This document shows positions 1 through 64,000 of a DNA stretch of 64,000 nt, one piece after another. The notes under the pieces were generated by a model. It was not told where the DNA came from. It did not search any database and saw nothing but the letters and a program-made list of their open reading frames with translations. Within the stretch, counting starts at the first letter, position 1. Each line of letters begins with the position of its first letter. A program made the translations under genes and the position numbers. The DNA is from Salinivirgaceae bacterium (lineage in GTDB: Bacteria; Bacteroidota; Bacteroidia; Bacteroidales; SZUA-534), in contig JBAYKX010000023.1 of assembly GCA_041664345.1 (NCBI GenBank), forward strand, positions 10,558 through 74,557. The letters are read 5' to 3'.

Positions 1-2055
1 AATTGGATTGGAATTAACGTTCAAGTGAACGGTGAAGAACTTGATTTAGCAAAAAACAAAATAGACGATTTTAGAAGGGTACTTAATATGCACGAAGGTT
101 ATCTTTCTAGATCCTTTCAGGCAACTATGAACAACGGCAATGAAATCCGCATAGATACCCGTCGTTTCTTGAGCATTGTTGACGATAATTTGGGAGCTAT
201 CCGCTATACCCTTATTGCTGATAATTTTACAGGCATAATTACACTTACTCCATACATTGATGCCGATGTAGTAAATGAAGATTCAAACTACGACGAAAAA
301 TTTTGGGAAGAGGTTTCTCAGGAATCGGTTGGTAATAGTGCAATGGTAATAGCCCGTACCAAAAAAACCGGATTTGTAGTGGCTACTGGAATGGTATTTG
401 AAATCTGGAAAAACGGCAAATTAATATCAGTTAACCCGATCAATACCATTAAAGAAAAGTATGCTGCTTGTCAAGTTACGATTGACATAGCTGAAGGTGA
501 TGAGTTGGTTATCTATAAGTTTGCCACCAATATTTCTTCGTTTAATCATCCTGAAAAAGAACTGGCTCCAGTTGCTAAAAACGAATTGACAAAAGCTCAA
601 AACAAGCATTTTAACCAACTTTTACTAGAGCAAAAAGAGGCATGGGTAGCCAAATGGGAACAAAGCGATATTACCATTGAAGGCGATGTATCTGCTCAGC
701 AAGCCATACGGTTCAATATTTTTCAATTAAACCAAACCTATACCGGCGAAGACGAAAGGCTAAACATTGGGCCAAAAGGCTTTACCGGCGAAAAATACGG
801 AGGCAGCACCTATTGGGATACCGAAGCGTATTGTTTGCCGTTTTATTTGGCAACAGCCGACAAGCACGTCGCCCGAAACTTATTACTTTACAGGTACAAA
901 CAGTTGGAAAAAGCCATTGAAAATGCCACCAAGTTGGGATTCAATCATGGGTCGGCACTTTTTCCGATGGTAACCATGAATGGCGAAGAATGTCATAACG
1001 AATGGGAAATTACCTTTGAGGAAATTCACCGGAACGGAGCCATTGCTTTTGCTGTTTATAATTACATTAACTACACTGGTGACAAGGGTTACTTGAACGA
1101 TTTTGGACTTGAACTTTTAATTGGAATAAGCAGGTTTTGGAGTCAGCGTATCACTTGGTCGGAGCGTTTGAATAAGTTTGTGATGTTGGGTGTTACCGGG
1201 CCCAATGAATACGAGAATAATGTGGATAATAACTGGTACACCAACAAACTGGCATGCTGGTGTATGGACTACACATGCGAAGCTATTGAAATGGTAAAGA
1301 ATAGCGACCCAACGAAATACACGACCATGTCGGCTAAAATTGGTTTTAACGAAATGGAAGAAACCAAATGTTGGAATGAAATATCTCAAAAAATGCATTT
1401 TCCTGAAAGTAAGGAGTTGGGTGTGTTTTTACAGCAAGATAATTACCTGAATAAGGAGCAGATTTTGGTAAAAGATTTAGACCCCAAACAACGACCGATT
1501 AATCAAAAATGGTCGTGGGACCGTATTCTCCGCTCATGCTTTATTAAACAAGCCGATACGTTGCAGGGAATTTATTTGTTCGAGGATAAATTCGATATAG
1601 ATACCATTGAAAGGAATTTTGAGTTTTACGAATCACGTACTTTGCATGAATCATCGCTTTCGCCTTGTGTGCACTCCATTTTGGCCGCTAAATTGAATAA
1701 AATGGAAAAAGCGTACGAATTATATTTGCGCACATCGAGGCTCGATTTAGATGATTATAATTGTGAAGTGGGCGAGGGATTGCATATTACCTCCATGGCT
1801 GGTACCTGGATGTCAGTAGTTCATGGGTTTGGTGGCTTTAGGGTTTTTAACGGAAAAATACATCTGAACCCAAGAACACCAAAAGATTGGGATAGTTTTT
1901 CATTTAAAATCAGGTTCCGTGGAAGCGTACTTAAAATAAATGCCTTTAAAGAAAGGGTGGAAGTTCAGAATTTTAGCGCGATTCAAGTTCCCTTGATTAT
2001 TTTTGGTAAAGAATACCTGATTGGTTCAAACGATAAAATTTTAATAAACAATTAA
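1..2055 (+). CDS. Glycoside hydrolase family 65 phosphorylase (maltose/kojibiose/trehalose phosphorylase-like), 5' end cut by the window edge
   Basis: Frame 1 is open from base 1 (NWIGINVQVNGEEL...), so the ATG at 25 is probably not the real start. The product carries GH65-type motifs (GEKYGGSTYWDTEAY, HITSMAGTWMSVVHGFGG). It lies directly upstream of two GH13 genes. Confidence 0.85.
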   Translation, partial: NWIGINVQVNGEELDLAKNKIDDFRRVLNMHEGYLSRSFQATMNNGNEIRIDTRRFLSIVDDNLGAIRYTLIADNFTGIITLTPYIDADVVNEDSNYDEKFWEEVSQESVGNSAMVIARTKKTGFVVATGMVFEIWKNGKLISVNPINTIKEKYAACQVTIDIAEGDELVIYKFATNISSFNHPEKELAPVAKNELTKAQNKHFNQLLLEQKEAWVAKWEQSDITIEGDVSAQQAIRFNIFQLNQTYTGEDERLNIGPKGFTGEKYGGSTYWDTEAYCLPFYLATADKHVARNLLLYRYKQLEKAIENATKLGFNHGSALFPMVTMNGEECHNEWEITFEEIHRNGAIAFAVYNYINYTGDKGYLNDFGLELLIGISRFWSQRITWSERLNKFVMLGVTGPNEYENNVDNNWYTNKLACWCMDYTCEAIEMVKNSDPTKYTTMSAKIGFNEMEETKCWNEISQKMHFPESKELGVFLQQDNYLNKEQILVKDLDPKQRPINQKWSWDRILRSCFIKQADTLQGIYLFEDKFDIDTIERNFEFYESRTLHESSLSPCVHSILAAKLNKMEKAYELYLRTSRLDLDDYNCEVGEGLHITSMAGTWMSVVHGFGGFRVFNGKIHLNPRTPKDWDSFSFKIRFRGSVLKINAFKERVEVQNFSAIQVPLIIFGKEYLIGSNDKILINN

Positions 2056-2071
2056 CTAAAAAAGTATTCCT

Positions 2072-3454
2072 ATGAAAGCTTTCTCTTACATTTTTCTAAT
2101 TTGGTTGAGTGCCTTGTTACTAGGTTCTTGTGCATCACCTGCCCCAAAGGCATCAACAGAACAAAATGTTGCCAAAAGCAGCAAAGTTTATACCCATGCC
2201 GATTGGGTAAAAAATGCTACTATTTACGAGGTAAATGTGCGCCAATACACTAAAGAAGGGACTTTTGCCGCTTTTGAAAAAGAAATGCCCCGTTTAAAAG
2301 AAATGGGTGTTGATATACTTTGGATTATGCCCATTCATCCCATAGGCGAAATTAACCGAAAGGGATCTTTAGGAAGTTATTATGCCGTAAAAGATTACCA
2401 AAAAGTAAATCCAGAATATGGAACCATCGACGATTTTAAACAATTAGTAGATGCTGCACATGAATTGGGAATGTATGTAATTATTGATTGGGTTGCCAAT
2501 CATACATCATGGGATAATTGGTTGATACAATCGCACCCCAATTGGTACACCCGCGATTCATTAGGAATAATAGTAGCTCCGGTAGCCGATTGGACCGATG
2601 TGGCTGACCTGAATTATGACGTGCCTGAGCTTAGGGAATATATGACACAGAGCTTGGAATTTTGGGTTAATGAAGCAAACATCGATGGCTATCGCTGCGA
2701 TGTGGCTGGTATGGTTCCTATTGATTTTTGGTCATCGGTACGAATTCGTTTGGACTCAATTAAACCAGTATTTATGCTGGCAGAATGGGAATCGAATGAA
2801 GCAATGTGCGCCTTTGATATGGTTTATGGTTGGGATTTTCACCATATTATGAATCAAATTGCCCAGGGAAAGAAAGAAGTTTCTGCTTTGGATGCATATT
2901 TTGCAAAAATTGATTCCTTGTACGATGCGGATGATTATTACATGTATTTCACATCGAACCACGATGAAAATTCATGGAGTGGAACCGAATTCGAACGGAT
3001 GGGATCAGCTGCGCAAACCATGGCTGTATTGGCGGCAACAGTACCCGGTATGCCACTTATTTATTCAGGTCAGGAAGCAAAATTGGAGAAGCGTCTTAGT
3101 TTTTTTGAAAAAGATATCATTGATTGGAAAAATTATGAATATCAGGATTTTTATAAAAAATTACTGACCTTGAAGCACGACCATAAAGCCCTTTGGAATG
3201 GGAACAGCGGAGGTTCTTTTGAACGGATTGCTACTAGCGACTCAAGTATTTACTCATTTAGCCGCAGTAAAGACGAGGATCAAGTAGTGGTGATTTTGAA
3301 TTTATCGGCAAATGAAAAAAACGTTTCCTTACAGAATGAAAAGATAAAAGGTAATTACACGTCATTATTTACTCAGGAGAATATAGCCCTAAGCAGCGAC
3401 AGAATTTTTAAATTGGAACCTTGGGGATATTTGGTTTTAACCAAGAATAATTAA
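2072..3454 (+). CDS. GH13 alpha-amylase family lipoprotein
   Basis: Signal peptide with lipobox (LLLGSC). All four GH13 conserved regions are present: VIIDWVANH, GYRCDVAGM, FMLAEWES, FTSNHDEN. Confidence 0.85.
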   Translation: MKAFSYIFLIWLSALLLGSCASPAPKASTEQNVAKSSKVYTHADWVKNATIYEVNVRQYTKEGTFAAFEKEMPRLKEMGVDILWIMPIHPIGEINRKGSLGSYYAVKDYQKVNPEYGTIDDFKQLVDAAHELGMYVIIDWVANHTSWDNWLIQSHPNWYTRDSLGIIVAPVADWTDVADLNYDVPELREYMTQSLEFWVNEANIDGYRCDVAGMVPIDFWSSVRIRLDSIKPVFMLAEWESNEAMCAFDMVYGWDFHHIMNQIAQGKKEVSALDAYFAKIDSLYDADDYYMYFTSNHDENSWSGTEFERMGSAAQTMAVLAATVPGMPLIYSGQEAKLEKRLSFFEKDIIDWKNYEYQDFYKKLLTLKHDHKALWNGNSGGSFERIATSDSSIYSFSRSKDEDQVVVILNLSANEKNVSLQNEKIKGNYTSLFTQENIALSSDRIFKLEPWGYLVLTKNN

Positions 3455-3494
3455 TTTCATTTATTGAGTTAGAATCGGCACTTAAAAAATCTTT

Positions 3495-5348
3495 ATGAAA
3501 CGAGTTACCTTTTATTTAGTTGTTTTTATTGCTTTTGCCTTTAATTTACAAGCAAAAATAACCTTGCAGCGTATTGAACCCATGAACTGGTGGGTTGGGA
3601 TGAATAACCCCAATTTGCAACTGCTGGTTTATGGCGAGAATATCTCTCTTACCCAACCCACGCTTAATTATCAAGGGGTGCAAGTGAAGGAAATCCATAA
3701 AGTGGAGAATCCCAATTATTTATTTATTGACCTCATGATTGGTGCCGAAACACAACCCGGAAAATTCACTATTGAATTTAAAGAAGGCAAAAAAAAGGTG
3801 GCTCAGTATGAATATGAATTAAAAGGCCGGAATACTAAGCCCAATATTCATAATGGTTTCAATGCTTCCGATGTTATTTATCTATTAATGCCCGACCGGT
3901 TTTCAAACGGTAATCCGGGAAACGATTCAACGATTAATACCCTTGAAAAAGCCAACCGGCAAAACCCCAATGGACGACATGGTGGAGATTTGCAAGGTGT
4001 AATCAATCATTTGGATTACATAACTGAAACCGGCTTTACTGCACTGTGGATGAATCCGTTTTTAGAGAATAATCAGGAAGAAACTACCTACCACGGATAT
4101 GCCATATCGGACTTCTATAAAGTGGATCCAAGGTATGGAACCAACGGGCAATTTGTTGAATTGGTTGATTTGGCTCACCAAAAACAGTTGAAAATCATCA
4201 TGGACATGATATTTAACCATTGTGGAAGTGGTCATTGGTTTATCAAAGATATGCCCATGAGCAACTGGATACATCAGCATAATTCCTATTTCCGTTCCAA
4301 TTTCAGGGCACCGGTAGTTTCTGATCCATATTCTTCAGAATACGATAAAAACCAAATGCTAACCGGCTGGTTCGATACCAATATGCCCGATTTGGATCAG
4401 CGCAATCCTTACTTGGCAACCTATCTAATTCAAAATACCATCTGGTGGATTGAATTTGCAGGGCTTGATGGCCTTCGTATTGATACACAACCGTATCCAT
4501 ACAAGGAATTTATAGCTGAGTGGGCAAAAGCAGTTATGGCACAATACCCAACGTTAAACATTGTGGGTGAAGCTTGGATTCAGCAAATACCCATTACAGC
4601 TTATTTCCAAGGAGGTGCTAAAAACAAAGATGGATACGATTCGCACATGAATAGTGTAACCGATTTCCCGATGCATGGAGCGTTAAACGAAGCATTCAAT
4701 GAACGTGAAGGATGGAGCGAAGGAATGGCCAAGCTGTACAATATACTTGCGCAAGATTTCACCTATTCCAATTCACAAAATCTGCTTGTTTTTGCCGATA
4801 ATCACGATTTAAACCGGTTTTATGAGTCGGTTGGCAAAGACCTGGACAAGTTTAAAATGGGGTTATCCTTTTTGTTGACTACGCGGGGCATTCCTCAGAT
4901 TTATTATGGAACCGAAATACTAATGGAGGGTAAAGAAAACCAGGGACACGGATTCATCCGAAAGGATTTTCCGGGTGGTTGGGCAGGTGATACCATCAAC
5001 GCTTTCACTCAAACAGGATTGACTGCCGAACAATTGGATGCTTACCAGTATGTTAAAAAATTATTGAATTGGCGTAAAAATAGTGAAACAATACATACTG
5101 GTAAATTGAAGCATTTTCTGCCCGATGATGGGGTTTATGTTACCTTCCGTTATACCGATAATCAGGCAGTGATGATTGTTTTAAACAATAGCGACACGAA
5201 CTCCAAAAGTTTAAAAACAGAACGGTTTAAGGAAATACTGAATGGATTTCATTCGGGTAAAGAAGTAATAACCGGAACAGTGTATGAAACCCTTGATTTG
5301 ATTGAAGTGCCGGCTAAATCGGCTTTAATTATAGAGCTTAGCAAATAG
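3495..5348 (+). CDS. GH13 cyclomaltodextrinase/neopullulanase-like enzyme (SusA-like), secreted
   Basis: Signal peptide. GH13 regions IIMDMIFNHCG, GLRIDTQPY, IVGEAW, FADNHDLNRF. The 617 aa length and N-terminal extra domain are typical of periplasmic neopullulanases in Bacteroidota starch loci. Confidence 0.8.
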   Translation: MKRVTFYLVVFIAFAFNLQAKITLQRIEPMNWWVGMNNPNLQLLVYGENISLTQPTLNYQGVQVKEIHKVENPNYLFIDLMIGAETQPGKFTIEFKEGKKKVAQYEYELKGRNTKPNIHNGFNASDVIYLLMPDRFSNGNPGNDSTINTLEKANRQNPNGRHGGDLQGVINHLDYITETGFTALWMNPFLENNQEETTYHGYAISDFYKVDPRYGTNGQFVELVDLAHQKQLKIIMDMIFNHCGSGHWFIKDMPMSNWIHQHNSYFRSNFRAPVVSDPYSSEYDKNQMLTGWFDTNMPDLDQRNPYLATYLIQNTIWWIEFAGLDGLRIDTQPYPYKEFIAEWAKAVMAQYPTLNIVGEAWIQQIPITAYFQGGAKNKDGYDSHMNSVTDFPMHGALNEAFNEREGWSEGMAKLYNILAQDFTYSNSQNLLVFADNHDLNRFYESVGKDLDKFKMGLSFLLTTRGIPQIYYGTEILMEGKENQGHGFIRKDFPGGWAGDTINAFTQTGLTAEQLDAYQYVKKLLNWRKNSETIHTGKLKHFLPDDGVYVTFRYTDNQAVMIVLNNSDTNSKSLKTERFKEILNGFHSGKEVITGTVYETLDLIEVPAKSALIIELSK

Positions 5349-5564
5349 TACTTCTTAGAAATTCCGGTGAAATCACTTTGTTATTCGCCATCGCACATGA
5401 AAACGCTTCGCTAAGTTCGTTAAGTTGCATCGCGTGGCTTGCAGTTTTCTATTTTACCAATATATGGCATTACAGAATAAACTTAATAATTTTTTAAGCC
5501 AAACGAGGGGACTCGTGCGGCAGCAATGGGTAGCGAGGGTTTTTTATAACTTTACAAACCGTAA

Positions 5565-5607
5565 TAAAAAAAAAGAGGTTACCATTTAAAGTAACCTCTT
5601 TTTTTTA
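5565..5607. terminator. Bidirectional rho-independent terminator
   Basis: A-run, 9-bp stem agaggttac / gtaacctct (5574-5582 and 5591-5599), then T-run. It lies 15 nt past the ArsR-family stop on the minus strand and is also downstream of the GH13 gene on the plus strand. Confidence 0.75.
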
Positions 5608-5621
5608 CAACAACTAACCAA

Positions 5622-5927
5622 CTAACATTGAAAAAAACTATTTAATAAAACTTGAACTTGCGAATAAGCTTGTTTATTTAGCGAATAAATAGTTTTTGGG
5701 GGCATATCCAATCCATGAATCAAACGTACTTTCCTTAATTCTTTTAAGTGCTGCGATACGGTAGATTGCGCCAAAGGCAATTGGCTAACCAGGTCATTGC
5801 AGGTGCAATCCTTCTTGAATAGAAGTTCTAGAATGGCAATTCGTGCAGGATGACCAATAGCTCGGGCTACTTTCGAAACCTCTAATTGTGAAATGGAATA
5901 ACTCGATAAGGAAGATGAAAAACCCAT
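5622..5927 (-). CDS. ArsR/SmtB family transcriptional regulator
   Basis: 101 aa. Winged-HTH signature HPARIAILELL ... STVSQHLKELRK. Confidence 0.75.
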   Translation of the reverse strand: MGFSSSLSSYSISQLEVSKVARAIGHPARIAILELLFKKDCTCNDLVSQLPLAQSTVSQHLKELRKVRLIHGLDMPPKTIYSLNKQAYSQVQVLLNSFFQC

Positions 5928-6071
5928 GATGCAATCATTTTAAGGTATTAATTGATTGCAATATTACGATAAACCAATTTTAAAGATTTTGTGAATGTAT
6001 ATTTGGTGCGAACATTTTCACAAATGGATGAAATGACTTCAAATGCGGTATAATTGCATTGCCTGACTGTG

Positions 6072-6827
6072 CTACTTTTTATGTTGTACCATGGTGGACA
6101 TAATTTCCAGAAATTGGTTCTTCTTCCTGCGGGAAAGGAAAGCAACAGAACCATCATCCATAATTATTTCATTCCCTAAGCGGTTAATTTTTTTTACATG
6201 AAGCAAGTTTATAAGGTGCGATTGGTGAGGCCGGTAAAAAGGATGATCTTCCAGTAAACTCTCAAATTCGCCCAAATTTTTTGAAACCACCAATTCTGTT
6301 TGATCCAAAAATTTTAACGTGGAATAACTTCCTTCGGCTAATATCTGCACAATGTCCGATATATTAACAAATTCAATACTTTCCGAAGTGGAAAGGGCAA
6401 TTTTGTCCGGCTTACTGTTTTTAACATTGTCGAGCAAAAGGTTTATTTTGTCTTCCACTTTTTGATTGGTATTTGAACGGTGGATTTTTGACACAGCGGT
6501 AACCAGTTCGTCAATATCAATAGGCTTTAAGATGTAATCTAAGGCTGAATATTTAAAGGCTTTTATGGCATATTGGTTGTAAGCAGTTACAAAAATTACG
6601 TTGAAGTTCCGGTTAGGAAGTCCTTCAAGTACATCGAAACCAGTTCCTCCGGGCATTTCAATATCCAAAAAAACAATATCCGGTTCAACGGTTGGAATTA
6701 GTTTAATAGCCTCATTAGCAGAGTTTGCGGTTCCACTAATAACAATATCGGAAAAATGCTCTTGAATAATTAATTTTATTGATTCAATGGCATCTTGCTC
6801 ATCATCAACAATAACTACTTTATACAT
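6072..6827 (-). CDS. LytR/AlgR-family response regulator (receiver + LytTR DNA-binding domain)
   Basis: Receiver motifs VVIVDDE and FLDIEMPG; C-terminal LytTR domain. No histidine kinase gene is adjacent. Confidence 0.85.
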   Translation of the reverse strand: MYKVVIVDDEQDAIESIKLIIQEHFSDIVISGTANSANEAIKLIPTVEPDIVFLDIEMPGGTGFDVLEGLPNRNFNVIFVTAYNQYAIKAFKYSALDYILKPIDIDELVTAVSKIHRSNTNQKVEDKINLLLDNVKNSKPDKIALSTSESIEFVNISDIVQILAEGSYSTLKFLDQTELVVSKNLGEFESLLEDHPFYRPHQSHLINLLHVKKINRLGNEIIMDDGSVAFLSRRKKNQFLEIMSTMVQHKK

Positions 6828-6917
6828 ATATTTACCCTAAAAAAACACCCCTTTGCAGAATCAAACCCTGCAATTCAAATATACATTTTATTCCAGAATA
6901 TCTTCTTTTTATTTTTT

Positions 6918-7091
6918 ACCTAAGTTGAGCGATTTGACCCCGAGTCCTCGGGGGAAAAAACGCTTTACTTAGGTATAACCCCGACCTAGAAATTGTTACA
7001 ACATACCAAACAAATGGACAGCATAAAGTAAATTACTTACAATTTCTTAGTCGATTGAGTGATTTGCCCTTCCAAATCGCTCAATTTGGGT
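6918..7091 (+). mobile_element. MITE-like element, family B, copy 1
   Basis: Aligns end to end with the reverse complement of 42975-43139. Imperfect 19-bp terminal inverted repeat acctaagttgagcgatttg / caaatcgctcaatttgggt. Has internal hairpins and no ORF. Overlaps the 3' end of rsmI. Confidence 0.7.
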
Positions 7092-7766
7092 CTTATTATT
7101 AAAACCTTCTACAACAAGAACAATTTCACCTTTTATGGTTTTTTGTGAAAAATGTTCAATGGCTTGCGAAAAAGTTCCCCGATAGTTTTCTTCGTGCAAT
7201 TTCGAAAGCTCCCGGCTTACACATACATTCCGCTCCTCTTTAAAAAAGTCTTTTAATTGCTGAAGTGTTTTAATAAGCCTATGGGGTGATTCATAAAACA
7301 CCATTGTTCTGGGTTCAAATACCAGCCCCTCAATTCTTTTTTGACGGCCTTTTTTCTGTGGCAAAAAACCTTCAAAAGTAAAACGGTCGTTGGGTAACCC
7401 GGAATTGACTATTGCTGGAATTAATGCTGTTGCTCCGGGCAGACATTCAACATCAATCTCCTTTTCGATGCAGTGTTTCACAATTAAATAGCCCGGGTCG
7501 GAAATGCCTGGTGTTCCGGCATCGCTGGTCAAAGCTACTGAATTGCTTGCAGCAATGCGTTGGATCAAATTTTCGAGCTGTTTGTGCTCGTTAAATTTAT
7601 GATAAGGAAATAATTTGCTTTGTATCTCAAAATGTTTCAATAAAAAGCCGGTGGTACGGGTATCTTCGGCAAGTATAAAATCAACCGAGCGCAGCACATT
7701 CAAAGCCCTGAGCGTTATATCTTCAAGATTACCGATGGGCGTGGGAACAATATAAAGTTTGGGCAT
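7047..7766 (-). CDS. rsmI: 16S rRNA (cytidine1402-2'-O)-methyltransferase RsmI
   Basis: N-terminal LYIVPTPIGNLEDITLRALNVLRSVDFILAEDTR is the RsmI/tetrapyrrole-methylase signature. The last 14 codons plus the stop (7047-7091) are encoded by the family B repeat. Confidence 0.85.
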   Translation of the reverse strand: MPKLYIVPTPIGNLEDITLRALNVLRSVDFILAEDTRTTGFLLKHFEIQSKLFPYHKFNEHKQLENLIQRIAASNSVALTSDAGTPGISDPGYLIVKHCIEKEIDVECLPGATALIPAIVNSGLPNDRFTFEGFLPQKKGRQKRIEGLVFEPRTMVFYESPHRLIKTLQQLKDFFKEERNVCVSRELSKLHEENYRGTFSQAIEHFSQKTIKGEIVLVVEGFNNKTQIERFGRANHSID

Positions 7767-7776
7767 ACGTAATCAA

Positions 7777-8808
7777 TTAATGGGCAAAACGGCGGAAAAC
7801 CAATTCCAGAAAACTTATGGTACTTTTTTGTTTTTGATCCCAAGTAAAGTTGGTGAACAAATAAGCTAACGCTTCGTCCAAATCGGACGACTGATTGAGT
7901 ACATCTATCGTTTTTTCGAATTGCATTTTATTTTTATTAAACAATTCATTGGTAAACCAAATGCGATCGTTGAGCTTTATGGCCGATTTTAAGTTTCGGA
8001 TAGGACTGTCTTTCAGCGCGGAAGCCAGATTTTTATTGTTTTTTATCCCTATTAACGTATCGTTTAATGAGGGAGTTAGCTTCTGAAACTTATCTGCAAC
8101 GATTCCCGATTTTTTATGAGAATCCTTTTCATCCGAGGCGGGTTCTTCCTTTTGGGGCAAATCAGATGGCATCGAGCCGTCAAGCTGCTTTTCCTCATTA
8201 TTGTGGGGTTCAGGAGTGGTTATTTCATTCAGCGATTCGCTAGAATAAGCGGCAACTTCCATTGAATCTTCGGGCAATATTAGTATGGGTTCTTCAGGAA
8301 CAATGGTTTCATGGAAGGTATCCGTTAAAACCGGTTCAGAATCAATTACTGGTGCAATTATTTCTTGTATTGGTTGAATTGAATTTGGTTCTATTTCAGC
8401 CAGTTCTATTTCGGGCTCTGTATTTTGAATTGTCGAATCTATTATATCTTTAACCGTATTAATTTCCACTAATTCAATTACTTCAGCAGTGGATTTTACA
8501 TCGTGATTTTTGGTTTCACGGTTATCGGATACTATTATTTTAGCAATTGCAGGACTCAATGGCAACTCGTCCAAATCGTTTGCAACAGGAATGGTAATGG
8601 AATCGTCATTTTTCTTTAAAAGCAACAATTGGCCATATATATCTTTTGTTTTCGATAGTGCCATATCCACCTCAAACGCAGGAATTTCGCCTTCTTTCGA
8701 AAACTCACTTACAATATCCGTTAGAATTGTTAATTCTTTGTTGATGATTTTTACCAGACTTTTCTTATTCATAACCCGGGATTGTTTTTTATTTGCAAAA
8801 GTAATCAT
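7777..8808 (-). CDS. Hypothetical protein with an acidic, low-complexity central region
   Basis: A long ORF filling the gap between rsmI and the divergent tdk. It has a Glu/Asp/Pro-rich middle section and a more ordered C-terminal ~100 aa. I recognise no family. Confidence 0.5.
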   Translation of the reverse strand: MITFANKKQSRVMNKKSLVKIINKELTILTDIVSEFSKEGEIPAFEVDMALSKTKDIYGQLLLLKKNDDSITIPVANDLDELPLSPAIAKIIVSDNRETKNHDVKSTAEVIELVEINTVKDIIDSTIQNTEPEIELAEIEPNSIQPIQEIIAPVIDSEPVLTDTFHETIVPEEPILILPEDSMEVAAYSSESLNEITTPEPHNNEEKQLDGSMPSDLPQKEEPASDEKDSHKKSGIVADKFQKLTPSLNDTLIGIKNNKNLASALKDSPIRNLKSAIKLNDRIWFTNELFNKNKMQFEKTIDVLNQSSDLDEALAYLFTNFTWDQKQKSTISFLELVFRRFAH

Positions 8809-8908
8809 TGTATTAAACGTGCCTAAAAATAATTTAAGTATAATTGTGAATACTTTCTTACTGACACTAAATACTGTATTTCAAACACAATAAGGCAAAA
8901 ATATAACC

Positions 8909-9484
8909 ATGTTTCTTGAAAAGAACAACAAAATAGTAAAAAAAGGATGGATTGAAGTAGTTTGCGGTTCTATGTTTTCAGGTAAAACCGAGGAGCTGAT
9001 TCGCCGTATGAAGCGGGCAAAAATTGCTAAACAGAAAGTGGAGATTTTTAAACCTAAAATTGATACCCGCTATTCCGAAGTTCAAGTAGTTTCGCACGAC
9101 GAAAATGCGATAATGTCAACGCCGGTTGATAGCCCACGAACTATTTTACTTTTAGCAACCGATGTTGAAGTGGTAGGGATTGATGAAGCCCAATTTTTTG
9201 ATGATGGATTGGTTGAGGTTTGTAATGAGTTGGCAAACCGTGGCATTCGGGTAATTGTAGCCGGATTGGATATGGATTTCAGAGGGAATCCTTTTGGACC
9301 CATTCCAAAATTAATGGCCACAGCCGAATATGTTACCAAGGTTCATGCTATTTGTGTAAAATGTGGCGATTTGGCGCACCATTCGCACCGGTTATCGGAA
9401 AACGACAAGCTTGTGGTGTTAGGAGAATTAGATATTTACGAGCCTATATGCCGCGATTGTTTTCAAAAAGCTATTGGAAAATAG
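8909..9484 (+). CDS. tdk: Thymidine kinase
   Basis: P-loop [21 protein letters not shown], and C-terminal Cys pairs (CVKCG ... CRDC). The 191 aa length fits. Confidence 0.9.
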
Positions 9485-9570
9485 TTTCAGAAATCACATT
9501 TTAGGTTCCTAAATGCTGTAATACATCCCCGTTTTTAGTATATTCACCATTCAATTTAATAGGTTGTTGC

Positions 9571-11898
9571 TTGAAAAAAATTCTAATTACCTTGAGTTTG
9601 ATGCTAAGTTTGGTAGCAACAAATGCAACGAAAGTTGACAGTTTATTGCATTTGATGAATCAAGCAACACTCAACCAAAAAACAGAATTGTACATTCAAT
9701 TATCGGAATGTTTTTTGAATGATAGCATTCCATTAGCATTGCAATACGCCCAAGAAGCATTGGTGGTTGCCACTCAATCAAAAAACACAATAATGCAAGC
9801 AGATGCATGGGTTGCTTTAGGCGAAGTTTACATTCACTCCAATAACTGTGACAGCGCCATCCATTTTTTTGATAAAGCAATTGATATTTATAAAAATGAG
9901 GAGGAAACTACGAAGTTTATTCAAGTTGGGATAAGGCAGAGTGAATGTATGAAGCAATTGGACAGATATGAAGACTCCAAAGAAGTATTAACTGGTTTAG
10001 TGGTTTTTGCACAAAAATGGAAAGAATATAAGCTGCTCAGTAAAATTTACGAACAGTTAGCTTATGCCTATTTCACTCAATCTGAGTTTGAAAAAACCAT
10101 TGAAATAGCATTGAAAAGACTTGAAATTGATAGTTTACTACAGGATAGTGTTGCCATAGCTGAAAATTACAACACCCTTTCGACTAATTTAAGAAAACTA
10201 GGCAAATATATTGAAGCCATAGCTTATGCTAAAAAGGCATTGGATATTTTTGAAAAGAAAATGAATAGCGAAGGATTAGCCAATACTTATTCTACGATGG
10301 GGAGTATTTATTACTACAATGACGACTATGACCAAGCCATCCGGCATTTTTTGAAATCGACCGAAATATGGGAAAAAAATGATCCAAACAACAGGTTAGC
10401 AGGAAATTACAATAATATTGGCAGTGTTTATATTGAGACGTTCAATTATGGAAAGGCACTGGAATATTATCAAAAAGCCTTGGTTCTTTACCGGAAGCAA
10501 AAGAAACGATATGTTGAAGCAATTCTTACGGGTAATATTGGGTTGGCTTATCAAGGATTAGGTAATTATACCAAAGCAATGGATTATTTTACCGAATCGC
10601 TGACATTGCAAACCCAAGTTGGGAATAAAGAAGGAGTGATACATGCACTTACGAATATTGCTGGTTTACATTACAGAATTGGGAATTTTGTTGAATCACA
10701 AAATAGATATTATAAGGCGTTGGAAATGGCTAAAGAGGGTGGCTTTAAGGCCGAAGAATTAAGTATTTACAAAGAATTAGCTGTTCTTGAAGAGGCTATG
10801 GGACATTTCGATAAAGCATTAGAAGCGCTAAAGGTTTACCAAGTGATAAAAGATACGTTGCAAAACCAGGAAGCCCGTACACAATTGAATGAATTTCAGG
10901 CACAGCTTGATTTGCAGGAACATAAAGCCGAAATAGTTATTTTGAACAAAGAAAATGAATTAGCGAATGTGATGGTAAAAAAACAACGGGTTTTCACTAT
11001 TTCGGTGGTATTGGTTACTTTTTTATTACTCATTTTAATAATCATAATCTCCTATGCGTTAAGGTTTAGCCGCAAAGCAAAACAGCTTCTTGAGATTCAA
11101 AACCATGAAATTGATAAACACAGAAACGAGATACAGATAAAAAACAAACAATTCACCGATAGCATTGAGTATGCTGGCCGGGTTCAAAAAGCCTTGTTTT
11201 CGCCTTGGGAAGATTTGAAGGGTTTTTTTGATGGATTGTTTATAATCTCAAAACCACAAAATATTGTGAGTGGCGATTTTTATTGGTATAAATATACTGG
11301 CAGTAAACTTTATTTTGCTTTAGCCGATTGCACCGGACATGGAGTTCCCGGAGCTTTTATGAGCGTGCTGGGCAATACCTTTTTAAATGAAGTGGTTGAT
11401 GATAATTGTGATAAACCGGCTAATCAGGTTTTGAATGAATTGAGGGAAAAAATAAAAGCATCGCTGCACCAAGAGGGGATGAAAGGAAACACCGATGGAA
11501 TGGATATTCTACTTTGTATTATTTCGCAAAACGACAGGATTTTGAGTTATTCTGGTGCCAATAACTCACTGTATTTAATCAGGAAAAATACCTTGATTGA
11601 GTATAAAGCGGATAAAATGACTATTTCGGTGAGCATGAAAGAATCTCCTTTTAATTCGGAAACAATAAATTTAGAACCGGGTGATCAGTTTTATCTTTCC
11701 AGCGATGGATATTACGACCAATTTGGAGGCAATAAAAATGAGAAAATAAGCCGTAACCGTTTTAAAGAGTGGTTAGTTCAAAATTGTGACAAGGCAATGA
11801 ATGAGCAAGGTAAAGAGCTGGAACAGTTTTTTGAAACATGGAAAAACAATCAAGAGCAAACTGACGATATGATGGTTATTGGGTTTCGGATTAAATAG
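9571..11898 (+). CDS. TPR-repeat, membrane-anchored SpoIIE/PP2C-family serine phosphatase
   Basis: TTG start with a signal-like N-terminus. A long run of TPR-like repeats, one TM helix (VFTISVVLVTFLLLILIIIISY), then a C-terminal SpoIIE domain (GDFYWY, ADCTGHGVPGA, DDMMVIG). Confidence 0.8.
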   Translation: MKKILITLSLMLSLVATNATKVDSLLHLMNQATLNQKTELYIQLSECFLNDSIPLALQYAQEALVVATQSKNTIMQADAWVALGEVYIHSNNCDSAIHFFDKAIDIYKNEEETTKFIQVGIRQSECMKQLDRYEDSKEVLTGLVVFAQKWKEYKLLSKIYEQLAYAYFTQSEFEKTIEIALKRLEIDSLLQDSVAIAENYNTLSTNLRKLGKYIEAIAYAKKALDIFEKKMNSEGLANTYSTMGSIYYYNDDYDQAIRHFLKSTEIWEKNDPNNRLAGNYNNIGSVYIETFNYGKALEYYQKALVLYRKQKKRYVEAILTGNIGLAYQGLGNYTKAMDYFTESLTLQTQVGNKEGVIHALTNIAGLHYRIGNFVESQNRYYKALEMAKEGGFKAEELSIYKELAVLEEAMGHFDKALEALKVYQVIKDTLQNQEARTQLNEFQAQLDLQEHKAEIVILNKENELANVMVKKQRVFTISVVLVTFLLLILIIIISYALRFSRKAKQLLEIQNHEIDKHRNEIQIKNKQFTDSIEYAGRVQKALFSPWEDLKGFFDGLFIISKPQNIVSGDFYWYKYTGSKLYFALADCTGHGVPGAFMSVLGNTFLNEVVDDNCDKPANQVLNELREKIKASLHQEGMKGNTDGMDILLCIISQNDRILSYSGANNSLYLIRKNTLIEYKADKMTISVSMKESPFNSETINLEPGDQFYLSSDGYYDQFGGNKNEKISRNRFKEWLVQNCDKAMNEQGKELEQFFETWKNNQEQTDDMMVIGFRIK

Positions 11899-11906
11899 AA
11901 TAAGCA

Positions 11907-14366
11907 ATGTTTTCGTATAACATTCAAGATATTTCTACTATAGTTGGCGGTGAATTGATTAAAGCATCGGGCGGCAAGATTTCGTATTTACTCATCGATA
12001 GCCGAAAGATTCTTTACCCCAGGGAAAGCCTATTTATTGCTTTACGGGGAACCCGAAACGATGGGCATCTGTTTATTGATGACTTATACAAAGCAGGAGT
12101 CAGGAATTATTTAGTTGAGGAATATCCAAAAGACAAGGAAGTTTATTCGCGGGCAAACTTTGTTAAGGTGGAAAATTCCTTTGAAGCCATGCAAAAACTG
12201 GTTATGTGGCACCGGTCATCCATTAAAGTTCCAGTGCTTGGAATTACGGGTAGCAACGGGAAAACAATTATAAAAGAATGGATTTACCAATGCTTGAGTC
12301 CCGAAAAATACGTAATCAGGAACCCAAAAAGTTTTAACAGTCAGGTTGGAGTTCCCCTTTCGGTATGGCACCTTACTCCAGAGGCCGACTTAGGAATTTT
12401 TGAAGCGGGAATTTCGCAACCCGGCGAAATGGAAGTTTTGCAACAAATAATTCAACCTACCATTGGTATTTTCACGAATATTGGTGATGCACATCAGGAA
12501 AATTTTAATTCGCTGGAGCAAAAGATTGATGAAAAACTCAAGCTTTTTTCAAAGGTAAAAGCCTTAATTTACTGCTCCGATCAAGAATTGGTACATTCCA
12601 AAATTGAGCCGTTAAGCAAAAAAGGAATCCAGCTTTTTTCATGGGGCGTATCCTTTAAGGCCAATCTACAAATAAGGCAAATAGTGCATCAACAAAACCA
12701 AACGGTAATTACCGGATCCCATAAAAATGACAATCTATCAATAACGATTCCTTTTACCGATAAGGCTTCGGTTGAAAATGCCATTCATACCTGGTGTTTT
12801 ATGTTATTGATGGGCTATTCAAATGATTTTATTTCGTTTAAGCTCAGTAAACTCGAAAATGTGGCCATGAGGCTGGAGCTTAAAGAAGGGAGCAATCAAT
12901 GCACCATTATTAACGATAGTTATAATTCCGACTTAGAATCGTTGCACATTGCCCTCGATTTTTTATCGTACCAGAACCAACACAAACAAAAGGTTCTCAT
13001 ATTATCGGATATTGCGCAAAGCGGATATCCTAAAAATGAGTTGTACCAATTAGTAGCCAATGTAGTGCGACAAAAAAAGATTGACCGGTTGATTGGTATT
13101 GGTAACGATATTAGTGAATTTAGAACCTTGTTTGAGACGCGTAAAGAATTCTACCCCACAACCAAAGCATATTTGGAAACCAACGAATGGCAAAAATTGC
13201 ATGATTGTACCATATTACTCAAGGGAGCGCGGGTTTTTGCATTTGAGCAAATTGGGCAATTGCTTCAGAAACAAAACCACCGGACCATTTTTGAAATTGA
13301 CCTGAATGCCATTGAATACAACATCAATTATTTTAAGAAACTACTTCGTCCGGCTACTGGAATTATAGCTATGCTCAAAGCATCCGGTTATGGAAGTGGA
13401 ACCCACGAAATCGCCAATTTGTGCCAGTATCAGAGGGTTGCGGCCATTGCCGTAGCTTTTCCCGATGAAGGAATAGAACTCCGACAACATGGAATTAAAA
13501 CTCCAATTTGGGTAATGAACCCCGAAGAAGAGAGTTTTGCCGGAATGATTGAAAATAAGCTGGAACCCCAGATTTATAATTTACGGTCGTTGATTGAGTT
13601 TAATAAAATGGCCGGACAGTATGCAACAAAACCTTTTCCCATTCATATAAAATTAGATACCGGTATGCACCGATCCGGTTTCTTAAAAGAAGATTTGAAT
13701 GAATTGTTGAATATTTTGCAGCAATCGGAACATGTGAAAGTAGCCACCCTATTTTCCCATTTAGCATCAGCCGATGAGCCGGAACAAGATGAATTTACCC
13801 TGGGTCAAATTAAACTTTTTGAGCAAATGAGCCAGGCTATAATGCAACAATTCAACTATCCAATTAAAAGGCATATTTTAAACTCTGCTGGAGTTGAACG
13901 GTTTGCTGAACATCAGTTTGATATGGTGCGGTTGGGCATTGGAATGTATGGTATTAGTTCAATTAATGCCCAATTGGCTCAGGCCGGAACCCTTACTAGT
14001 TCAATTATTCAGCTTAAGAAGATAGTAAAAGGGCAAACAGTTGGCTATTCCCGAAAAGGAAAAGTCACGGTTGACTCAGTAATTGCTACCGTTCCTGTGG
14101 GTTATGCCGACGGATTGCGGCGTATTTTAAGCAATGGGGTTGGAAAAGTATGGATTAACGGACGTTTGGCACCTATAATTGGAAATGTTTGTATGGATAT
14201 GTGCATGATTGATGTTACCGGGTTGGATGTTAATGAGGGCGACCGGATTGAGATATTTGGGAAACACTTGCCGGTAAACCAATTGGCGGAGTGGATGCAA
14301 ACCATTCCTTACGAAGTTTTAACAGGAATTTCAAGTCGGGTTAAACGGACTTATCATACAGAATAA
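11907..14366 (+). CDS. murF: Bifunctional UDP-MurNAc-pentapeptide synthetase (MurF) / alanine racemase (Alr) fusion
   Basis: The N-terminal half has the Mur ligase P-loop GITGSNGKT. The C-terminal half has the alanine racemase PLP region (AMLKASGYGSG) and VPVGYADG. One uninterrupted 819-codon ORF. Confidence 0.85.
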   Translation: MFSYNIQDISTIVGGELIKASGGKISYLLIDSRKILYPRESLFIALRGTRNDGHLFIDDLYKAGVRNYLVEEYPKDKEVYSRANFVKVENSFEAMQKLVMWHRSSIKVPVLGITGSNGKTIIKEWIYQCLSPEKYVIRNPKSFNSQVGVPLSVWHLTPEADLGIFEAGISQPGEMEVLQQIIQPTIGIFTNIGDAHQENFNSLEQKIDEKLKLFSKVKALIYCSDQELVHSKIEPLSKKGIQLFSWGVSFKANLQIRQIVHQQNQTVITGSHKNDNLSITIPFTDKASVENAIHTWCFMLLMGYSNDFISFKLSKLENVAMRLELKEGSNQCTIINDSYNSDLESLHIALDFLSYQNQHKQKVLILSDIAQSGYPKNELYQLVANVVRQKKIDRLIGIGNDISEFRTLFETRKEFYPTTKAYLETNEWQKLHDCTILLKGARVFAFEQIGQLLQKQNHRTIFEIDLNAIEYNINYFKKLLRPATGIIAMLKASGYGSGTHEIANLCQYQRVAAIAVAFPDEGIELRQHGIKTPIWVMNPEEESFAGMIENKLEPQIYNLRSLIEFNKMAGQYATKPFPIHIKLDTGMHRSGFLKEDLNELLNILQQSEHVKVATLFSHLASADEPEQDEFTLGQIKLFEQMSQAIMQQFNYPIKRHILNSAGVERFAEHQFDMVRLGIGMYGISSINAQLAQAGTLTSSIIQLKKIVKGQTVGYSRKGKVTVDSVIATVPVGYADGLRRILSNGVGKVWINGRLAPIIGNVCMDMCMIDVTGLDVNEGDRIEIFGKHLPVNQLAEWMQTIPYEVLTGISSRVKRTYHTE

Positions 14367-15103
14367 TGCTTATAAAAACAACCAATGATGCCATGGGGCT
14401 TGCCCTTGTTGATTTTATGCAAAAGGGAAAAGCAAAAAAACTGTTTATTGATTCCAATATCGCGGAAACTGATGTGATTCCTGTGGAGTATTTATTTAGA
14501 GATTTTTCTGAGATGCCTCCCATTGAGCAAGTTGCTTTGAATAATTGCCATGGAAAAGTGCTCGATGTTGGCGCAGCTGCTGGATCGCATAGTTTGTGGT
14601 TGCAAAAAAACGGATTTCGGGTAACGGCTATGGATATTTCGGAGTTGGCTTGCCAAGTAATGAAGCAACGGGGAATTGAAGAAGTGTCGCTGGCCGATTT
14701 TTTTGAATACCAAAACCAACATAAGTTCAACACGTTACTGTTTTTAATGAACGGAATTGGTATTTGTGGCCAATTGGAAAATCTGCCTAATTTTTTTAAT
14801 CAATGTAAAAATCTGTTGGCCGAAGGGGGTCAATTACTCATCGATTCGTCGGATTTAATTTACATGTATGGCGACGAGGAAGAAGGGTATGTTATTGATT
14901 TAAATGATTCCTATTATGGCGAAGTGGAATACGTTATGCGTTACGGAAAAATTAAAAGTCCACCGTTCAATTGGTTGTTCGTTGATGCGAACACGCTTAC
15001 TGAATATGCGAATCAGGCTGGTTTTACCTGCGATATATTGGTTGAGGGAAATCACTTTGATTATTTAGCGCGGCTGACTTTAAAAAAGGTTTCATTGGGA
15101 TAG
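14366..15103 (+). CDS. Class I SAM-dependent methyltransferase
   Basis: SAM motif I VLDVGAAAGSHS. The start overlaps the murF-alr stop (ATAATG). Confidence 0.7.
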   Translation: MLIKTTNDAMGLALVDFMQKGKAKKLFIDSNIAETDVIPVEYLFRDFSEMPPIEQVALNNCHGKVLDVGAAAGSHSLWLQKNGFRVTAMDISELACQVMKQRGIEEVSLADFFEYQNQHKFNTLLFLMNGIGICGQLENLPNFFNQCKNLLAEGGQLLIDSSDLIYMYGDEEEGYVIDLNDSYYGEVEYVMRYGKIKSPPFNWLFVDANTLTEYANQAGFTCDILVEGNHFDYLARLTLKKVSLG

Positions 15104-15330
15104 AATGATACTGATTGCAAGATTTCAAAAAAAAGAGGACCGTTGGCTAATTCTTTTTTAGAAGGGATGAGTATATCTAAATTCTTACCAAATATTCCCC
15201 AGATTCAATTTCAGGATTGCTATCTTGTCGAATCTTAGATAAGAACGTTGCGGTGGCCTGATAAAACTGCGGGCTGGCGGTAGGGTGAACCCCTCATGCA
15301 CCTGTATATGCAATAATTAACTTACTGTTT

Positions 15331-15455
15331 GGAAGAGCGGGTGTTGAAACTTGCAGCGCCCCTGAGCTATCTCCGAGTCATTGGGGCAGGCCGCTGCAAG
15401 AAATTGAAAACTGGAATAATGGCAAAGGTGAATATATGGAAAATGGGAAAATGAG
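15331..15455 (+). repeat. Family C intergenic element, variant core with nested hairpin plus GG-rich short repeats
   Basis: Perfect 9-bp inverted repeat cttgcagcg (15350-15358) / cgctgcaag (15392-15400) enclosing an inner gcccc...ggggc pair. This is followed by aaattgaaaactgg and ggaaaatgggaaaatgagg, as in the other family C loci. Confidence 0.6.
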
Positions 15456-15527
15456 GATTTTTTTGATATTTTGCAACGTGATAACCAGCGACAAATATAT
15501 ATACAACAAAACAACTATTTTTTTTAA

Positions 15528-17330
15528 ATGAACCCTACTCAAATAGAAACCTACCGGAAGCGGATTGATCAGTTTGCCATTGAATTGAAAACTGCCAAAC
15601 AAAGACATGCTCTTGTTTCCATCATTCGGTTATTTTGTATTATTGGAATTTTAGTTTCGTGGTTTTGGGTGTTTACAATCAATCCCTGGTTGGGTTCATT
15701 TTTAGGAAATTTTTTAATTGTCCTATTCCTCATTTTGCTTAAAGTTCATAAAACAATTGAAGAAAAACGGGACTTCCTAATCCAATTGATTGAAATTAAC
15801 CAAAAAGAACTGGATTGCTGCCAAGGGATATTTAGCCAATTTGAAGGAGGAGAGGAATTTGTTGATACCAACCATCCGTATTCTTACGATATGGATTTAT
15901 TTGGTGCCGGGTCATTGTTCCAATACATTAACCGCACTGTCACAAATAAGGGCAAGGAGCTTTTGGCCAATTGGCTTCAGAATATACCCTTGGATGAAAC
16001 AACAATTTTGAAAAACCAAAAAGCTATAAGGGAACTTGTTCCACAACTTTCGTTTCGTCAAAAGTTCAGGGCTTATGGAAAAGTATTTCAAACAAAGGCT
16101 GAAGACGAGAGTATGGTTCATCGTTGGATGTTTCTCCCTTCGTTTTTTAAACGGGCAAAGGTTGCTTCAACAATACTTTGGATAGTACCTGCAATTAATA
16201 TTTGTATTTTAATCCTCGCTATTTTTGGTTTTATAGGATGGTCAGTTTTTACAGTTACCATCATTGTTAACTTAGCAATTGTCGGAAGTCGCTTAAAGCA
16301 ATTCAATGAGGCTTATGCGCTGCTCACCAAAAGTCACGGCAGCTTAAAACGAATGGAGCAATTGTTGCTTCTGGTAGAATCGCTGAACCCTGAATGCAGG
16401 TTGAGTAAAGAGTTGTTAAGCCTTTTACATAAAAACCAAATACCGGCAAGTCGTCAAATTAATAAGTTAACAAAACTTTTAGATGGACTTGATAACCGGA
16501 ATAATATTTTGATAGGAATACTGCTAAATTCCTTATTATTATGGGATTGGCAATACCTTTTTAGGATAGAAAAATGGGCTCAAAGCCACCGAACCGATTA
16601 CGATAATTGGATTTATACCATAGGATATTTTGACGCTTTGAATTGCTTGGCTAATTTTTCATTCAACAATTCCGATTTTACCTTTCCGGAAATAGTGCCT
16701 GTTGGATTCCAACTGAGTGCTGTTGAAATGGGTCATCCTTTATTACTCAAAGAAGATAGAATCTGCAACAATTTTGACCTTTCCGGACAGCCCAGGTATG
16801 CCATTGTTACGGGTGCTAATATGGCCGGCAAAAGCACTTTTTTAAGAACTGTGGGAGTAAATCTGATTTTAGCCGGATGTGGAGCCCCGGTTTGCGCCAA
16901 AGAATTTAAAGTTACTCCGCTGCCCTTGTATTCAAGTATGCGAACGGAAGATTCGTTGATGAAACATGAATCGTATTTTTATGCCGAACTTAAGCGATTG
17001 CAGCGCATTGTTCATGAGTTGGATAAAGGCCGTAAATTATTTATTGTTTTGGATGAAATTTTGCGGGGCACCAATTCTGAGGACAAGCGCAAAGGTTCCA
17101 TTGGGTTTGTAAAAAAGATTACCGAAAAAATGGCTTATGGTTTGGTGGCTACCCACGACTTGGAGCTGGCAAAATTGGCCGAACAACTGCCGCAACTATT
17201 TACTGCAATATGCTTCGAAGTAACTCTAAATAACAATGAATTGGAATTCGATTATAAGCTGCAGCCGGGAGTTACACAAAATATGAATGCTTCCTTTTTA
17301 ATGCAACGGATGGGGATTATTGATATATGA
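15528..17330 (+). CDS. MutS-related ATPase (MutS domain V only) with N-terminal transmembrane segments
   Basis: C-terminal Walker A GANMAGKSTFLRTVG, Walker B FIVLDEILRGTN, and ATHD. The N-terminal part has several hydrophobic helices. No mismatch-binding domain is recognisable. Confidence 0.8.
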   Translation: MNPTQIETYRKRIDQFAIELKTAKQRHALVSIIRLFCIIGILVSWFWVFTINPWLGSFLGNFLIVLFLILLKVHKTIEEKRDFLIQLIEINQKELDCCQGIFSQFEGGEEFVDTNHPYSYDMDLFGAGSLFQYINRTVTNKGKELLANWLQNIPLDETTILKNQKAIRELVPQLSFRQKFRAYGKVFQTKAEDESMVHRWMFLPSFFKRAKVASTILWIVPAINICILILAIFGFIGWSVFTVTIIVNLAIVGSRLKQFNEAYALLTKSHGSLKRMEQLLLLVESLNPECRLSKELLSLLHKNQIPASRQINKLTKLLDGLDNRNNILIGILLNSLLLWDWQYLFRIEKWAQSHRTDYDNWIYTIGYFDALNCLANFSFNNSDFTFPEIVPVGFQLSAVEMGHPLLLKEDRICNNFDLSGQPRYAIVTGANMAGKSTFLRTVGVNLILAGCGAPVCAKEFKVTPLPLYSSMRTEDSLMKHESYFYAELKRLQRIVHELDKGRKLFIVLDEILRGTNSEDKRKGSIGFVKKITEKMAYGLVATHDLELAKLAEQLPQLFTAICFEVTLNNNELEFDYKLQPGVTQNMNASFLMQRMGIIDI

Positions 17331-17333
17331 GTA

Positions 17334-17566
17334 GGGAACTTGCAGCGCCTGCTGCGAGAGATTGGAAAACTGGGATGATTGGAAAATGGGAAAGGGTTGC
17401 CAGGTTACAAGGCTGCAGGGTAGAAAGGTAGCAGGGTTACAAGGTAACAAGGGAACAAGGTGGCCGGGTTACAGGGTTACAAGGTGGGAAATTAGGAACG
17501 TTGGAACTTGCAGCGCCTGCTGCGAGACAAGCTGCTGCGAGAGATTGGAAAATTGGAGCAATGAAC
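17334..17566 (+). repeat. Family C intergenic element: two direct hairpin cores bracketing a degenerate octamer array
   Basis: Cores lie at 17335-17373 and 17503-17556 (ggaacttgcagcgcctgctgcgagagattggaaaaytgg). Between them are 8-nt units ttacaagg ctgcaggg tagaaagg tagcaggg ttacaagg taacaagg gaacaagg tggccggg ttacaggg ttacaagg. Confidence 0.7.
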
Positions 17567-17606
17567 ATAAAAAATACCCACCCCAGTAAATTTCAAGAAC
17601 CTACCG

Positions 17607-17788
17607 CAGGGAAATCGCTTTTAAGAATTTCAATTTTAAACACGCTTTTTCGGCGCATGGTTTTTCACAATTTCAATTAAACTGTAGTGCTTGCGCCGAT
17701 TTTATACCGCAAATTCATATACCCCGAGTTGAAACTCGGGACTATTCATATTAAATCCCTCCGGGATTTCTTAAAAGCGAATTCCCTG
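17607..17788 (+). mobile_element. MITE-like element, family A, copy 1 (182 bp)
   Basis: Terminal inverted repeat cagggaaatcgcttttaagaa / ttcttaaaagcgaattccctg with 1 mismatch. Flanked by a perfect 10-bp direct repeat gaacctaccg (17597-17606 and 17789-17798). No ORF. A second copy is inverted at 50110-50293. Confidence 0.8.
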
Positions 17789-17823
17789 GAACCTACCGGG
17801 ATGGGGATTATTGAATAGGGAAC

Positions 17824-20800
17824 TTATTCAATACTGATTTTCTTATAGTATATTTTTTCGGCGGTTGCTATCACCACAAAATAATTGCCCGTAGTAAGCC
17901 TCGAAAGGTTTATTCCTTTGGTTAAATTAACTGATTCATTGCTAAATACAATTTTACCGGTTGCATCCAACACTTTAACCTGTTGTACTTTGGTAACCGG
18001 GTTTAATGCTTTAATATGCAAGAACCCTCTGACAGGATTCGGATAAATGTTAAATGCCTCAGAAGCCTCAACCAGTAATTTAATGCCCAAATCGTTTTTA
18101 ACGAGAATAGCAAAAAAACATGTTATAGTCAATCCGCCCAAATCGCTAGCCTTAATAAGCAATTCATGCAATTGCTTATCGGTAGTAATGGTTTTGTTCA
18201 CTACCAAATTATGGCCGGTAATGGTATAGTTTTTTGTGTCATCCAAGTTAGTTTGAGTATCGGAGGTAAATTCGAAGGTGTGTGAATCGTTCATATCTTC
18301 GTCCTCTACATTCAAAACACCAACCACCGTACCCAGCATATCGGAAACAAAAACCGTATCGTTGCTTAATAAAATGTCGGTTGGGGCTTCGTTAACATTG
18401 TTAATGATTACTTCAAAACTTCTTTCCATGCTGGAATTACCCTCGTCTATAGCTTTTATTCGATAATATAGTTTTGATTTAAATTCATAGTTAAATTCAG
18501 CACCAGATAATAAATTATAACCATCAATTGAAAATGCATTGTTATCATCGGAGCCAATTCCATCAACTAATTCAAATGAATGATTGCCCTGAGAATCTTC
18601 ATCAAATACTTGTAAATTAGCAACTACTGTATTTAATGGCATGTTTTCGTAAATTGTATATCCAATATAACCTATTTCAGTAATCGGGTCATTCATATCG
18701 GTTACCGTTAATACAAACCCCTTTTCAAATGAATCTCCTTCCGAATCAATGGTTTTGACCCTAATTTTTAGTTCATTCTTAGCCTCAAAGTTTTGAGTAT
18801 AAGCTTTTAACTGATTACCTTCAATAGTAAAATAAGTGTTATCATCGGAACCTTCCCCGACTACAAGTTCATAAGTAAAGCTATCGTTGCTGTTTTTATC
18901 AATAGTTGATAACGTGCTTATTGCCGATAAATCAGGCAAGTTTTCAGCAAAACTGGCAAACGACAATTGAATATCGGTAGGTGGATAATTGATGGGAAGA
19001 TACAAGCTCTGTATGTCGTTGGTATAGGTAGCTGTCATAAAACCATAGTATCCGGTACCAAAATACACCGAATCGCCCAAAGCAAATGAAATGGGATTAT
19101 TTCGGTTGTTCCCCAAATTTAGTAAGTCGCCCAAGTTTTCAACTTGATTGGTGCTTGGTTTGTAGCTTACAATATCTTTCTTGTTACCATAACAGATATA
19201 CCCTTTATTCCCAATTCCAATAGCTGTGGCATCATTCACTGAGAGATGTAATCCATCGGCAAAAATTTTCTGTTGCCAGCTATTGGTTGCCGGGTTGTAT
19301 TCCTGTATATCGCTCGATTGCGATGTCCCATTGGAATAGTTGACCCCTCCCGAAACATAACCCTTGCCCTCAACCACAAAGGCACAGGCCGATGTTCTTT
19401 TTGCTCCCGTAAAGGTGGCAATTTCAGACCACGAGTCATGTACGGCATCGTATTTCCAAAAGTCCTTTGTTTCATCCATTGCATCGGCTCCGGTGCCTAC
19501 ATAAGCGGTATCGTTAATAACAAAGCTAACCGCATCGTAACGGGCGGTTCCTGCAAAATTGCCAAGGGTTGTCCATTGATTGGTGGCAGGGTTGTATTCA
19601 TAAAAATCGGGATAGTAAGTAAAGGGGTATTTACTGCCTCCCAAGCCAACGTAACCCTTTCCATTAACAGCAAATGCAACAGCTTCTGTTCTTGCTGCCC
19701 CAGGGAAAGGAGCTACCTTTGTCCATACATCGGTTCCGGCATTATATTTCCAAAAGTCGCTTAACACACTGTCGGCATTTTCGCCCAAACCCACATAAAC
19801 GGTATTATCAATGGTAAAACTTACCGCACTGGAACGGGGAATTCCCCGGAAGGGATTGATTCCCGTTTCATCCACATCAATCAGGTTGATGGTAATGGTG
19901 GCGGTATCGGAAAATTCGCCATCGAAAGCCACTACTTGAAGGTTAAAAGATGGGTTAACTTCGTAATCTAAAAAGAGGTTGTTATTTACCGATATTCCAC
20001 CGGTTGAAGCATTTATAGCAAAAGTATTGTACAAGTTACCGGAAATTATAGCATGCGCTAATACATCGCCATCTAAATCGGAAGCAACAACAGAACCAAT
20101 AATAGTTCCATTCTGCTGGTTTTCTAAAACAGAAAATTCAGTATCAAGAAACTCTATGGATTCGTTTATATTTAAAATATTAATGGTAATTGCTGCGGTG
20201 TCGCTTAATTCTCCATCAGACACTAGCGTTAGAAGTTCAAAAGTTTTGTTTTCTTCAAAGTTTATAGCCGTGGAATCTATTACATAAACAACCCCTGTAG
20301 AGTCAATCACCCCAAAAACCTTATCGAGGCTTGCATGAATAATAGAATAGGTCAATTTTGAATTGAAATCTTCATCGGCAGCAACCAACGTGTCTAAAAT
20401 TGTACTATTATTTGGGTTTTCAGGAATGTTTAAAACTAAATCGGATAGGTGGGGTTTTTCATTTAGATCAATTAAATCTATATCAACTTTAACCGAATCA
20501 ATTAATTGACCATCAGAAACTAAAATTTTTAGATTAAATGATTTGTTTAGTTCATAGCTTAAATATTGTGTGTTTTTAATTTGAATGGCTCCTGTTGTGG
20601 AATTAAGGTCAAACACATTACTTATATTGCCCGAAACAATGGTGTAATTTAATGCATCATTATCTTCATCAAAAGCTTCTAGTTGATAAATAATTGAATC
20701 ATTGGGTAAATTTTCCTCTATTTCTAACTGTTTATAAGGGTTACATATAAGTTCATTAACATTATCAATTTGAATATTAACGAAAGAAGTATCAACAAAT

Positions 20801-22194
20801 TCCCCATCAGAAACTTGTACATATAAACTGAAATTTTGATTCTCTTCATAGTTGATTAAAGAAGAATCCATAACATAAATAACACCGGTCGAGTCAACTA
20901 CTCCAAATGCACCAGATGGATTTGCCTGAACAATAGAAAAAACATGGGTATCATTATAATCTTCGTCAGAAATTAAAATGGTATCAACAATTGAATTGTT
21001 TAAAGGATTTTCATCTATCAACTCTTGCAAATTATTGGTCAAAACTCTTTCATTAACATCATTAATTTTAATGTTGTAGCCTATGAGTTTGCTTGATGAT
21101 CCATCATATATTTTAATTATTGCGTACAATGAATCGTTTCGTTCAAAGTTAAAGTAACTTGAATCAATAATCGAAATCTGCCCTGTTTCACTATCTAATT
21201 TAATTGCATTATCATCATTCCCATCAAAGACCGAAAACTCTAGAATTCCATTACCATAATAATAAGCATCAACAGTATCAAGTATCTGATTATTATTTTG
21301 ATTTTCATTTATTTGGATTTCTTGATTATAAGTATAAAGTTCAGGCCCTTGATATTCATAAGCACCTATATCAATTCTTCCATATTGAATTCTTTCATTA
21401 CCTTCAAAATCATAATTAGTTATTAAAGAATCATTTGTAAAATTTGGGTCGCCCATATTTATGCAGGGTGATGTATTTTGTAACGCATAAGGATTTGCAC
21501 CGGAACCCACAAATAAAGGATCAACATCTATATTGCCATCAGCTTGTAATTGAGCCCCCACAATATCACAATTGGTTATTTTAGGAGTTGAGTTGTATGG
21601 ATCTAAATTTGCCTGCCCATTGCCTGAAACAATGCAGTTTGATATTTCAGATAAGGAGTAATTTATTTGAATTCCAGAAACTTGATTATCCGATATGGTA
21701 TTGTTTGTTATTTTAGGTGAAGAAAAATCACAACTAATACCAATCCAATAATTTTTTACAATTAGGTTCCCTTCGATTCGTGGAGATGCTTGATAACAAT
21801 AAATTGCTTCATTATTGTTACGTGTAATTAAATTATTAGCTACAATAAGTTTATTCATATTATAAACACACAGTGCACTACCATAGCCATCAAGCCAATA
21901 ACTGCCAAAGGCATTCCCAAACTGCATAATACAGAATTCAATTTTTGAAGTATCGTTTGAGCTGGGTGTTTCTAAAAACCGAATACCACCCCAACCACCA
22001 CTGATATAAGTCAATACCGAGTCTTTGGCTGTAAAAATTATCCTATTTTGTGCCGTTCCTTGGGCTAAAATCCTTCCTTGCACATTGAGTTTGTAATGCC
22101 CCTGAAACTCTACATAAACCCCCGGGTTTATGGTTAAGGTGCGGGCATTGTTAATGGTTAAGTTGTTATAACTTTTATGGTGTCGGCACTCCAT
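17824..22194 (-). CDS. C-terminal fragment of giant T9SS-secreted adhesin (beta-helix module 4, cadherin-like repeats, Kelch-like beta-propeller, more cadherin-like repeats, T9SS C-terminal domain)
   Basis: Its first residues (NNLTINNARTLTINPGVYVEFQGHYKLNVQGRIL) continue the repeat that the upstream ORF breaks off in. Cadherin-type domain ends are present (INDVNE, IDNVNE, LIDLNEKP, VTDMNDP). Kelch-like repeats (FWKYN..WT, FYEYNPATNQW). C-terminal IYPNPVRGFLHI... sorting domain. Confidence 0.8.
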   Translation of the reverse strand: MECRHHKSYNNLTINNARTLTINPGVYVEFQGHYKLNVQGRILAQGTAQNRIIFTAKDSVLTYISGGWGGIRFLETPSSNDTSKIEFCIMQFGNAFGSYWLDGYGSALCVYNMNKLIVANNLITRNNNEAIYCYQASPRIEGNLIVKNYWIGISCDFSSPKITNNTISDNQVSGIQINYSLSEISNCIVSGNGQANLDPYNSTPKITNCDIVGAQLQADGNIDVDPLFVGSGANPYALQNTSPCINMGDPNFTNDSLITNYDFEGNERIQYGRIDIGAYEYQGPELYTYNQEIQINENQNNNQILDTVDAYYYGNGILEFSVFDGNDDNAIKLDSETGQISIIDSSYFNFERNDSLYAIIKIYDGSSSKLIGYNIKINDVNERVLTNNLQELIDENPLNNSIVDTILISDEDYNDTHVFSIVQANPSGAFGVVDSTGVIYVMDSSLINYEENQNFSLYVQVSDGEFVDTSFVNIQIDNVNELICNPYKQLEIEENLPNDSIIYQLEAFDEDNDALNYTIVSGNISNVFDLNSTTGAIQIKNTQYLSYELNKSFNLKILVSDGQLIDSVKVDIDLIDLNEKPHLSDLVLNIPENPNNSTILDTLVAADEDFNSKLTYSIIHASLDKVFGVIDSTGVVYVIDSTAINFEENKTFELLTLVSDGELSDTAAITINILNINESIEFLDTEFSVLENQQNGTIIGSVVASDLDGDVLAHAIISGNLYNTFAINASTGGISVNNNLFLDYEVNPSFNLQVVAFDGEFSDTATITINLIDVDETGINPFRGIPRSSAVSFTIDNTVYVGLGENADSVLSDFWKYNAGTDVWTKVAPFPGAARTEAVAFAVNGKGYVGLGGSKYPFTYYPDFYEYNPATNQWTTLGNFAGTARYDAVSFVINDTAYVGTGADAMDETKDFWKYDAVHDSWSEIATFTGAKRTSACAFVVEGKGYVSGGVNYSNGTSQSSDIQEYNPATNSWQQKIFADGLHLSVNDATAIGIGNKGYICYGNKKDIVSYKPSTNQVENLGDLLNLGNNRNNPISFALGDSVYFGTGYYGFMTATYTNDIQSLYLPINYPPTDIQLSFASFAENLPDLSAISTLSTIDKNSNDSFTYELVVGEGSDDNTYFTIEGNQLKAYTQNFEAKNELKIRVKTIDSEGDSFEKGFVLTVTDMNDPITEIGYIGYTIYENMPLNTVVANLQVFDEDSQGNHSFELVDGIGSDDNNAFSIDGYNLLSGAEFNYEFKSKLYYRIKAIDEGNSSMERSFEVIINNVNEAPTDILLSNDTVFVSDMLGTVVGVLNVEDEDMNDSHTFEFTSDTQTNLDDTKNYTITGHNLVVNKTITTDKQLHELLIKASDLGGLTITCFFAILVKNDLGIKLLVEASEAFNIYPNPVRGFLHIKALNPVTKVQQVKVLDATGKIVFSNESVNLTKGINLSRLTTGNYFVVIATAEKIYYKKISIE

Positions 22195-25100
22195 ACTACA
22201 TCTTCATTGGGGAGTTCAAAATATTCATTTGAATTGAGTACATAAATTTCGGTAATGAGTGTATCGGATAAAACGCCATTGCTCACTTTTATCTTCAAAT
22301 GGTAGTTAGTTTCTGCCTGGGCCTCTGTTGGAACCCATTTTATTGTATCGTTTTCAATTGACAAACCACTCGGGGCCTCAATTATGGTGTAAGTTACTCC
22401 TGAAGGAAAACTTATCGGTTTTATTGCTTCTGCATAAACGGAATCAAAACGGATGTGCTTTTTTCTGATTGTACGGAAAACTAAAAACGAATCAGGGTCG
22501 CTTTGCAGTTCGTATGCACCCATATCAATTGTAGGGTTTGTTCCCCCTTCGTAAATCCTTGGGTTACCGGCTATGTCCATGTTTATTTCCAAACTATCCG
22601 TATCCCAATCGGGTCGCCCGGAATTTAAACAAGGTGATGTTTTTTGTAACGCATAAGGATTTGAACCGGATACCACAAATAAAGGATCCACATCTATATT
22701 GCCATCAGCTTGTAAATTAGCTCCCACAATATCGCAATTGGTTATTATAGGAGTTGAGTTGTATTGTTCTAAATTTGCCTGCCAATTTCCTGAAACAATG
22801 CAGTTTGTAAGTTGCGGAGACGAGCTTTGTAAAGATATTCCACAATAACCTTGATTATCCGATATGGTATTGTTTGTTATTTTAGGTGAAGAATTATAGC
22901 AATTAATACCATTCCCATAATTTTTTACCATCAAGTTCCCTTCAATTAATGGTGATGCATTATTACAATAGATTGCAGAATTCCAACTAGATGATCTGTT
23001 TTTTGCAATTAAATTATTGGTAATTTTAATTTTGTCAAAACCATAAATACATAATGCGCCTCCATGACCATCAAGCCCATCACTGCCAAAGGCATTCCCA
23101 AACTGTATGATACAGAATTCAATTTTTGATGTATCGTTTGAGCTGGGTGTTTCTAAAAACCGAATACCACCCCAACCTCCACTAGTATCAGTTAATACCG
23201 AGTCTTTGTCTGTAAATGTTATCCTGTTTTGTACCGTTCCCCGTGCTAAAATTCTTCCTTGTACATTTAATTTATAATGCCCCTGGAATTCCACATAAAC
23301 GCCTGGGTTTATGGTTAAGGTACGGGCATTGTTAATGGTTAAGTTATTAATAACTTTTATGGTGTCGGCACTCCATACAACATCTTCATTGGGGAGTACA
23401 AAATATTCATTTGAATTGAGTACATAAATTTCGGTATTGAGTGTATCGGATAAAACGCCATTGCTCACTTTTATCTTCAAATTATAGTTTGTTTCTGCCT
23501 GGGCCAATGTTGGAACCCATTTTATGGTATCGTTTTCAATTGCCAAACCACTTGGGGCTTCAATTATGATGTAAGTTACCCCTGAAGGAAAACTTATCGG
23601 TTTTATTGCTTCTGCATAAACGGAACCAAAACGGATGTGCTTTTTCCCGATTGTACGGAAAACTAAAAACGGATCAGGGTCGCTTTGCAGTTCGTAGGCA
23701 CCCATATCAATGGTAGGGTTTGAACCAAAAGTATAAATCCTTGGGTTACCGGCTATGTCCATGTTTATTCCCAAACTATCCGTATCCCAATCGGGGCGTC
23801 CGGTATTTAAACAGGGTGATGTATTTTGTAACGCATAAGGATTTGCACCGGAACCCACAAATAAAGGATTTATATCCATATTGCCATCAGCTTGTAAATG
23901 AGCCCCCACAATATCGCAATTGGTTATTTTAGGAGTTGAATAGTATTGAGCTAAATTTCCATCCCCATTGCCTGAAACAATGCAGTTAGTAAGTTGCGGA
24001 GAGGAACTAACTAAATATATCCCATAATCTTGATTATCCGATATGGTGTTGTTTGTTATTTTAGGTGAAGAATTATCACAATAAATACTATAATAATAAT
24101 TTTTTACAATTAGGTTCCCTTCGATTCGTGGAGATGCATGATAACAAAAAATTGTGTAGTATCTGTTACGTATAAATAAACTATTAGCTACAATAAGTTT
24201 ATTCATATTAGAAACACACAATGAACTTCCAAATTGATCGAGCCAATCGTCACTGCCAAATGCATTCCCAAACTGCATAATACAGAATTCAATTTTTGAA
24301 GTATCGTTGGCACTTGGTGTAGAATAAAACCTAATTCCACCCCAACCACCACTGGTACCAGTTAATATTGAGTCTTTGGCTGTAAAAGTAATTCTGTTTT
24401 GTGCCGTTCCCCGGGCTAAAATCCTTCCTTGTACATTGAGCTTGTAATGCCCCTGAAACTCCACATAAACCCCCGGGTTTATGGTTAAAGTGCGGGCATT
24501 ATTAATGGTTAAGTTATTAATAACTTTTATAGTGTCGGCACTCCATACAACATCTTCATCGGGGAGTTCAAAATATTCATTTGAATTGAGTACATAAATT
24601 TCGGTATGGAGCGTGTCGAATAAAACGCCATTGCTCACTTTTATCTTCAAATTGTAGTTTGTTTCTGCCTGGGCCAATGTTGGAACCCATTTTATGGTAT
24701 CATTTTCAATTACCAAACCACTTGGAGCCTCAATTATGGTGTAAGTTATCCCTGAAGGAAAGCTTATCGGTTTTATTGCTTCTGCATAAACGGAACCAAA
24801 ACGGATGTGCTTTTTTCCGATTGTACGGAAAACTAAAAACGGATCGGGATTGCTTTGCCGTTCGTATGCGCCCATATCAATTGTAGGGTTTGTTCCCCCT
24901 GTGTAAATCCTTGGGTTACCGGCTATGTCCATGTTTATTCCCAAGCTATCAATATCCCAATCGGGTCGCCCGGTATTTAAACAGGGTGATGTATTTTGTA
25001 ACGCATAAAGATTTGAACCGGAACCCACAAATAAAGGATCTGCATCTATATTGCCATCAGCTTGTAAATTAGCTCCCACAATATCGCAATGGGTTATTTT

Positions 25101-25690
25101 AGGAGTTGAATTGTCTTGGTATAAATTTCCATACCCATTGCCTGAAACAATGCAGTCTGTTATTTCAGGAAAGGAACTATCAAAAATATTAATACCATAA
25201 CCTCCATTATCCGATATGGTATTGTTTATTATTTTAGGTGAAGAATTATTGCAACTAACACCAGTCCAATAATTTTTTACAATTAAGTTTCCTTCAAATA
25301 GAGGTGATGCATTATAACAATAGATCGCTTCATTATTGTTATGTGTAATTAAATTATTAGCTACAATAAGTTTATTCATATTATAAACAAACAATGCACT
25401 ACCAACTCCATCAAGCCAATCGCTGCCATAGCCATTTCCATATTGTATAATACAGAATTCAATTTTTGAAGTGTCGTTTGTATTTGGTGTATCAATAAAC
25501 CGTATGCCATGCCAACCACCACTGGTATCCGTTAAAACAGTATCCTTTGCCGTAAAAGTTATCCTATTTTGAGCCGTTCCCCGGGCTAAAATCCTTCCTT
25601 GTACATTTAGTTTGTAATGCCCTTGAAATTCCACATAAACACCCGGGTTTATGGTTAAAGTAATGCCATTATCCACAGTAATTTCTCCGG
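21340..25690 (-). repeat. Tandem ~1.17-kb intragenic repeats (about 3.6 copies)
   Basis: The anchor string atggttaa recurs at 25651, 24481, 23311 and 22130, giving spacings of 1170, 1170 and 1181 nt. Long stretches are identical between copies by eye. Confidence 0.9.
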
Positions 25691-25850
25691 TTACTTTTAC
25701 GGTGTCGGCACTCCAGGTTTCGTTGGTGGTAATGTTTCCGCTTTTTTCAATTACAGTTTGGGCTTGTAGGGTTGTGCCCAATAAAAAAATAAATGGGAGT
25801 AGTAGATTCTTCATTTGTGCTATTTTGTTTAAAAAACCTTGGATGCTCAA
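22158..25850 (-). CDS. N-terminal fragment of the same giant adhesin (signal peptide + three tandem beta-helix/Ig-like modules)
   Basis: The likely real start is the ATG at 25814 (MKNLLLPFIFLLGTTLQAQ); the track start at 25850 is a TTG. Contains three ~390-aa near-identical modules. The ORF ends in ...VVWSADTIKVITT*, where intact modules read ...VVWSADTIKVINNLTINN. Confidence 0.8.
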   Translation of the reverse strand: MSIQGFLNKIAQMKNLLLPFIFLLGTTLQAQTVIEKSGNITTNETWSADTVKVTGEITVDNGITLTINPGVYVEFQGHYKLNVQGRILARGTAQNRITFTAKDTVLTDTSGGWHGIRFIDTPNTNDTSKIEFCIIQYGNGYGSDWLDGVGSALFVYNMNKLIVANNLITHNNNEAIYCYNASPLFEGNLIVKNYWTGVSCNNSSPKIINNTISDNGGYGINIFDSSFPEITDCIVSGNGYGNLYQDNSTPKITHCDIVGANLQADGNIDADPLFVGSGSNLYALQNTSPCLNTGRPDWDIDSLGINMDIAGNPRIYTGGTNPTIDMGAYERQSNPDPFLVFRTIGKKHIRFGSVYAEAIKPISFPSGITYTIIEAPSGLVIENDTIKWVPTLAQAETNYNLKIKVSNGVLFDTLHTEIYVLNSNEYFELPDEDVVWSADTIKVINNLTINNARTLTINPGVYVEFQGHYKLNVQGRILARGTAQNRITFTAKDSILTGTSGGWGGIRFYSTPSANDTSKIEFCIMQFGNAFGSDDWLDQFGSSLCVSNMNKLIVANSLFIRNRYYTIFCYHASPRIEGNLIVKNYYYSIYCDNSSPKITNNTISDNQDYGIYLVSSSPQLTNCIVSGNGDGNLAQYYSTPKITNCDIVGAHLQADGNMDINPLFVGSGANPYALQNTSPCLNTGRPDWDTDSLGINMDIAGNPRIYTFGSNPTIDMGAYELQSDPDPFLVFRTIGKKHIRFGSVYAEAIKPISFPSGVTYIIIEAPSGLAIENDTIKWVPTLAQAETNYNLKIKVSNGVLSDTLNTEIYVLNSNEYFVLPNEDVVWSADTIKVINNLTINNARTLTINPGVYVEFQGHYKLNVQGRILARGTVQNRITFTDKDSVLTDTSGGWGGIRFLETPSSNDTSKIEFCIIQFGNAFGSDGLDGHGGALCIYGFDKIKITNNLIAKNRSSSWNSAIYCNNASPLIEGNLMVKNYGNGINCYNSSPKITNNTISDNQGYCGISLQSSSPQLTNCIVSGNWQANLEQYNSTPIITNCDIVGANLQADGNIDVDPLFVVSGSNPYALQKTSPCLNSGRPDWDTDSLEINMDIAGNPRIYEGGTNPTIDMGAYELQSDPDSFLVFRTIRKKHIRFDSVYAEAIKPISFPSGVTYTIIEAPSGLSIENDTIKWVPTEAQAETNYHLKIKVSNGVLSDTLITEIYVLNSNEYFELPNEDVVWSADTIKVITT

Positions 25851-25957
25851 TTTAGTGTATATTAACTTGGTGTTCTGAGGTTGTTTTACAAGTGGTTATA
25901 CTTGCGAAAATAACCATAATAATGTGATATGCAAAAAGTATGTGGAACATTTAGTGT

Positions 25958-26268
25958 AAAGTTGGGGATTTGGAAAGTTGGGAAGTTGGGGAAAGGGTAG
26001 CAAGGTAACAAGGTTGCAGGGTTACAAGATGGAAAATTGGGGACGTTGGAACTTGCAGCACCCGCTGCGAGACATGCCGCAGAGAGAGATTGGAAAATTG
26101 GGAAAATGGGAAGTTTCCAAGCCCAAAGGACGTTGGAAAGTCGGTAGTTATTCCTTTTTAACTTTCCATAGCCACATTGACGTTTCCATGTCCTCCGGAC
26201 GATGGAAAGTCAGTGCTGATGTGGAAAAGTCGTTGAAATTTGAAATTCTGGAAAGATGGGAAATTGGA
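25958..26268 (+). repeat. Family C intergenic element (heptamer/octamer-type units + hairpin core + extra hairpins)
   Basis: Reads aagttgg gaagttgg..., then tagcaagg taacaagg ttgcaggg ttacaaga, then the core ggaacttgcagcacccgctgcgagacatgccgcagagagagattggaaaattgg at 26048-26101. Next come the hairpins tggaaagt...actttcca and tttccat...atggaaa. Confidence 0.65.
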
Positions 26269-26270
26269 AA

Positions 26271-26316
26271 GGTTGAAAAATGGAATTATTTCTTTCCATT
26301 TTTCAACCTTTTTTAT
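26271..26316. terminator. Strong hairpin, probable (bidirectional) terminator
   Basis: Perfect 13-bp stem ggttgaaaaatgg (26271-26283) / ccatttttcaacc (26296-26308), followed by ttttttatt. It lies directly 3' of the minus-strand gene ending at 26320. Confidence 0.65.
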
Positions 26317-26319
26317 TGG

Positions 26320-27123
26320 TTAGAACACCCAACCAATGCGTAGTCCAGCAGTACCAGCAATGGGTACTTCTTCACCTCCAGTTGCGAAGCCGTAGGCTAT
26401 TCCTTCACCATTGCCACCAGCTTTGCTATAGCCATAGCCAAATCCAACATATAAATCCACTAAAAATGAATCATCGATTACCCATTGTTTACCAAACTTT
26501 AGCATTAATGCAATGGCAAAATCATCCTCACGCTTGGTTGATGAATTGTAAGGGTAATAATAATCATAATCATAAGTATCAAAATACATGTAGCGTAATG
26601 CAAATTCAGGAGCAATGTAAGCCCCTTTAAGAATGTGTGAATAACGCATTTTATTCATATAAAGGTCGGGTGTTCTTATAAATTTATAGGCAAATTTGGT
26701 ATATACTCCCGCTGGATTATTTTCCTGAGGATCGAATCCCAAACCTACTATACCAAGCGCAGCTTCAAAGGATTTCCCGGGTTTTATATTTTGTTCGTAG
26801 GCAAATTCGGTGCTACCGTATAAAGGCGACAGAAAATTAATTTTAAGGGCTCGCCGGCTTTGATTGGTATAATAATCCGGATTATCAAAACTGTTGTTTT
26901 CCATTTTAACAACTTCACCAGTTGAAAATTCAACTCTATCAACCAAGGATTTTTCTATTCCAAAAATAATTTTAGGATTGCTTTGGTAAAAATACTTTAT
27001 TTTATCACTGCCCAATTCCGATACAGTGCAAGTAATAACATCGCCATTTGTTTTAATAATTTTATCTTGAGCAACCGATGTTAGGGTTATAAAGACCAAT
27101 AGAAAGCTAATAATATTTTTCAT
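26320..27123 (-). CDS. Hypothetical outer-membrane beta-barrel protein
   Basis: Signal peptide (MKNIISFLLVFITLTSVAQ). Alternating aromatic/glycine-rich strands and a terminal ...GLRIGWVF, as is typical of OM beta-barrels. No specific family recognised. Confidence 0.55.
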   Translation of the reverse strand: MKNIISFLLVFITLTSVAQDKIIKTNGDVITCTVSELGSDKIKYFYQSNPKIIFGIEKSLVDRVEFSTGEVVKMENNSFDNPDYYTNQSRRALKINFLSPLYGSTEFAYEQNIKPGKSFEAALGIVGLGFDPQENNPAGVYTKFAYKFIRTPDLYMNKMRYSHILKGAYIAPEFALRYMYFDTYDYDYYYPYNSSTKREDDFAIALMLKFGKQWVIDDSFLVDLYVGFGYGYSKAGGNGEGIAYGFATGGEEVPIAGTAGLRIGWVF

Positions 27124-27177
27124 TTTTAGTTAATTAAGGTTAGTACTTTTTCAAAGATGTACGTTATTTAAAAAGGT

Positions 27178-27201
27178 TGCTAAAAATAGACAATTTTAGC
27201 A
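27178..27201. promoter_or_regulatory. Candidate operator palindrome upstream of znuA
   Basis: tgctaaaa-N8-ttttagca inverted repeat, about 70 nt upstream of the znuA ORF start. The function is inferred only from its position in front of a metal-uptake operon. Confidence 0.3.
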
Positions 27202-27268
27202 TACAACTGAAATTATGTTAGTTTTTCGTTAAATCAATCGAACTTACTAAAACAAATTATCTCTCTAC

Positions 27269-28210
27269 TTGTCATTGAGATTATTTGCTACTTTTGCTTT
27301 ACAAAATTCAATTATTAAGAAGTATTTATTTTTATCACTAAGCGTGTTTTCGCTGTTTATATTTATTGGTTGTAGTCAGAAACGGGCCATTTCAGATAAA
27401 CCTACTGTTACGGTGAGTGTGATTCCCCAGAAGTTTTTTGTGGATCAAATTGCCGGTGATTGGTTGTATGTGAATGTGATGGTTCCCCCTGGAGGTAACC
27501 CCCATACCTATGAACCAACTCCCATGCAAATGAAGTCGTTGTCCAATTCATTGGCTTATTTTAGTATTGGATATATTACTTTTGAAACCGCTTGGATGGA
27601 TAAATTAGTGTCGGTAAGTCCCAAAATGAAGGTAATAGATACTTCAGTTGGTTGTGAATTGTTAGCCGAGGATGCTTGGTGTGAGGAACATACAGAATTG
27701 GATGGAAGTACTACCCGCCATGAATCTTACAATCCACATATATGGTTATCACCAAAATTGGTTAAAATTCAGGCTCAAATCATATACGAAGCATTATCTG
27801 AATTGTACCCAGAGCATAAACAATCGATGGAACAAAACATAAATCGGTTCTTAGCGCAATGCGATTCAGTACATTCCAGTTTAGACACTATCATGAATAG
27901 TTCCAGCGGCACTTCCTTTATTGTTTATCACCCGGTATGGACCTATTTAGCTAAGGATTATAATCTCAAACAAATAGCTATTGAATACAATGGAAAAGAA
28001 GCCACTGCCGACAAATTGAAAAACATTATTGATTTTGCCAATAAAAATGACATCCGGTTTATTTTTGTGCAAAAGGAATTTAGTGATGCCCAAGCAAGAA
28101 CCATTGCTGAACAGATAAATGGGCGTGTGGTTTCAATGAATCCGCTTAATTACGATTGGTTCACTACCATGAAGGAATTTGGCGAAGCATTTCAGGCAAT
28201 TAAGAATTAA
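27269..28210 (+). CDS. znuA: Zinc/metal ABC transporter substrate-binding lipoprotein (ZnuA/TroA family)
   Basis: Lipobox LFIFIGCSQ. Metal-ligand regions GGNPHTYEPTP and NPHIWLSP. The TTG start is uncertain. Confidence 0.8.
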   Translation: MSLRLFATFALQNSIIKKYLFLSLSVFSLFIFIGCSQKRAISDKPTVTVSVIPQKFFVDQIAGDWLYVNVMVPPGGNPHTYEPTPMQMKSLSNSLAYFSIGYITFETAWMDKLVSVSPKMKVIDTSVGCELLAEDAWCEEHTELDGSTTRHESYNPHIWLSPKLVKIQAQIIYEALSELYPEHKQSMEQNINRFLAQCDSVHSSLDTIMNSSSGTSFIVYHPVWTYLAKDYNLKQIAIEYNGKEATADKLKNIIDFANKNDIRFIFVQKEFSDAQARTIAEQINGRVVSMNPLNYDWFTTMKEFGEAFQAIKN

Positions 28211-28236
28211 TAATTTGCAATTAGCAATTTTCGGAT

Positions 28237-28995
28237 ATGGTTACTTACAAAATAGATAAACCTTTGATTAAGATTGAAAACCTTTCCGTTGGTTACCAAA
28301 CCACGAAAGTATTGGATGCAGTAAATCTGGAAATTGTGGTGACTGATTTTATTGGGATTATAGGTCCCAACGGAGGAGGTAAAACCACTTTGATAAAAAC
28401 CATTTTAGGTTTGATACCTTATTGGGAAGGAAAAATCAGTTATCAAATAAGCCAATCGAAAATTGGTTACCTGCCGCAAATCAATGTCATCGACAAGGAT
28501 TTTCCGATTACCGTTTTTGATGTGGTTCTTTCGGGATTAGCCGGTAAAAAAGGACTTTGGCAGAGTTTTTCGAAAGACGACCGGTTGTTTGCCGATGAAC
28601 TGTTGCAACAGGCTGGCATTATCCATATATAAAGCAAGGCCATTGGACAGCTTTCTGGCGGACAAATGCAGCGTGCATTGCTTTGCCGGGCCCTGATGAA
28701 CCATCCCGAATTGTTGATTTTGGATGAACCCAGTACATTTGTAGATAACCAGTTTGAACACGAATTATTTGAATGGTTGGGTGAACTCAACAAAACCATT
28801 TCTATTTTAATGGTATCGCACGACTTAGGAACCATTTCAAGTCATGTAAAAACCATCGCCTGTGTTAACCGACAACTTCATTATCACCGTTCTAATAAAA
28901 TATCAGCCGAGCAGTTAGCTTATTACAATTGCCCCATTCAGATAATCAGCCACGGTCAAATACCGCATCAGGTATTAGCCACTCACAAACAGTAG
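28237..28995 (+). pseudogene. znuC: Zinc/metal ABC transporter ATP-binding protein interrupted by an in-frame TAA
   Basis: Track ORFs 28237-28632 and 28666-28995 are in the same frame. Reading through the TAA at 28630-28632 gives ...AGIIHI*SKAIGQLSGGQMQRALLCRAL.... This joins Walker A (GPNGGGKTT) to the ABC signature (LSGGQ) and Walker B (LLILDEP). Confidence 0.8.
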
Positions 28996-28998
28996 CTT

Positions 28999-29844
28999 AT
29001 GAACTCATTTTTAGAATTATTCCATTATACTTTTATCAATCACGCCTTATTGGCTGCTGTTTTATCGAGCATTATATGTGGAATTTTGGGAACTTATATT
29101 GTGAGCAAACGCATGGTATTTATCTCCGGTGGAATCACCCATGCTTCGTTTGGTGGTATTGGAATGGCATTTTACTTTGGTTTGTCTCCTTTTATAGGAG
29201 CCACAGCGTTTGCCTTGCTTTCGGCACTGGGCATTGAATGGATATCGAAAAAAGGCAACATTCGCAACGATTCCAGCATCGGTATTCTTTGGTCGTTGGG
29301 TATGGCTATCGGGATTATTTTTGTTTACATCACACCCGGTTTTACACCCAATTTAATGAGTTACCTGTTTGGAAGTATATTAACTGTTGGAGGCTCTGAA
29401 TTATGGATAATGACAGTGCTTGCCGGGGTAATCATCTTGTTTTTCACCCTATTCTACCGACCTATACTTTTCTTTGCATTCGACGAAAGCTTTGCCCGTT
29501 CGCAAAAGGCTCCGGTGGCTTTCCTGAATTACACCCTTATATTGCTCATTGCCTTTGGAATTGTGATAAATATAAAAGTGGCCGGAATCATTTTGGTAAT
29601 GAGCATGCTTACCCTGCCCCAAAACACAGCCAACCTGTTTTCAAACAATTTTAAACACATACTAATTTACTCCATATTGATTAGTTTAGCCGGAACATTG
29701 GCTGGACTGGCAGGCTCGTTCTGGTTAGGAATTCCATCGGGAGCAGCCATCATTTTTACGCTTTCGCTCATATTTTTTATTGCCAAAATTGCCAAGCTTA
29801 TTTTTGATAGAAGGAAAAGAGAGAAAACAGAGATTAGAAGTTAG
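28999..29844 (+). CDS. znuB: Zinc/metal ABC transporter permease (ABC-3 family)
   Basis: 281 aa, multi-TM, follows znuC by 3 nt. The last codons and the TAG stop lie inside the first units of the downstream heptamer array. Confidence 0.85.
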   Translation: MNSFLELFHYTFINHALLAAVLSSIICGILGTYIVSKRMVFISGGITHASFGGIGMAFYFGLSPFIGATAFALLSALGIEWISKKGNIRNDSSIGILWSLGMAIGIIFVYITPGFTPNLMSYLFGSILTVGGSELWIMTVLAGVIILFFTLFYRPILFFAFDESFARSQKAPVAFLNYTLILLIAFGIVINIKVAGIILVMSMLTLPQNTANLFSNNFKHILIYSILISLAGTLAGLAGSFWLGIPSGAAIIFTLSLIFFIAKIAKLIFDRRKREKTEIRS

Positions 29845-30246
29845 AAGACCGAAGTTGGAAGTCAGAAGAATGAAGACGGAAGTTAGAAGTCAGAAGTTGG
29901 AAGACCGAAGCTAGAGTTTAGAAACAAGAAAACAGAGACAAGAAAACAGAGACAAGAAACCAGTACCAAAAGTTGGAAAATGTGGCAGCCCTAAAAGGGC
30001 GAAAGAACATAGCCAAGGGCAACGCCCTTGGTAAAGTAGCACAAGTAATAAGCGGTGCATCCAACTAAGTTGCAATGGAATGGAAACATAACATGCACCG
30101 CAATATAGATAGAGCAATTGGAAGTTGGAAGTTAAAGATTAGAAATTAGGAATTAGATGTTAGAAACTAGAAGCCAGATAATAGAATCTAGAAACCAGTA
30201 ACTAGCATCCAGCAACCAATAACCAGTAACCAGTAACCAGCAACCT
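29824..30246 (+). repeat. Family C composite element: 20 degenerate heptamers, ~150-nt hairpin-rich unique core, 18 degenerate heptamers
   Basis: Parsed directly. The left arm 29824-29963 reads aaaacag agattag aagttag aagaccg aagttgg aagtcag.... The right arm 30115-30240 reads caattgg aagttgg aagttaa agattag ... taaccag taaccag taaccag. Confidence 0.8.
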
Positions 30247-30369
30247 AAGAAGTAAACGTTAATAATAAAATAAAGACCGCTAATTTATATTCTGAACAAC
30301 TTGACCGTTTAATAGTTTATAGTGCAAAACTGCTGCAACAAAAAAAATGTAGCTTAAAAATAAAAACCA

Positions 30370-31761
30370 ATGAATTTTGATGTATTAGTTATAGGAAGTG
30401 GTCCCGGCGGTTATGTGGCTGCCATCAGGGCTTCGCAATTAGGATTAAAAACTGCGGTTGTTGAGAAAGCTGAATTGGGCGGAATTTGCCTAAACTGGGG
30501 ATGTATTCCCACCAAAAGCTTGCTAAAAAGCGCTCAGGTATATGAATACATGCAACATGCCGAAGAATATGGCATTACGCTTGAGGGTACCGCAAAGGCT
30601 AATTTTGCCAAAATGATAGAGCGGAGCCGTGGTGTGGCCGATGGCATGAGCAAAGGCATTCAGTTTCTTCTTAAAAAGAATAAAGTTGAGGTTATTAATG
30701 GGTTTGGAAAACTAAAAGCCAAAAACACCATTGAAGTTACCGATGCCGATGGCAAAAAAAGTGAAGTAACGGCCAAACATATTATTTTAGCAACCGGTGC
30801 GCGTTCCAAGGAATTACCAAACTTGCCCCAGGACGGGAAAAAGATTATTGGTTACCGCAGAGCCATGACCTTGGAAAAACAACCTGAAAGTATGTTGGTG
30901 GTTGGTTCAGGAGCTATTGGAAGCGAGTTTGCCTATTTTTATTCCACCATTGGAACCCAGGTTACGTTGGTTGAATTTTTACCGAATATTGTTCCCAATG
31001 AAGACGAAGAGGTTTCCAAACAACTGGAACGCTCCTTCAAAAAAGCAAAAATAAATATTATGACAAGTTCATCGGTTGAAAAAGTGGATACTTCCGGCAA
31101 AAAATGCAAGGTTACCATAAAAACCAAAAAAGGAGAGGAAGTGGTGGAGGCCGATATTGTACTTTCCGCCATTGGCATTACCCCAAACATTGAAGGCATT
31201 GGTTTAGAGGAGTTGGGTATTGTTATGGAAAAAGGAAAAGTTAAGGTGGACGATTTTTACCGAACCAATGTGGAAAGTGTTTACGCCATTGGCGATTTAG
31301 TTCATGGTCCTTCGTTGGCTCACGTAGCATCGGCAGAGGGAATAACCTGTGTGGAGAAAATTGCTGGTTTGAATGCCCATCCCGTTGATTACACCAACAT
31401 TCCCGGTTGTACCTACACCTCACCTGAAATTGCTTCGGTAGGAATGACAGAAAAAGCAGCCAAGGAAGCCGGTTATCAGATTAAAGTGGGTAAGTTCCCA
31501 TTCACCGCATCAGGAAAGGCAAGCGCAGCTGGAGCCAAAGATGGTTTTGTAAAACTCATTTTTGACGAAAAATATGGTGAATTGCTGGGTGCCCACCTAA
31601 TTGGAGCCAATGTAACCGAAATGATTGCCGAACTGGTGGTAGCAAAAAAACTGGAAACTACCGGACATGAATTAATTAAAGCCATCCATCCGCACCCAAC
31701 CATGAGTGAGGCTATTATGGAAGCAGCTGCGGCCGCATATGGCGAAGTGATTCACATCTAA
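30370..31761 (+). CDS. lpdA: Dihydrolipoyl dehydrogenase (E3)
   Basis: FAD motif GSGPGGYVAA, redox-active disulfide GGICLNWGCIPTK, and C-terminal HPHPTMSE. Confidence 0.9.
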   Translation: MNFDVLVIGSGPGGYVAAIRASQLGLKTAVVEKAELGGICLNWGCIPTKSLLKSAQVYEYMQHAEEYGITLEGTAKANFAKMIERSRGVADGMSKGIQFLLKKNKVEVINGFGKLKAKNTIEVTDADGKKSEVTAKHIILATGARSKELPNLPQDGKKIIGYRRAMTLEKQPESMLVVGSGAIGSEFAYFYSTIGTQVTLVEFLPNIVPNEDEEVSKQLERSFKKAKINIMTSSSVEKVDTSGKKCKVTIKTKKGEEVVEADIVLSAIGITPNIEGIGLEELGIVMEKGKVKVDDFYRTNVESVYAIGDLVHGPSLAHVASAEGITCVEKIAGLNAHPVDYTNIPGCTYTSPEIASVGMTEKAAKEAGYQIKVGKFPFTASGKASAAGAKDGFVKLIFDEKYGELLGAHLIGANVTEMIAELVVAKKLETTGHELIKAIHPHPTMSEAIMEAAAAAYGEVIHI

Positions 31762-31796
31762 TCAAGGGATAGCCGTTTTGCAACGGTTTAAAATAT

Positions 31797-31836
31797 AAAA
31801 CCCCGGTGGAATTGATTCTGTCGGGGTTTGTTTTTA
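31797..31836 (+). terminator. Rho-independent terminator after lpdA
   Basis: Stem aaaccccg / cggggttt with a ~16-nt loop, followed by gttttt. Confidence 0.7.
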
Positions 31837-31951
31837 CCGTTAATCTAAATATTAAGCAAATGGGCAATTGTATTTGGCTATAACTAGATTGATAATTATA
31901 CTTAAAGCCAAAACAAATAAATATGTTTAATTAAATTAATTTTTTCTAAGG

Positions 31952-33607
31952 TCAAAACTTCGCCACTAAAGGCATCCTACGCCCAAAACCAAAGGCTTTT
32001 GATGAAATGCGTAACGTAGGTGGTGCCTGAAATCGCTTATACTCGTTCATATTTACCAATCGAAGCACTTTATTAACTACCGTAGCGTCAAAACCCATAG
32101 CAATTATTTCCGAGGCACTCAGTTTTTGTTCAATGTATTGGAAAAGGATGGCATCGAGCAAATCATATTCAGGCAACGAATCGGAATCTTTTTGGTCGGG
32201 GCGAAGCTCCGCTGATGGTGGTTTGATGATGGTATTTTCAGGGATAATTTCCTTATTGTGGTTGATGTAACGGGCTAATTTGAACACATCGGTTTTGTAA
32301 ACATCGCCCAGCACACTCAAACCGCCGTTCATATCGCCGTACAAAGTTCCGTAACCCACAGCGGCCTCGCTTTTGTCGCTGGTGTTGAGCAAAATATGCC
32401 CCATTTTATTCGATAGCGCCATGAGCAATGTTCCACGCACCCGGGCTTGGATGTTCTCTTCGGTAACATCGGCTGGCATGCCTTCAAAAATTGGCGACAT
32501 TCCTTCATTAATGGAATCCACCATAGGCTGAATGGGAACCAGTTGGTAATCAACACCCAAATTTTGGGCTAAATCCACGGCGTCTTTAATGGAATGGTCC
32601 GACGAATATTTGGAAGGCATCAGCAACACCTTTAAGTTTTCAGCTCCCAAAGCCTCGGCAGCTAACACCAAAGTGACTGCTGAATCAATTCCACCGCTCA
32701 AACCAAGGGTAGCTTTTTTGAAATTCATTTTCCCAAAGTAATCACGGATGCCAATTATAAGTGCCTCATGTATTTGTGCGATATAGTCAACGGATTCTTT
32801 TTGCAATGGAGTGTATTTCCCCTGCATGAGTTGTTGGGTATCAATTATCTTCAGGTTTTCGGTAAAAACGCCGCATTTTTCTACTACTTGACCATTTGCA
32901 TCCAAAGCCATGGAATCGCCGTCAAAAATGAGTTCAGTATTACCACCAGTTTGGTTCACATAAATAACCGGTAGCTTGTATTTGAGGGCGTTTTCCTGCA
33001 AAACCTGAACCCTTACTTTTCCCTGGTTGTACGAAAAAGGGGAGGCAGCAATATTAATGATATAATTTGGATTGAGTTTTGCCAATTCCGCCATGGGCGA
33101 TTTTTTGTACAAAGCCCCTTTGGCAGTAATGTAGGCCGATGGCTGTTTGTCCCAAAGGTCTTCGCAAATGGTTAGGGCAAATAATTCACCCTTCCATTCC
33201 ACTAATTGAAATAATTCGTTGGGTTCAAAGTATCGGTATTCATCGAAAATGTCGTAGGTAGGGAGCAGGGTTTTGTGGCGGGTTTCCAAAACCTGCCCAT
33301 TAGCGAGTAAACAAGCCGAATTGTGGAGTTTTTTTCCTTTTGCTTCCGGATTTATGGTTGGAACGCCCACAATAGCGGCAATATCCACGCACTGTGATGC
33401 AATTGCTTTCACGGTTTCTTCGCAACGGACAATAAAATCATGCTGTTCCAATAAATCGTGAGGTGGATAACCACTAACGGAAAGTTCGGAGAAGACCACC
33501 AAATCGACGCCTTGTTGTTTGGATTGGGAAATTACTGCAACCATTTTTGCTGCATTCGAATCAAAATTTCCCACATGAAAATTCAGTTGGGTTAGGGCAA
33601 CTTTCAT
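31952..33607 (-). CDS. nadE: Glutamine-dependent NAD+ synthetase
   Basis: N-terminal CN-hydrolase domain (FSELSVSGY, LTICEDLW) plus C-terminal PP-loop synthetase (LGLSGGIDSAV). 551 aa. Confidence 0.9.
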   Translation of the reverse strand: MKVALTQLNFHVGNFDSNAAKMVAVISQSKQQGVDLVVFSELSVSGYPPHDLLEQHDFIVRCEETVKAIASQCVDIAAIVGVPTINPEAKGKKLHNSACLLANGQVLETRHKTLLPTYDIFDEYRYFEPNELFQLVEWKGELFALTICEDLWDKQPSAYITAKGALYKKSPMAELAKLNPNYIINIAASPFSYNQGKVRVQVLQENALKYKLPVIYVNQTGGNTELIFDGDSMALDANGQVVEKCGVFTENLKIIDTQQLMQGKYTPLQKESVDYIAQIHEALIIGIRDYFGKMNFKKATLGLSGGIDSAVTLVLAAEALGAENLKVLLMPSKYSSDHSIKDAVDLAQNLGVDYQLVPIQPMVDSINEGMSPIFEGMPADVTEENIQARVRGTLLMALSNKMGHILLNTSDKSEAAVGYGTLYGDMNGGLSVLGDVYKTDVFKLARYINHNKEIIPENTIIKPPSAELRPDQKDSDSLPEYDLLDAILFQYIEQKLSASEIIAMGFDATVVNKVLRLVNMNEYKRFQAPPTLRISSKAFGFGRRMPLVAKF

Positions 33608-33623
33608 TATTTTTTAAGTATTT

Positions 33624-34316
33624 CTAAAACAGCACCCCAATTTTTAAGGCTACACTGCGCACCGATACATTATCGCTAACTGCCTTTCCTTCATTGGAAG
33701 TGGCATCGATAAAACCGTTGTTATAAATCAGGCCAACGGTAAGTGCCGTGTTTTTCGAAAAATAATAGTTGAACCCGGCACCAATATTATAACCCAGGTT
33801 ATAAAAACTTACTTCGTCTTTACAGCCTACGCCACCCATTGAGGTGCTTAATAAAGGATTGATGGATTCAATATCGGCGGATGCCCCAATACGGAATTGG
33901 TTGGTAATGCCAAATTGCGCATAATAAACAAAATAGCCTATTTGGTTCGATTCCATGCGGAACGACAAAGGAATTTCGATGTACTGGAGCTTATATTTTA
34001 TCTGGGTTTCCGGAAATAGTGAATCGGTAGAAGTATTGGTAGTAAAAGCATTGGTATCGCTGTAAAGCAATTTTCCACCCGTATTGTTGATATACAACCC
34101 CGAGGACAAACTATAACGTTCCGCAAAAAAGAAATCGGATTGCAATCCAAAGCTAAAACCCAGGGTGGCACCATCGGATTTAACTGATTCTACATCGGAT
34201 TTCATCCATGAAGTTTGGGGGTTAAAGTTTAATCCCATACGGACACCTTGGGAGTAAATGGTAACAGGAATAATTACCAGTAACAATGCAACAGAAACGG
34301 TTTTTAACATGTTCAT
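33624..34316 (-). CDS. Outer-membrane beta-barrel protein (PorT/OMP_b-brl_2-like)
   Basis: Signal peptide. ~230 aa of alternating beta-strand pattern ending ...ALKIGVLF. Assignment to a specific family is tentative. Confidence 0.55.
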   Translation of the reverse strand: MNMLKTVSVALLLVIIPVTIYSQGVRMGLNFNPQTSWMKSDVESVKSDGATLGFSFGLQSDFFFAERYSLSSGLYINNTGGKLLYSDTNAFTTNTSTDSLFPETQIKYKLQYIEIPLSFRMESNQIGYFVYYAQFGITNQFRIGASADIESINPLLSTSMGGVGCKDEVSFYNLGYNIGAGFNYYFSKNTALTVGLIYNNGFIDATSNEGKAVSDNVSVRSVALKIGVLF

Positions 34317-34399
34317 TTTTTTTAAATTGTAATTTGGACTTTAAAAACTGTCGTAAAGATAAATAATTTCGACAAGCCTGTTTATATTTGTGAATAACA

Positions 34400-35421
34400 T
34401 TGGAAAACTTACATACCATGAAATCATACGGAATTATTAGCCTTGTACTTTTGCCTCTTTTATGGCAAAGTTGTTCCCGCAGTCAATGGGATATTGATAT
34501 ATCGAATATTGAAATTTCGCAACAGTATCAGAGGTTCGATGTGGATCTGTTTTCGGCCAACCCCGATAGTTTATGGCAAATGGTGCCTAAATGGGAGCAG
34601 AAATACGGCAATTTTTTTGAGGCATACAACCAACAAATCATCAAAATTGGAGGCAGCAATCAAATGGATTATGCCAAAAAATTGAAATACTTTCTTACCG
34701 ATCCATACATTGCCGATGCTTATACCGATGTTCAGCTAAAATTTAGTGAATTGCCCTTTAAAGATGAGCTTATTGACGCATTTAAGCGCTACTATTATCA
34801 TTTTCCGGATAAAAAAATCCCCAATATTTACACACACGTTTCAGGTTTTAATCAATCCATAGTGGTTGATTCGGCTTATATTAGCATCAATTTGGATAAA
34901 TATTTAGGACCCGATTCGAAGTTTGATAGCATGTTGCGCACTCCGCAGTACCTGAGTGAGAACATGCACCCACAAAAGATACCCGCCGATGTGATGATGG
35001 CCTTGGCATTGACTGAATTCCCCTTTTCCGGTGAAAAGGACGATCTGCTCAGTCAATGCTTTATTATGGAAAAATACATGTATTTGTTGATGCCATGCTC
35101 CCCGAAACAACCGATACTTTGAAATGGGGATACACACAGGAAAAAATCAGGTGGTGCCAAAAGAACGAAAAGTTTATGTGGCTGTATTTGATTGAATACA
35201 AACTGCTATTCAATTCGAGTTATAAAGAGAAAAAACGGTATATTGATGATGGCCCATTTACCTCCACTTTTTCGAATGAATCGCCTGCCCGAACCGGTCA
35301 GTGGTTGGGTTACCAAATAGTGAATGCTTACCTCAAGGAACATCCGGAGGTTAAACTGCCGCAATTAATGGAGGATCAAAACTATCAGGAAATCTTGAAT
35401 AAGTCGAAGTATAAGCCGTAA
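34400..35421 (+). pseudogene. gldB: Gliding-motility lipoprotein GldB, frameshifted (track ORFs 34400-35122 and 35056-35421)
   Basis: The likely start is the ATG at 34418 (MKSYGIISLVLLPLLWQSC lipobox). The frame switches between 35035 and 35058: ...SGEKDDLLSQ then MLYYGKIHVFVDAMLPETTDTLKWGYT.... The span 34418-35421 is 1004 nt, one short of a multiple of 3. The nadE neighbourhood fits the gldB context known from Flavobacterium. Confidence 0.7.
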
Positions 35422-35466
35422 GGAGTTTATTCAACAGCACCTAATAAAACCATTATATTTACTTGC

Positions 35467-38019
35467 TTGACAAAGTTGTTACTCATGAAAAAAATTCTAC
35501 TTCTCCCATTATTGGTGCTTATTATAGCTGTTGTATCAGGAATTTTCTTTGTTAAGCACAAACAAGTTCTTTTACCAAAACTAAAACCTTTTGAGGAGTA
35601 TCAATTCATGCGGAATTATCCCGATTTTGAAGCCGGTGCCAAAGCTTATCAGATACATATTCGAAAAGAGGCAACCCGGGTGCAAAACCAAACTCAAAAA
35701 AGTGGGGAATCAATTCCCAATTGGATTACACAAGGACCTTACAACATAGGAGGACGAATTAATACCATTGCCCACAATCCTGGAAACGGCCAAATTATTT
35801 ATGTGGGAAGTGTATGCGGTGGAATTTTCAAAACTACCGATGGGGGGACAAACTGGTTCCCAATTTTTGATGAACAAGCCTACCTTGCGATAAGTTGCAT
35901 TGTGGTTAGCCCCGCCGATACCAACACCTTATTTGTAGGAACCGGCGATCCCAATGTTTCAGGATATCCTTGGGTGGGCGATGGAATTTATAAAAGTACC
36001 GATGCCGGTCAAAATTGGAAACATATTGGATTGGAACAGACTGGAATTGTTAGCAAAATTGCAGTAAATCCAAAAAATTCCAATATTGTTTATGCGGCAA
36101 CCATGGGAATCCCTTTTATCAGAGATGCCAACCGTGGATTGTATAAAAGTACGGATGGAGGAACCTCATGGAACAAGGTTTTGTTTCTGTCGAAAGAGGC
36201 AGGAATTATTGATATGGTTATGGTGCCGCAAAGTCCAGATACTTTGATTGTTGCGGGATGGGATCGAATCCGGAATTACAATGAAAGTATTGCTTCCGGT
36301 ACTCACAGTAAATTATACCGCACTTTTAACGGCGGCGCGAACTGGGATACGCTAACTGTTGATTTGCCGACTGTTGAATCTTCGCGCATTGGGTTGACTC
36401 TTTCACTTCAAGATACTCTTGAGGTTGTTGCGCAGTTTATTGATGCCACAAGTTTTGAAACGGCGGGGATTTTTAAATCAGTAAATTTTGGTTCTAATTG
36501 GCAAAAGTTAGAAGCTACCTATACTGAAGATATATTGGGTGGATTTGGTTGGTATTTTGGAAAAATCCGGGTTAACCCGTACAACAAAAAGCAACTATTT
36601 GTTTTGGGAGTCGATTTATCACGCAGCGACAATGGAGGAACTCATTTTGAACTATCTACGCCGCCTTGGTACACCTACGAAGTGCACGCCGATAAGCACG
36701 ATTTGGTTTTTATCGACAGTTTAACTCTTTTGCTTTCCACCGATGGCGGTTTGTATAAAAGTACCGATGGGGGTTTGAATTGGAATGACATTGAAAACAT
36801 TCCCAACACCCAGTTTTACAAGGTGGCTGTTGATCCAAATAAAAAGGATTTTTATTGCGGCGGTGCTCAGGATAATGGTACCAGCTATGGCCAAAAAGCA
36901 GACAGCATAAATTGGAAAAGACTTTTTGGGGGCGATGGGTTTCAACCGCTTTTTGATCCAAAAAGGCCGGAACTTATATATGCAGAAACACAAAATGGTG
37001 GTTTGTATTATGGAATCGATAAAAGCGGGGAATATGAATGGGATTATTTTGAAAATGGACTGGATGAAAGCGATCGCCGTTCGTGGGATATGCCCATTTG
37101 CATGAGTAAAATAAATTCAAAAATTATTTATACCGGTACCTACCGGATTTATAGGAATGTAGATTCCCCAACCGGAGATTGGGAGCCTATTAGTGATGAT
37201 TTAACCGATGGAACGGATAATAAATATCACATAATTTCAGCCATTGATGTATCACCGCTTACTGATAGTTTGATAGCTTCAGGCAGCAGCGATGGAAAAG
37301 TTTATCTTTTTGATTCTATAAGTTGGCGTGATATTTCAGCAGGGCTTCCCCAAAGGTATGTTACTTGTGTGCGATTCAGTCCCAATTCAAAGGAAAGTCT
37401 TTTTGTATCACATTCGGGCTATAAAGCCAATGAAAATATACCTCACTTGCATTTTTCCGAAAACTTGGGACAAACCTTTAAAAACATTTCGGGCAACCTG
37501 CCTCAGCTTGCCATTAACAGTATTGTTGTTTTAAAAGGATACCACGATTCAGTTATTTTTGTAGCTACCGATGGTGGAATTTATCACTCCCTTACCAAAG
37601 GACAAACTTGGGAACGAACCGGAACCGGAATGCCGGTAATACCTGTTTACGATTTAGCTTACGAGGATACCAATCACCTTCTGGTGGCCGGTACATTTGC
37701 CCGTTCTTTAATGACGTTGGAATTAGAGCCAATTATTAAAAAATATCAAGAAATTATTGAAAATGTTTCCGACCAAAAAATCTCGATGGACATCTATCCA
37801 AATCCGGCTAAAAACTATGTAATTGTTAAAAGCGCTAACTTTTCAAATGGTTCGATACTGACTATAGCTGAAATATCAGGAAAGATACTATATACACAAT
37901 CGGTAGTTCCAGATATAGAAAACAAAGTTAATATATCCGGACTATCGAAAGGAACTTATTTGGTATCGGTATATGATGGACAAAAGAAACTATATACCCA
38001 GAAATTGCTGATTCAATAA
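35467..38019 (+). CDS. BNR/Asp-box repeat (sortilin/VPS10-like) beta-propeller protein with T9SS C-terminal domain
   Basis: Repeated Asp-boxes (TTDGGTNW, STDAGQNW, STDGGTSW, SDNGGTHF, STDGGLNW). C-terminal IYPNPAKNYVIVKS... sorting domain. The ATG at 35485 (MKKILLLPLL) is a more likely start than the TTG at 35467. Confidence 0.7.
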   Translation: MTKLLLMKKILLLPLLVLIIAVVSGIFFVKHKQVLLPKLKPFEEYQFMRNYPDFEAGAKAYQIHIRKEATRVQNQTQKSGESIPNWITQGPYNIGGRINTIAHNPGNGQIIYVGSVCGGIFKTTDGGTNWFPIFDEQAYLAISCIVVSPADTNTLFVGTGDPNVSGYPWVGDGIYKSTDAGQNWKHIGLEQTGIVSKIAVNPKNSNIVYAATMGIPFIRDANRGLYKSTDGGTSWNKVLFLSKEAGIIDMVMVPQSPDTLIVAGWDRIRNYNESIASGTHSKLYRTFNGGANWDTLTVDLPTVESSRIGLTLSLQDTLEVVAQFIDATSFETAGIFKSVNFGSNWQKLEATYTEDILGGFGWYFGKIRVNPYNKKQLFVLGVDLSRSDNGGTHFELSTPPWYTYEVHADKHDLVFIDSLTLLLSTDGGLYKSTDGGLNWNDIENIPNTQFYKVAVDPNKKDFYCGGAQDNGTSYGQKADSINWKRLFGGDGFQPLFDPKRPELIYAETQNGGLYYGIDKSGEYEWDYFENGLDESDRRSWDMPICMSKINSKIIYTGTYRIYRNVDSPTGDWEPISDDLTDGTDNKYHIISAIDVSPLTDSLIASGSSDGKVYLFDSISWRDISAGLPQRYVTCVRFSPNSKESLFVSHSGYKANENIPHLHFSENLGQTFKNISGNLPQLAINSIVVLKGYHDSVIFVATDGGIYHSLTKGQTWERTGTGMPVIPVYDLAYEDTNHLLVAGTFARSLMTLELEPIIKKYQEIIENVSDQKISMDIYPNPAKNYVIVKSANFSNGSILTIAEISGKILYTQSVVPDIENKVNISGLSKGTYLVSVYDGQKKLYTQKLLIQ

Positions 38020-38555
38020 TGGTTACAGAGAAAAGAGAACTCCGCATCCACATAAGGCAATTGAAACAGCAATTGCCGGATGGATTGCGCCTTGAAAAAT
38101 CGGAAAAAATAAGGTCTCTTTTAGAATCCGATCCTGATTTTATAAAGGCGGAAACAGTGCTTATTTACTGGTCAATGCCCGACGAAGTGCATACCCATGA
38201 CTTCATTAACAAGTGGTGGAAGTCAAAAATAATACTGCTTCCATCGGTACAAGGTACTGTTTTGAAACTGAAGCAGTTTACTGGATTAGATTCCTTGCAA
38301 AAGGGAGAACTGATGGGAATATTGGAGCCAGTAGGACCAGAGTTTTCTACCACTGAACCCATTGATTTGATTGTGGTTCCGGGTATTGCTTTTGATAAAA
38401 ACAACTTCCGTATGGGACGTGGAAGAGGCTTTTACGATAGGTTGCTTCAAAACAAACCATCAAAAAAAATAGGAATCTGTTTCGATTTTCAATTTTTTGA
38501 ATCCATTCCAAAAGAAACCCATGATATTCCTATGGATGCAGTTATTTGGGCGTAG
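38019..38555 (+). CDS. 5-formyltetrahydrofolate cyclo-ligase
   Basis: 178 aa. C-terminal GMGRGFYDR signature of the MTHFS family. The start overlaps the upstream stop. Confidence 0.8.
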   Translation: MVTEKRELRIHIRQLKQQLPDGLRLEKSEKIRSLLESDPDFIKAETVLIYWSMPDEVHTHDFINKWWKSKIILLPSVQGTVLKLKQFTGLDSLQKGELMGILEPVGPEFSTTEPIDLIVVPGIAFDKNNFRMGRGRGFYDRLLQNKPSKKIGICFDFQFFESIPKETHDIPMDAVIWA

Positions 38556-38661
38556 TTAATTTGAGGTATTTTATTTGGATTCTAAAATCTTCGTTTTGAG
38601 GCAGGATAAAATTAGAAAAGCAAAGACTGACAATTCAAAATGTCAGCCTTTACTTTAATTC

Positions 38662-39729
38662 TTATTTAAATACCGGCATTTTACCAGGAATTTTCTTTGC
38701 CTGAATTCCGGTTTGAATGGAACGTTTCTGTGTTGAACCTTCTTTACTGTTTTTTAGGTTCTTTTCCCTATCAGCTTTGGTAACTGATTTTTCTGAGGCA
38801 TTTACTGTTGCACTTAAATCCATCTTCCAAATGGAAATCCAGTCGGTAGTTATTTTGGAATCAGCACCCAATATAAATCCAAATTTTTGGCCATAATTGC
38901 CTTCAAAAGGAGTTGAATTCATATAAACTTCATTTATAAAATAGTACAGGGTGTTTTTGTATTTCCTGATGGTCAATTTATTGTAATCACCTACAATTCC
39001 TCCGGTTCCAGTAAATTCTTCATCCCATGGATTATTATTTTTATTTCCAAACGTATAAAAGGAGGTGCCTTTATACGGAGTTAACAAGAAGAAATAAAAA
39101 TCAAATGAAGTTTCAATTAACGAACTAAAAATACCCGATCCTTGATTTAAGCTGTCGTCATCTATTTTGTAATAAATCTCATAATCGAAGTCTTCGTTTT
39201 CAGCGGGCATTTCCTTGGAATTCGTCCAGAAAAACCAGGTATTTACGGTGTCAAAGCTAGTCATGGAATATACTCCATTTGAAATGGAAAGGGTGTAATC
39301 AGAAGTGGTTTCTTCGGGCCATTCGCCATCAGTTGTAAATTCATTGACATAATGGTTGAACCAATTAATGGGTAAATCATAATTGGTAGGGTGGTCAAGT
39401 ATAATTTCTGCTGCTGCCACAGTTATGGTAATTTCCTTTTGGTTGCTTTTGCTTTCGTTTTGAGCAATCAAAGTAACTTTATAGTTGTTAGCTTCGGTAT
39501 AAATATGCTCAGGATTTGCAGCAATAGAGGTAGTTCCATCACCAAAGTTCCATTCATAAATATCTGCATTTTCGGAGCAATTGGTAAAAGTTACTATGTC
39601 GCCGGCTTTTATCTCAATACTTGGCGTATAGCTAAAGCAAGCTATAGGTTCGGGAGTGTCGCATCCTTGATAAATAAATACCGAAAGGACTGCAAAGAGA
39701 ATGCTAATTTTTGTGTTTAGTTTTTTCAC
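38662..39729 (-). CDS. Lipoprotein: one PKD domain + ~230-aa beta-sandwich-like domain + Lys-rich tail
   Basis: Lipobox (FIYQGCD). PKD signature (FTNCSENADIYEWNFGDG...NPEH). The C-terminal domain is clearly paralogous to that of the next gene. Confidence 0.65.
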   Translation of the reverse strand: MKKLNTKISILFAVLSVFIYQGCDTPEPIACFSYTPSIEIKAGDIVTFTNCSENADIYEWNFGDGTTSIAANPEHIYTEANNYKVTLIAQNESKSNQKEITITVAAAEIILDHPTNYDLPINWFNHYVNEFTTDGEWPEETTSDYTLSISNGVYSMTSFDTVNTWFFWTNSKEMPAENEDFDYEIYYKIDDDSLNQGSGIFSSLIETSFDFYFFLLTPYKGTSFYTFGNKNNNPWDEEFTGTGGIVGDYNKLTIRKYKNTLYYFINEVYMNSTPFEGNYGQKFGFILGADSKITTDWISIWKMDLSATVNASEKSVTKADREKNLKNSKEGSTQKRSIQTGIQAKKIPGKMPVFK

Positions 39730-39849
39730 TTGGTTTAATTTTGAAGTTACTACTTAGGAATGGGCTAATTTAACTAAAAAAATGGTACTGAAAACAGGGG
39801 TTTCTGTTTTTGGTAGTATTTACCTGTTTATATTTTAATTGCATTTTAA

Positions 39850-39895
39850 AATAAATAAAGGCTGCCGTATATTATGGCAGCCTTTATTTTAGTTC
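39850..39895 (-). terminator. Rho-independent terminator after the 3xPKD lipoprotein gene
   Basis: 10-bp stem aaaggctgcc (39857-39866) / ggcagccttt (39877-39886). A T-rich run follows on the minus strand. Confidence 0.75.
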
Positions 39896-39901
39896 TTGTA
39901 T

Positions 39902-41551
39902 TTACCTTTTTAGTACGGGTGATATTAGAGGTTCAGTTATTTTTACTGGTTTGCTTATTTTGCCTGTAGGTGCATATTTTTTAATTGCCTTAACAGGTTT
40001 TTCCCATTTCCCGGGTTGAAGGGTTATGTCTGCTTTTACAATCGGGGCAGTTGAATTGGTTCCTATTTGGCCACTTTTGCTTGTGGTTGCAGTATATATT
40101 TGAACTTTTTCAACCATTATTTGTGAAAGTTCATCGGTTGAAATGGCAAGCACATCTCCATAATCCCCCAAATAGGTGGTTGACTTAATAAATTCTTTAT
40201 TGAGAAAGAAATAATAAGTATTGTCGTACTTACGACAAGTTAACAGATTGAAATCATTACTAATACCTCCGAATTGCCACCCATTATTAAAAGAACCGTT
40301 GTGGTTACCAAAATTATATATGCCCTGTCCTGAATTGAGGTCAAAGGCGTAATAATAGAGATCTGAACTACTTTCATTAAATCCCCAATACATGCCATTA
40401 CCTCCGGTATAAGCTCCATTATTATATATTACTTTGTAGAGGATTTCAATGTCATAATTTGCCGAAGTTGGGGGCATAGTACACGAAGGATATGAGATAT
40501 AGAAACCATTGTCTGCTCTATAAGTAGTAAGTGTATAGTAACCGCCCGATACGTTTGCTGAGAATTCAGAATCACTTCCTACATACCAACTTCCTGTAGC
40601 ATTGAAATCATCCCGGTAATATTCTGTCCATACCACTGGCATTAGATATACTTTAGGATCAATTACTGCATCAGTAATCACAATAGTTTGCACATCGGTA
40701 TCGGATTCAGAACCATTTCTTGCAGTAAGCTTTATATTATAGGTTCCTGCCGTACCATAATAAACATATAAATCTTTATCGGTAAAATTAGTGATACCAT
40801 CCCCATCGGTGTCCCATTCATAACTGGTAGCACCTACTGAGCAATTGGTTAATGTAACTGTTTCACCAACATAGGCACTGGTTGTTGACATGTTAAAACA
40901 AGCCGTAACTGAAGGTGCATTAATAGTAATGGAGTGAGTAATTTGTTTTGAATCGGTGCCTTTTTTTGCAATCAGTATAACATCAAAATTTCCTGCTGAG
41001 CTAAAAGAATGAGTTGGTGAAGTATTGGTTGATGTTTGTCCATCACCAAAATCCCAACTATAGCTGTCGGCACCTGTTGAACAATTGGTAAAATTAACAG
41101 TTTCGCCAACTTCTGCCGTAGTGGTTGACATGGTAAAGCAGGCAACAATATTTGATTTAACGGTTATTTTATGAATTATTTCATCCTGTAAATTTTTTGT
41201 AGTTACCACCAATTTTACGTCATATACTCTAGGTTCATCAAATTCATGTTCAGGATTAGTGGCCACTGATTCTTCGCCATCGTCAAAATCCCATTTATAG
41301 CTGTCTGCATCGGTAGAGCAATTGGTAAAACTAACCAAATCGCCAGGTAAAATGTCATTTACCGGTTCATACGTAAAACAAGCAACGGGTTGTACATCCT
41401 CATCTCTTTCGCAAAACCCTCCCATTAACAAAAAAACCGAAATGGCTGCGAATAAAATTCTTGATATTGATTTTAATTGTTTCATAGTTTCATAGTTTAA
41501 TGTTAAATAAATTGGTGCAGCTAATTTACTAAATAGGGAGGGTTTTTGCAA
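39902..41551 (-). CDS. Lipoprotein: three PKD domains + paralogous ~230-aa beta-sandwich-like domain + Lys/Pro-rich tail
   Basis: Three PKD repeats (FTNCSTDADSYKWDFDDG, FTNCSTGADSYSWDFGDG, LTNCSVGATSYEWDTDGDG). The probable true start is MKQLKSISRILFAAISVF... at 41485. Confidence 0.65.
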   Translation of the reverse strand: MQKPSLFSKLAAPIYLTLNYETMKQLKSISRILFAAISVFLLMGGFCERDEDVQPVACFTYEPVNDILPGDLVSFTNCSTDADSYKWDFDDGEESVATNPEHEFDEPRVYDVKLVVTTKNLQDEIIHKITVKSNIVACFTMSTTTAEVGETVNFTNCSTGADSYSWDFGDGQTSTNTSPTHSFSSAGNFDVILIAKKGTDSKQITHSITINAPSVTACFNMSTTSAYVGETVTLTNCSVGATSYEWDTDGDGITNFTDKDLYVYYGTAGTYNIKLTARNGSESDTDVQTIVITDAVIDPKVYLMPVVWTEYYRDDFNATGSWYVGSDSEFSANVSGGYYTLTTYRADNGFYISYPSCTMPPTSANYDIEILYKVIYNNGAYTGGNGMYWGFNESSSDLYYYAFDLNSGQGIYNFGNHNGSFNNGWQFGGISNDFNLLTCRKYDNTYYFFLNKEFIKSTTYLGDYGDVLAISTDELSQIMVEKVQIYTATTSKSGQIGTNSTAPIVKADITLQPGKWEKPVKAIKKYAPTGKISKPVKITEPLISPVLKR

Positions 41552-41728
41552 ATAAATTTAATGGTGGGAAAAGCTATAAATAGTAAACCACAAAGATTGA
41601 ATTATTATATCAGTGAAAAAGTAATATGTAAACTCAAAATTAAAAATTTGGATTATATCAAACCTAAAATGTAAATTTACACACCCTTTAATTGCATTTG
41701 ATTTAGGGTAACATCAATAGAATTAAGA

Positions 41729-42900
41729 ATGAGAACCGCATTAACAAGCTTGAATATTGCCGGTTTAGTACTTGCATTATTATTCATTTCGCTCATACTT
41801 TTAAAAAAGGATAAGCAACTCCGCGATTATCTGTTGGCATTTTTTATATTCCTGCTCGGCACATTTTTACTCATTAAGTATGTGTTTCAGTTTGATTTGT
41901 ACAACACCTATCCAATTATTATTTATTTAGATATCTATTATTGGGTATTACTAGGTCCTACATTATATATTTACACATTGGTTTCAACCAGAGGGGAAAA
42001 CCACTTCCGTAAAAATTACCTTTTCACGTTAATTCCTGCTGCATTGGTAACCATCTGTTTTTCGCAATATATTTTTGGGAATGCAGCCGATCTGTTTAAC
42101 AATTGGGATAATTTACCAACAATCGCAATAGTTGGTGTTTACATCTGGCTTTGGAATTCTCCTGTTTTCTACTTGCTAACAATATTGGCAATTCGGAAAC
42201 ATCAAAAGAGCATTAAAAATCACTTCTCGTATTCAAAAACAATTGACCTTAACTGGCTGAATTACCTATCACACGGCTATGCTATTTTTATACTTTTTAT
42301 AATCACACGCGGAATAATACGCAATTTATCGGGTTGGGATTTATCTATTGATAATTATAGCCTAAGCCTCGCAACAGCTTTTATATACATATTTGGGATA
42401 GGTTTTTTTGGTTACCGCCAACGTGGGATTTTTGACAACTATAAAGATATTGCCATTCCGATTAATAATCGCGAAATGCAAAAAACATCGGATATTAAAG
42501 AAGATCGTTATCAATTGTCCTATCAAAAATCGGGATTAAATGATGCGGAAGCCCAACGAATTATTAACAAACTTGAACGGGTTATGCAATCGGAGGAACT
42601 TTACCTTGAAGCGAACTCTATCTGGCGGCCCTTGCCGAAAAGGTTGATGTATCGACTCACAAGCTATCTCAGGTAATTAATGAATACCTGAATAAAAACT
42701 TTTTCGATTTTGTTAACGAATACCGGATTGAACGGGCAAAAGAATTTTTGTTGGACCCGGCATATAATCAATTAAAAATAGTTTCGCTTGCCTATGATAG
42801 CGGTTTTAGTTCAAAATCGACCTTTTATACCACGTTTAAAAAAGCGGAAGGAATTACTCCGGCAGAGTATCGGAAAAAATACCAGCAAAAAACAGCATAA
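41729..42900 (+). pseudogene. Membrane-bound AraC-family regulator, frameshifted before the HTH domain
   Basis: The 315-aa multi-TM ORF ends at 42676 in a nonsense tail. Frame 1 from 42616 reads LYLAALAEKVDVSTHKLSQVINEYLNKNFFDFVNEYRIERAKEFL...FSSKSTFYTTFKK..GITPAEYRK and stops at 42898-42900, a complete AraC HTH. The total span of 1172 nt is one short of a multiple of 3. Confidence 0.75.
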
Positions 42901-42974
42901 TCCTAATTTTTGTTATCCCAGCCGATAGGGAAAAACCCAATTCTTGATATTCTTAAATAGTTTTGTCAATAAGT

Positions 42975-43139
42975 ACCCAAATTGAGCGGTTTGGAAGGGC
43001 AAATCACTCAATCGACTAAGAAATTGTAAGTAATTCACTTTTTACTGTTAATCTTTTTGGTGAGCTACAACAATTTCTAGGTCGGGGTTAAACCTAAGTA
43101 AAGCGCTTTTTCGCTGCGCTTAAATCGCTCAACTTAGGA
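42975..43139 (-). mobile_element. MITE-like element, family B, copy 2 (inverted relative to copy 1)
   Basis: Its reverse complement aligns with 6918-7091, and the terminal ~65 nt are almost identical. It has the same terminal inverted repeat. The internal hairpin cassette differs. Confidence 0.7.
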
Positions 43140-43238
43140 AGAATTTGCCATACTTGAGCCATGCTTATTGCGTTGCTACATTTATGTGTAGTTGCAAAAA
43201 TTGTAAACCAATTTGTTTAAAATCATAAAACCAGCATT

Positions 43239-44060
43239 ATGAAAAAATACATCACATTGAGTTTATTAATGCTCATAGCATTTGCATCAACTGCTCAAAT
43301 ATTATTAAACGGACCTCAAAAAATTGTTATTGATGTACCCCGAAACCGGTTGCTTGTTTCGAATTTTAACGATGGGAATCTTGTTGTGATCGACAGCGCG
43401 GGAAACCAATCCCTTTTTGTGCCGAATGCCGATTTTATTGACGGGCTTGAAATAGTTGGGGATACTATATTTGGTGTTGGCAGCAACAGGTTCATACATG
43501 CCTACAATTTGGAAACACGGAAACTTGTGTGGAATATAAAAATTCCGGGAACCAGTTATTTGTCGAGCATTACCTCCGATTCTGCAGGTTGCCTGTTCAT
43601 TTCTTGCCCAAAATTAAACAAAATATACAAGCTGCGCATTAGCGACCAGTCGTATTGGGAATTTGCAAGCAATAACGGACTGAAAAACCCAAACGGCATC
43701 CTACTCGAAAAAGAGAAAAACAGGATTGTAACCATAGGTGATTCTCCAAGTCCGTCGTTAATTCAAACTATTAGTTTGTCCGATTCTTCTGTTTCCACCC
43801 TGGCAACTACTAAATTCAGCAGTACCGATGGAATTACAAGGGACAAATTTGGGTATCATTATCTCTGAGGATATTCTTTAAATGGTGTTTATCGGATGAA
43901 TGCTGATTTTAGCAATGAACCTGAACTGATTTTTAAGGGCAACCAGATTATTTATCCAACTTACGATCCTTCCAGTCATTCGCTGTTAATCACCTATTAT
44001 GGCTCTAAGTCATGGGGTAGGGTTAACCTTGGAGCTTTTGTTAAGCCCATAACTGACTAG
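43239..44060 (+). pseudogene. Secreted beta-propeller-like protein (NHL/SMP-30-like) with in-frame TGA
   Basis: The signal peptide ORF stops at TGA 43866-43868. The same frame then stays open for 63 more codons (GYSLNGVYRMNADFSNEPELIF...) up to TAG 44058-44060. Family assignment is weak. Confidence 0.5.
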
Positions 44061-44132
44061 GATTATGGATTTAATTTGTAAACGGCAAATCATAAATCGT
44101 GTGAATAATTAATTTCTTAGCTTTTAAACAGT

Positions 44133-44480
44133 ATGAATACAAATGATCCCATCAAATTATCAATCCATAGCCAAAACGAAATTGAATTTATTGAAATTGA
44201 ATCAATTGTTCGAATGGAAGCCGAAGGGTGTTATACCAATGTTTTCCTGCATAACGGACGAAAAATTACGGTATCAAAATCATTGGGTGAATACGAAAGC
44301 ATTTTGTTGAACGCAAAATTTGTTAGGGTTCATAATTCACATATTGTAAACCTTAAACACATAAAAAAGTTCCTTAAAAAGGATGGCCTAATCCTTCAAA
44401 TGACCGATGACTATATGGTACCCATTGCAGTGAGGAGAAAAGATGTTTTCGAGGAAAAAATGAAAATGCTGGTGATATAA
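44133..44480 (+). CDS. Stand-alone LytTR DNA-binding domain protein
   Basis: 115 aa. LytTR pattern IVRMEAEGCYTNVFL..GRKITVSKSLGEYE...FVRVHNSHIVNLKHI. No receiver domain. Confidence 0.7.
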   Translation: MNTNDPIKLSIHSQNEIEFIEIESIVRMEAEGCYTNVFLHNGRKITVSKSLGEYESILLNAKFVRVHNSHIVNLKHIKKFLKKDGLILQMTDDYMVPIAVRRKDVFEEKMKMLVI

Positions 44481-44787
44481 CACTTATTCAAATTATACTA
44501 ACAGATAGAGGATTATCATACGCACATAGATAAACAGTGGCAGTTAGTAAAAAGCCCCAATATAAATTTGCGTGAAAATAAAGTTCCATTGCTTTGGATC
44601 ATTGAAACTATAATTGATTAGTATAAAACAAGAAGCCAATTTTAGGCGTAAGAATATTTTTCCGATAAAAATTTATAAAGCTATTAAATTCAGGATGTTA
44701 AGCTAAATAAATAGTTGTTGTTATGCAAAGCAAATAACTAGATAGCATGTAAATTTCTTCATTAACTTACAAAACCTGAATTCTTTT

Positions 44788-44822
44788 AAAACTTCCCGGT
44801 ATTCTGGGAAGTTTTATTTTTT
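44788..44822 (+). terminator. Orphan rho-independent terminator
   Basis: 10-bp stem aaaacttccc / gggaagtttt with an 8-nt loop, followed by atttttt. It lies ~310 nt after the nearest plus-strand stop codon. Confidence 0.65.
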
Positions 44823-45230
44823 ATAAACTACGAGTACCCTGCGAGCAAGGGAGATCGGTTTGAATCGGCATCGGTTGTTATTTAATTATTTCAATTTGTT
44901 CCCCATTTTAATTATTGGTACTGCCCTGCTCCCTCCTTTTCAAGGGAGGGTTGGGGTGGGTAAATTATATTTCAAATTTTTTCATTTTCCCTTTTTTTAC
45001 TTGTTCATTGTCTATTGGGTATTTGACATTGTTCATTTTTTCTATTTCTACCATCCGTCATTTATACCTGAGTAGTTACCACAAATCAGGATTTTTTAAT
45101 TCTCCGCAAATAACACCTATTTAAATGTTCCTTACAATTATGTATCAATTCCTGCCACCTATATAAGTATCCTCTCTTTACACTTTATCAGGCTTAATTT
45201 AGGGTTTTATTAACTTAAATCTGCCTATTT

Positions 45231-48200
45231 ATGAAGAAATTTTCGATGCTTTTTGTTTGCTTAGCCATGCTGGGCGTACAATTAGTAAATGCGCAACAAA
45301 AAACTATTACCGGTAAAGTTACCTCATCGGAGGATGGTAGCACGGTACCCGGTGTTTCAGTGGCTGTAAAAGGTACAACTTTGGGAACCATCACTAACAT
45401 GGATGGCCAATACTCGTTAAGTGTGCCAGAAAATGCAACCATTTTGGTGTTCTCTTTTGTAGGGATGACCTCAAAAGAAGTCCCTATAGGAGCATCCAAT
45501 GTTATTGACGTGAGTATGGTGCCCGGAGTATTCAGTGTTGATGAAGTAGTTGTTACTGCTTTGGGTATATCCCGCGAAAAGAAATCGCTTGGGTATTCGG
45601 TGCAAGAAATTGCCGGAGATGATGTAAACAACGTGAAGTCCCCGAGTTTTGTAAATTCACTTGCGGGTAAAGTAGCTGGTCTTAAAGTAAAAGCTAATAA
45701 TAACATGGGCGGTTCATCCGATGTAATTATTCGCGGTTCAAATTCTTTATTTGGCAACAACCAGGCGTTGTTTGTTATTGATGGAGTACCTGTTGATAAC
45801 TCAAACACGAATCCATCGTCGCAAACAAGCGGCCGCAACGGGTTCGACTATGGTAATGCCGCCAACGACATTAACCCAAACGATATTGAAAGTATGAGTG
45901 TACTTAAAGGCGCTGCTGCAACGGCTCTTTATGGTTCAAGGGCTGCCAATGGTGTTATTCTTATTACTACAAAAAAAGGGAGTAAAAGTGAAAAGGGTGG
46001 TGCTTTAGGAGTTAGTCTTAGCTCAAATGTTACTATTGGTGTAATTGATAGAAGCACTTTTCCTGAATACCAAGACAAGTATGGTGCAGGTTATGGGCCA
46101 TATTATGCTTCAGCCGATGGCTATTTTGATGAAGAGGATCCTTTTGGAGATGGGGTCGGTTTATGTGTGCCTTATTATGATGATGCTTCGTATGGCGGTA
46201 TTCTCGATGGCAAATTGGTGTATCAATGGGATGCTTTCCACCCAGAATCACCTAACTATGGAAAACTGACGCCTTATGTAGCACATATTGACGATAAAAC
46301 AGGGCCATTAAGCTTTTTCAATAATTCAGTGGGTTTAACCAACAGTATTGATGTTAGTGGAGCTACCGACAGAGCTACTTATAGGCTTTCGTACACAAAC
46401 CTTGACCAAACAGGTATTATGCCGAATAGTTCTTTAAAAAAGAATAATTATACCTTCAACGGTTCTTATGACATTACTAAAAATTTAAAGCTTTCATCAT
46501 CGGCCACCTATAACAACACTAGAGGTAAAGGGCGCATGGAAACGGGTTACAACGATAATATTATGTCGAGTTTCAGGCAATGGCACCAAGTTAATGTGGA
46601 CATATCGATGCAAAAGAAAATGTATGAATTAACTGGCGAAAATGTCACCTGGAATAGAAAGAGCTATGAAAACGGTGAACCAAATTTTTGGGATAACCCA
46701 TATTGGCTCCGGTACGAAAATTATGAAACCGATGAAAGAAACCGCTTGATAGGCTATAGCCAATTGGATTGGAAAGCTACCGAATACTTGAGTTTTATGG
46801 GAAGGGCTTCTATTGATACATACAACGAGCTGCAAGAAGAGCGCAAGGCTGTGGGTTCAAAAGCCGGTGAATTTGGAGTTGGAATTGGTGGTGTCCGCAC
46901 CGACGTTGCTTCGGGCTATTCCCGATTCCAAAGGACGTGGATGGAGACAAATGTTGATGTATTGGCCAAATTTAACAAAAACCTAGGTGAAGATTTAAAC
47001 CTGAACGCTATTGTTGGAACCAACATCCGCAGGAGCAAAATGGATAGGGTGTTTGCGTCAACCAATGGTGGCTTGGCAATTCCTAACTTGTATTCATTAA
47101 ACAATAGTGCCGACCCTATGTTGCCTCCTGAGGAACGACTTGAATTAATCGGGGTTAATGGTATTTTTGGCAGCTTATCGGTAGGTTATAAGAATATGTT
47201 GTTTGTTGACGCTACGCTACGCAGGGATCAATCATCAACACTTCCTGCCAAAGATAATTCCTATTTGTATCCATCTGTTTCAACAAGTTTTATTTTCTCA
47301 AATTTGGTTGATTTTAGTTGGTTGAGTTTAGGTAAAATACGGGCCAATTATGCTGAGGTTGGTAACGATGCTCCCGCACTTAGGGTAAAGGACACTTATC
47401 GGGGAAAAGCCCCAATGGGTACTTCACTGGCCTATGTGTTCGATGTTAAAAACAATCCCGATTTGAAGAGCGAAAGAGCAAAAAGCTGGGAATTGGGGTT
47501 GGATATGAATTTCTTCAAAAGCAGGTTAGGTTTTGATTTTGCTTATTATAAAACAAATACCATCAACCAGTTAATTCCGCTCGATATTTCAGCGGCAACG
47601 GGTTATCTCTCAAAATGGATTAATGCCGGTGAGATTCAAAACAACGGTTTGGAATTATCATTATTTGCAACACCTTACAAAACCAACGATTTTAAATGGG
47701 ACGTGGTTTTAAACTGGTCAAAAAATACGAGTAAGGTATTGGAATTATATGTTGATGAATCGGGTAATAAAGTTACCAATTTGCAAATAGCTTCGCTTCA
47801 AGGCAGCGTGTCAATAAATGCTAGGGTTGGCGAAGCTTATGGTAGCATACATGGTACCGATTATTTATATACCCCCGATGGCAAAAGAATTGTTGAGGGC
47901 GGATATTGGGCACAATCGGCCGGTTCCGATGAGGTAATTGGCAATGTGAATCCCGATTGGATTGGCGGCATTAATAATGCTTTTACTTATAAAGATTTGA
48001 CACTTAGTTTTTTAATTGATTGGCAAAAAGGTGGCGATGTTTTTTCGCTCGACAAGTATTATGGCGATGGAACAGGTATTTATAAAGAAAGTGCTGCAAA
48101 TAATGAGTTAGGGAATCCAAAAAGAGATCCCATAACTTGGATTGATGAAAATGACCCCTTATTAGGGTATGCAGCCAACAGTGGCGGTATTTTGCTCGAT

Positions 48201-48557
48201 GGTGTTGTTGACGATGGAACCGGCGTTTATGTGCCTAACACAGAGCGAATCGATGGAAATACATATTACACCGAGGGTTCGGAATCGGATCCTGCCAAAA
48301 AATATGTTTACGATGCTTCATTTGTTAAGCTCCGCGAAGTGGTTTTAACATATAACCTTCCTAAAAAAATAATGGAAAAAACGTTTATTGAAGGGGCATC
48401 GTTAAGTTTTGTTGGTTCAAATTTATGGATAATCCATAAGAACCTTCCTTATGCCGATCCTGAGGCTTCTCAGAGCAATGGAAATACCCAAGGATGGCAA
48501 AGTGGCGTTTTGCCAACAACCCGAAACTATGGATTCAGTATCAAACTTCAATTTTAA
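45231..48557 (+). CDS. SusC/RagA-family TonB-dependent outer-membrane transporter
   Basis: Signal peptide, CarboxypepD_reg-like N-terminal domain, plug region (VVVTALGISREKKSLGYSVQEI), 1108 aa, and a terminal ...YGFSIKLQF. Confidence 0.9.
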   Translation: MKKFSMLFVCLAMLGVQLVNAQQKTITGKVTSSEDGSTVPGVSVAVKGTTLGTITNMDGQYSLSVPENATILVFSFVGMTSKEVPIGASNVIDVSMVPGVFSVDEVVVTALGISREKKSLGYSVQEIAGDDVNNVKSPSFVNSLAGKVAGLKVKANNNMGGSSDVIIRGSNSLFGNNQALFVIDGVPVDNSNTNPSSQTSGRNGFDYGNAANDINPNDIESMSVLKGAAATALYGSRAANGVILITTKKGSKSEKGGALGVSLSSNVTIGVIDRSTFPEYQDKYGAGYGPYYASADGYFDEEDPFGDGVGLCVPYYDDASYGGILDGKLVYQWDAFHPESPNYGKLTPYVAHIDDKTGPLSFFNNSVGLTNSIDVSGATDRATYRLSYTNLDQTGIMPNSSLKKNNYTFNGSYDITKNLKLSSSATYNNTRGKGRMETGYNDNIMSSFRQWHQVNVDISMQKKMYELTGENVTWNRKSYENGEPNFWDNPYWLRYENYETDERNRLIGYSQLDWKATEYLSFMGRASIDTYNELQEERKAVGSKAGEFGVGIGGVRTDVASGYSRFQRTWMETNVDVLAKFNKNLGEDLNLNAIVGTNIRRSKMDRVFASTNGGLAIPNLYSLNNSADPMLPPEERLELIGVNGIFGSLSVGYKNMLFVDATLRRDQSSTLPAKDNSYLYPSVSTSFIFSNLVDFSWLSLGKIRANYAEVGNDAPALRVKDTYRGKAPMGTSLAYVFDVKNNPDLKSERAKSWELGLDMNFFKSRLGFDFAYYKTNTINQLIPLDISAATGYLSKWINAGEIQNNGLELSLFATPYKTNDFKWDVVLNWSKNTSKVLELYVDESGNKVTNLQIASLQGSVSINARVGEAYGSIHGTDYLYTPDGKRIVEGGYWAQSAGSDEVIGNVNPDWIGGINNAFTYKDLTLSFLIDWQKGGDVFSLDKYYGDGTGIYKESAANNELGNPKRDPITWIDENDPLLGYAANSGGILLDGVVDDGTGVYVPNTERIDGNTYYTEGSESDPAKKYVYDASFVKLREVVLTYNLPKKIMEKTFIEGASLSFVGSNLWIIHKNLPYADPEASQSNGNTQGWQSGVLPTTRNYGFSIKLQF

Positions 48558-48570
48558 AAAAAAATAAAAA

Positions 48571-50043
48571 ATGAAAAATAAATATATAATAGTATTTGTA
48601 TTAACGGTCTTACTATTTTCTTGTACTGATAATTTTGAGGACTATAATACCGATAAAAAAAACCCTGAAGCAGTTGCAGGTGAGATGTTGTTTAGTAATG
48701 CTCAGAAAGAACTATCCGACCAATTGAGTTCAACCAGTGTGAACCAGAATGTGTTTAAGCTTTGGGCGCAATATTGGACTGAAACCCAATATACCGAAGA
48801 ATCAAACTATAACATTGTAAAAAGGACACAGCCCGATTGGAAGTTCCGTGTTTATTATCGTCAGATTTTAACCGACTTGCAAGAATCAAAAAAGCTTATT
48901 GCTCAAGCTGTGCCGCTCACTGAGGAAGAAAGGTTTGAAAATGCAAATAAGATTGAGATAATTGAGATGCTCACTGTATTTGCATACCAAAACTTAGTTG
49001 ATATTTTTGGTATGGTTCCTTATTCCGAGGCTCTGGATATCGATAATTTATATCCTGCTTATGATGATGGCCTCACTATTTATAGAGATTTAATTGTAAG
49101 GTTAGATGCTGCCATTGCTGGTATGGATGCAACGCATGGCAGTTTTAGCGCTACCGAAGATTTCTATTATCATGGAAATGTAAATGCTTGGATTAAATTT
49201 GCCAATACCCTGAAAATCAAACTTGCCATTAATTTATCGGATGTTGACCTTACTCTTGCTGGAGCTACAATTACAAGTGCCCTTGCTGGTGAAGGGGTAT
49301 TTACGTCGAGCATTGATGATGCAACAATGACTTATAAATCGGCGGTTCCAAATACAAATCCATTGTATGTTGATATAGTTTTATCGGGCCGCGATGACTT
49401 TGTTCCAGCAAATACATTGATTGATACCATGAATGCTTTGAATGATCCGCGCAGAGCCCAATATTTTACTTTGCATGATACTTCATCGGTAAATGGTGTT
49501 GAAAAATTAGCTTATGTAGGCGGTCGTTTTGGTTATACCAATTCCTATTTAAATTATTCCCACATTAATCCAAACATATACAAAGCTGAGGCTCCCGGTT
49601 TAATATTGACCTATACCGAATTGCTGTTTTATTTAGCTGAAGCCGCTGAACGTGGGTTCACTGTTCCGCTATCTGCTGAGGAATATTACAATGATGGTAT
49701 TGTTTCATCGTTCGATTTTTGGGGTGCCACCGATGTTGCTACCTATTTAGCAAACCCTGATGTAGCTTACTCAACCGCACCCGGTACGTGGAAAGAGAAA
49801 ATCTGTCTTCAATCATGGTTAGCTTTTTATACCAGAGGCGATGTAGCTTGGAATACTTACCGTAGATTAGATGGTTTAAAAATGAACATACCACGGCGGC
49901 CAAAAACTTTGGATGGATTGCCTCCAAGAAGGTTCACATTCCCCATTCAAGAACAATCATTGAATAAAGGAAAATACGACTTAGCCGCCGAAGCTGTGGG
50001 TGGCGATTTTTTGGAAACCCGAATCTTTTGGGATCTGCAATAA
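48571..50043 (+). CDS. SusD/RagB-family nutrient-binding lipoprotein
   Basis: Lipobox LLFSCTD. It lies immediately downstream of the SusC-like gene. The 490 aa length and TPR-like helical composition are typical. Confidence 0.85.
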   Translation: MKNKYIIVFVLTVLLFSCTDNFEDYNTDKKNPEAVAGEMLFSNAQKELSDQLSSTSVNQNVFKLWAQYWTETQYTEESNYNIVKRTQPDWKFRVYYRQILTDLQESKKLIAQAVPLTEEERFENANKIEIIEMLTVFAYQNLVDIFGMVPYSEALDIDNLYPAYDDGLTIYRDLIVRLDAAIAGMDATHGSFSATEDFYYHGNVNAWIKFANTLKIKLAINLSDVDLTLAGATITSALAGEGVFTSSIDDATMTYKSAVPNTNPLYVDIVLSGRDDFVPANTLIDTMNALNDPRRAQYFTLHDTSSVNGVEKLAYVGGRFGYTNSYLNYSHINPNIYKAEAPGLILTYTELLFYLAEAAERGFTVPLSAEEYYNDGIVSSFDFWGATDVATYLANPDVAYSTAPGTWKEKICLQSWLAFYTRGDVAWNTYRRLDGLKMNIPRRPKTLDGLPPRRFTFPIQEQSLNKGKYDLAAEAVGGDFLETRIFWDLQ

Positions 50044-50052
50044 ATGAAATTT

Positions 50053-50106
50053 AAAAAAAGGCTGCCTATTTAGACTATTGAGTCTTAATTAGGCAGCCTT
50101 TTTTTG
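50053..50106 (+). terminator. Rho-independent terminator after susD-like gene
   Basis: Long imperfect hairpin aggctgcctatttagac / gtcttaattaggcagcct flanked by an A-run and a T-run. Confidence 0.75.
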
Positions 50107-50109
50107 TAA

Positions 50110-50293
50110 CAAAGAAATCGCTCCTAAAAAATCCCGTTAGGGATTTAATATGAATAGCCCTGGGTTTCAACCCAGGGATCAAGTTTTCATGGTATAAAAT
50201 CGGCGCAAGCACTACCGTTTAATTGAAATTGTAAAGAAACCATGCGCTGAAAACGGGAATTAAAAATTGAAATTTTCCCAAGCGATTTCTCTG
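50110..50293 (-). mobile_element. MITE-like element, family A, copy 2 (184 bp, inverted)
   Basis: Aligns along its whole length with the reverse complement of 17607-17788. Termini caaagaaatcgct / agcgatttctctg. The hairpin stems differ from copy 1 by paired (compensatory) substitutions. Confidence 0.75.
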
Positions 50294-50351
50294 GCCTAAA
50301 AAGACTTCTTAGTCTTATTTAGGCAGCCCTTTTTGTCCGCAAAATTTTTAC

Positions 50352-52325
50352 CTATTGCTTAACAAACGTGGCTTTTGAAATACCACTATTTGTTTCAATA
50401 GATATTAAATACATGCCAGCTTCTAAATCGGTTACATCAATACTAGCTTTCTCATTATCAATGTTTTTGCTAAGCACCAATTGACCCATACTGTTATAAA
50501 TATGGGCAGTCTGAATTATTTCACCCGTTAATTCAACCTCCAATTGGTTAGATGCTGGATTTGGATAAATTGAAAAATTGACCTTTTTAGAATCTCCAAC
50601 TGAAATGTATTCCGAAAATTCCAATCTATCAATACTAAAGGTAGGAATAGCTTTAATGTTCAGTCTTATAATTTGCTGTCCTTGTGTCATATTAATAGTA
50701 ACAGTTACCGGTTGCATTGCGGTTGAACTGGTGGTTTTAGGTGCCGTTATTAATGGGGAAGAAACCGAACCAATTTTTAATTGCATTTTACCGCCGCCAG
50801 AGGTTGAGGCTAAATATGCTGTAACCGAATAAGTACCTGTTTTAGCAACATCCACGGTATATTCCAGCCATTCGCCCACTTCTACATTATAAACATAATA
50901 CATGGCGTCCGATTTTTTAATATCAACCCCATCGGTACGGTAAACACCACCTTCGTTTACAAAGTCAATATCGTGAAAGGTCAATAATTCGCCGCCGGTA
51001 TCATAGTTTTCGGCTTCTAAAACGCCGGGAATAGGAATAGGGGTTCCAGAGTAAGCAGAACGTTCCGTGCCAATCCTGAATAATTTCATTGGATACGATG
51101 GGATTGTATCCTGGGTATAAACATCCACAATACGGTAATAGCTATCTTTGAATGGCTCCGTGTTACGGTCAATGAAAGTAGTTCCCGATGTTTGTTTCAA
51201 TTCTCCAATAACGGCAAAAACGGTATTCAGCATCTTTTTTTCAACCAAAACTTTCTCAAGTAAACCGGCGCTGGCCCGGCTGGTCCACGAAACCTGAATG
51301 GCGGTGTCATCCACGGTAGTTAGTTTCACAGCGGTTATCGATGAATCGGATGCATGAATTAAAATATCTTTCATGTCGTTCCATTTGGCATTTTTCCGCT
51401 GCAATACCTGAAACCAGCCATCATCGTCCCATACGGTAAAGGCAAAACCATGTTTTAATGCTTGTTCCGTATAAGTGGCATAGTAAAACATCCGGGAATT
51501 ATAATCGCAATCCCACATGGCTCCAAATTCACCAATCAGTACTGGAATGTTGTGCGTCTGTGACCAAGTTTTAACACCAGCCATTTGATTTATCATGGCA
51601 TTTACGTCGCTCGTACTGCCCCAAATGCCGGTACTTTCTCCAGCAAAAGCCCAAGGGTCATACGAGTGGTAATTTCCTATTAAATAGGGATCATCTGTAT
51701 TTGGAATAGCGGCAGCTTTTAAATCAGCTGAGCTGCTCCATCCAGCTCCTGAATAAATAACCAGTCTGGTTGGATTTGCTTTGCGTATAATTCCCAAAAC
51801 ACGTGCATTCAATTCATCCACTTGCGCTACAGTTATTGCCCCATGTGGTTCATTTAAAATTTCGAATAGTAATTTTTCTGATTTATCCTTGAATCGATCG
51901 GCAATTTGGACCCAAAGCGAATCAAACCGGGCTTTTTGCCCGGCATAATCATCTTTTATCCAGCTGTCGTGGTGGGCATTAATAATTACAAATAAATCAC
52001 GGTCAAGACCCCAATTCACAATCTCTTCGACCCTATTTAAAAACGTAGCGTTAATAGTATAGGGCGAAGTGGACGAAAGATGATTGCCCCATGTAACAGG
52101 AACGCGTACGGTTTTAAATCCGGCTTCTTTATACATATCAGAATAATACTCCTGAGCCTTGCCTGCCCATTCACCTTCATTGGGTGCATCCAACGTATTA
52201 CCCATATTTATGCCACGCTCCATGGCCACAATTGCTTGTTGCGCTGTTATTTGTGCTTGTATGCTTATGGTACAAACAAGCATTGCCATTAAAATGGTAC
52301 TTCTTTTTGTTGTAGTATTTTTCAT
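50352..52325 (-). CDS. GH5 endoglucanase/glycanase with CBM6-like module and T9SS C-terminal domain
   Basis: GH5 acid/base LLFEILNEPH and nucleophile region LIGEFGA. A CBM6-like segment (LEAENYDTGG...YRTDGVDI). C-terminal FSIYPNPASNQLEVEL sorting domain. Confidence 0.85.
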   Translation of the reverse strand: MKNTTTKRSTILMAMLVCTISIQAQITAQQAIVAMERGINMGNTLDAPNEGEWAGKAQEYYSDMYKEAGFKTVRVPVTWGNHLSSTSPYTINATFLNRVEEIVNWGLDRDLFVIINAHHDSWIKDDYAGQKARFDSLWVQIADRFKDKSEKLLFEILNEPHGAITVAQVDELNARVLGIIRKANPTRLVIYSGAGWSSSADLKAAAIPNTDDPYLIGNYHSYDPWAFAGESTGIWGSTSDVNAMINQMAGVKTWSQTHNIPVLIGEFGAMWDCDYNSRMFYYATYTEQALKHGFAFTVWDDDGWFQVLQRKNAKWNDMKDILIHASDSSITAVKLTTVDDTAIQVSWTSRASAGLLEKVLVEKKMLNTVFAVIGELKQTSGTTFIDRNTEPFKDSYYRIVDVYTQDTIPSYPMKLFRIGTERSAYSGTPIPIPGVLEAENYDTGGELLTFHDIDFVNEGGVYRTDGVDIKKSDAMYYVYNVEVGEWLEYTVDVAKTGTYSVTAYLASTSGGGKMQLKIGSVSSPLITAPKTTSSTAMQPVTVTINMTQGQQIIRLNIKAIPTFSIDRLEFSEYISVGDSKKVNFSIYPNPASNQLEVELTGEIIQTAHIYNSMGQLVLSKNIDNEKASIDVTDLEAGMYLISIETNSGISKATFVKQ

Positions 52326-52763
52326 TTAAGTATATAATTGTGTGATTAAATTGTTTGTTTACATTAATAACAAAACTAGCAATTAATAGCAAATTAAATA
52401 TTATCCCCAACCTAATTGGTGTCATGAACTTTTATGATATCGGTTTAGAAGGTAAAACGTATATTTAAACGAGCAGCATGTGTGATGGATTATGGGTGTG
52501 AGTAAAAACACAAAGAAACCATAAAAAGGGAAAACTGTCGTACACTCCTGATTTTGTTAAAATGAAATCATATATTTGTTTTTATTCTATATTTGGTAAG
52601 CGTTTAATGTTACCATTTTGAGTTACCTTAAAAAGCAACAACTAAATGCTAAATATCAGCACCCTAGGAGCTTTTATACTTAATAATAAGTGAAATTGTG
52701 CAGGGGGTGCTTTTATTTATAAGTTGGCAGTAAATTCCGTTTATTATTTAGCATTATTTTAAA

Positions 52764-53816
52764 ATGAGAAATATCACAATGCTTATTGCATGTATAATTA
52801 TTATTAATTCTTGTGCACATTATAAAATGGTAAAAAAACAAGATTCTTCAAAAACGGACTCAGAACAGATTGATGGAATTGTAAAACTTGATTCTTTGGA
52901 TATTTTCAGACTTAATTGTGGACAACCTATTGGACCAAATTGGAAAATGGATATTGGAGGAACTTGGGATGCCTCATATATAAATTATGTAAAAAGCGGG
53001 ACTGTAAAAAAAGAATTGTCCATTTTGATTTTTGCTTCAGATGAAAAGGATGTTACAGACGAATCTATTCAAAATAAGGCAATATCAAGATTTCCTACAC
53101 TTTCAAAAATTGACGACCGCTTTATTACAATGGATTATGGAGCTAAAGCATTTGTATTTAAAGGACAATCGAAGCCAATTGGAAATGAAACGAATTATAT
53201 TTATTCAATACTTTCTTATGCAAATAACGTAGAATATAATATAACTTTAAGTTGTTATTCAAGACCAGTTGAACTAGATAAGGAAATGTCATTGATACTA
53301 AAATACATAGAAATACTAAAAGAATCGAATGTTGAAAATATTGAGAAAGAAATTGAAAGCATTGACTTTAAAACAAAACAGGAATGTTTAGAACTTCAAA
53401 AAATGGAATTTGGTCAGCCATTTGGTGAAGATTGGCACAAAGATATTCAGGAGTCTTCGGGATTTTTAGTTTTAAATTATGTAAAAAGAGCTCCAATTAA
53501 AAAGGAGTTATCGATTTTAATTATTAAATCCGATAAAAGGGATATATCTTTGGAATCTGTTCAAAATAGAGCAATTTCTAAAATTCTAAGTTTATCTATG
53601 GTAGAAGAAAAAGACATCTCGTCTGATTTTGGAGTAAATGCTTTTGTCTTTAAAGGTCAATCCAAATTATCCAATGATAAAGTCAATAACTTTTTCTCAA
53701 TTCTTGCCAATGCAAATGGATTTGAGTATAATATTGTATTGAGCTGTTATTCCAAACCTGTTGAACTTGACGAAGAGTTGTTAGAAATCTTAAAATTTAT
53801 AAAAATTAAAGAATAA
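52764..53816 (+). CDS. Hypothetical lipoprotein-like protein made of two tandem ~150-aa homologous halves
   Basis: Halves align: ...GQPIGPNWKMDI...KKELSILIFASDEKDVTDESIQNKAISR...GAKAFVFKGQSKP...YNITLSCYSRPVELDKE versus ...GQPFGEDWHKDI...KKELSILIIKSDKRDISLESVQNRAISK...GVNAFVFKGQSKL...YNIVLSCYSKPVELDEE. I recognise no family. Confidence 0.5.
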   Translation: MRNITMLIACIIIINSCAHYKMVKKQDSSKTDSEQIDGIVKLDSLDIFRLNCGQPIGPNWKMDIGGTWDASYINYVKSGTVKKELSILIFASDEKDVTDESIQNKAISRFPTLSKIDDRFITMDYGAKAFVFKGQSKPIGNETNYIYSILSYANNVEYNITLSCYSRPVELDKEMSLILKYIEILKESNVENIEKEIESIDFKTKQECLELQKMEFGQPFGEDWHKDIQESSGFLVLNYVKRAPIKKELSILIIKSDKRDISLESVQNRAISKILSLSMVEEKDISSDFGVNAFVFKGQSKLSNDKVNNFFSILANANGFEYNIVLSCYSKPVELDEELLEILKFIKIKE

Positions 53817-54090
53817 AATCTACTGCCAATAAATAGGGGTTTAAGTGGCACTTAGTGCCAAGCGATAACCACCGGTTGAACTACATCAAATGGATTTTAA
53901 AGAAGTGTTATTTTTTCAATGGACTAATCAACCTACCTATGTTGCATAAATAAAAAGGTGGATAAAGGAAATGGGCTATAAATTGAAAATAGTTTCATAA
54001 AGGATAAGGTATAAAATTTATTCAAATTGAAAGAAAAAAATCTTATAATAGTTCTTTTTTTTTGTATAGTAAATAATGCCAATGTTGGAA

Positions 54091-54136
54091 AAACTATCCC
54101 GTTAGCGATTTAGTTCAACATGCGGTATAAAAATTG
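54091..54136 (-). repeat. Possible degenerate remnant of MITE family A
   Basis: atcccgttagcgattta..gttcaac..atgcggtataaaa resembles aatcccgttagggattta...gggtttcaaccc...catggtataaaa of copy 2, with internal deletions. Confidence 0.3.
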
Positions 54137-54278
54137 CCAATCAGTAGGTTATTCAAGTCCCGATCCTGTGACCTCTGGAGGGACAAGCTAAGAAAACACT
54201 TAGTTAAGTTGTTTTCTTTGAAATTTGAAGTTTTCTATGAAACACTAATTAATATATTTTTAAACCAAAGAACTTATA

Positions 54279-55742
54279 GTGAAAAATTTCCACAGAGTAA
54301 ATCTAAAATTAATTCTTAGGATATGCGGCTATTTAATGTTAACCGAAGCTGCTTTTCTTTTTCTGTCGCTGATAGTTTCTATAATTTATAGAGAAAGCGA
54401 TGCGCAGGCTTTTATATATTCCATTCTTTTAACGGTTGGGCTGGGTTTAATTGCTATTTTTTTTACCCGAAATGAGCGGCCTGACTTTGGTAAACGTGAA
54501 GGGTATATAATTGTGAGTTTAATGTGGTTGGTATTTTCGTTAGTAGGTACCTTGCCCTTTATTTTGAGTGGTTCAATTACCAATTTTACCAATGCATTTT
54601 TTGAAACTATGTCAGGTTTCACCGGAACCGGGGCTTCCATATTAAATGATATTGAGGCACTGCCACATGGAGTGCTATTTTGGCGCAGCATTACTCAATG
54701 GATGGGTGGAATGGGCTTTGTTGTACTGGCATTAGCCGTTTTGCCATTTTTAGGAGTAGGTGGTGTTCAACTGTATTCAGCAGAGGCTCCGGGCTTAACA
54801 GCCGACAAATTGCAGCCAAGGGTTAAAGAAACGGCTCAGCGATTATGGTTAATATATTTGGGTTTAACCCTAACCGAGACTTTACTATTATGGCTGGGTG
54901 GTATGACCCTTTTTGACTCCATTTGCCATTCTTTTACTTCTATGGGAACCGGCGGTTTTTCTACTAAACAGGCAAGTATTGAGTATTATACCAACCCATA
55001 CATTCACTATGTAATTATTCTATTCATGTTTATGGGTGCCTCTAACTTTACACTGTGGTATTTTGCCTTAAAACTGAACTTTAAGCCGATATTCAAAAAC
55101 GAGGAATTCAGGTTGTTTGTATTCTTCATCCTTTCATTTTCATTAGTCATTGCTGCACATCTGTTTCTTGTTGAAGGATATGGTATTGAAAAAGCCTTTC
55201 GTGATAGTTTGTTTCAGGTAGTATCCATCATTTCCACCACCGGCTTTATTTCAGCCGATTATATGCTTTGGCCACCAGTTCTAATTGGAATGATTTTCAC
55301 GCTTATGTTTATAGGTGGCTCTACCGGTTCTACCGGAGGTGGAATTAAGGTTGTTAGGATACTTTACGTTTTTAAGAACATTTATTTCGAAGTTAAACGT
55401 TTGGTACACCCAAAAGCTATCATTCCCATCCGTTTGGAAGGAAAAACTGTACCTCAGCCGATTATCAATAGCCTCTTTGCTTTTTTTGTTTTGTACCTTT
55501 TCATTTTTGCTTTAGGTACTTTATTAATGATAGCTACCGGCCTGGATATGGATTCTGCCATGGGATCCGTAGCCACATCGTTAGCTGGAATTGGCCCCGG
55601 TTTGGGAAGTACCGGACCGGTTGAAAATTTTTATCACGTGGCACCCTTTGGTAAATGGGTTCTCTCGTTCTTGATGTTAATCGGTCGCTTGGAATTATTT
55701 ACATTTCTAATAATTTTTACTCCAGCTTTTTGGAAGAAATAG
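54279..55742 (+). CDS. trkH: TrkH/KtrB-family potassium uptake permease
   Basis: Four selectivity-filter-like motifs (GFTGTGAS, MGTGGFS, STTGF, GGSTGSTGGGIKV). GTG start. No trkA is adjacent. Confidence 0.85.
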   Translation: MKNFHRVNLKLILRICGYLMLTEAAFLFLSLIVSIIYRESDAQAFIYSILLTVGLGLIAIFFTRNERPDFGKREGYIIVSLMWLVFSLVGTLPFILSGSITNFTNAFFETMSGFTGTGASILNDIEALPHGVLFWRSITQWMGGMGFVVLALAVLPFLGVGGVQLYSAEAPGLTADKLQPRVKETAQRLWLIYLGLTLTETLLLWLGGMTLFDSICHSFTSMGTGGFSTKQASIEYYTNPYIHYVIILFMFMGASNFTLWYFALKLNFKPIFKNEEFRLFVFFILSFSLVIAAHLFLVEGYGIEKAFRDSLFQVVSIISTTGFISADYMLWPPVLIGMIFTLMFIGGSTGSTGGGIKVVRILYVFKNIYFEVKRLVHPKAIIPIRLEGKTVPQPIINSLFAFFVLYLFIFALGTLLMIATGLDMDSAMGSVATSLAGIGPGLGSTGPVENFYHVAPFGKWVLSFLMLIGRLELFTFLIIFTPAFWKK

Positions 55743-55779
55743 GTGTAAACAATACAAAATCCGTTAAGACACCGGGCAA

Positions 55780-56964
55780 TTACTTTAAAGCATCCACTGC
55801 TAAAAATGCCATAACCTGAATGCCTGTTTCAATAGCGGCTTCGTTGGCAACAAATTTAGGTGAATGTAAGCCGGCACTATCGGTACTGTCACCATCAGCA
55901 ACTCCCAAACGATAAAAACAAGCCGGATATTTTTGGGCAAACCAACCAAAATCTTCCGCTGTCATGCGAATATCGAGGTTATGTACCTGAGCGCCACCAA
56001 GTAATACAGTTGCAGCCTCCTGAGCTTTACGGGTCACTTCGGGATTGTTATAAACTGATGGAAAACCAATCTGGATATCAATATCTGCTGTTCCACCCAT
56101 ACCATCAACCACCGATTGGGTGAGTTTTCTGATTTTATCGTGAGCAATATACCGCCAATCTTCATCCATGGTGCGGAAAGTACCTTCCAATCGGATGGTT
56201 TCAGGAATAATATTCATGGCACTGTTGCAAACTATGTTTCCGAACGAAAGTACAGCGGGAACTTGAGTTGGAATAATCCGGCTAACCACTTGCTGCAAGG
56301 TAATTACCGTTTGGGCAGTCATAAGTACGGTATCAATAGTTTTGTGGGGTAAAGCTGCATGTCCGCCTTTTCCTTTTAAAGTGATATAAATCTCATCGGC
56401 TGATGCCATATATTGCCCTTGCTTAAAACCCACATGCCCTGCAGGTAATTCCGGAAATACATGCTGACCAATTATTACATCGGGGGTATAATCATCAAAC
56501 AGGCCTTGCTCCATCATGAGCTTGGCTCCTCCCGGAATTTTCTCTTCGCCGGGTTGAAATATTAATAACACAGTTCCCGACCATTGATGGCGCAGTTCAT
56601 TTAAAATTTTTGCGGCTCCCAATAAACAAGAAGTGTGGATATCGTGCCCACAAGCGTGCATCACACCGGCATTTATCGATTTATAAGGTAAATTATTATC
56701 CTCGGTAATAGGCAACGCATCCATATCGGCCCGTAAGGCAACGGTTTTTCCCTTTCCATTTCCCTCAATAATTCCAAGAATTCCGTAGCCTCCATATCCT
56801 TTTTTATAGGTTATTCCATAAGAATCGAGTTTTGATGCCACCAACGCGGAAGTTTCGTTTTCCTGAAACGAAAGTTCGGGATGGGCATGAATGTGCCTGC
56901 GGATGGCAATTATCTCCTGAAGATTTTCCTGAGTTAAGGTTTTAATCGTTTCTTGTAAGTTCAT
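55780..56964 (-). CDS. M20/M20D-family amidohydrolase (N-acyl-amino-acid amidohydrolase-like)
   Basis: Metal-binding MHACGHDIHT and GQPGEE regions. 394 aa. Confidence 0.85.
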   Translation of the reverse strand: MNLQETIKTLTQENLQEIIAIRRHIHAHPELSFQENETSALVASKLDSYGITYKKGYGGYGILGIIEGNGKGKTVALRADMDALPITEDNNLPYKSINAGVMHACGHDIHTSCLLGAAKILNELRHQWSGTVLLIFQPGEEKIPGGAKLMMEQGLFDDYTPDVIIGQHVFPELPAGHVGFKQGQYMASADEIYITLKGKGGHAALPHKTIDTVLMTAQTVITLQQVVSRIIPTQVPAVLSFGNIVCNSAMNIIPETIRLEGTFRTMDEDWRYIAHDKIRKLTQSVVDGMGGTADIDIQIGFPSVYNNPEVTRKAQEAATVLLGGAQVHNLDIRMTAEDFGWFAQKYPACFYRLGVADGDSTDSAGLHSPKFVANEAAIETGIQVMAFLAVDALK

Positions 56965-57007
56965 GGTTTATATTTAAAATGGTGATATGGAATGATTAAA
57001 TTTGTAA

Positions 57008-60000
57008 TTAAAAATCGGTACAAAGCGAGAGGTAAAAAACCCCGGGCAAAACTCTACCGCCATCAATTCCCCAAGCCCAATCAGTGCGAACATAATAGCC
57101 CAAAAAACGGGAGCGTAACCCAAAACCTACTCCGGCTACAAATGGTGAATGTTTCCGATCGATTTTTACCGTTATGGGTGGCCGGTTTATTATTTTATAG
57201 TCGTACGCATTATTTGCTGTCACAGGGTTCCATCCTTCCCAGGCAGAGCCCACATCGGTGAAACCCATAACCATAAAATTATTAAAAAAATCGCTGCTGA
57301 TGGGCCGATTAAAAATGTATCGGATAATTGGCCATCGCAATTCAAAATTGGCTACTGCAAACGAATTTCCATTCCGCACATTTTGAATAAAACCTCTCAT
57401 ATTAGTTGCTACTGCCTGATATACCCAATTTTTATCGTAGTTTATATTCGTGGAATAATCAAACGTAGGATTATTTTCTGAGAAATTCATCCAATTATCG
57501 ACCCCTCCTAAATAATACATCAGCAATGAATTACCGAATGAGGAACTCCATGCCAACCGGCTGGCAAATATAAAATCGCGATGGATGGGCAAATAATTCC
57601 GGATGTCGGCTCCAACAACAAAAAGATGGGAATTTGTTTGCTGACCTACCTGATTGTAATATTCGCCAAATACTTTTAACCGCGTTCCATCGTACAAGTT
57701 AAGGCCTAAACTTCGCGTATTGTCGAGTATAACTTCACCTTTTAGTCCTCCCCAGAACTTTATTTCCGATGGCAGAACCAGCGTATTCAAATCCGACGAT
57801 TTATATACTTGCTCATCCAATCGCCCTGAAACAGTTCCTTTAACTGCTAAAATCTGACTGATGGGGTATTTGTAAACGGATATTAATTCATTGGTAAATA
57901 TTTTTGAGTATTCATAACCGTTCGACGATTCAAAAACTTGCCGATGATAGATATATTGTTTATCGAGCCGGTATTTTAGGTTTTCAACACTTAATAGGTA
58001 TTCATTCGATTCAAAATCAAGGGAAAAACGGATACCTCCGGTAATTTTATAATCCTCAAACAAATCAATGGCACCCACTTTTGTAAGCACATTAAACCCC
58101 GGATTGTAATAAAATGCACTACCGGTAAATACTTGGTAACTCTGATTCATAAAGCCAAAATCGACCTGAGTAACCAATAAATTGGAATAGAAATTAGTAA
58201 AATAAACCAGTTGTAAGGGTAATTTAAAACCTTGTTCTTCTTCAGTATCATCTATTTTAAACTCCCGCTTCTCAATTTCAAAAATATAATTATTCACATC
58301 AATTAAGGTATCGTTTAAAATATCCAAAGTTGCTGCAAGGGTGATTGAATCAGCTTCGTATGTTGGAACTTCAGTCTGTCGGATGCTATCGAGCTGTGTT
58401 TTTTCCTCAACATAACTTCGAAACCAGGTATCAACCATTTCATTACCAACAGGTGCCGGTTTTGAATCCAGTTCATGGGTAAATAAGCTATATTTCTTTA
58501 CCCCTTTAAAGGCTTCGCTAAAGCTTCGGGCTTGCTTGTTGAAGTCAAATCCGGTAATACTAAATTGCCGGTTGGTAATAGGGAACATCTTAGTAAAGGA
58601 CTGATAATGAATAGAGGTATCAATAAAACTAATGGCACTATCAAATAAAGCCATTCCTTGATTAAGAATTCCATTTTTGTTGGTTAAATAAAAAAACTGA
58701 TCCTGTTTAAATTCCAGGGGTTGCAATTCGTCAATCCGATAGGTATTGGATAATTGAGTAAGTTCATTGGCTTTATTTTCGTAATCGTAAACAAACAAAT
58801 CGTAGTTGCTTTGAATTTCCGGTACTTGATTCTTTTCGTAACTAAGCTGCGTAGTTTTCCGGTTCGACGAAAACAAAATTTCTTTCGACTGAGTTATAAA
58901 CCGTGGATTTAAATCATCAGCCACATCGTTGGTAATGCGGTTAAAAGTGCTGGCAACAATTGAAAAAACAAAAATGTCGGTGTAGCCGTTGTCAACCGCT
59001 GAAAAAACTATCTCTTGTCCGTTTTCCGAGAAACTATAATCGAGAATTTTATCCATGGTAAAGATTTCACGGGTGGTTTTAACTTTTGTTTCCAAATCAT
59101 AATATTGCATCCACAAGTGCCCCTTTCGCTCATAAACATAAGTTAAAAGTTTGCTGGTTGGATGCCAACACAAAATTGGATAGGAATAATCAGGAATCTG
59201 TTCCAATTTATTTTCCCGCTTTATCAACCGTTTGGTTTTATTGGTTTTAGTGTCGTAAATATAAATGCCGTATTGCCCATCCTGATTGGTAACATAGGAT
59301 ATATATTTACCATCGGGCGACATTTTTATCTGATTGTAAATTTTATTTTTTTTAGTCCGCCTTACAATCGGCTTTTGATTTTCCGGTTTTAACTCCCGGT
59401 CTTTCAGTTCATCGGTGTATCGGGCTTGGTGGTAATAAAACCAATCGTTAAGCACATCTTTCATGGGCATTCCCAATACATATAAAAAGCCCGATTCTAC
59501 ACTTTTACTTATGCGCCACATGTAAACAATTTGCGAAACAATGGATTCGCCATAGGTTTCAGATAAATAACGCCAAAAAGCATGTCCTGCAATTTTTGCA
59601 TCATTTCCGTGTAACCGATGAATTTTTTGAACCTTTCCTTCGAGTAGTGCATTTTTAATTTTGCTCTCCGTTTCAAAGTCCAAATCGTAGGCAATGTATG
59701 ATATTAACCCGGGGGTAAACCATTCAGGCAAGTTTAACATGGTAGAAGACGAAACCCTATCGCGAAAACTGCCCCCGTAAAGCATTTCATTAATCAGCAC
59801 TTCAGCTATGGAAGCCCGTATCTGGCGGCGAAGTTTTGCATGATCGCCATCAAAATATACAAAAACCTTATTATCAACAATTCGTGTAACTCCGCCAATA
59901 TTTGATTCATCGGCTCCGGTAACCAGTCCAATATTGCTTTGCCGGAATTCACTTTGCTTGTTATATACGATAAAAATGATGCGTCGCTGCAAGATTTCTT

Positions 60001-60259
60001 CCAGTGAATATTCAATATAATTTAGCTCTTCAGTAGCTATCTGAGAAACAAATTCAGCCAGTTTGCTTCCATTAACATAAAAATAAGTATCAAATTTCGG
60101 GAATCGGTAATACTGCCAATAAAAATCGTTGTATTGCACCCGACTCTTTCCAAAGGTCATTTGATGACCATTATAAAATTGGGCATGCACGGCAGTTGTC
60201 AATCCCAGTAAGGGAATGAGCAAAAATAGTATCCGGTATTTTTTAAGCCAACGACTCAC
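57008..60259 (-). CDS. Large outer-membrane protein: N-terminal domain + TolB-like (PD40) beta-propeller repeats + Omp85-like C-terminal barrel
   Basis: Signal peptide. PD40-like repeats (MSPDGKYISYVTNQDGQYGIYIYD). The C-terminal ~350 aa has beta-barrel character and ends ...VFYLSLCTDF. The domain calls come from pattern recognition only. Confidence 0.55.
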   Translation of the reverse strand: MSRWLKKYRILFLLIPLLGLTTAVHAQFYNGHQMTFGKSRVQYNDFYWQYYRFPKFDTYFYVNGSKLAEFVSQIATEELNYIEYSLEEILQRRIIFIVYNKQSEFRQSNIGLVTGADESNIGGVTRIVDNKVFVYFDGDHAKLRRQIRASIAEVLINEMLYGGSFRDRVSSSTMLNLPEWFTPGLISYIAYDLDFETESKIKNALLEGKVQKIHRLHGNDAKIAGHAFWRYLSETYGESIVSQIVYMWRISKSVESGFLYVLGMPMKDVLNDWFYYHQARYTDELKDRELKPENQKPIVRRTKKNKIYNQIKMSPDGKYISYVTNQDGQYGIYIYDTKTNKTKRLIKRENKLEQIPDYSYPILCWHPTSKLLTYVYERKGHLWMQYYDLETKVKTTREIFTMDKILDYSFSENGQEIVFSAVDNGYTDIFVFSIVASTFNRITNDVADDLNPRFITQSKEILFSSNRKTTQLSYEKNQVPEIQSNYDLFVYDYENKANELTQLSNTYRIDELQPLEFKQDQFFYLTNKNGILNQGMALFDSAISFIDTSIHYQSFTKMFPITNRQFSITGFDFNKQARSFSEAFKGVKKYSLFTHELDSKPAPVGNEMVDTWFRSYVEEKTQLDSIRQTEVPTYEADSITLAATLDILNDTLIDVNNYIFEIEKREFKIDDTEEEQGFKLPLQLVYFTNFYSNLLVTQVDFGFMNQSYQVFTGSAFYYNPGFNVLTKVGAIDLFEDYKITGGIRFSLDFESNEYLLSVENLKYRLDKQYIYHRQVFESSNGYEYSKIFTNELISVYKYPISQILAVKGTVSGRLDEQVYKSSDLNTLVLPSEIKFWGGLKGEVILDNTRSLGLNLYDGTRLKVFGEYYNQVGQQTNSHLFVVGADIRNYLPIHRDFIFASRLAWSSSFGNSLLMYYLGGVDNWMNFSENNPTFDYSTNINYDKNWVYQAVATNMRGFIQNVRNGNSFAVANFELRWPIIRYIFNRPISSDFFNNFMVMGFTDVGSAWEGWNPVTANNAYDYKIINRPPITVKIDRKHSPFVAGVGFGLRSRFLGYYVRTDWAWGIDGGRVLPGVFYLSLCTDF

Positions 60260-60297
60260 TTTTTAGGTTTAAATAATTCCATTTCTCATTCAATAAT

Positions 60298-61119
60298 TCA
60301 TTCATTCGTGCGCTGCCTTACCGCTTCGTAAAGGAGCACTGAAGCCGCCACGGAAACATTTAACGATTGAATTTGTCCCAATACCGGAATTTTTATAAGG
60401 GTATCGCAAACTCGTATCACATCGTTACTCAAGCCGGTATCTTCTGCTCCCATAACAATGCATACGGGTTGTTTAAAGTTTTGGATAAAATAGAAATCGC
60501 TTGCTTTTTCAGTGGCTCCGGCCACGGCAATACCGCACTGCTGCATGTATTGTAATGTCTTTTTTAAGGAAGAAACCCGGCATATCGGCAATTTATAAAG
60601 AGCTCCGGCTGAAGTTTTAATAGCATCGGGTCCTATTCTTGCTGAACCTTTTTCAGGAATAACAATGGCATGAACACCCGCACACTCTGCTGTACGGACA
60701 ATAGCGCCAAAGTTACGCACATCGGTTACTTCATCAACAGCCAATAAAAAAGGCTCTTGCCCTTTTTCGAAAATACTTGCTATCACCTCTTCAATTACCG
60801 AAAAACTGATGGGAGATATTAGGGCAATTACTCCCTGATGATTTTTAAGGGAAACCCGGTTGAGTTTTTCATCCGGTACTTCTTGAAAAGGAATGTTATT
60901 TTGATGCATTTCCTCAAAAAGCTCTTTAATCAAATCGCCCTTTAATCCGCGTTTAATTAAAACCTTATCAATGTCTTTTCCTGAACGGATGGCTTCAATT
61001 ACTGCCCGAATCCCAAAAATTAAGTCATCGGTATTCCTTTCGGTTTTGTGATACATAGTTCTTATTGGTTTAGTGTAAAAACCCTTCCTTCGCGCCAGGT
61101 AGTTATTGCATTGAACCAC
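60298..61119 (-). CDS. rlmB: 23S rRNA (guanosine2251-2'-O)-methyltransferase RlmB (SpoU/TrmH family)
   Basis: SpoU motifs IVMGAEDTGLS and IPVLGQIQSLNVSVAASVLLYE. The likely true start is MYHKTERNTDDLIFGIR at 61056, which removes the overlap with the upstream gene. Confidence 0.85.
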   Translation of the reverse strand: MVQCNNYLARRKGFYTKPIRTMYHKTERNTDDLIFGIRAVIEAIRSGKDIDKVLIKRGLKGDLIKELFEEMHQNNIPFQEVPDEKLNRVSLKNHQGVIALISPISFSVIEEVIASIFEKGQEPFLLAVDEVTDVRNFGAIVRTAECAGVHAIVIPEKGSARIGPDAIKTSAGALYKLPICRVSSLKKTLQYMQQCGIAVAGATEKASDFYFIQNFKQPVCIVMGAEDTGLSNDVIRVCDTLIKIPVLGQIQSLNVSVAASVLLYEAVRQRTNE

Positions 61120-62381
61120 AATCGGGCATGCAAATCGGAACGTTCCAAATAACTGGTCTTTCCGAATAAAGGGTGATATTCGTTGTAAAAATAAAATTCC
61201 AATCCATCTTTTGAATCACGGCCATAGTTCCAAAATTCCCCATCATCGGTTTTTCGAACCTCGCCCGGAGCACCAAAAATAATATAAATCATTCCCCGGT
61301 CAGTTAGCCATCCTTCTTTAAAATCGGTAAAATAATAGTTGGCTAATTGAACCCTATGATAATAAATGCGAATCAATTCCCGCGCTTTATCCACATCATT
61401 AGCAGCAGTTAGCCAAAAAGAATCAACGGCCAACTTTGGAGAGCCAAGTTGCCAATAGGCCTGCATTTCTTTATCAGAACATAAATAGCCTAAAGGCCGC
61501 AATAATTCTTCCGGTGTTTTAAGGTATGGATAAAACTCATTGGCACAAAGGTAAGTTTTACCATGAATTCCCATAGTATCTGAGAAAAAATAGACTCCTT
61601 TTTTATTAAAAGAAAACAAACAAGTATCGGGGTGAGGAACGATGTATGATGTATCGATATCCATGGGTACAAGGTAAGTTTCTTTCTGAATATCAGGAGC
61701 GACGGGCAATGAGGTATCTGCCTGATAATAGGACAACCTTATTCCTGATGGATTAAAATGGTCACTGCGCACTCTAAAAGTATCCATGGCCGAAAAATGA
61801 TTGTAGAAAATTGGATTGGCATGCTGCGATAAAAAAAGGAAACTATTTTGGTTCCCTTCGGGATTAAAATCAACATCCAAAACCTGTGAAACGCTCTGTC
61901 CGGAATTCAAATCGGTTAAAAAAACCTCAATTATGTATTTTCCTTTTTCAGTAAATTGCAACGGTACATATCCCATGAACTGCGGGCGGGGTTTTCCCTT
62001 TAAAGTAAATAAAGCGGTTAAACTATCAACTATTTCAATACTTTGATAACTTTTAGTTGTTCTGAAAAAAAACCGGATATGAGCCTTTGGAACAGAATCG
62101 CCTTCAGCTACTAAAAAGGCAAACTCATTGGGGAAAAACCTGAAAAACAGGCGGTTATCGGTAGCCGATGTCATTAAAATACCATATTCAGGATGAAACG
62201 GAGTAAGTCCCGGATTGTATTGATGGGCATAATTCCTGTTGCTAATGGTGTCATATACCGTGACACATGAAATTGCAACCAACAATAAAATCAGGAATAC
62301 AACGAAATTATTTATATAATTTTTATTCAAAACAGTTAAATTAAATGGGACATTACAAATCAGGCATCGCACAAGGAACAA
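61062..62381 (-). CDS. GWxTD domain-containing protein
   Basis: C-terminal GWLTDRGMIYIIFGAP motif. The start is uncertain. A TTG at 62330 would give the lipoprotein-like N-terminus MNKNYINNFVVFLILLLVAISC. Confidence 0.7.
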   Translation of the reverse strand: MFLVRCLICNVPFNLTVLNKNYINNFVVFLILLLVAISCVTVYDTISNRNYAHQYNPGLTPFHPEYGILMTSATDNRLFFRFFPNEFAFLVAEGDSVPKAHIRFFFRTTKSYQSIEIVDSLTALFTLKGKPRPQFMGYVPLQFTEKGKYIIEVFLTDLNSGQSVSQVLDVDFNPEGNQNSFLFLSQHANPIFYNHFSAMDTFRVRSDHFNPSGIRLSYYQADTSLPVAPDIQKETYLVPMDIDTSYIVPHPDTCLFSFNKKGVYFFSDTMGIHGKTYLCANEFYPYLKTPEELLRPLGYLCSDKEMQAYWQLGSPKLAVDSFWLTAANDVDKARELIRIYYHRVQLANYYFTDFKEGWLTDRGMIYIIFGAPGEVRKTDDGEFWNYGRDSKDGLEFYFYNEYHPLFGKTSYLERSDLHARLWFNAITTWREGRVFTLNQ

Positions 62382-62469
62382 TATTAAAATGAATTGTTGA
62401 AATTAAAAAATTGTAAGGCGAATTAATAATTAAATAGCAATGAATAATTGGCAGTGAATTACAAAACTT

Positions 62470-62635
62470 CAGTTCTTCTTCTGTCTCCTGGTTGCTGGTT
62501 GCTCGTTACTGGTTGCAGGGTTTCAAGGTTTCAGGGTTGAAGGGTTAAATGGTTACAAGGTTAAATTGTTACTATCCAGCTTCTAATCTCTAATCTCTAA
62601 CTTCTAACTTCCAACTTCCGACTTCTAGCTTCCAT
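62470..62635 (-). repeat. Family C composite element (heptamers - octamers - heptamers), reverse orientation
   Basis: The minus strand reads aagctag aagtcgg aagttgg aagttag aagttag agattag agattag aagctgg. Next come the octamers taacaatt taaccttg taaccatt taaccctt caaccctg aaaccttg aaaccctg, then caaccag taacgag caaccag caaccag. Confidence 0.75.
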
Positions 62636-62638
62636 TTT

Positions 62639-63433
62639 CTAAGGCTTAACTTTCTTTAGGTACGTGCTTTCAAATTCAACCATTCTTTTCTCAACTTCAA
62701 CAAAAATTTCGTAAGTAGTTGCATCTAATAAATAATTGTTACTAAATGCAAGATAGTTATACAAAGAATCGAGCTTAGTGCCCGAAAAACCTGAAAATTT
62801 ACCCAGTTCTACCTTATTATATTTTTCATCAATCAATAGTTCTATTTCATCTTCCAGAAGCAGTTCACCCAGTTTCCGTAGGCTTTTCCCTTTATCGCTA
62901 AACATAAAGTACAATGCGGAAATGGGTCCATCAAAAGTCTTTTTGGGATTAAACTTTTCTTCTTCGCGCATAAATTGGTATTCACTTCGGGTAACTCCGG
63001 GAATTATCAGTTGTTGCCCCCAGGCATTTCTATCCGGTTTTAAATGAATAAAATCGTACCTGAATTGATTTTCGCGGGTTAAAGCAAAAATATCTACCAC
63101 ATTGAGTTGGTATGAGGTGGGCGAAAGTGAAATTTCCAAAAAACAAATGGTTGATTTCAACGAATCAGGCAGGGTCATTACTTTGTCTTCAAAACCGATG
63201 CAGCGAAAGAGCAACGTGTCTGTTTTTAATAATTTTATCCTGAAAATTCCTAAAGAATCGGATATGGTTCCGGTGCCGGTACGCAAATTTATAATATGCA
63301 CAAAAGGAGTTTTTTCCGATGAATCGGACGAATGAATAATACCGGCTAACCGGTATTGCATCGTTTCAACCTGAGCTATTGCTGTGGTTGCAGTAAGTAC
63401 AATAAAATAAATTATAAGTAACTGTTTATTCAT
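62639..63433 (-). CDS. CarboxypepD_reg-like domain protein (hypothetical, secreted)
   Basis: Signal peptide. The N-terminal segment LAGIIHSSDSSEKTPFVHIINLRTGTGTISDSLGIFRIK resembles the carboxypeptidase-regulatory-like fold. The rest is unassigned. Confidence 0.5.
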   Translation of the reverse strand: MNKQLLIIYFIVLTATTAIAQVETMQYRLAGIIHSSDSSEKTPFVHIINLRTGTGTISDSLGIFRIKLLKTDTLLFRCIGFEDKVMTLPDSLKSTICFLEISLSPTSYQLNVVDIFALTRENQFRYDFIHLKPDRNAWGQQLIIPGVTRSEYQFMREEEKFNPKKTFDGPISALYFMFSDKGKSLRKLGELLLEDEIELLIDEKYNKVELGKFSGFSGTKLDSLYNYLAFSNNYLLDATTYEIFVEVEKRMVEFESTYLKKVKP

Positions 63434-63527
63434 CGGCTTAAAAATCCTTAAAAAAAACGGATATTTGCTTTCAAAATTATTTTTTAACCAAACTTTAACA
63501 ATAAAAATAATTCAGAACCGTCAAATC

Positions 63528-64000
63528 ATGCAGCGTAAATACAAAAATAGTTATAAAAACATCTATTTCGACTTGGATAGGACTCTTTGGGATTTTCAAT
63601 CGAACTCAGAGCAAACATTAAGCGAACTCTTGGAGAAATACGCTCCTGAATTGATGCCCAGAAAAAATGAATTTTTAAAGATATACCACCAAGTGAATGA
63701 AGTGCTTTGGATTAAATACCGCGAAGGCGAACTGTCAAAAGAGCTGTTACGCACCCAGCGGTTTATTGATACATTTACTGCAATGGACTTCCCTTGTAAC
63801 GGAATTTGTGAGGCAATGAGCATCGATTATATTACAGAAAGCCCATTGAAAACGGGCCTTTTTCCCTATTCATTAGAAATACTTGAATACTTAAAACAAA
63901 AAGGTTATCGCCTATTTTTGATAACCAATGGGTTTTCCGAAGTACAGGACGTAAAAATTAGATGCAGTGGATTGGAGCCCTTTTTTGAAAAAATGATTAC
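63528..64000 (+). CDS. HAD-superfamily hydrolase (YjjG-like), 3' end cut by the window edge
   Basis: Not in the ORF track because it has no stop inside the window. The ATG at 63528 opens a frame reading MQRKYKNSYKNIYFDLDRTLWDF... (HAD motif I DxDxT) ...YRLFLITNGF... to base 64000. Confidence 0.7.
   Translation, partial: MQRKYKNSYKNIYFDLDRTLWDFQSNSEQTLSELLEKYAPELMPRKNEFLKIYHQVNEVLWIKYREGELSKELLRTQRFIDTFTAMDFPCNGICEAMSIDYITESPLKTGLFPYSLEILEYLKQKGYRLFLITNGFSEVQDVKIRCSGLEPFFEKMI

Follow-up and report, generated by a model that had tools for sequence, protein, structure and literature searches.

A Bacteroidota MITE family with a covarying three-hairpin interior related to Acido-Lenti-1-type loci

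The element at 50110-50293 of the window, the whole 64,000-nt stretch of DNA analysed here, is one copy of a MITE whose interior contains three hairpins, H1, H2 and H3, with stems that have changed by compensated substitutions and with relatives that stand alone, outside any transposon ends. The reading that we favour, with a probability of roughly 0.65, is that of a MITE mobilised in trans that carries an Acido-Lenti-1-like three-hairpin cargo, the fold of which would be kept in proliferating lineages and would decay neutrally after insertion. MITEs are usually viewed as inert deletion derivatives with freely drifting interiors; the interior of this family is instead a conserved fold, compensated in the proliferating lineages and common to non-transposon loci. 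Through this relationship Acido-Lenti-1, a function-unknown but abundant Rfam family, is tied to the mobile DNA of Bacteroidota, and the motif gains a third hairpin located upstream. The MITE family also makes available some 45 natural variants in one genome, with intact, half-changed and compensated stems, for testing transposition, transcription and protein binding.

Anatomy, copies and mobility of the element

The window contains only two copies of the MITE. Copy 1 occupies 17607-17788 on the plus strand (182 nt; 203 bits with covariance model R1) and copy 2, the element under review, 50110-50293 on the minus strand (184 nt; 185 bits over its full length). The initial annotation described copy 2 as matching the reverse complement of copy 1 from one end to the other, and this is borne out by an identity of 82% over 183 nt (blastn E = 2e-38). 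The terminal inverted repeats (TIRs) of copy 1, at 17607-17625 and 17770-17788, match each other at 95%. Those of copy 2 are CAGAGAAATCGCTTGGGAA on the left (50275-50293, minus strand; columns 1-20 of alignment A2), which is paired with 50110-50128 in the predicted fold, and TTAGGAGCGATTTCTTTG on the right (50110-50128, minus strand; columns 204-223 of A2). Between these ends lie H1, at 17650-17699 in copy 1 and 50200-50250 in copy 2, where the arms TCAGCGCA and TGCGCCGA enclose a 35-nt loop; the central hairpin H2, at 17722-17741 and 50158-50177, which in copy 2 reads CCCTGGGT tgaa ACCCAGGG; and H3, at 17753-17769 and 50129-50146, which in copy 2 reads AAATCCC taac GGGATTT and is followed by TTT. 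All three are on the plus strand in copy 1 and on the minus strand in copy 2. In folding comparisons with shuffled sequences both copies gave z-scores of -5.4 to -7.5 on either strand, with z = -5.4 for copy 2.

The sequences previously quoted for the central hairpin were confirmed as ccccgagttgaaactcggga at 17722-17741 in copy 1 and as ccctgggtttcaacccaggg on the plus strand at 50158-50177 in copy 2, the reverse complement of which is ccctgggttgaaacccaggg. Comparison of the H2 arms of copy 1 (CCCCGAGU/ACUCGGGA) with those of copy 2 (CCCUGGGU/ACCCAGGG) recovers the two stem-preserving paired substitutions that had been claimed, from C-G to U-A at pair 4 and from A-U to G-C at pair 6. The outermost H2 pair is a C.A mismatch in copy 1 and is free of mismatch in copy 2, and in H1 of copy 2 an A at the second G of the 5' arm forms an A.C mismatch. 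The aaatccc/gggattt stem of H3 is, as had been stated, kept in both copies around differing loops (tcc in copy 1; gtta on the plus strand of copy 2). The H2 variants of copy 2 are not private to it; the arm pair CCCTGGG/CCCAGG is also present in the copy at locus L038, and these variants therefore mark a subfamily.

Each window copy contains the motif AATTTCAATT at two places, next to the inner edge of the left TIR and in the loop of H1 (17626-17641 and 17668-17682 in copy 1; 50267-50276 and 50222-50231 in copy 2), with a local-alignment p of ~0.007-0.025 against shuffles. It was dropped as a conserved direct repeat, being significant only in subfamily-A copies and absent from subfamily B.

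The reported position of copy 2 between convergent genes is correct, with the SusD-like gene of a SusC/SusD pair on one side (48571-50043, plus strand) and a GH5-CBM6 gene with a T9SS sorting tail on the other (50352-52325, minus strand). Copy 1 is flanked by identical 10-nt target-site duplications, GAACCTACCG, at 17597-17606 and 17789-17798, read directly from the sequence. Copy 2 is atypical in having no such duplication, and in its place stands a duplicated flanking hairpin, with a left copy of ~46 nt that includes a T-run and also resembles the susD terminator (50064-50109) and a right copy at 50294-50341. The two are direct copies with ~80% identity over 41 aligned nucleotides of hairpin, and their mid-stems read TTT/AAT in one and AAAA/ATTT in the other, a compensated difference. 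Upstream of copy 1, one member of a 113-nt direct repeat (17451-17563 and 25996-26108; 82% identity), composed of purine-rich short repeats and a small hairpin, stops 34 nt ahead of the target duplication.

Further copies were retrieved by a pattern scan of public genome and metagenome contigs with an 18-mer from the best-conserved block. The 18-mer belongs to the 3' H1 arm, which is consequently invariant by ascertainment in most copies. The genome contigs yielded four true copies from two Bacteroidota MAGs, three of them at contig ends, and the metagenome contigs yielded 56 loci, of which ~30 have copies, nearly all from a single sample, Ga0172379. In total 33 copies were recovered and ~31 were assigned to the organism of the window, ~29 of these from the Ga0172379 groundwater sample. 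Of the words sampled from the window, run X1 contains 100%, and of those from locus L078 (Ga0172379) it contains 96%, at equal depth over unique flanks (246-278 for the window and ~250 for L078), and the L078 contig is therefore from the organism of the window; the other ~29 Ga0172379 copies are probably from it too. In the same run the element reaches a depth of ~11,000 against ~250 in its flanks, and the ~44-fold excess over the conserved block corresponds to roughly 45 copies in the genome. Three contigs of a MAG labelled Rikenella microfusus, SulCav_GS10 (L015, L016 and L004), start or end within a copy of the element; the repeat thus breaks short-read assemblies, and copy numbers taken from MAGs are underestimates.

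The copies are 182-205 nt long, well within the limit of ~500 bp that marks bacterial MITEs, and contain no ORF. Full-length copies have a near-universal start, CAGGG(A/C)AA(T/C)CGC(T/A)TTTAAG, with the inverted sequence at the other end, and a consensus inverted end of 19-21 nt, CAGGGAAATCGCTTTTAAG. Direct repeats of 10 nt flank copy 1 and most of the 26 full-length copies, examples around other copies being TCAAAAAAAT, CTTTCCGATT, AGAGTTTCCA, AGAAGATATA and ATGATTGTAA. With its inverted ends, target duplications and dispersed copies, the element is a genuine MITE. Every one of the 33 copies falls between genes. With respect to the gene upstream they show no preferred orientation, 17 being codirectional and 12 opposed, and their gene contexts are convergent (9), divergent (5) and tandem (11).

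Comparison with known insertion sequences points to the ISAs1 family, whose members have inverted ends of ~15-20 bp starting with CAGGG and target duplications of 8-10 bp. One of them, ISArsp11, has 19-bp inverted ends, CAGGGCTGATGCAAAGTCG, that start with CAGGG, and a 10-bp duplication (PMC6305408, Table 3). The MITE shares the CAGGG start, an end length of 19-21 bp and the 10-bp target duplication, and differs from the family in having no transposase gene. It resembles MITE derivatives of ISAs1 elements in being small, non-coding, present in tens of copies and always placed between genes; unlike theirs, its interior holds a conserved module of three hairpins in place of random IS remnants, and this module also exists without IS ends. 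These likenesses suggest that the element is moved by an ISAs1-type parent IS. A search for such a parent through additional TIR matches in the window and the fetched loci returned only a solo end in L038 and weak matches beside ordinary genes. The window and the fetched loci contain no transposase gene, and there is no ISAs1 transposase beside the homologues that lack TIRs. Runs X1 and X2 contain no joints of an empty-site allele of copy 1, and blastn of the element against plasmids and phages gave no match.

The loop of H2 is a hotspot for insertions, and the outer H2 stem is kept in all of the copies that bear one. A 22-nt insertion, TGCTTCGACAGGCTCAGCAACC, is present in eight copies (L052:6182-6386, L015:8-213, L082, L049, L084, L060, L048 and L038), and its occurrence on different TIR and H3 backgrounds indicates recombination between copies. 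A new perfect palindrome, TCCCGATA..TATCGGGA, occupies the H2 loop of L079:58-254 and L080:5097-5291.

Covariation of the hairpins and the place of constraint

Alignment A2 comprises 25 full-length copies aligned with MAFFT in a structure-blind manner, and RNAalifold run on it recovers the TIR stem, H1 and H2. The four helices jointly have 91.8% of cells paired, compared with 87.7 ± 0.4% in shuffled alignments, and none of 500 shuffles was as high; 12 pairs are changed on both sides, and sliding the partners by 1-3 columns reduces pairing to 32-52%. H2 alone is 97.5% paired (89.9% when shuffled; again 0 of 500 as high), with 14 doubly changed cells against 0-1 with slid partners. The initial annotation had read the paired changes between copies 1 and 2 as selection on structure, a reading that independent variation of the stem positions in further copies would speak against. 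With 33 copies collected the opposite is observed: the stem positions covary, the 25-copy alignment exceeding both the 500 shuffles and the slid partners, and the H2 haplotypes are all complementary, which supports the earlier reading.

The varying pairs of H2 occur as GC in 17 copies and AU in 6, as CG in 17 and GC in 7, and as CG in 24 and UA in 1. Pairs 6 and 7 together form four haplotypes, GC/GC, AG/CU, AC/GU and GG/CC, each of them complementary, and the change from C-G to U-A at pair 4, found in copy 2 and L038, is complementary as well; H2 has therefore undergone at least four compensated double substitutions. In L081 one H2 pair stands at the G.U intermediate. Four versions of H3 occur, AAATCCC/GGGATTT, ATATCCC/GGGATAT, AATCCT/AGGATT and, as a replaced form, CCCGCC/GGCGGG, and each of them makes a hairpin. 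H1 has one compensated variant, CGGTGCA/TGCACCG in L074b, and is weakly tested, since the search 18-mer lay in its 3' arm and makes that arm uninformative.

The copies fall into subfamilies, and unpaired columns associate with one another as strongly as stem columns do. A G-test with APC correction alone was set aside, as it fails to separate stems from subfamily linkage, and a complementarity criterion was used because of this linkage: pairing of 90% or more, and two pair types in which both partners are different. By this Watson-Crick criterion 7 of 3240 pairs of variable columns covary, and four of the seven are predicted stem pairs. The subfamily linkage also means that independent events are few, ~4 in H2, two in H3 and one in H1. 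The TIR 'stem' covaries too, and this is uninformative on folding, because two binding sites of a single transposase are expected to change in step. Columns 30 and 68 were considered as a long-range pair and rejected as a subfamily marker, their neighbouring columns being unpaired.

Two uncompensated A.C variants are each common to two copies. Uncompensated stem variants in H1 and H2 are mostly A.C on the plus strand (~10 cells, against 1-2 of G.U, or G.T), which on the opposite strand are wobble pairs. This strand asymmetry of mismatches, suggestive as a count of cells, was discarded, since it does not reach significance once independent events are counted and singleton G>A and C>T changes are equally many (3 vs 3).

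Private substitutions are as dense in stems (15 in 35 columns; 0.43 per column) as in unpaired positions (35 in 77; 0.45), and most of those in stems disrupt a pair. The variants that define subfamilies in H2 and H3, by contrast, are all compensated. Taken together, these two observations place the constraint on the fold in the lineages that produce copies and not in each insertion, and inserted copies probably decay neutrally. The equal private densities and the unbiased orientation argue against a host function at individual loci and for a role in propagation or persistence.

Homologues without inverted ends

Covariance model R1 was built only from MITE copies and was used to search 379 kb, in which its only matches outside the MITE copies are two loci. 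The first, at 29987-30123 of the window on the minus strand (24.6 bits), is a homologue of the three-hairpin core that has no TIRs and keeps H1, H2 and H3 in the same order and at nearly the same spacing. It is placed between znuB and an lpdA-like gene, on the strand opposite to both. Its 3' 45 nt (29987-30031, minus strand) match the Rfam family Acido-Lenti-1, RF01687, with 41.6 bits against a gathering score of 37, and this is the only Rfam match at the gathering score in the window. The second locus, L065 (46 bits), likewise has no inverted ends and combines an H1 of the MITE type with an Acido-Lenti-1 H2-H3 at 597-641 (RF01687, 45.3 bits). No further match to RF01687 was found in ~245 kb of additional loci from the same genome and its relatives (~310 kb searched in all). 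As the two loci are the only places recognised by both R1 and RF01687, the overlap is unlikely to be due to chance. In H1 and H2 of the window homologue 6 of 16 pairs differ from the MITE consensus; all six differences are compensated and no pair is broken. The stems of both TIR-less loci are intact throughout.

Long degenerate arrays of heptamer-like repeats (cttccaa, ctggtta, cttctaa) surround the Acido-Lenti-1-type core in the window, at 29824-29986 and 30124-30246. Similar low-complexity arrays lie at 17350-17560, beside MITE copy 1, and at 62570-62640.

The MITE itself matches no Rfam family at the gathering score. Its copies fall below the RF01687 threshold, with a maximum of 23.9 bits for the weak match of H2 of copy 2, and the RF01687 search gave no match for L050, L078, L086, L074, L076, L052 and L015. 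We therefore refer to the MITE copies as relatives of the Acido-Lenti-1 family and not as members. The architecture is nonetheless alike, since H2 of the MITE (8 bp, ending in GG) is followed by CUAUUCAUAUUAAA and then by H3, giving two hairpins with a GGCUA-containing linker, while in Acido-Lenti-1 a GGCUA-U-rich linker joins a GC-rich hairpin of 8 bp to one of 5 bp, as in H2-H3. Differences from Acido-Lenti-1 are that the unit described here is longer, with the conserved hairpin H1 upstream, and that the MITE unit is bounded by transposon ends and duplicated ~45 times. At the level of sequence and model comparison, the MITE core is shown to be homologous to stand-alone loci of the Acido-Lenti-1 type without inverted ends; the link between the MITE and Acido-Lenti-1 itself is, by the same comparisons, a transitive one that passes through these TIR-less homologues. 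Published work treats Acido-Lenti-1 as a probable RNA whose function is unknown (Weinberg et al., 2010, PMC2864571; bioRxiv 10.64898/2026.10.21.760802).

Explanations for the conserved fold

In the mechanism that we propose, a DDE transposase would recognise the inverted ends (CAGGGAAATCGCTTTTAAG), move the non-autonomous element in trans and generate the 10-bp duplications. The interior module, predicted to consist of H1 (8-bp stem, 35-nt loop), H2 (8-bp GC-rich stem) and H3 (5-7 bp, followed by a T-run), would fold as a single-stranded nucleic acid, either a transcript or single-stranded DNA, and this fold would be needed for a copy to spawn others or to persist as a source. The compensated changes would then be products of structure-preserving evolution, and copies would decay neutrally once inserted. 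As the ends are all that a DDE transposase requires, the hairpins in between are probably a functional cargo or cofactor, not a classical transposase substrate.

A more far-reaching version, which we advance tentatively and regard as possible but clearly on the short side of even odds, takes the three-hairpin unit to be a self-standing single-stranded module that serves as cargo of different mobile elements, with fold-intact copies founding new ones. An ISAs1-type MITE would have taken up the unit, and the fold would promote its spread or retention, for example by recruiting a protein partner. If this were true, Acido-Lenti-1, an orphan 'small RNA' listed since 2010, would be an accessory module of mobile elements and not a conventional sRNA gene, and the MITE family would amount to a natural mutagenesis series for its role.

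Compensated changes need not reflect selection at all. Replication template switching (quasi-palindrome correction) copies one arm of a hairpin from the other, and could produce each compensated change in a single step; it has a documented capacity to create and maintain hairpins and to give apparent compensatory substitutions (PMC8794818). The nested palindromes in the H2 loop of L079 and L080 and the 22-nt insertion in eight copies suggest hairpin-prone mutation, and the inserted copies appear to be free of purifying selection, as this account would have it. Private mismatches have, however, stayed uncorrected (~8 A.C cells in H1, and in H2 those of win_c1, L038 and L081), so that correction is not pervasive. 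Arm-to-arm copying also leaves unexplained the conserved unpaired linker GGCUAU and the order and spacing of the three hairpins in the diverged TIR-less homologues, and the 35-nt loop of H1 makes it a poor substrate, yet H1 of the window homologue has two compensated pairs. We consider an origin without selection unlikely. Selection by the host at each locus, with the copies acting as terminators or insulators between convergent genes or as 3'-UTR or small-RNA elements under selection as RNA, seems to us quite unlikely. It would account for the placement of both window copies between convergent genes, for the T-run that follows H3 in nearly all copies and for the terminator-like form-B H3 (CCCGCC-GYG-GGCGGG and five T; -11 to -14 kcal/mol), and it accords with the listing of Acido-Lenti-1 as a likely RNA by Rfam and by Weinberg et al., 2010 (PMC2864571). 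Against it stand the unbiased orientation and mixed gene contexts of the copies, the equal frequency of private mutations in stems and loops, the terminator-like hairpins that already flank copy 2, and the H3 of the TIR-less homologues, which has no T-run. A Rho-independent terminator has a GC-rich stem of 5 bp or more with a T-run directly behind it; a terminator scan flagged H3 in neither of the two window copies, and with the orientation being unbiased a terminator role was dropped as unlikely.

The idea that we rate as least probable, and as very improbable, is that the hairpin module is a REP-like site in single-stranded DNA for a Y1 transposase (HUH, IS200/RAYT-like) that reads hairpin shape, the ISAs1-type ends being a secondary vehicle. 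REP/BIME repeats with their RAYTs are hairpin repeats whose stems are maintained over many copies; REPs measure 20-40 nt, lack both inverted ends and target duplications and rely on a Y1 transposase. Structure-specific recognition of this kind would explain both the compensated stems and invariant unpaired bases such as GGCUA, and the excess of A.C on the plus strand would fit a function of one strand, although that excess is not significant as independent events. The MITE copies, unlike REPs, show clean inverted ends as well as 10-nt duplications, and neither is a product of Y1 transposition. In a motif scan neither the window nor ~700 kb of fetched loci yielded a Y1-like ORF, and Pfam scans of the ORFs beside both TIR-less homologues gave no Y1 transposase.

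Among other structured repeats, the Correia elements of Neisseria, enterobacterial ERIC and pneumococcal RUP/BOX are short, lie between genes and have inverted ends. As single strands or transcripts they fold into long stem-loops, and co-transcription of their copies with adjacent genes is common; Correia elements duplicate TA. The MITE is likewise a short intergenic repeat with inverted ends. It differs from these elements in the ends themselves and in the target duplications, as well as in having three discrete internal hairpins, compensated substitutions and a homologue outside a transposon.

The window also holds repeats of other kinds. A second, unrelated repeat family is represented by an inverted pair of 138 nt at 6954-7091 and 42975-43112, 89% complementary, and four tandem DNA repeats of 1.17 kb, 62-94% identical, lie at 21441-25719 inside beta-helix/cadherin genes with T9SS tails.

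Follow-up and report, generated by a model that had tools for sequence, protein, structure and literature searches.

Here, we report that the intergenic tract at 62473-62641 of the window (the whole 64,000-nucleotide stretch of DNA that was analysed) is probably a continuous, degenerate tandem array with successive periods of 7, 8, and 7 nt, a member of the class of heptameric simple-sequence repeats that grew by local duplication and drift into an unstructured spacer between a stop codon and a promoter. Repeats of this class have been described in cyanobacteria (STRR), Xanthomonas, Beggiatoaceae, and some Bacteroidetes (PMC4692102, PMC4679880, PMC2670836). On the coding strand, a C-poor (A/G/T) array starts at the stop codon and is followed by a G-poor (A/C/T) array that faces the next gene. 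Layout rules for heptamer arrays have already been published for Xanthomonas and Nostoc, and the tract is of this ordinary kind; it has three peculiarities, namely, non-pairing arms from different unit families, a joint with an 8-nt period, and a depletion of self-complementarity.

Read along the minus strand, the array is unbroken and consists of nine 7-mers, eight 8-mers, four 7-mers, and two purine 7-mers (Table 1), passing from YRGAAGY 7-mers through NNNN-YAAC 8-mers and AACCAGY 7-mers to the purine heptamers. Unit decomposition placed 23 consecutive units in register and free of gaps. Tandem Repeats Finder returned period 7 at 62580-62632 and 62488-62516 and period 8 at 62511-62571 (scores, 39 to 62), well beyond chance for head-to-tail repeats with units in the 5- to 11-nt range; its three blocks agree with the unit decomposition and with direct reading of the sequence. 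All three approaches bear out the heptamer/8-mer/heptamer tract that had been described in a sequence-only reading, which placed it at 62470-62635, right after the stop codon. The tract does adjoin the stop, but its first unit already includes that codon, so that the array actually spans 62473-62641. The same reading had taken the 8-nt units as a central block; the eight 8-mers are present, but they are continuous with both arms. Unit changes are gradual along the array and the register is kept across the segment junctions; the 8-mer "centre" is therefore the midpart of one array with a drifting unit and a changing period, and there is no separate core.

Table 1. Positions, within the window, of the array segments, the flanking conserved block, and the sister element
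Feature	Position	Strand	Description
Stop codon TAG of the 264-aa CarboxypepD_reg-like gene (62639-63433)	62639-62641	-	First triplet of the first heptamer
Left arm, nine 7-nt units	62579-62641	-	TAGAAAA TGGAAGC TAGAAGT CGGAAGT TGGAAGT TAGAAGT TAGAGAT TAGAGAT TAGAAGC
Middle, eight 8-nt units	62515-62578	-	TGGATAGT AACAATTT AACCTTGT AACCATTT AACCCTTC AACCCTGA AACCTTGA AACCCTGC
Right arm, four 7-nt units	62487-62514	-	AACCAGT AACGAGC AACCAGC AACCAGG; type as at 30213-30245
Trailing pair of purine-rich heptamers	62473-62486	-	AGACAGA AGAAGAA; array end
Conserved 36-nt block	62379-62414	-	ACAATTTTTTAATTTCAACAATTCATTTTAATATTG; outside the array, directly upstream of the GWxTD gene start; kept in all relatives
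Sister element after the ABC-3 (znuB-like) gene	29814-30245	+	AGAAGNN heptamers, AGAAACA/AGAGACA units, unique core, 18 heptamers

The left arm is nearly C-free (A26 G20 T14 C3), the middle segment contains C18 and G7, and the middle and right arm together (62487-62578) are G-poor, with 27 C versus 13 G in 92 nt. The array is intergenic, lying between the stop codon and the GWxTD gene, and holds no coding frame (stop codons occur in all six frames). Its longest G run is GG, short of the four or more runs of at least three G of quadruplex heptamer repeats, so that three-tier quadruplexes cannot form. The reverse complement of the middle 8-mers is a GGTTACAA-type 8-mer, which is present at 17.4 kb and 26.0 kb as well.

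The array is base-for-base identical in two independent assemblies, one a 76.9-kb metagenome contig from ENA (ERZ27249449) and one a JGI contig from another sample (3300037810) that carries the same gene, and an assembly artefact was rejected for this reason. The two available assemblies represent the same strain and show no difference in copy number, so that they give no direct evidence of slippage. The upstream 264-aa product carries a weak CarboxypepD_reg-like domain, and its homologues form a small family, one of them named Salinivirgaceae, which makes the host Bacteroidales-like. A 92%-identical orthologue lies in the same gene order (HAD hydrolase, CarboxypepD_reg-like gene, GWxTD, SpoU methylase, Tricorn-like, M20, and TrkH), and its orthologous spacer of 203 nt contains no repeats. 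More distant relatives (48 to 55% identity) lack an array in the orthologous spacer, which measures 44, 50, and 127 nt in these genomes and 257 nt in the window, and two relatives, inspected over 15.7 and 20.8 kb, showed no comparable arrays.

The 36-nt block has the pattern TTTTTTAATTTC-N13-TAATATTG in the relatives (L003, L249, L251, and L252), persists in relatives with as little as about 50% protein identity, and stops only 5 to 10 nt before the start of the GWxTD gene, for which we infer it to be a promoter or leader. It may be a Bacteroidetes-type promoter that gives a leaderless or very-short-leader mRNA. Between the stop codon and this block lies the array, which, judged from the orthologous spacers, has been added there in the window lineage. 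In the alignment with L003, about 67 nt are replaced, which is not a clean insertion, and no target-site duplication is seen.

The array would have originated by local tandem duplication in the window lineage, through replication slippage or unequal exchange, after which its units would have drifted in sequence, and it would now fill the space between the CarboxypepD_reg-like stop codon and the GWxTD promoter/leader block. Presumably, transcripts of the upstream gene include it in their 3' region; if so, it would form a long single-stranded 3' untranslated region or intercistronic spacer with no hairpin. Any function would come from unstructuredness and periodicity, with no conserved fold involved. 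For example, the array could keep the stop codon region and the signals of the next gene free of structure, supply stop codons in all frames, or offer its C-rich half as an entry site for single-strand-binding factors or Rho. Most likely, the tract is a labile unstructured spacer made by slippage.

Folding calculations bear out the lack of structure. Of 200 dinucleotide shuffles, none folded as poorly as the sense RNA of the tract (z = +2.73), the antisense RNA was average among the shuffles (z = +0.13), and with DNA parameters both strands folded worse than the shuffles (z = +2.19 and +1.91). Duplex formation between the arms was no stronger than in shuffles (best duplex of the left arm with the rest, -18.9 kcal/mol; shuffles, -19.2 ± 3.8 kcal/mol), the tract contains no terminal inverted repeats, and an Rfam search of it gave no match at the gathering score or at an E value of ≤1. 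An Acido-Lenti-1-like core in the 62.5-kb element was rejected, as the Rfam search showed none. Within 62381-62638, no intrinsic terminator (G+C-rich hairpin plus T/U run) was detected; the single match of the consensus scan falls within the upstream gene. With essentially three letters per segment and arms that are not complementary, the tract is depleted in self-pairing. For annotation of the contig, the tract is no gene, no known RNA, and no terminator hairpin.

The sequence-only reading had argued for a structured element, and on this point it is not supported, given these values and the 92%-identical relative that is devoid of the tract. That arms and centre fold, as RNA or DNA, into a 3'-end element that ends or stabilizes the transcript is very improbable on the folding, duplex, terminator, and Rfam results, even though the layout adjoins a stop codon in two genes of the window, many arm pairs in other genomes are complementary around small hairpins, and the sister element at 29.8 kb folds better than its shuffles through its unique core (z = -3.1). 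Since the tract is absent in relatives, no covariation is possible.

The C-rich half invites another explanation, a Rho-dependent terminator or insulator, in which the unstructured stretch at 62487-62578 would load Rho and end read-through before the GWxTD promoter, and the C-free arm at the stop would delay loading until translation has finished. The excess of C over G in 92 unstructured nt, located after a gene and upstream of a promoter-like block, fits such a role, as do the failure to find an intrinsic terminator in the spacer and the G-rich-first rule described below, under which a C-free stretch precedes any exposure of C-rich RNA. The strongest minus-strand C>G windows of the contig (78 nt each) coincide with the other two array clusters, at 25965-26042 (C33/G4) and 17358-17435 (C31/G7), which also counts in its favor. 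A Rho utilization site needs some 80 nt of RNA that is unstructured and has far more C than G. The C/G ratio of 62487-62578 itself is modest and falls outside these extremes, relatives manage with spacers of 44 to 50 nt free of such a tract, and C-rich arrays elsewhere often reach start codons inside operons (L182 and L153), where termination would be harmful. We consider termination by Rho unlikely at this locus. As an outstanding Rho-site candidate, the C-rich half was rejected, being only moderate among the C>G windows of the contig.

To place the tract among other arrays, species-representative genomes (185,579 scanned) were searched with the exact pattern GAAGTTRGAAGTTRGAAGTT and metagenomes with the exact pattern AACCAGYAACCAGYAACCAG; at least 120 contigs matched in each scan, with a GC content of 0.35 to 0.73 in the metagenome scan. 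Open frames of at least 100 codons served as crude proxies for genes, and the loci, picked by exact patterns, are perhaps in part related. Arrays of (GAAGTTR)n and of (AACCAGY)n were each found in at least 120 contigs from many phyla, and among the genome matches listed were Flavobacterium, other Bacteroidota, Ignavibacteria, Acidobacteriota, Planctomycetota, Verrucomicrobiota, Gammaproteobacteria, Cyanobacteria, Chloroflexota, and others. At distances above 1 kb from the query arrays, the 1.47 Mb of fetched loci contained another 82 heptamer arrays, whose units vary widely. Because a genome rich in such arrays has units of many kinds, the occurrence of one unit in many phyla needs no special explanation, and horizontal spread or a universal reader was dropped as unneeded.

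A census of orientation relative to the upstream gene had been named beforehand as the check on the layout; copies do exist elsewhere, and their orientation is nonrandom, so that the layout withstands this check. Frames ending upstream of sense (GAAGTTR)n arrays had their stop within -29 to +14 nt of the first unit in 34/66 cases, versus 10/72 for antisense arrays (Fisher's test, P = 3e-6). Often, a unit such as TAGAAGT or TGAAGTT itself contains the stop codon. The asymmetry is seen with GG-type units, which contain no stop codon (14/29 sense versus 3/30 antisense), and with AG-type units (17/31 versus 7/37). AACCAGY arrays, too, abut stops more often in their G-rich orientation (21/58 versus 12/69; P = 0.025). 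The left arm in the window fits this rule, with G20 versus C3 on the gene strand from the stop onward.

The order of neighboring arrays is similarly constrained. C-rich partners of (GAAGTTR)n lay downstream in 26 cases and upstream in 1, and G-rich partners of (AACCAGY)n lay upstream in 34 and downstream in 6. Among adjacent pairs of opposite skew, the G-rich array preceded the C-rich one in 66/70 (binomial P = 1.7e-15), an order that reads the same on either strand; the G-rich array was also first in 12 of the 13 pairs in which neither array was of query type (binomial P = 0.003). The mean GC-skew profile around arrays, tried as a test of polarity, gave a weak signal, and the rule became visible only by scoring partner arrays. 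In other genomes, complementarity between the two arms is common, with small hairpins enclosed, and the bracketed cores share no sequence. The window array meets the G-rich-then-C-rich order by composition, with arms that are noncomplementary, unlike those of typical pairs.

The ordered layout, which the sequence-only reading had held to be nonrandom, recurs at 29.8 kb and 62.5 kb as a purine-rich, C-poor arm at the stop followed by an A/C-rich, G-poor arm. It is found again in hybrid arrays on other low-GC metagenome contigs (L136, L192, L182, L153, and L233): L136 combines AAGTCAG, TAGCCTG, TTGCCTT, TTATCTT, and GYAACCA in a single register, L192 runs from 13 copies of AAGTCCG to 5 of AACCAGT, and L182 leads from the rfbA stop through TTAGGT-type units and 5 copies of AACCAGT to the rfbC start. 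The shared order had also been used as an argument for gene-relative orientation. The recurrence of the order stands, but G-then-C is symmetric under reverse complementation and alone defines no gene-relative orientation. The strong rules of orientation and position suggest selection or a polar generating process, which pure neutral slippage leaves unexplained.

A further rival reading is a periodic platform for a single-strand nucleic-acid-binding protein, one per 7 to 8 nt, acting on termination, mRNA stability, or translation, with cold-shock-domain or S1-like proteins as candidates. The strict period of 7 to 8 nt and the orientation-specific placement at stop codons across phyla are what such a platform would show, and published proposals for TAACTGA repeats (PMC4679880) and for Nostoc heptamers (preprint) invoke proteins of this sort. 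We nevertheless give it little credence, as unit sequences vary greatly both inside one genome and from genome to genome, the relatives do without the tract, and an AAC/GTT anchor is not enriched. This anchor, considered as a common recognition motif in every 7 to 8 nt, was rejected after it was found in 19 of the 82 further arrays against 18.2 expected.

Tandem Repeats Finder detected four array clusters in the 64 kb, of which those at 17.4 kb and 26.0 kb differ in makeup from the elements at 29.8 kb and 62.5 kb. The sister element at 29.8 kb had been said to end in units of the right-arm type, and its last units are indeed AACCAGT/AACCAGC. Over 18 units, its second half holds to a single 7-nt register while drifting from AGTTGGA through AATTAGA and AACTAGA to AACCAGT. 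Its first AGAAGNN units (29814-29844, plus strand) supply the final codons and stop of the ABC-3 (znuB-like) gene (...KREKTEIRS-stop), so the array has reshaped the C terminus of the protein. The right arm of the 62.5-kb array is 92% complementary to 30221-30245. Near-identical full-length copies of the tract were not found within the 64 kb; only low-complexity similarity to the 29.8-kb element was (59 to 65 nt, 71 to 80%).

The unique core of the sister element contains an Rfam Acido-Lenti-1 match at 29987-30031 on the minus strand (41.6 bits; gathering score, 37; E = 5e-6). Acido-Lenti-1 has been described for Acidobacteria and Lentisphaerae, and the contig here is Bacteroidales-like, outside those phyla. 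Genes for PF05635 proteins (23S rRNA intervening-sequence protein/Avd-like four-helix bundle) were located within about 110 nt of arrays at 8/240 loci (L135, L198, L150, L011, L025, L105, L146, and L199), and at the first two, the gene is bracketed by inverted CTGGTTG/CAACCAG arms. A general link between arrays and PF05635 was rejected as an explanation of the tract, with 8/240 loci and none in the window.

The cores raise the question of whether the 62.5-kb copy is the "empty" footprint of a cassette element, whose heptamer arms elsewhere bracket variable cores. In support, the sister element has its core with the Acido-Lenti-1 match, inverted arms in other genomes bracket unrelated hairpins or PF05635 genes (L135 and L198, among the eight adjacent loci), and the tract is an insertion relative to the relatives. 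A footprint is, all the same, highly unlikely: the tract shows neither terminal inverted repeats nor a visible target duplication, the cores share no sequence and the window holds no PF05635 gene, and the units drift in register, unbroken, across the supposed junctions. The reading of the tract as one continuous array of drifting units is the one we retain.

A search of the literature with the exact repeat strings gave only irrelevant vertebrate matches. Rehm et al. [quoted passage not shown] Each Xanthomonas genome has 70 to 75 repeat pairs in "convergent orientation," G-rich first and then C-rich. Most of the repeats are transcribed, no function was found, and the Xanthomonas repeats are largely conserved between species (83%); the same paper cites an early report of such repeats for Calothrix. 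The GAAGTTR and AACCAGY arrays of our census obey the same stop-codon and pair-order rules, which suggests that what was published on position in Xanthomonas and Nostoc also applies to different units across many phyla. The window array differs from those heptamers in having at most GG and in having arms of different, noncomplementary families joined by 8-mers, and, in contrast to the largely conserved Xanthomonas repeats, it is missing in the 92%-identical relative.

MacGregor (PMC4679880, 2015) reported assemblages of TAACTGA and other heptamers in Beggiatoaceae, Cyanobacteria, and five Bacteroidetes, where several kinds of heptamer direct repeat pack intergenic regions and adjoin start or stop codons. 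For Gramella and Aequorivita, the gene neighborhood is shared with close relatives whose spacers are shorter and repeat free (PMC4679880), just as the relatives of the window locus keep the gene order with shorter spacers and no array. The window array departs from these heptamers in its units, in its segment with an 8-nt period, and in its Salinivirgaceae-related, Bacteroidales-like metagenome host, and no link to a start codon is seen at the window locus. The Nostoc preprint reports that heptamer repeats affect recF and recO expression. Cyanobacterial STRRs are 7-bp intergenic tandem units, often between genes of one operon, with proposed roles in transcript stability or translational coupling (PMC2670836). 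STRR tracts are usually described as hairpin forming, whereas the window tract is depleted in self-pairing. The original STRR description is reportedly that of Mazel et al. in 1990, and intergenic heptamer arrays are said to have been noted in cyanobacteria since then.

Phase-variable contingency loci, such as the 7-nt repeats upstream of Haemophilus hmw genes, resemble the window array as tandem heptamers of untranslated regions whose length slippage can change; their repeats are perfect and differ in copy number from isolate to isolate, whereas the window array is degenerate and identical in the two available samples. Enterobacterial REP/BIME elements, which are extragenic palindromes, lie in the 3' untranslated spacer behind a stop codon, differ in presence among related strains, and combine into composite arrangements; each REP is an imperfect palindrome about 35 nt long, with conserved sequence and a dedicated transposase. 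The window array is like REP/BIME in its position after a stop codon, its lineage-variable presence, and its composite makeup, and unlike REP in having no palindrome and no conserved unit and in its tandem organization.

The apparent extension of the Xanthomonas and Nostoc rules to other units in many phyla would be worth a proper genome-wide study. As a Bacteroidales-like example with arms of different families, the window locus separates the layout rule from hairpin formation, and such hybrid, noncomplementary arms argue that the rule acts on strand composition and not on pairing. More speculatively, and in our view rather doubtfully, a single compositional grammar may extend across phyla, with a C-free array on the coding strand from the stop, a G-poor array facing the next gene, and the G-rich array first, read by strand composition or single-strandedness and not by pairing. 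If this is true, some conserved factor, such as Rho, the terminating ribosome, or a single-strand-binding protein, would recognize unstructured periodic RNA or DNA, or, under the same grammar, a polar, translation-linked mechanism would generate the arrays; with either, the tracts would be a functional class of untranslated-region module.

Further repeats were noted in the window. A 25-nt hairpin module, GGAACTTGCAGCGCCTGCTGCGAGA, occurs three times (17335-17359, 17503-17527, and 26048-26072) beside GGTTACAA-type 8-mer arrays, and 17451-17563 and 25996-26108 have 113 nt in common at 82% identity, which makes these clusters a second, different composite repeat family in the contig. A terminator-like hairpin was recognized by eye at 26249-26320, between the stop of the upstream gene and the arrays. 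Two dispersed, inverted intergenic repeat pairs, 17607-17760 versus 50139-50293 (about 155 nt, 81 to 83%) and 6954-7091 versus 42975-43112 (138 nt, 89%), may be small mobile or REP-like elements. Finally, 21441-25719 comprises four tandem copies of a unit of about 1,170 to 1,182 nt (62 to 94% identity) inside large beta-helix protein genes on the minus strand (17824-22194 and 22158-25850).
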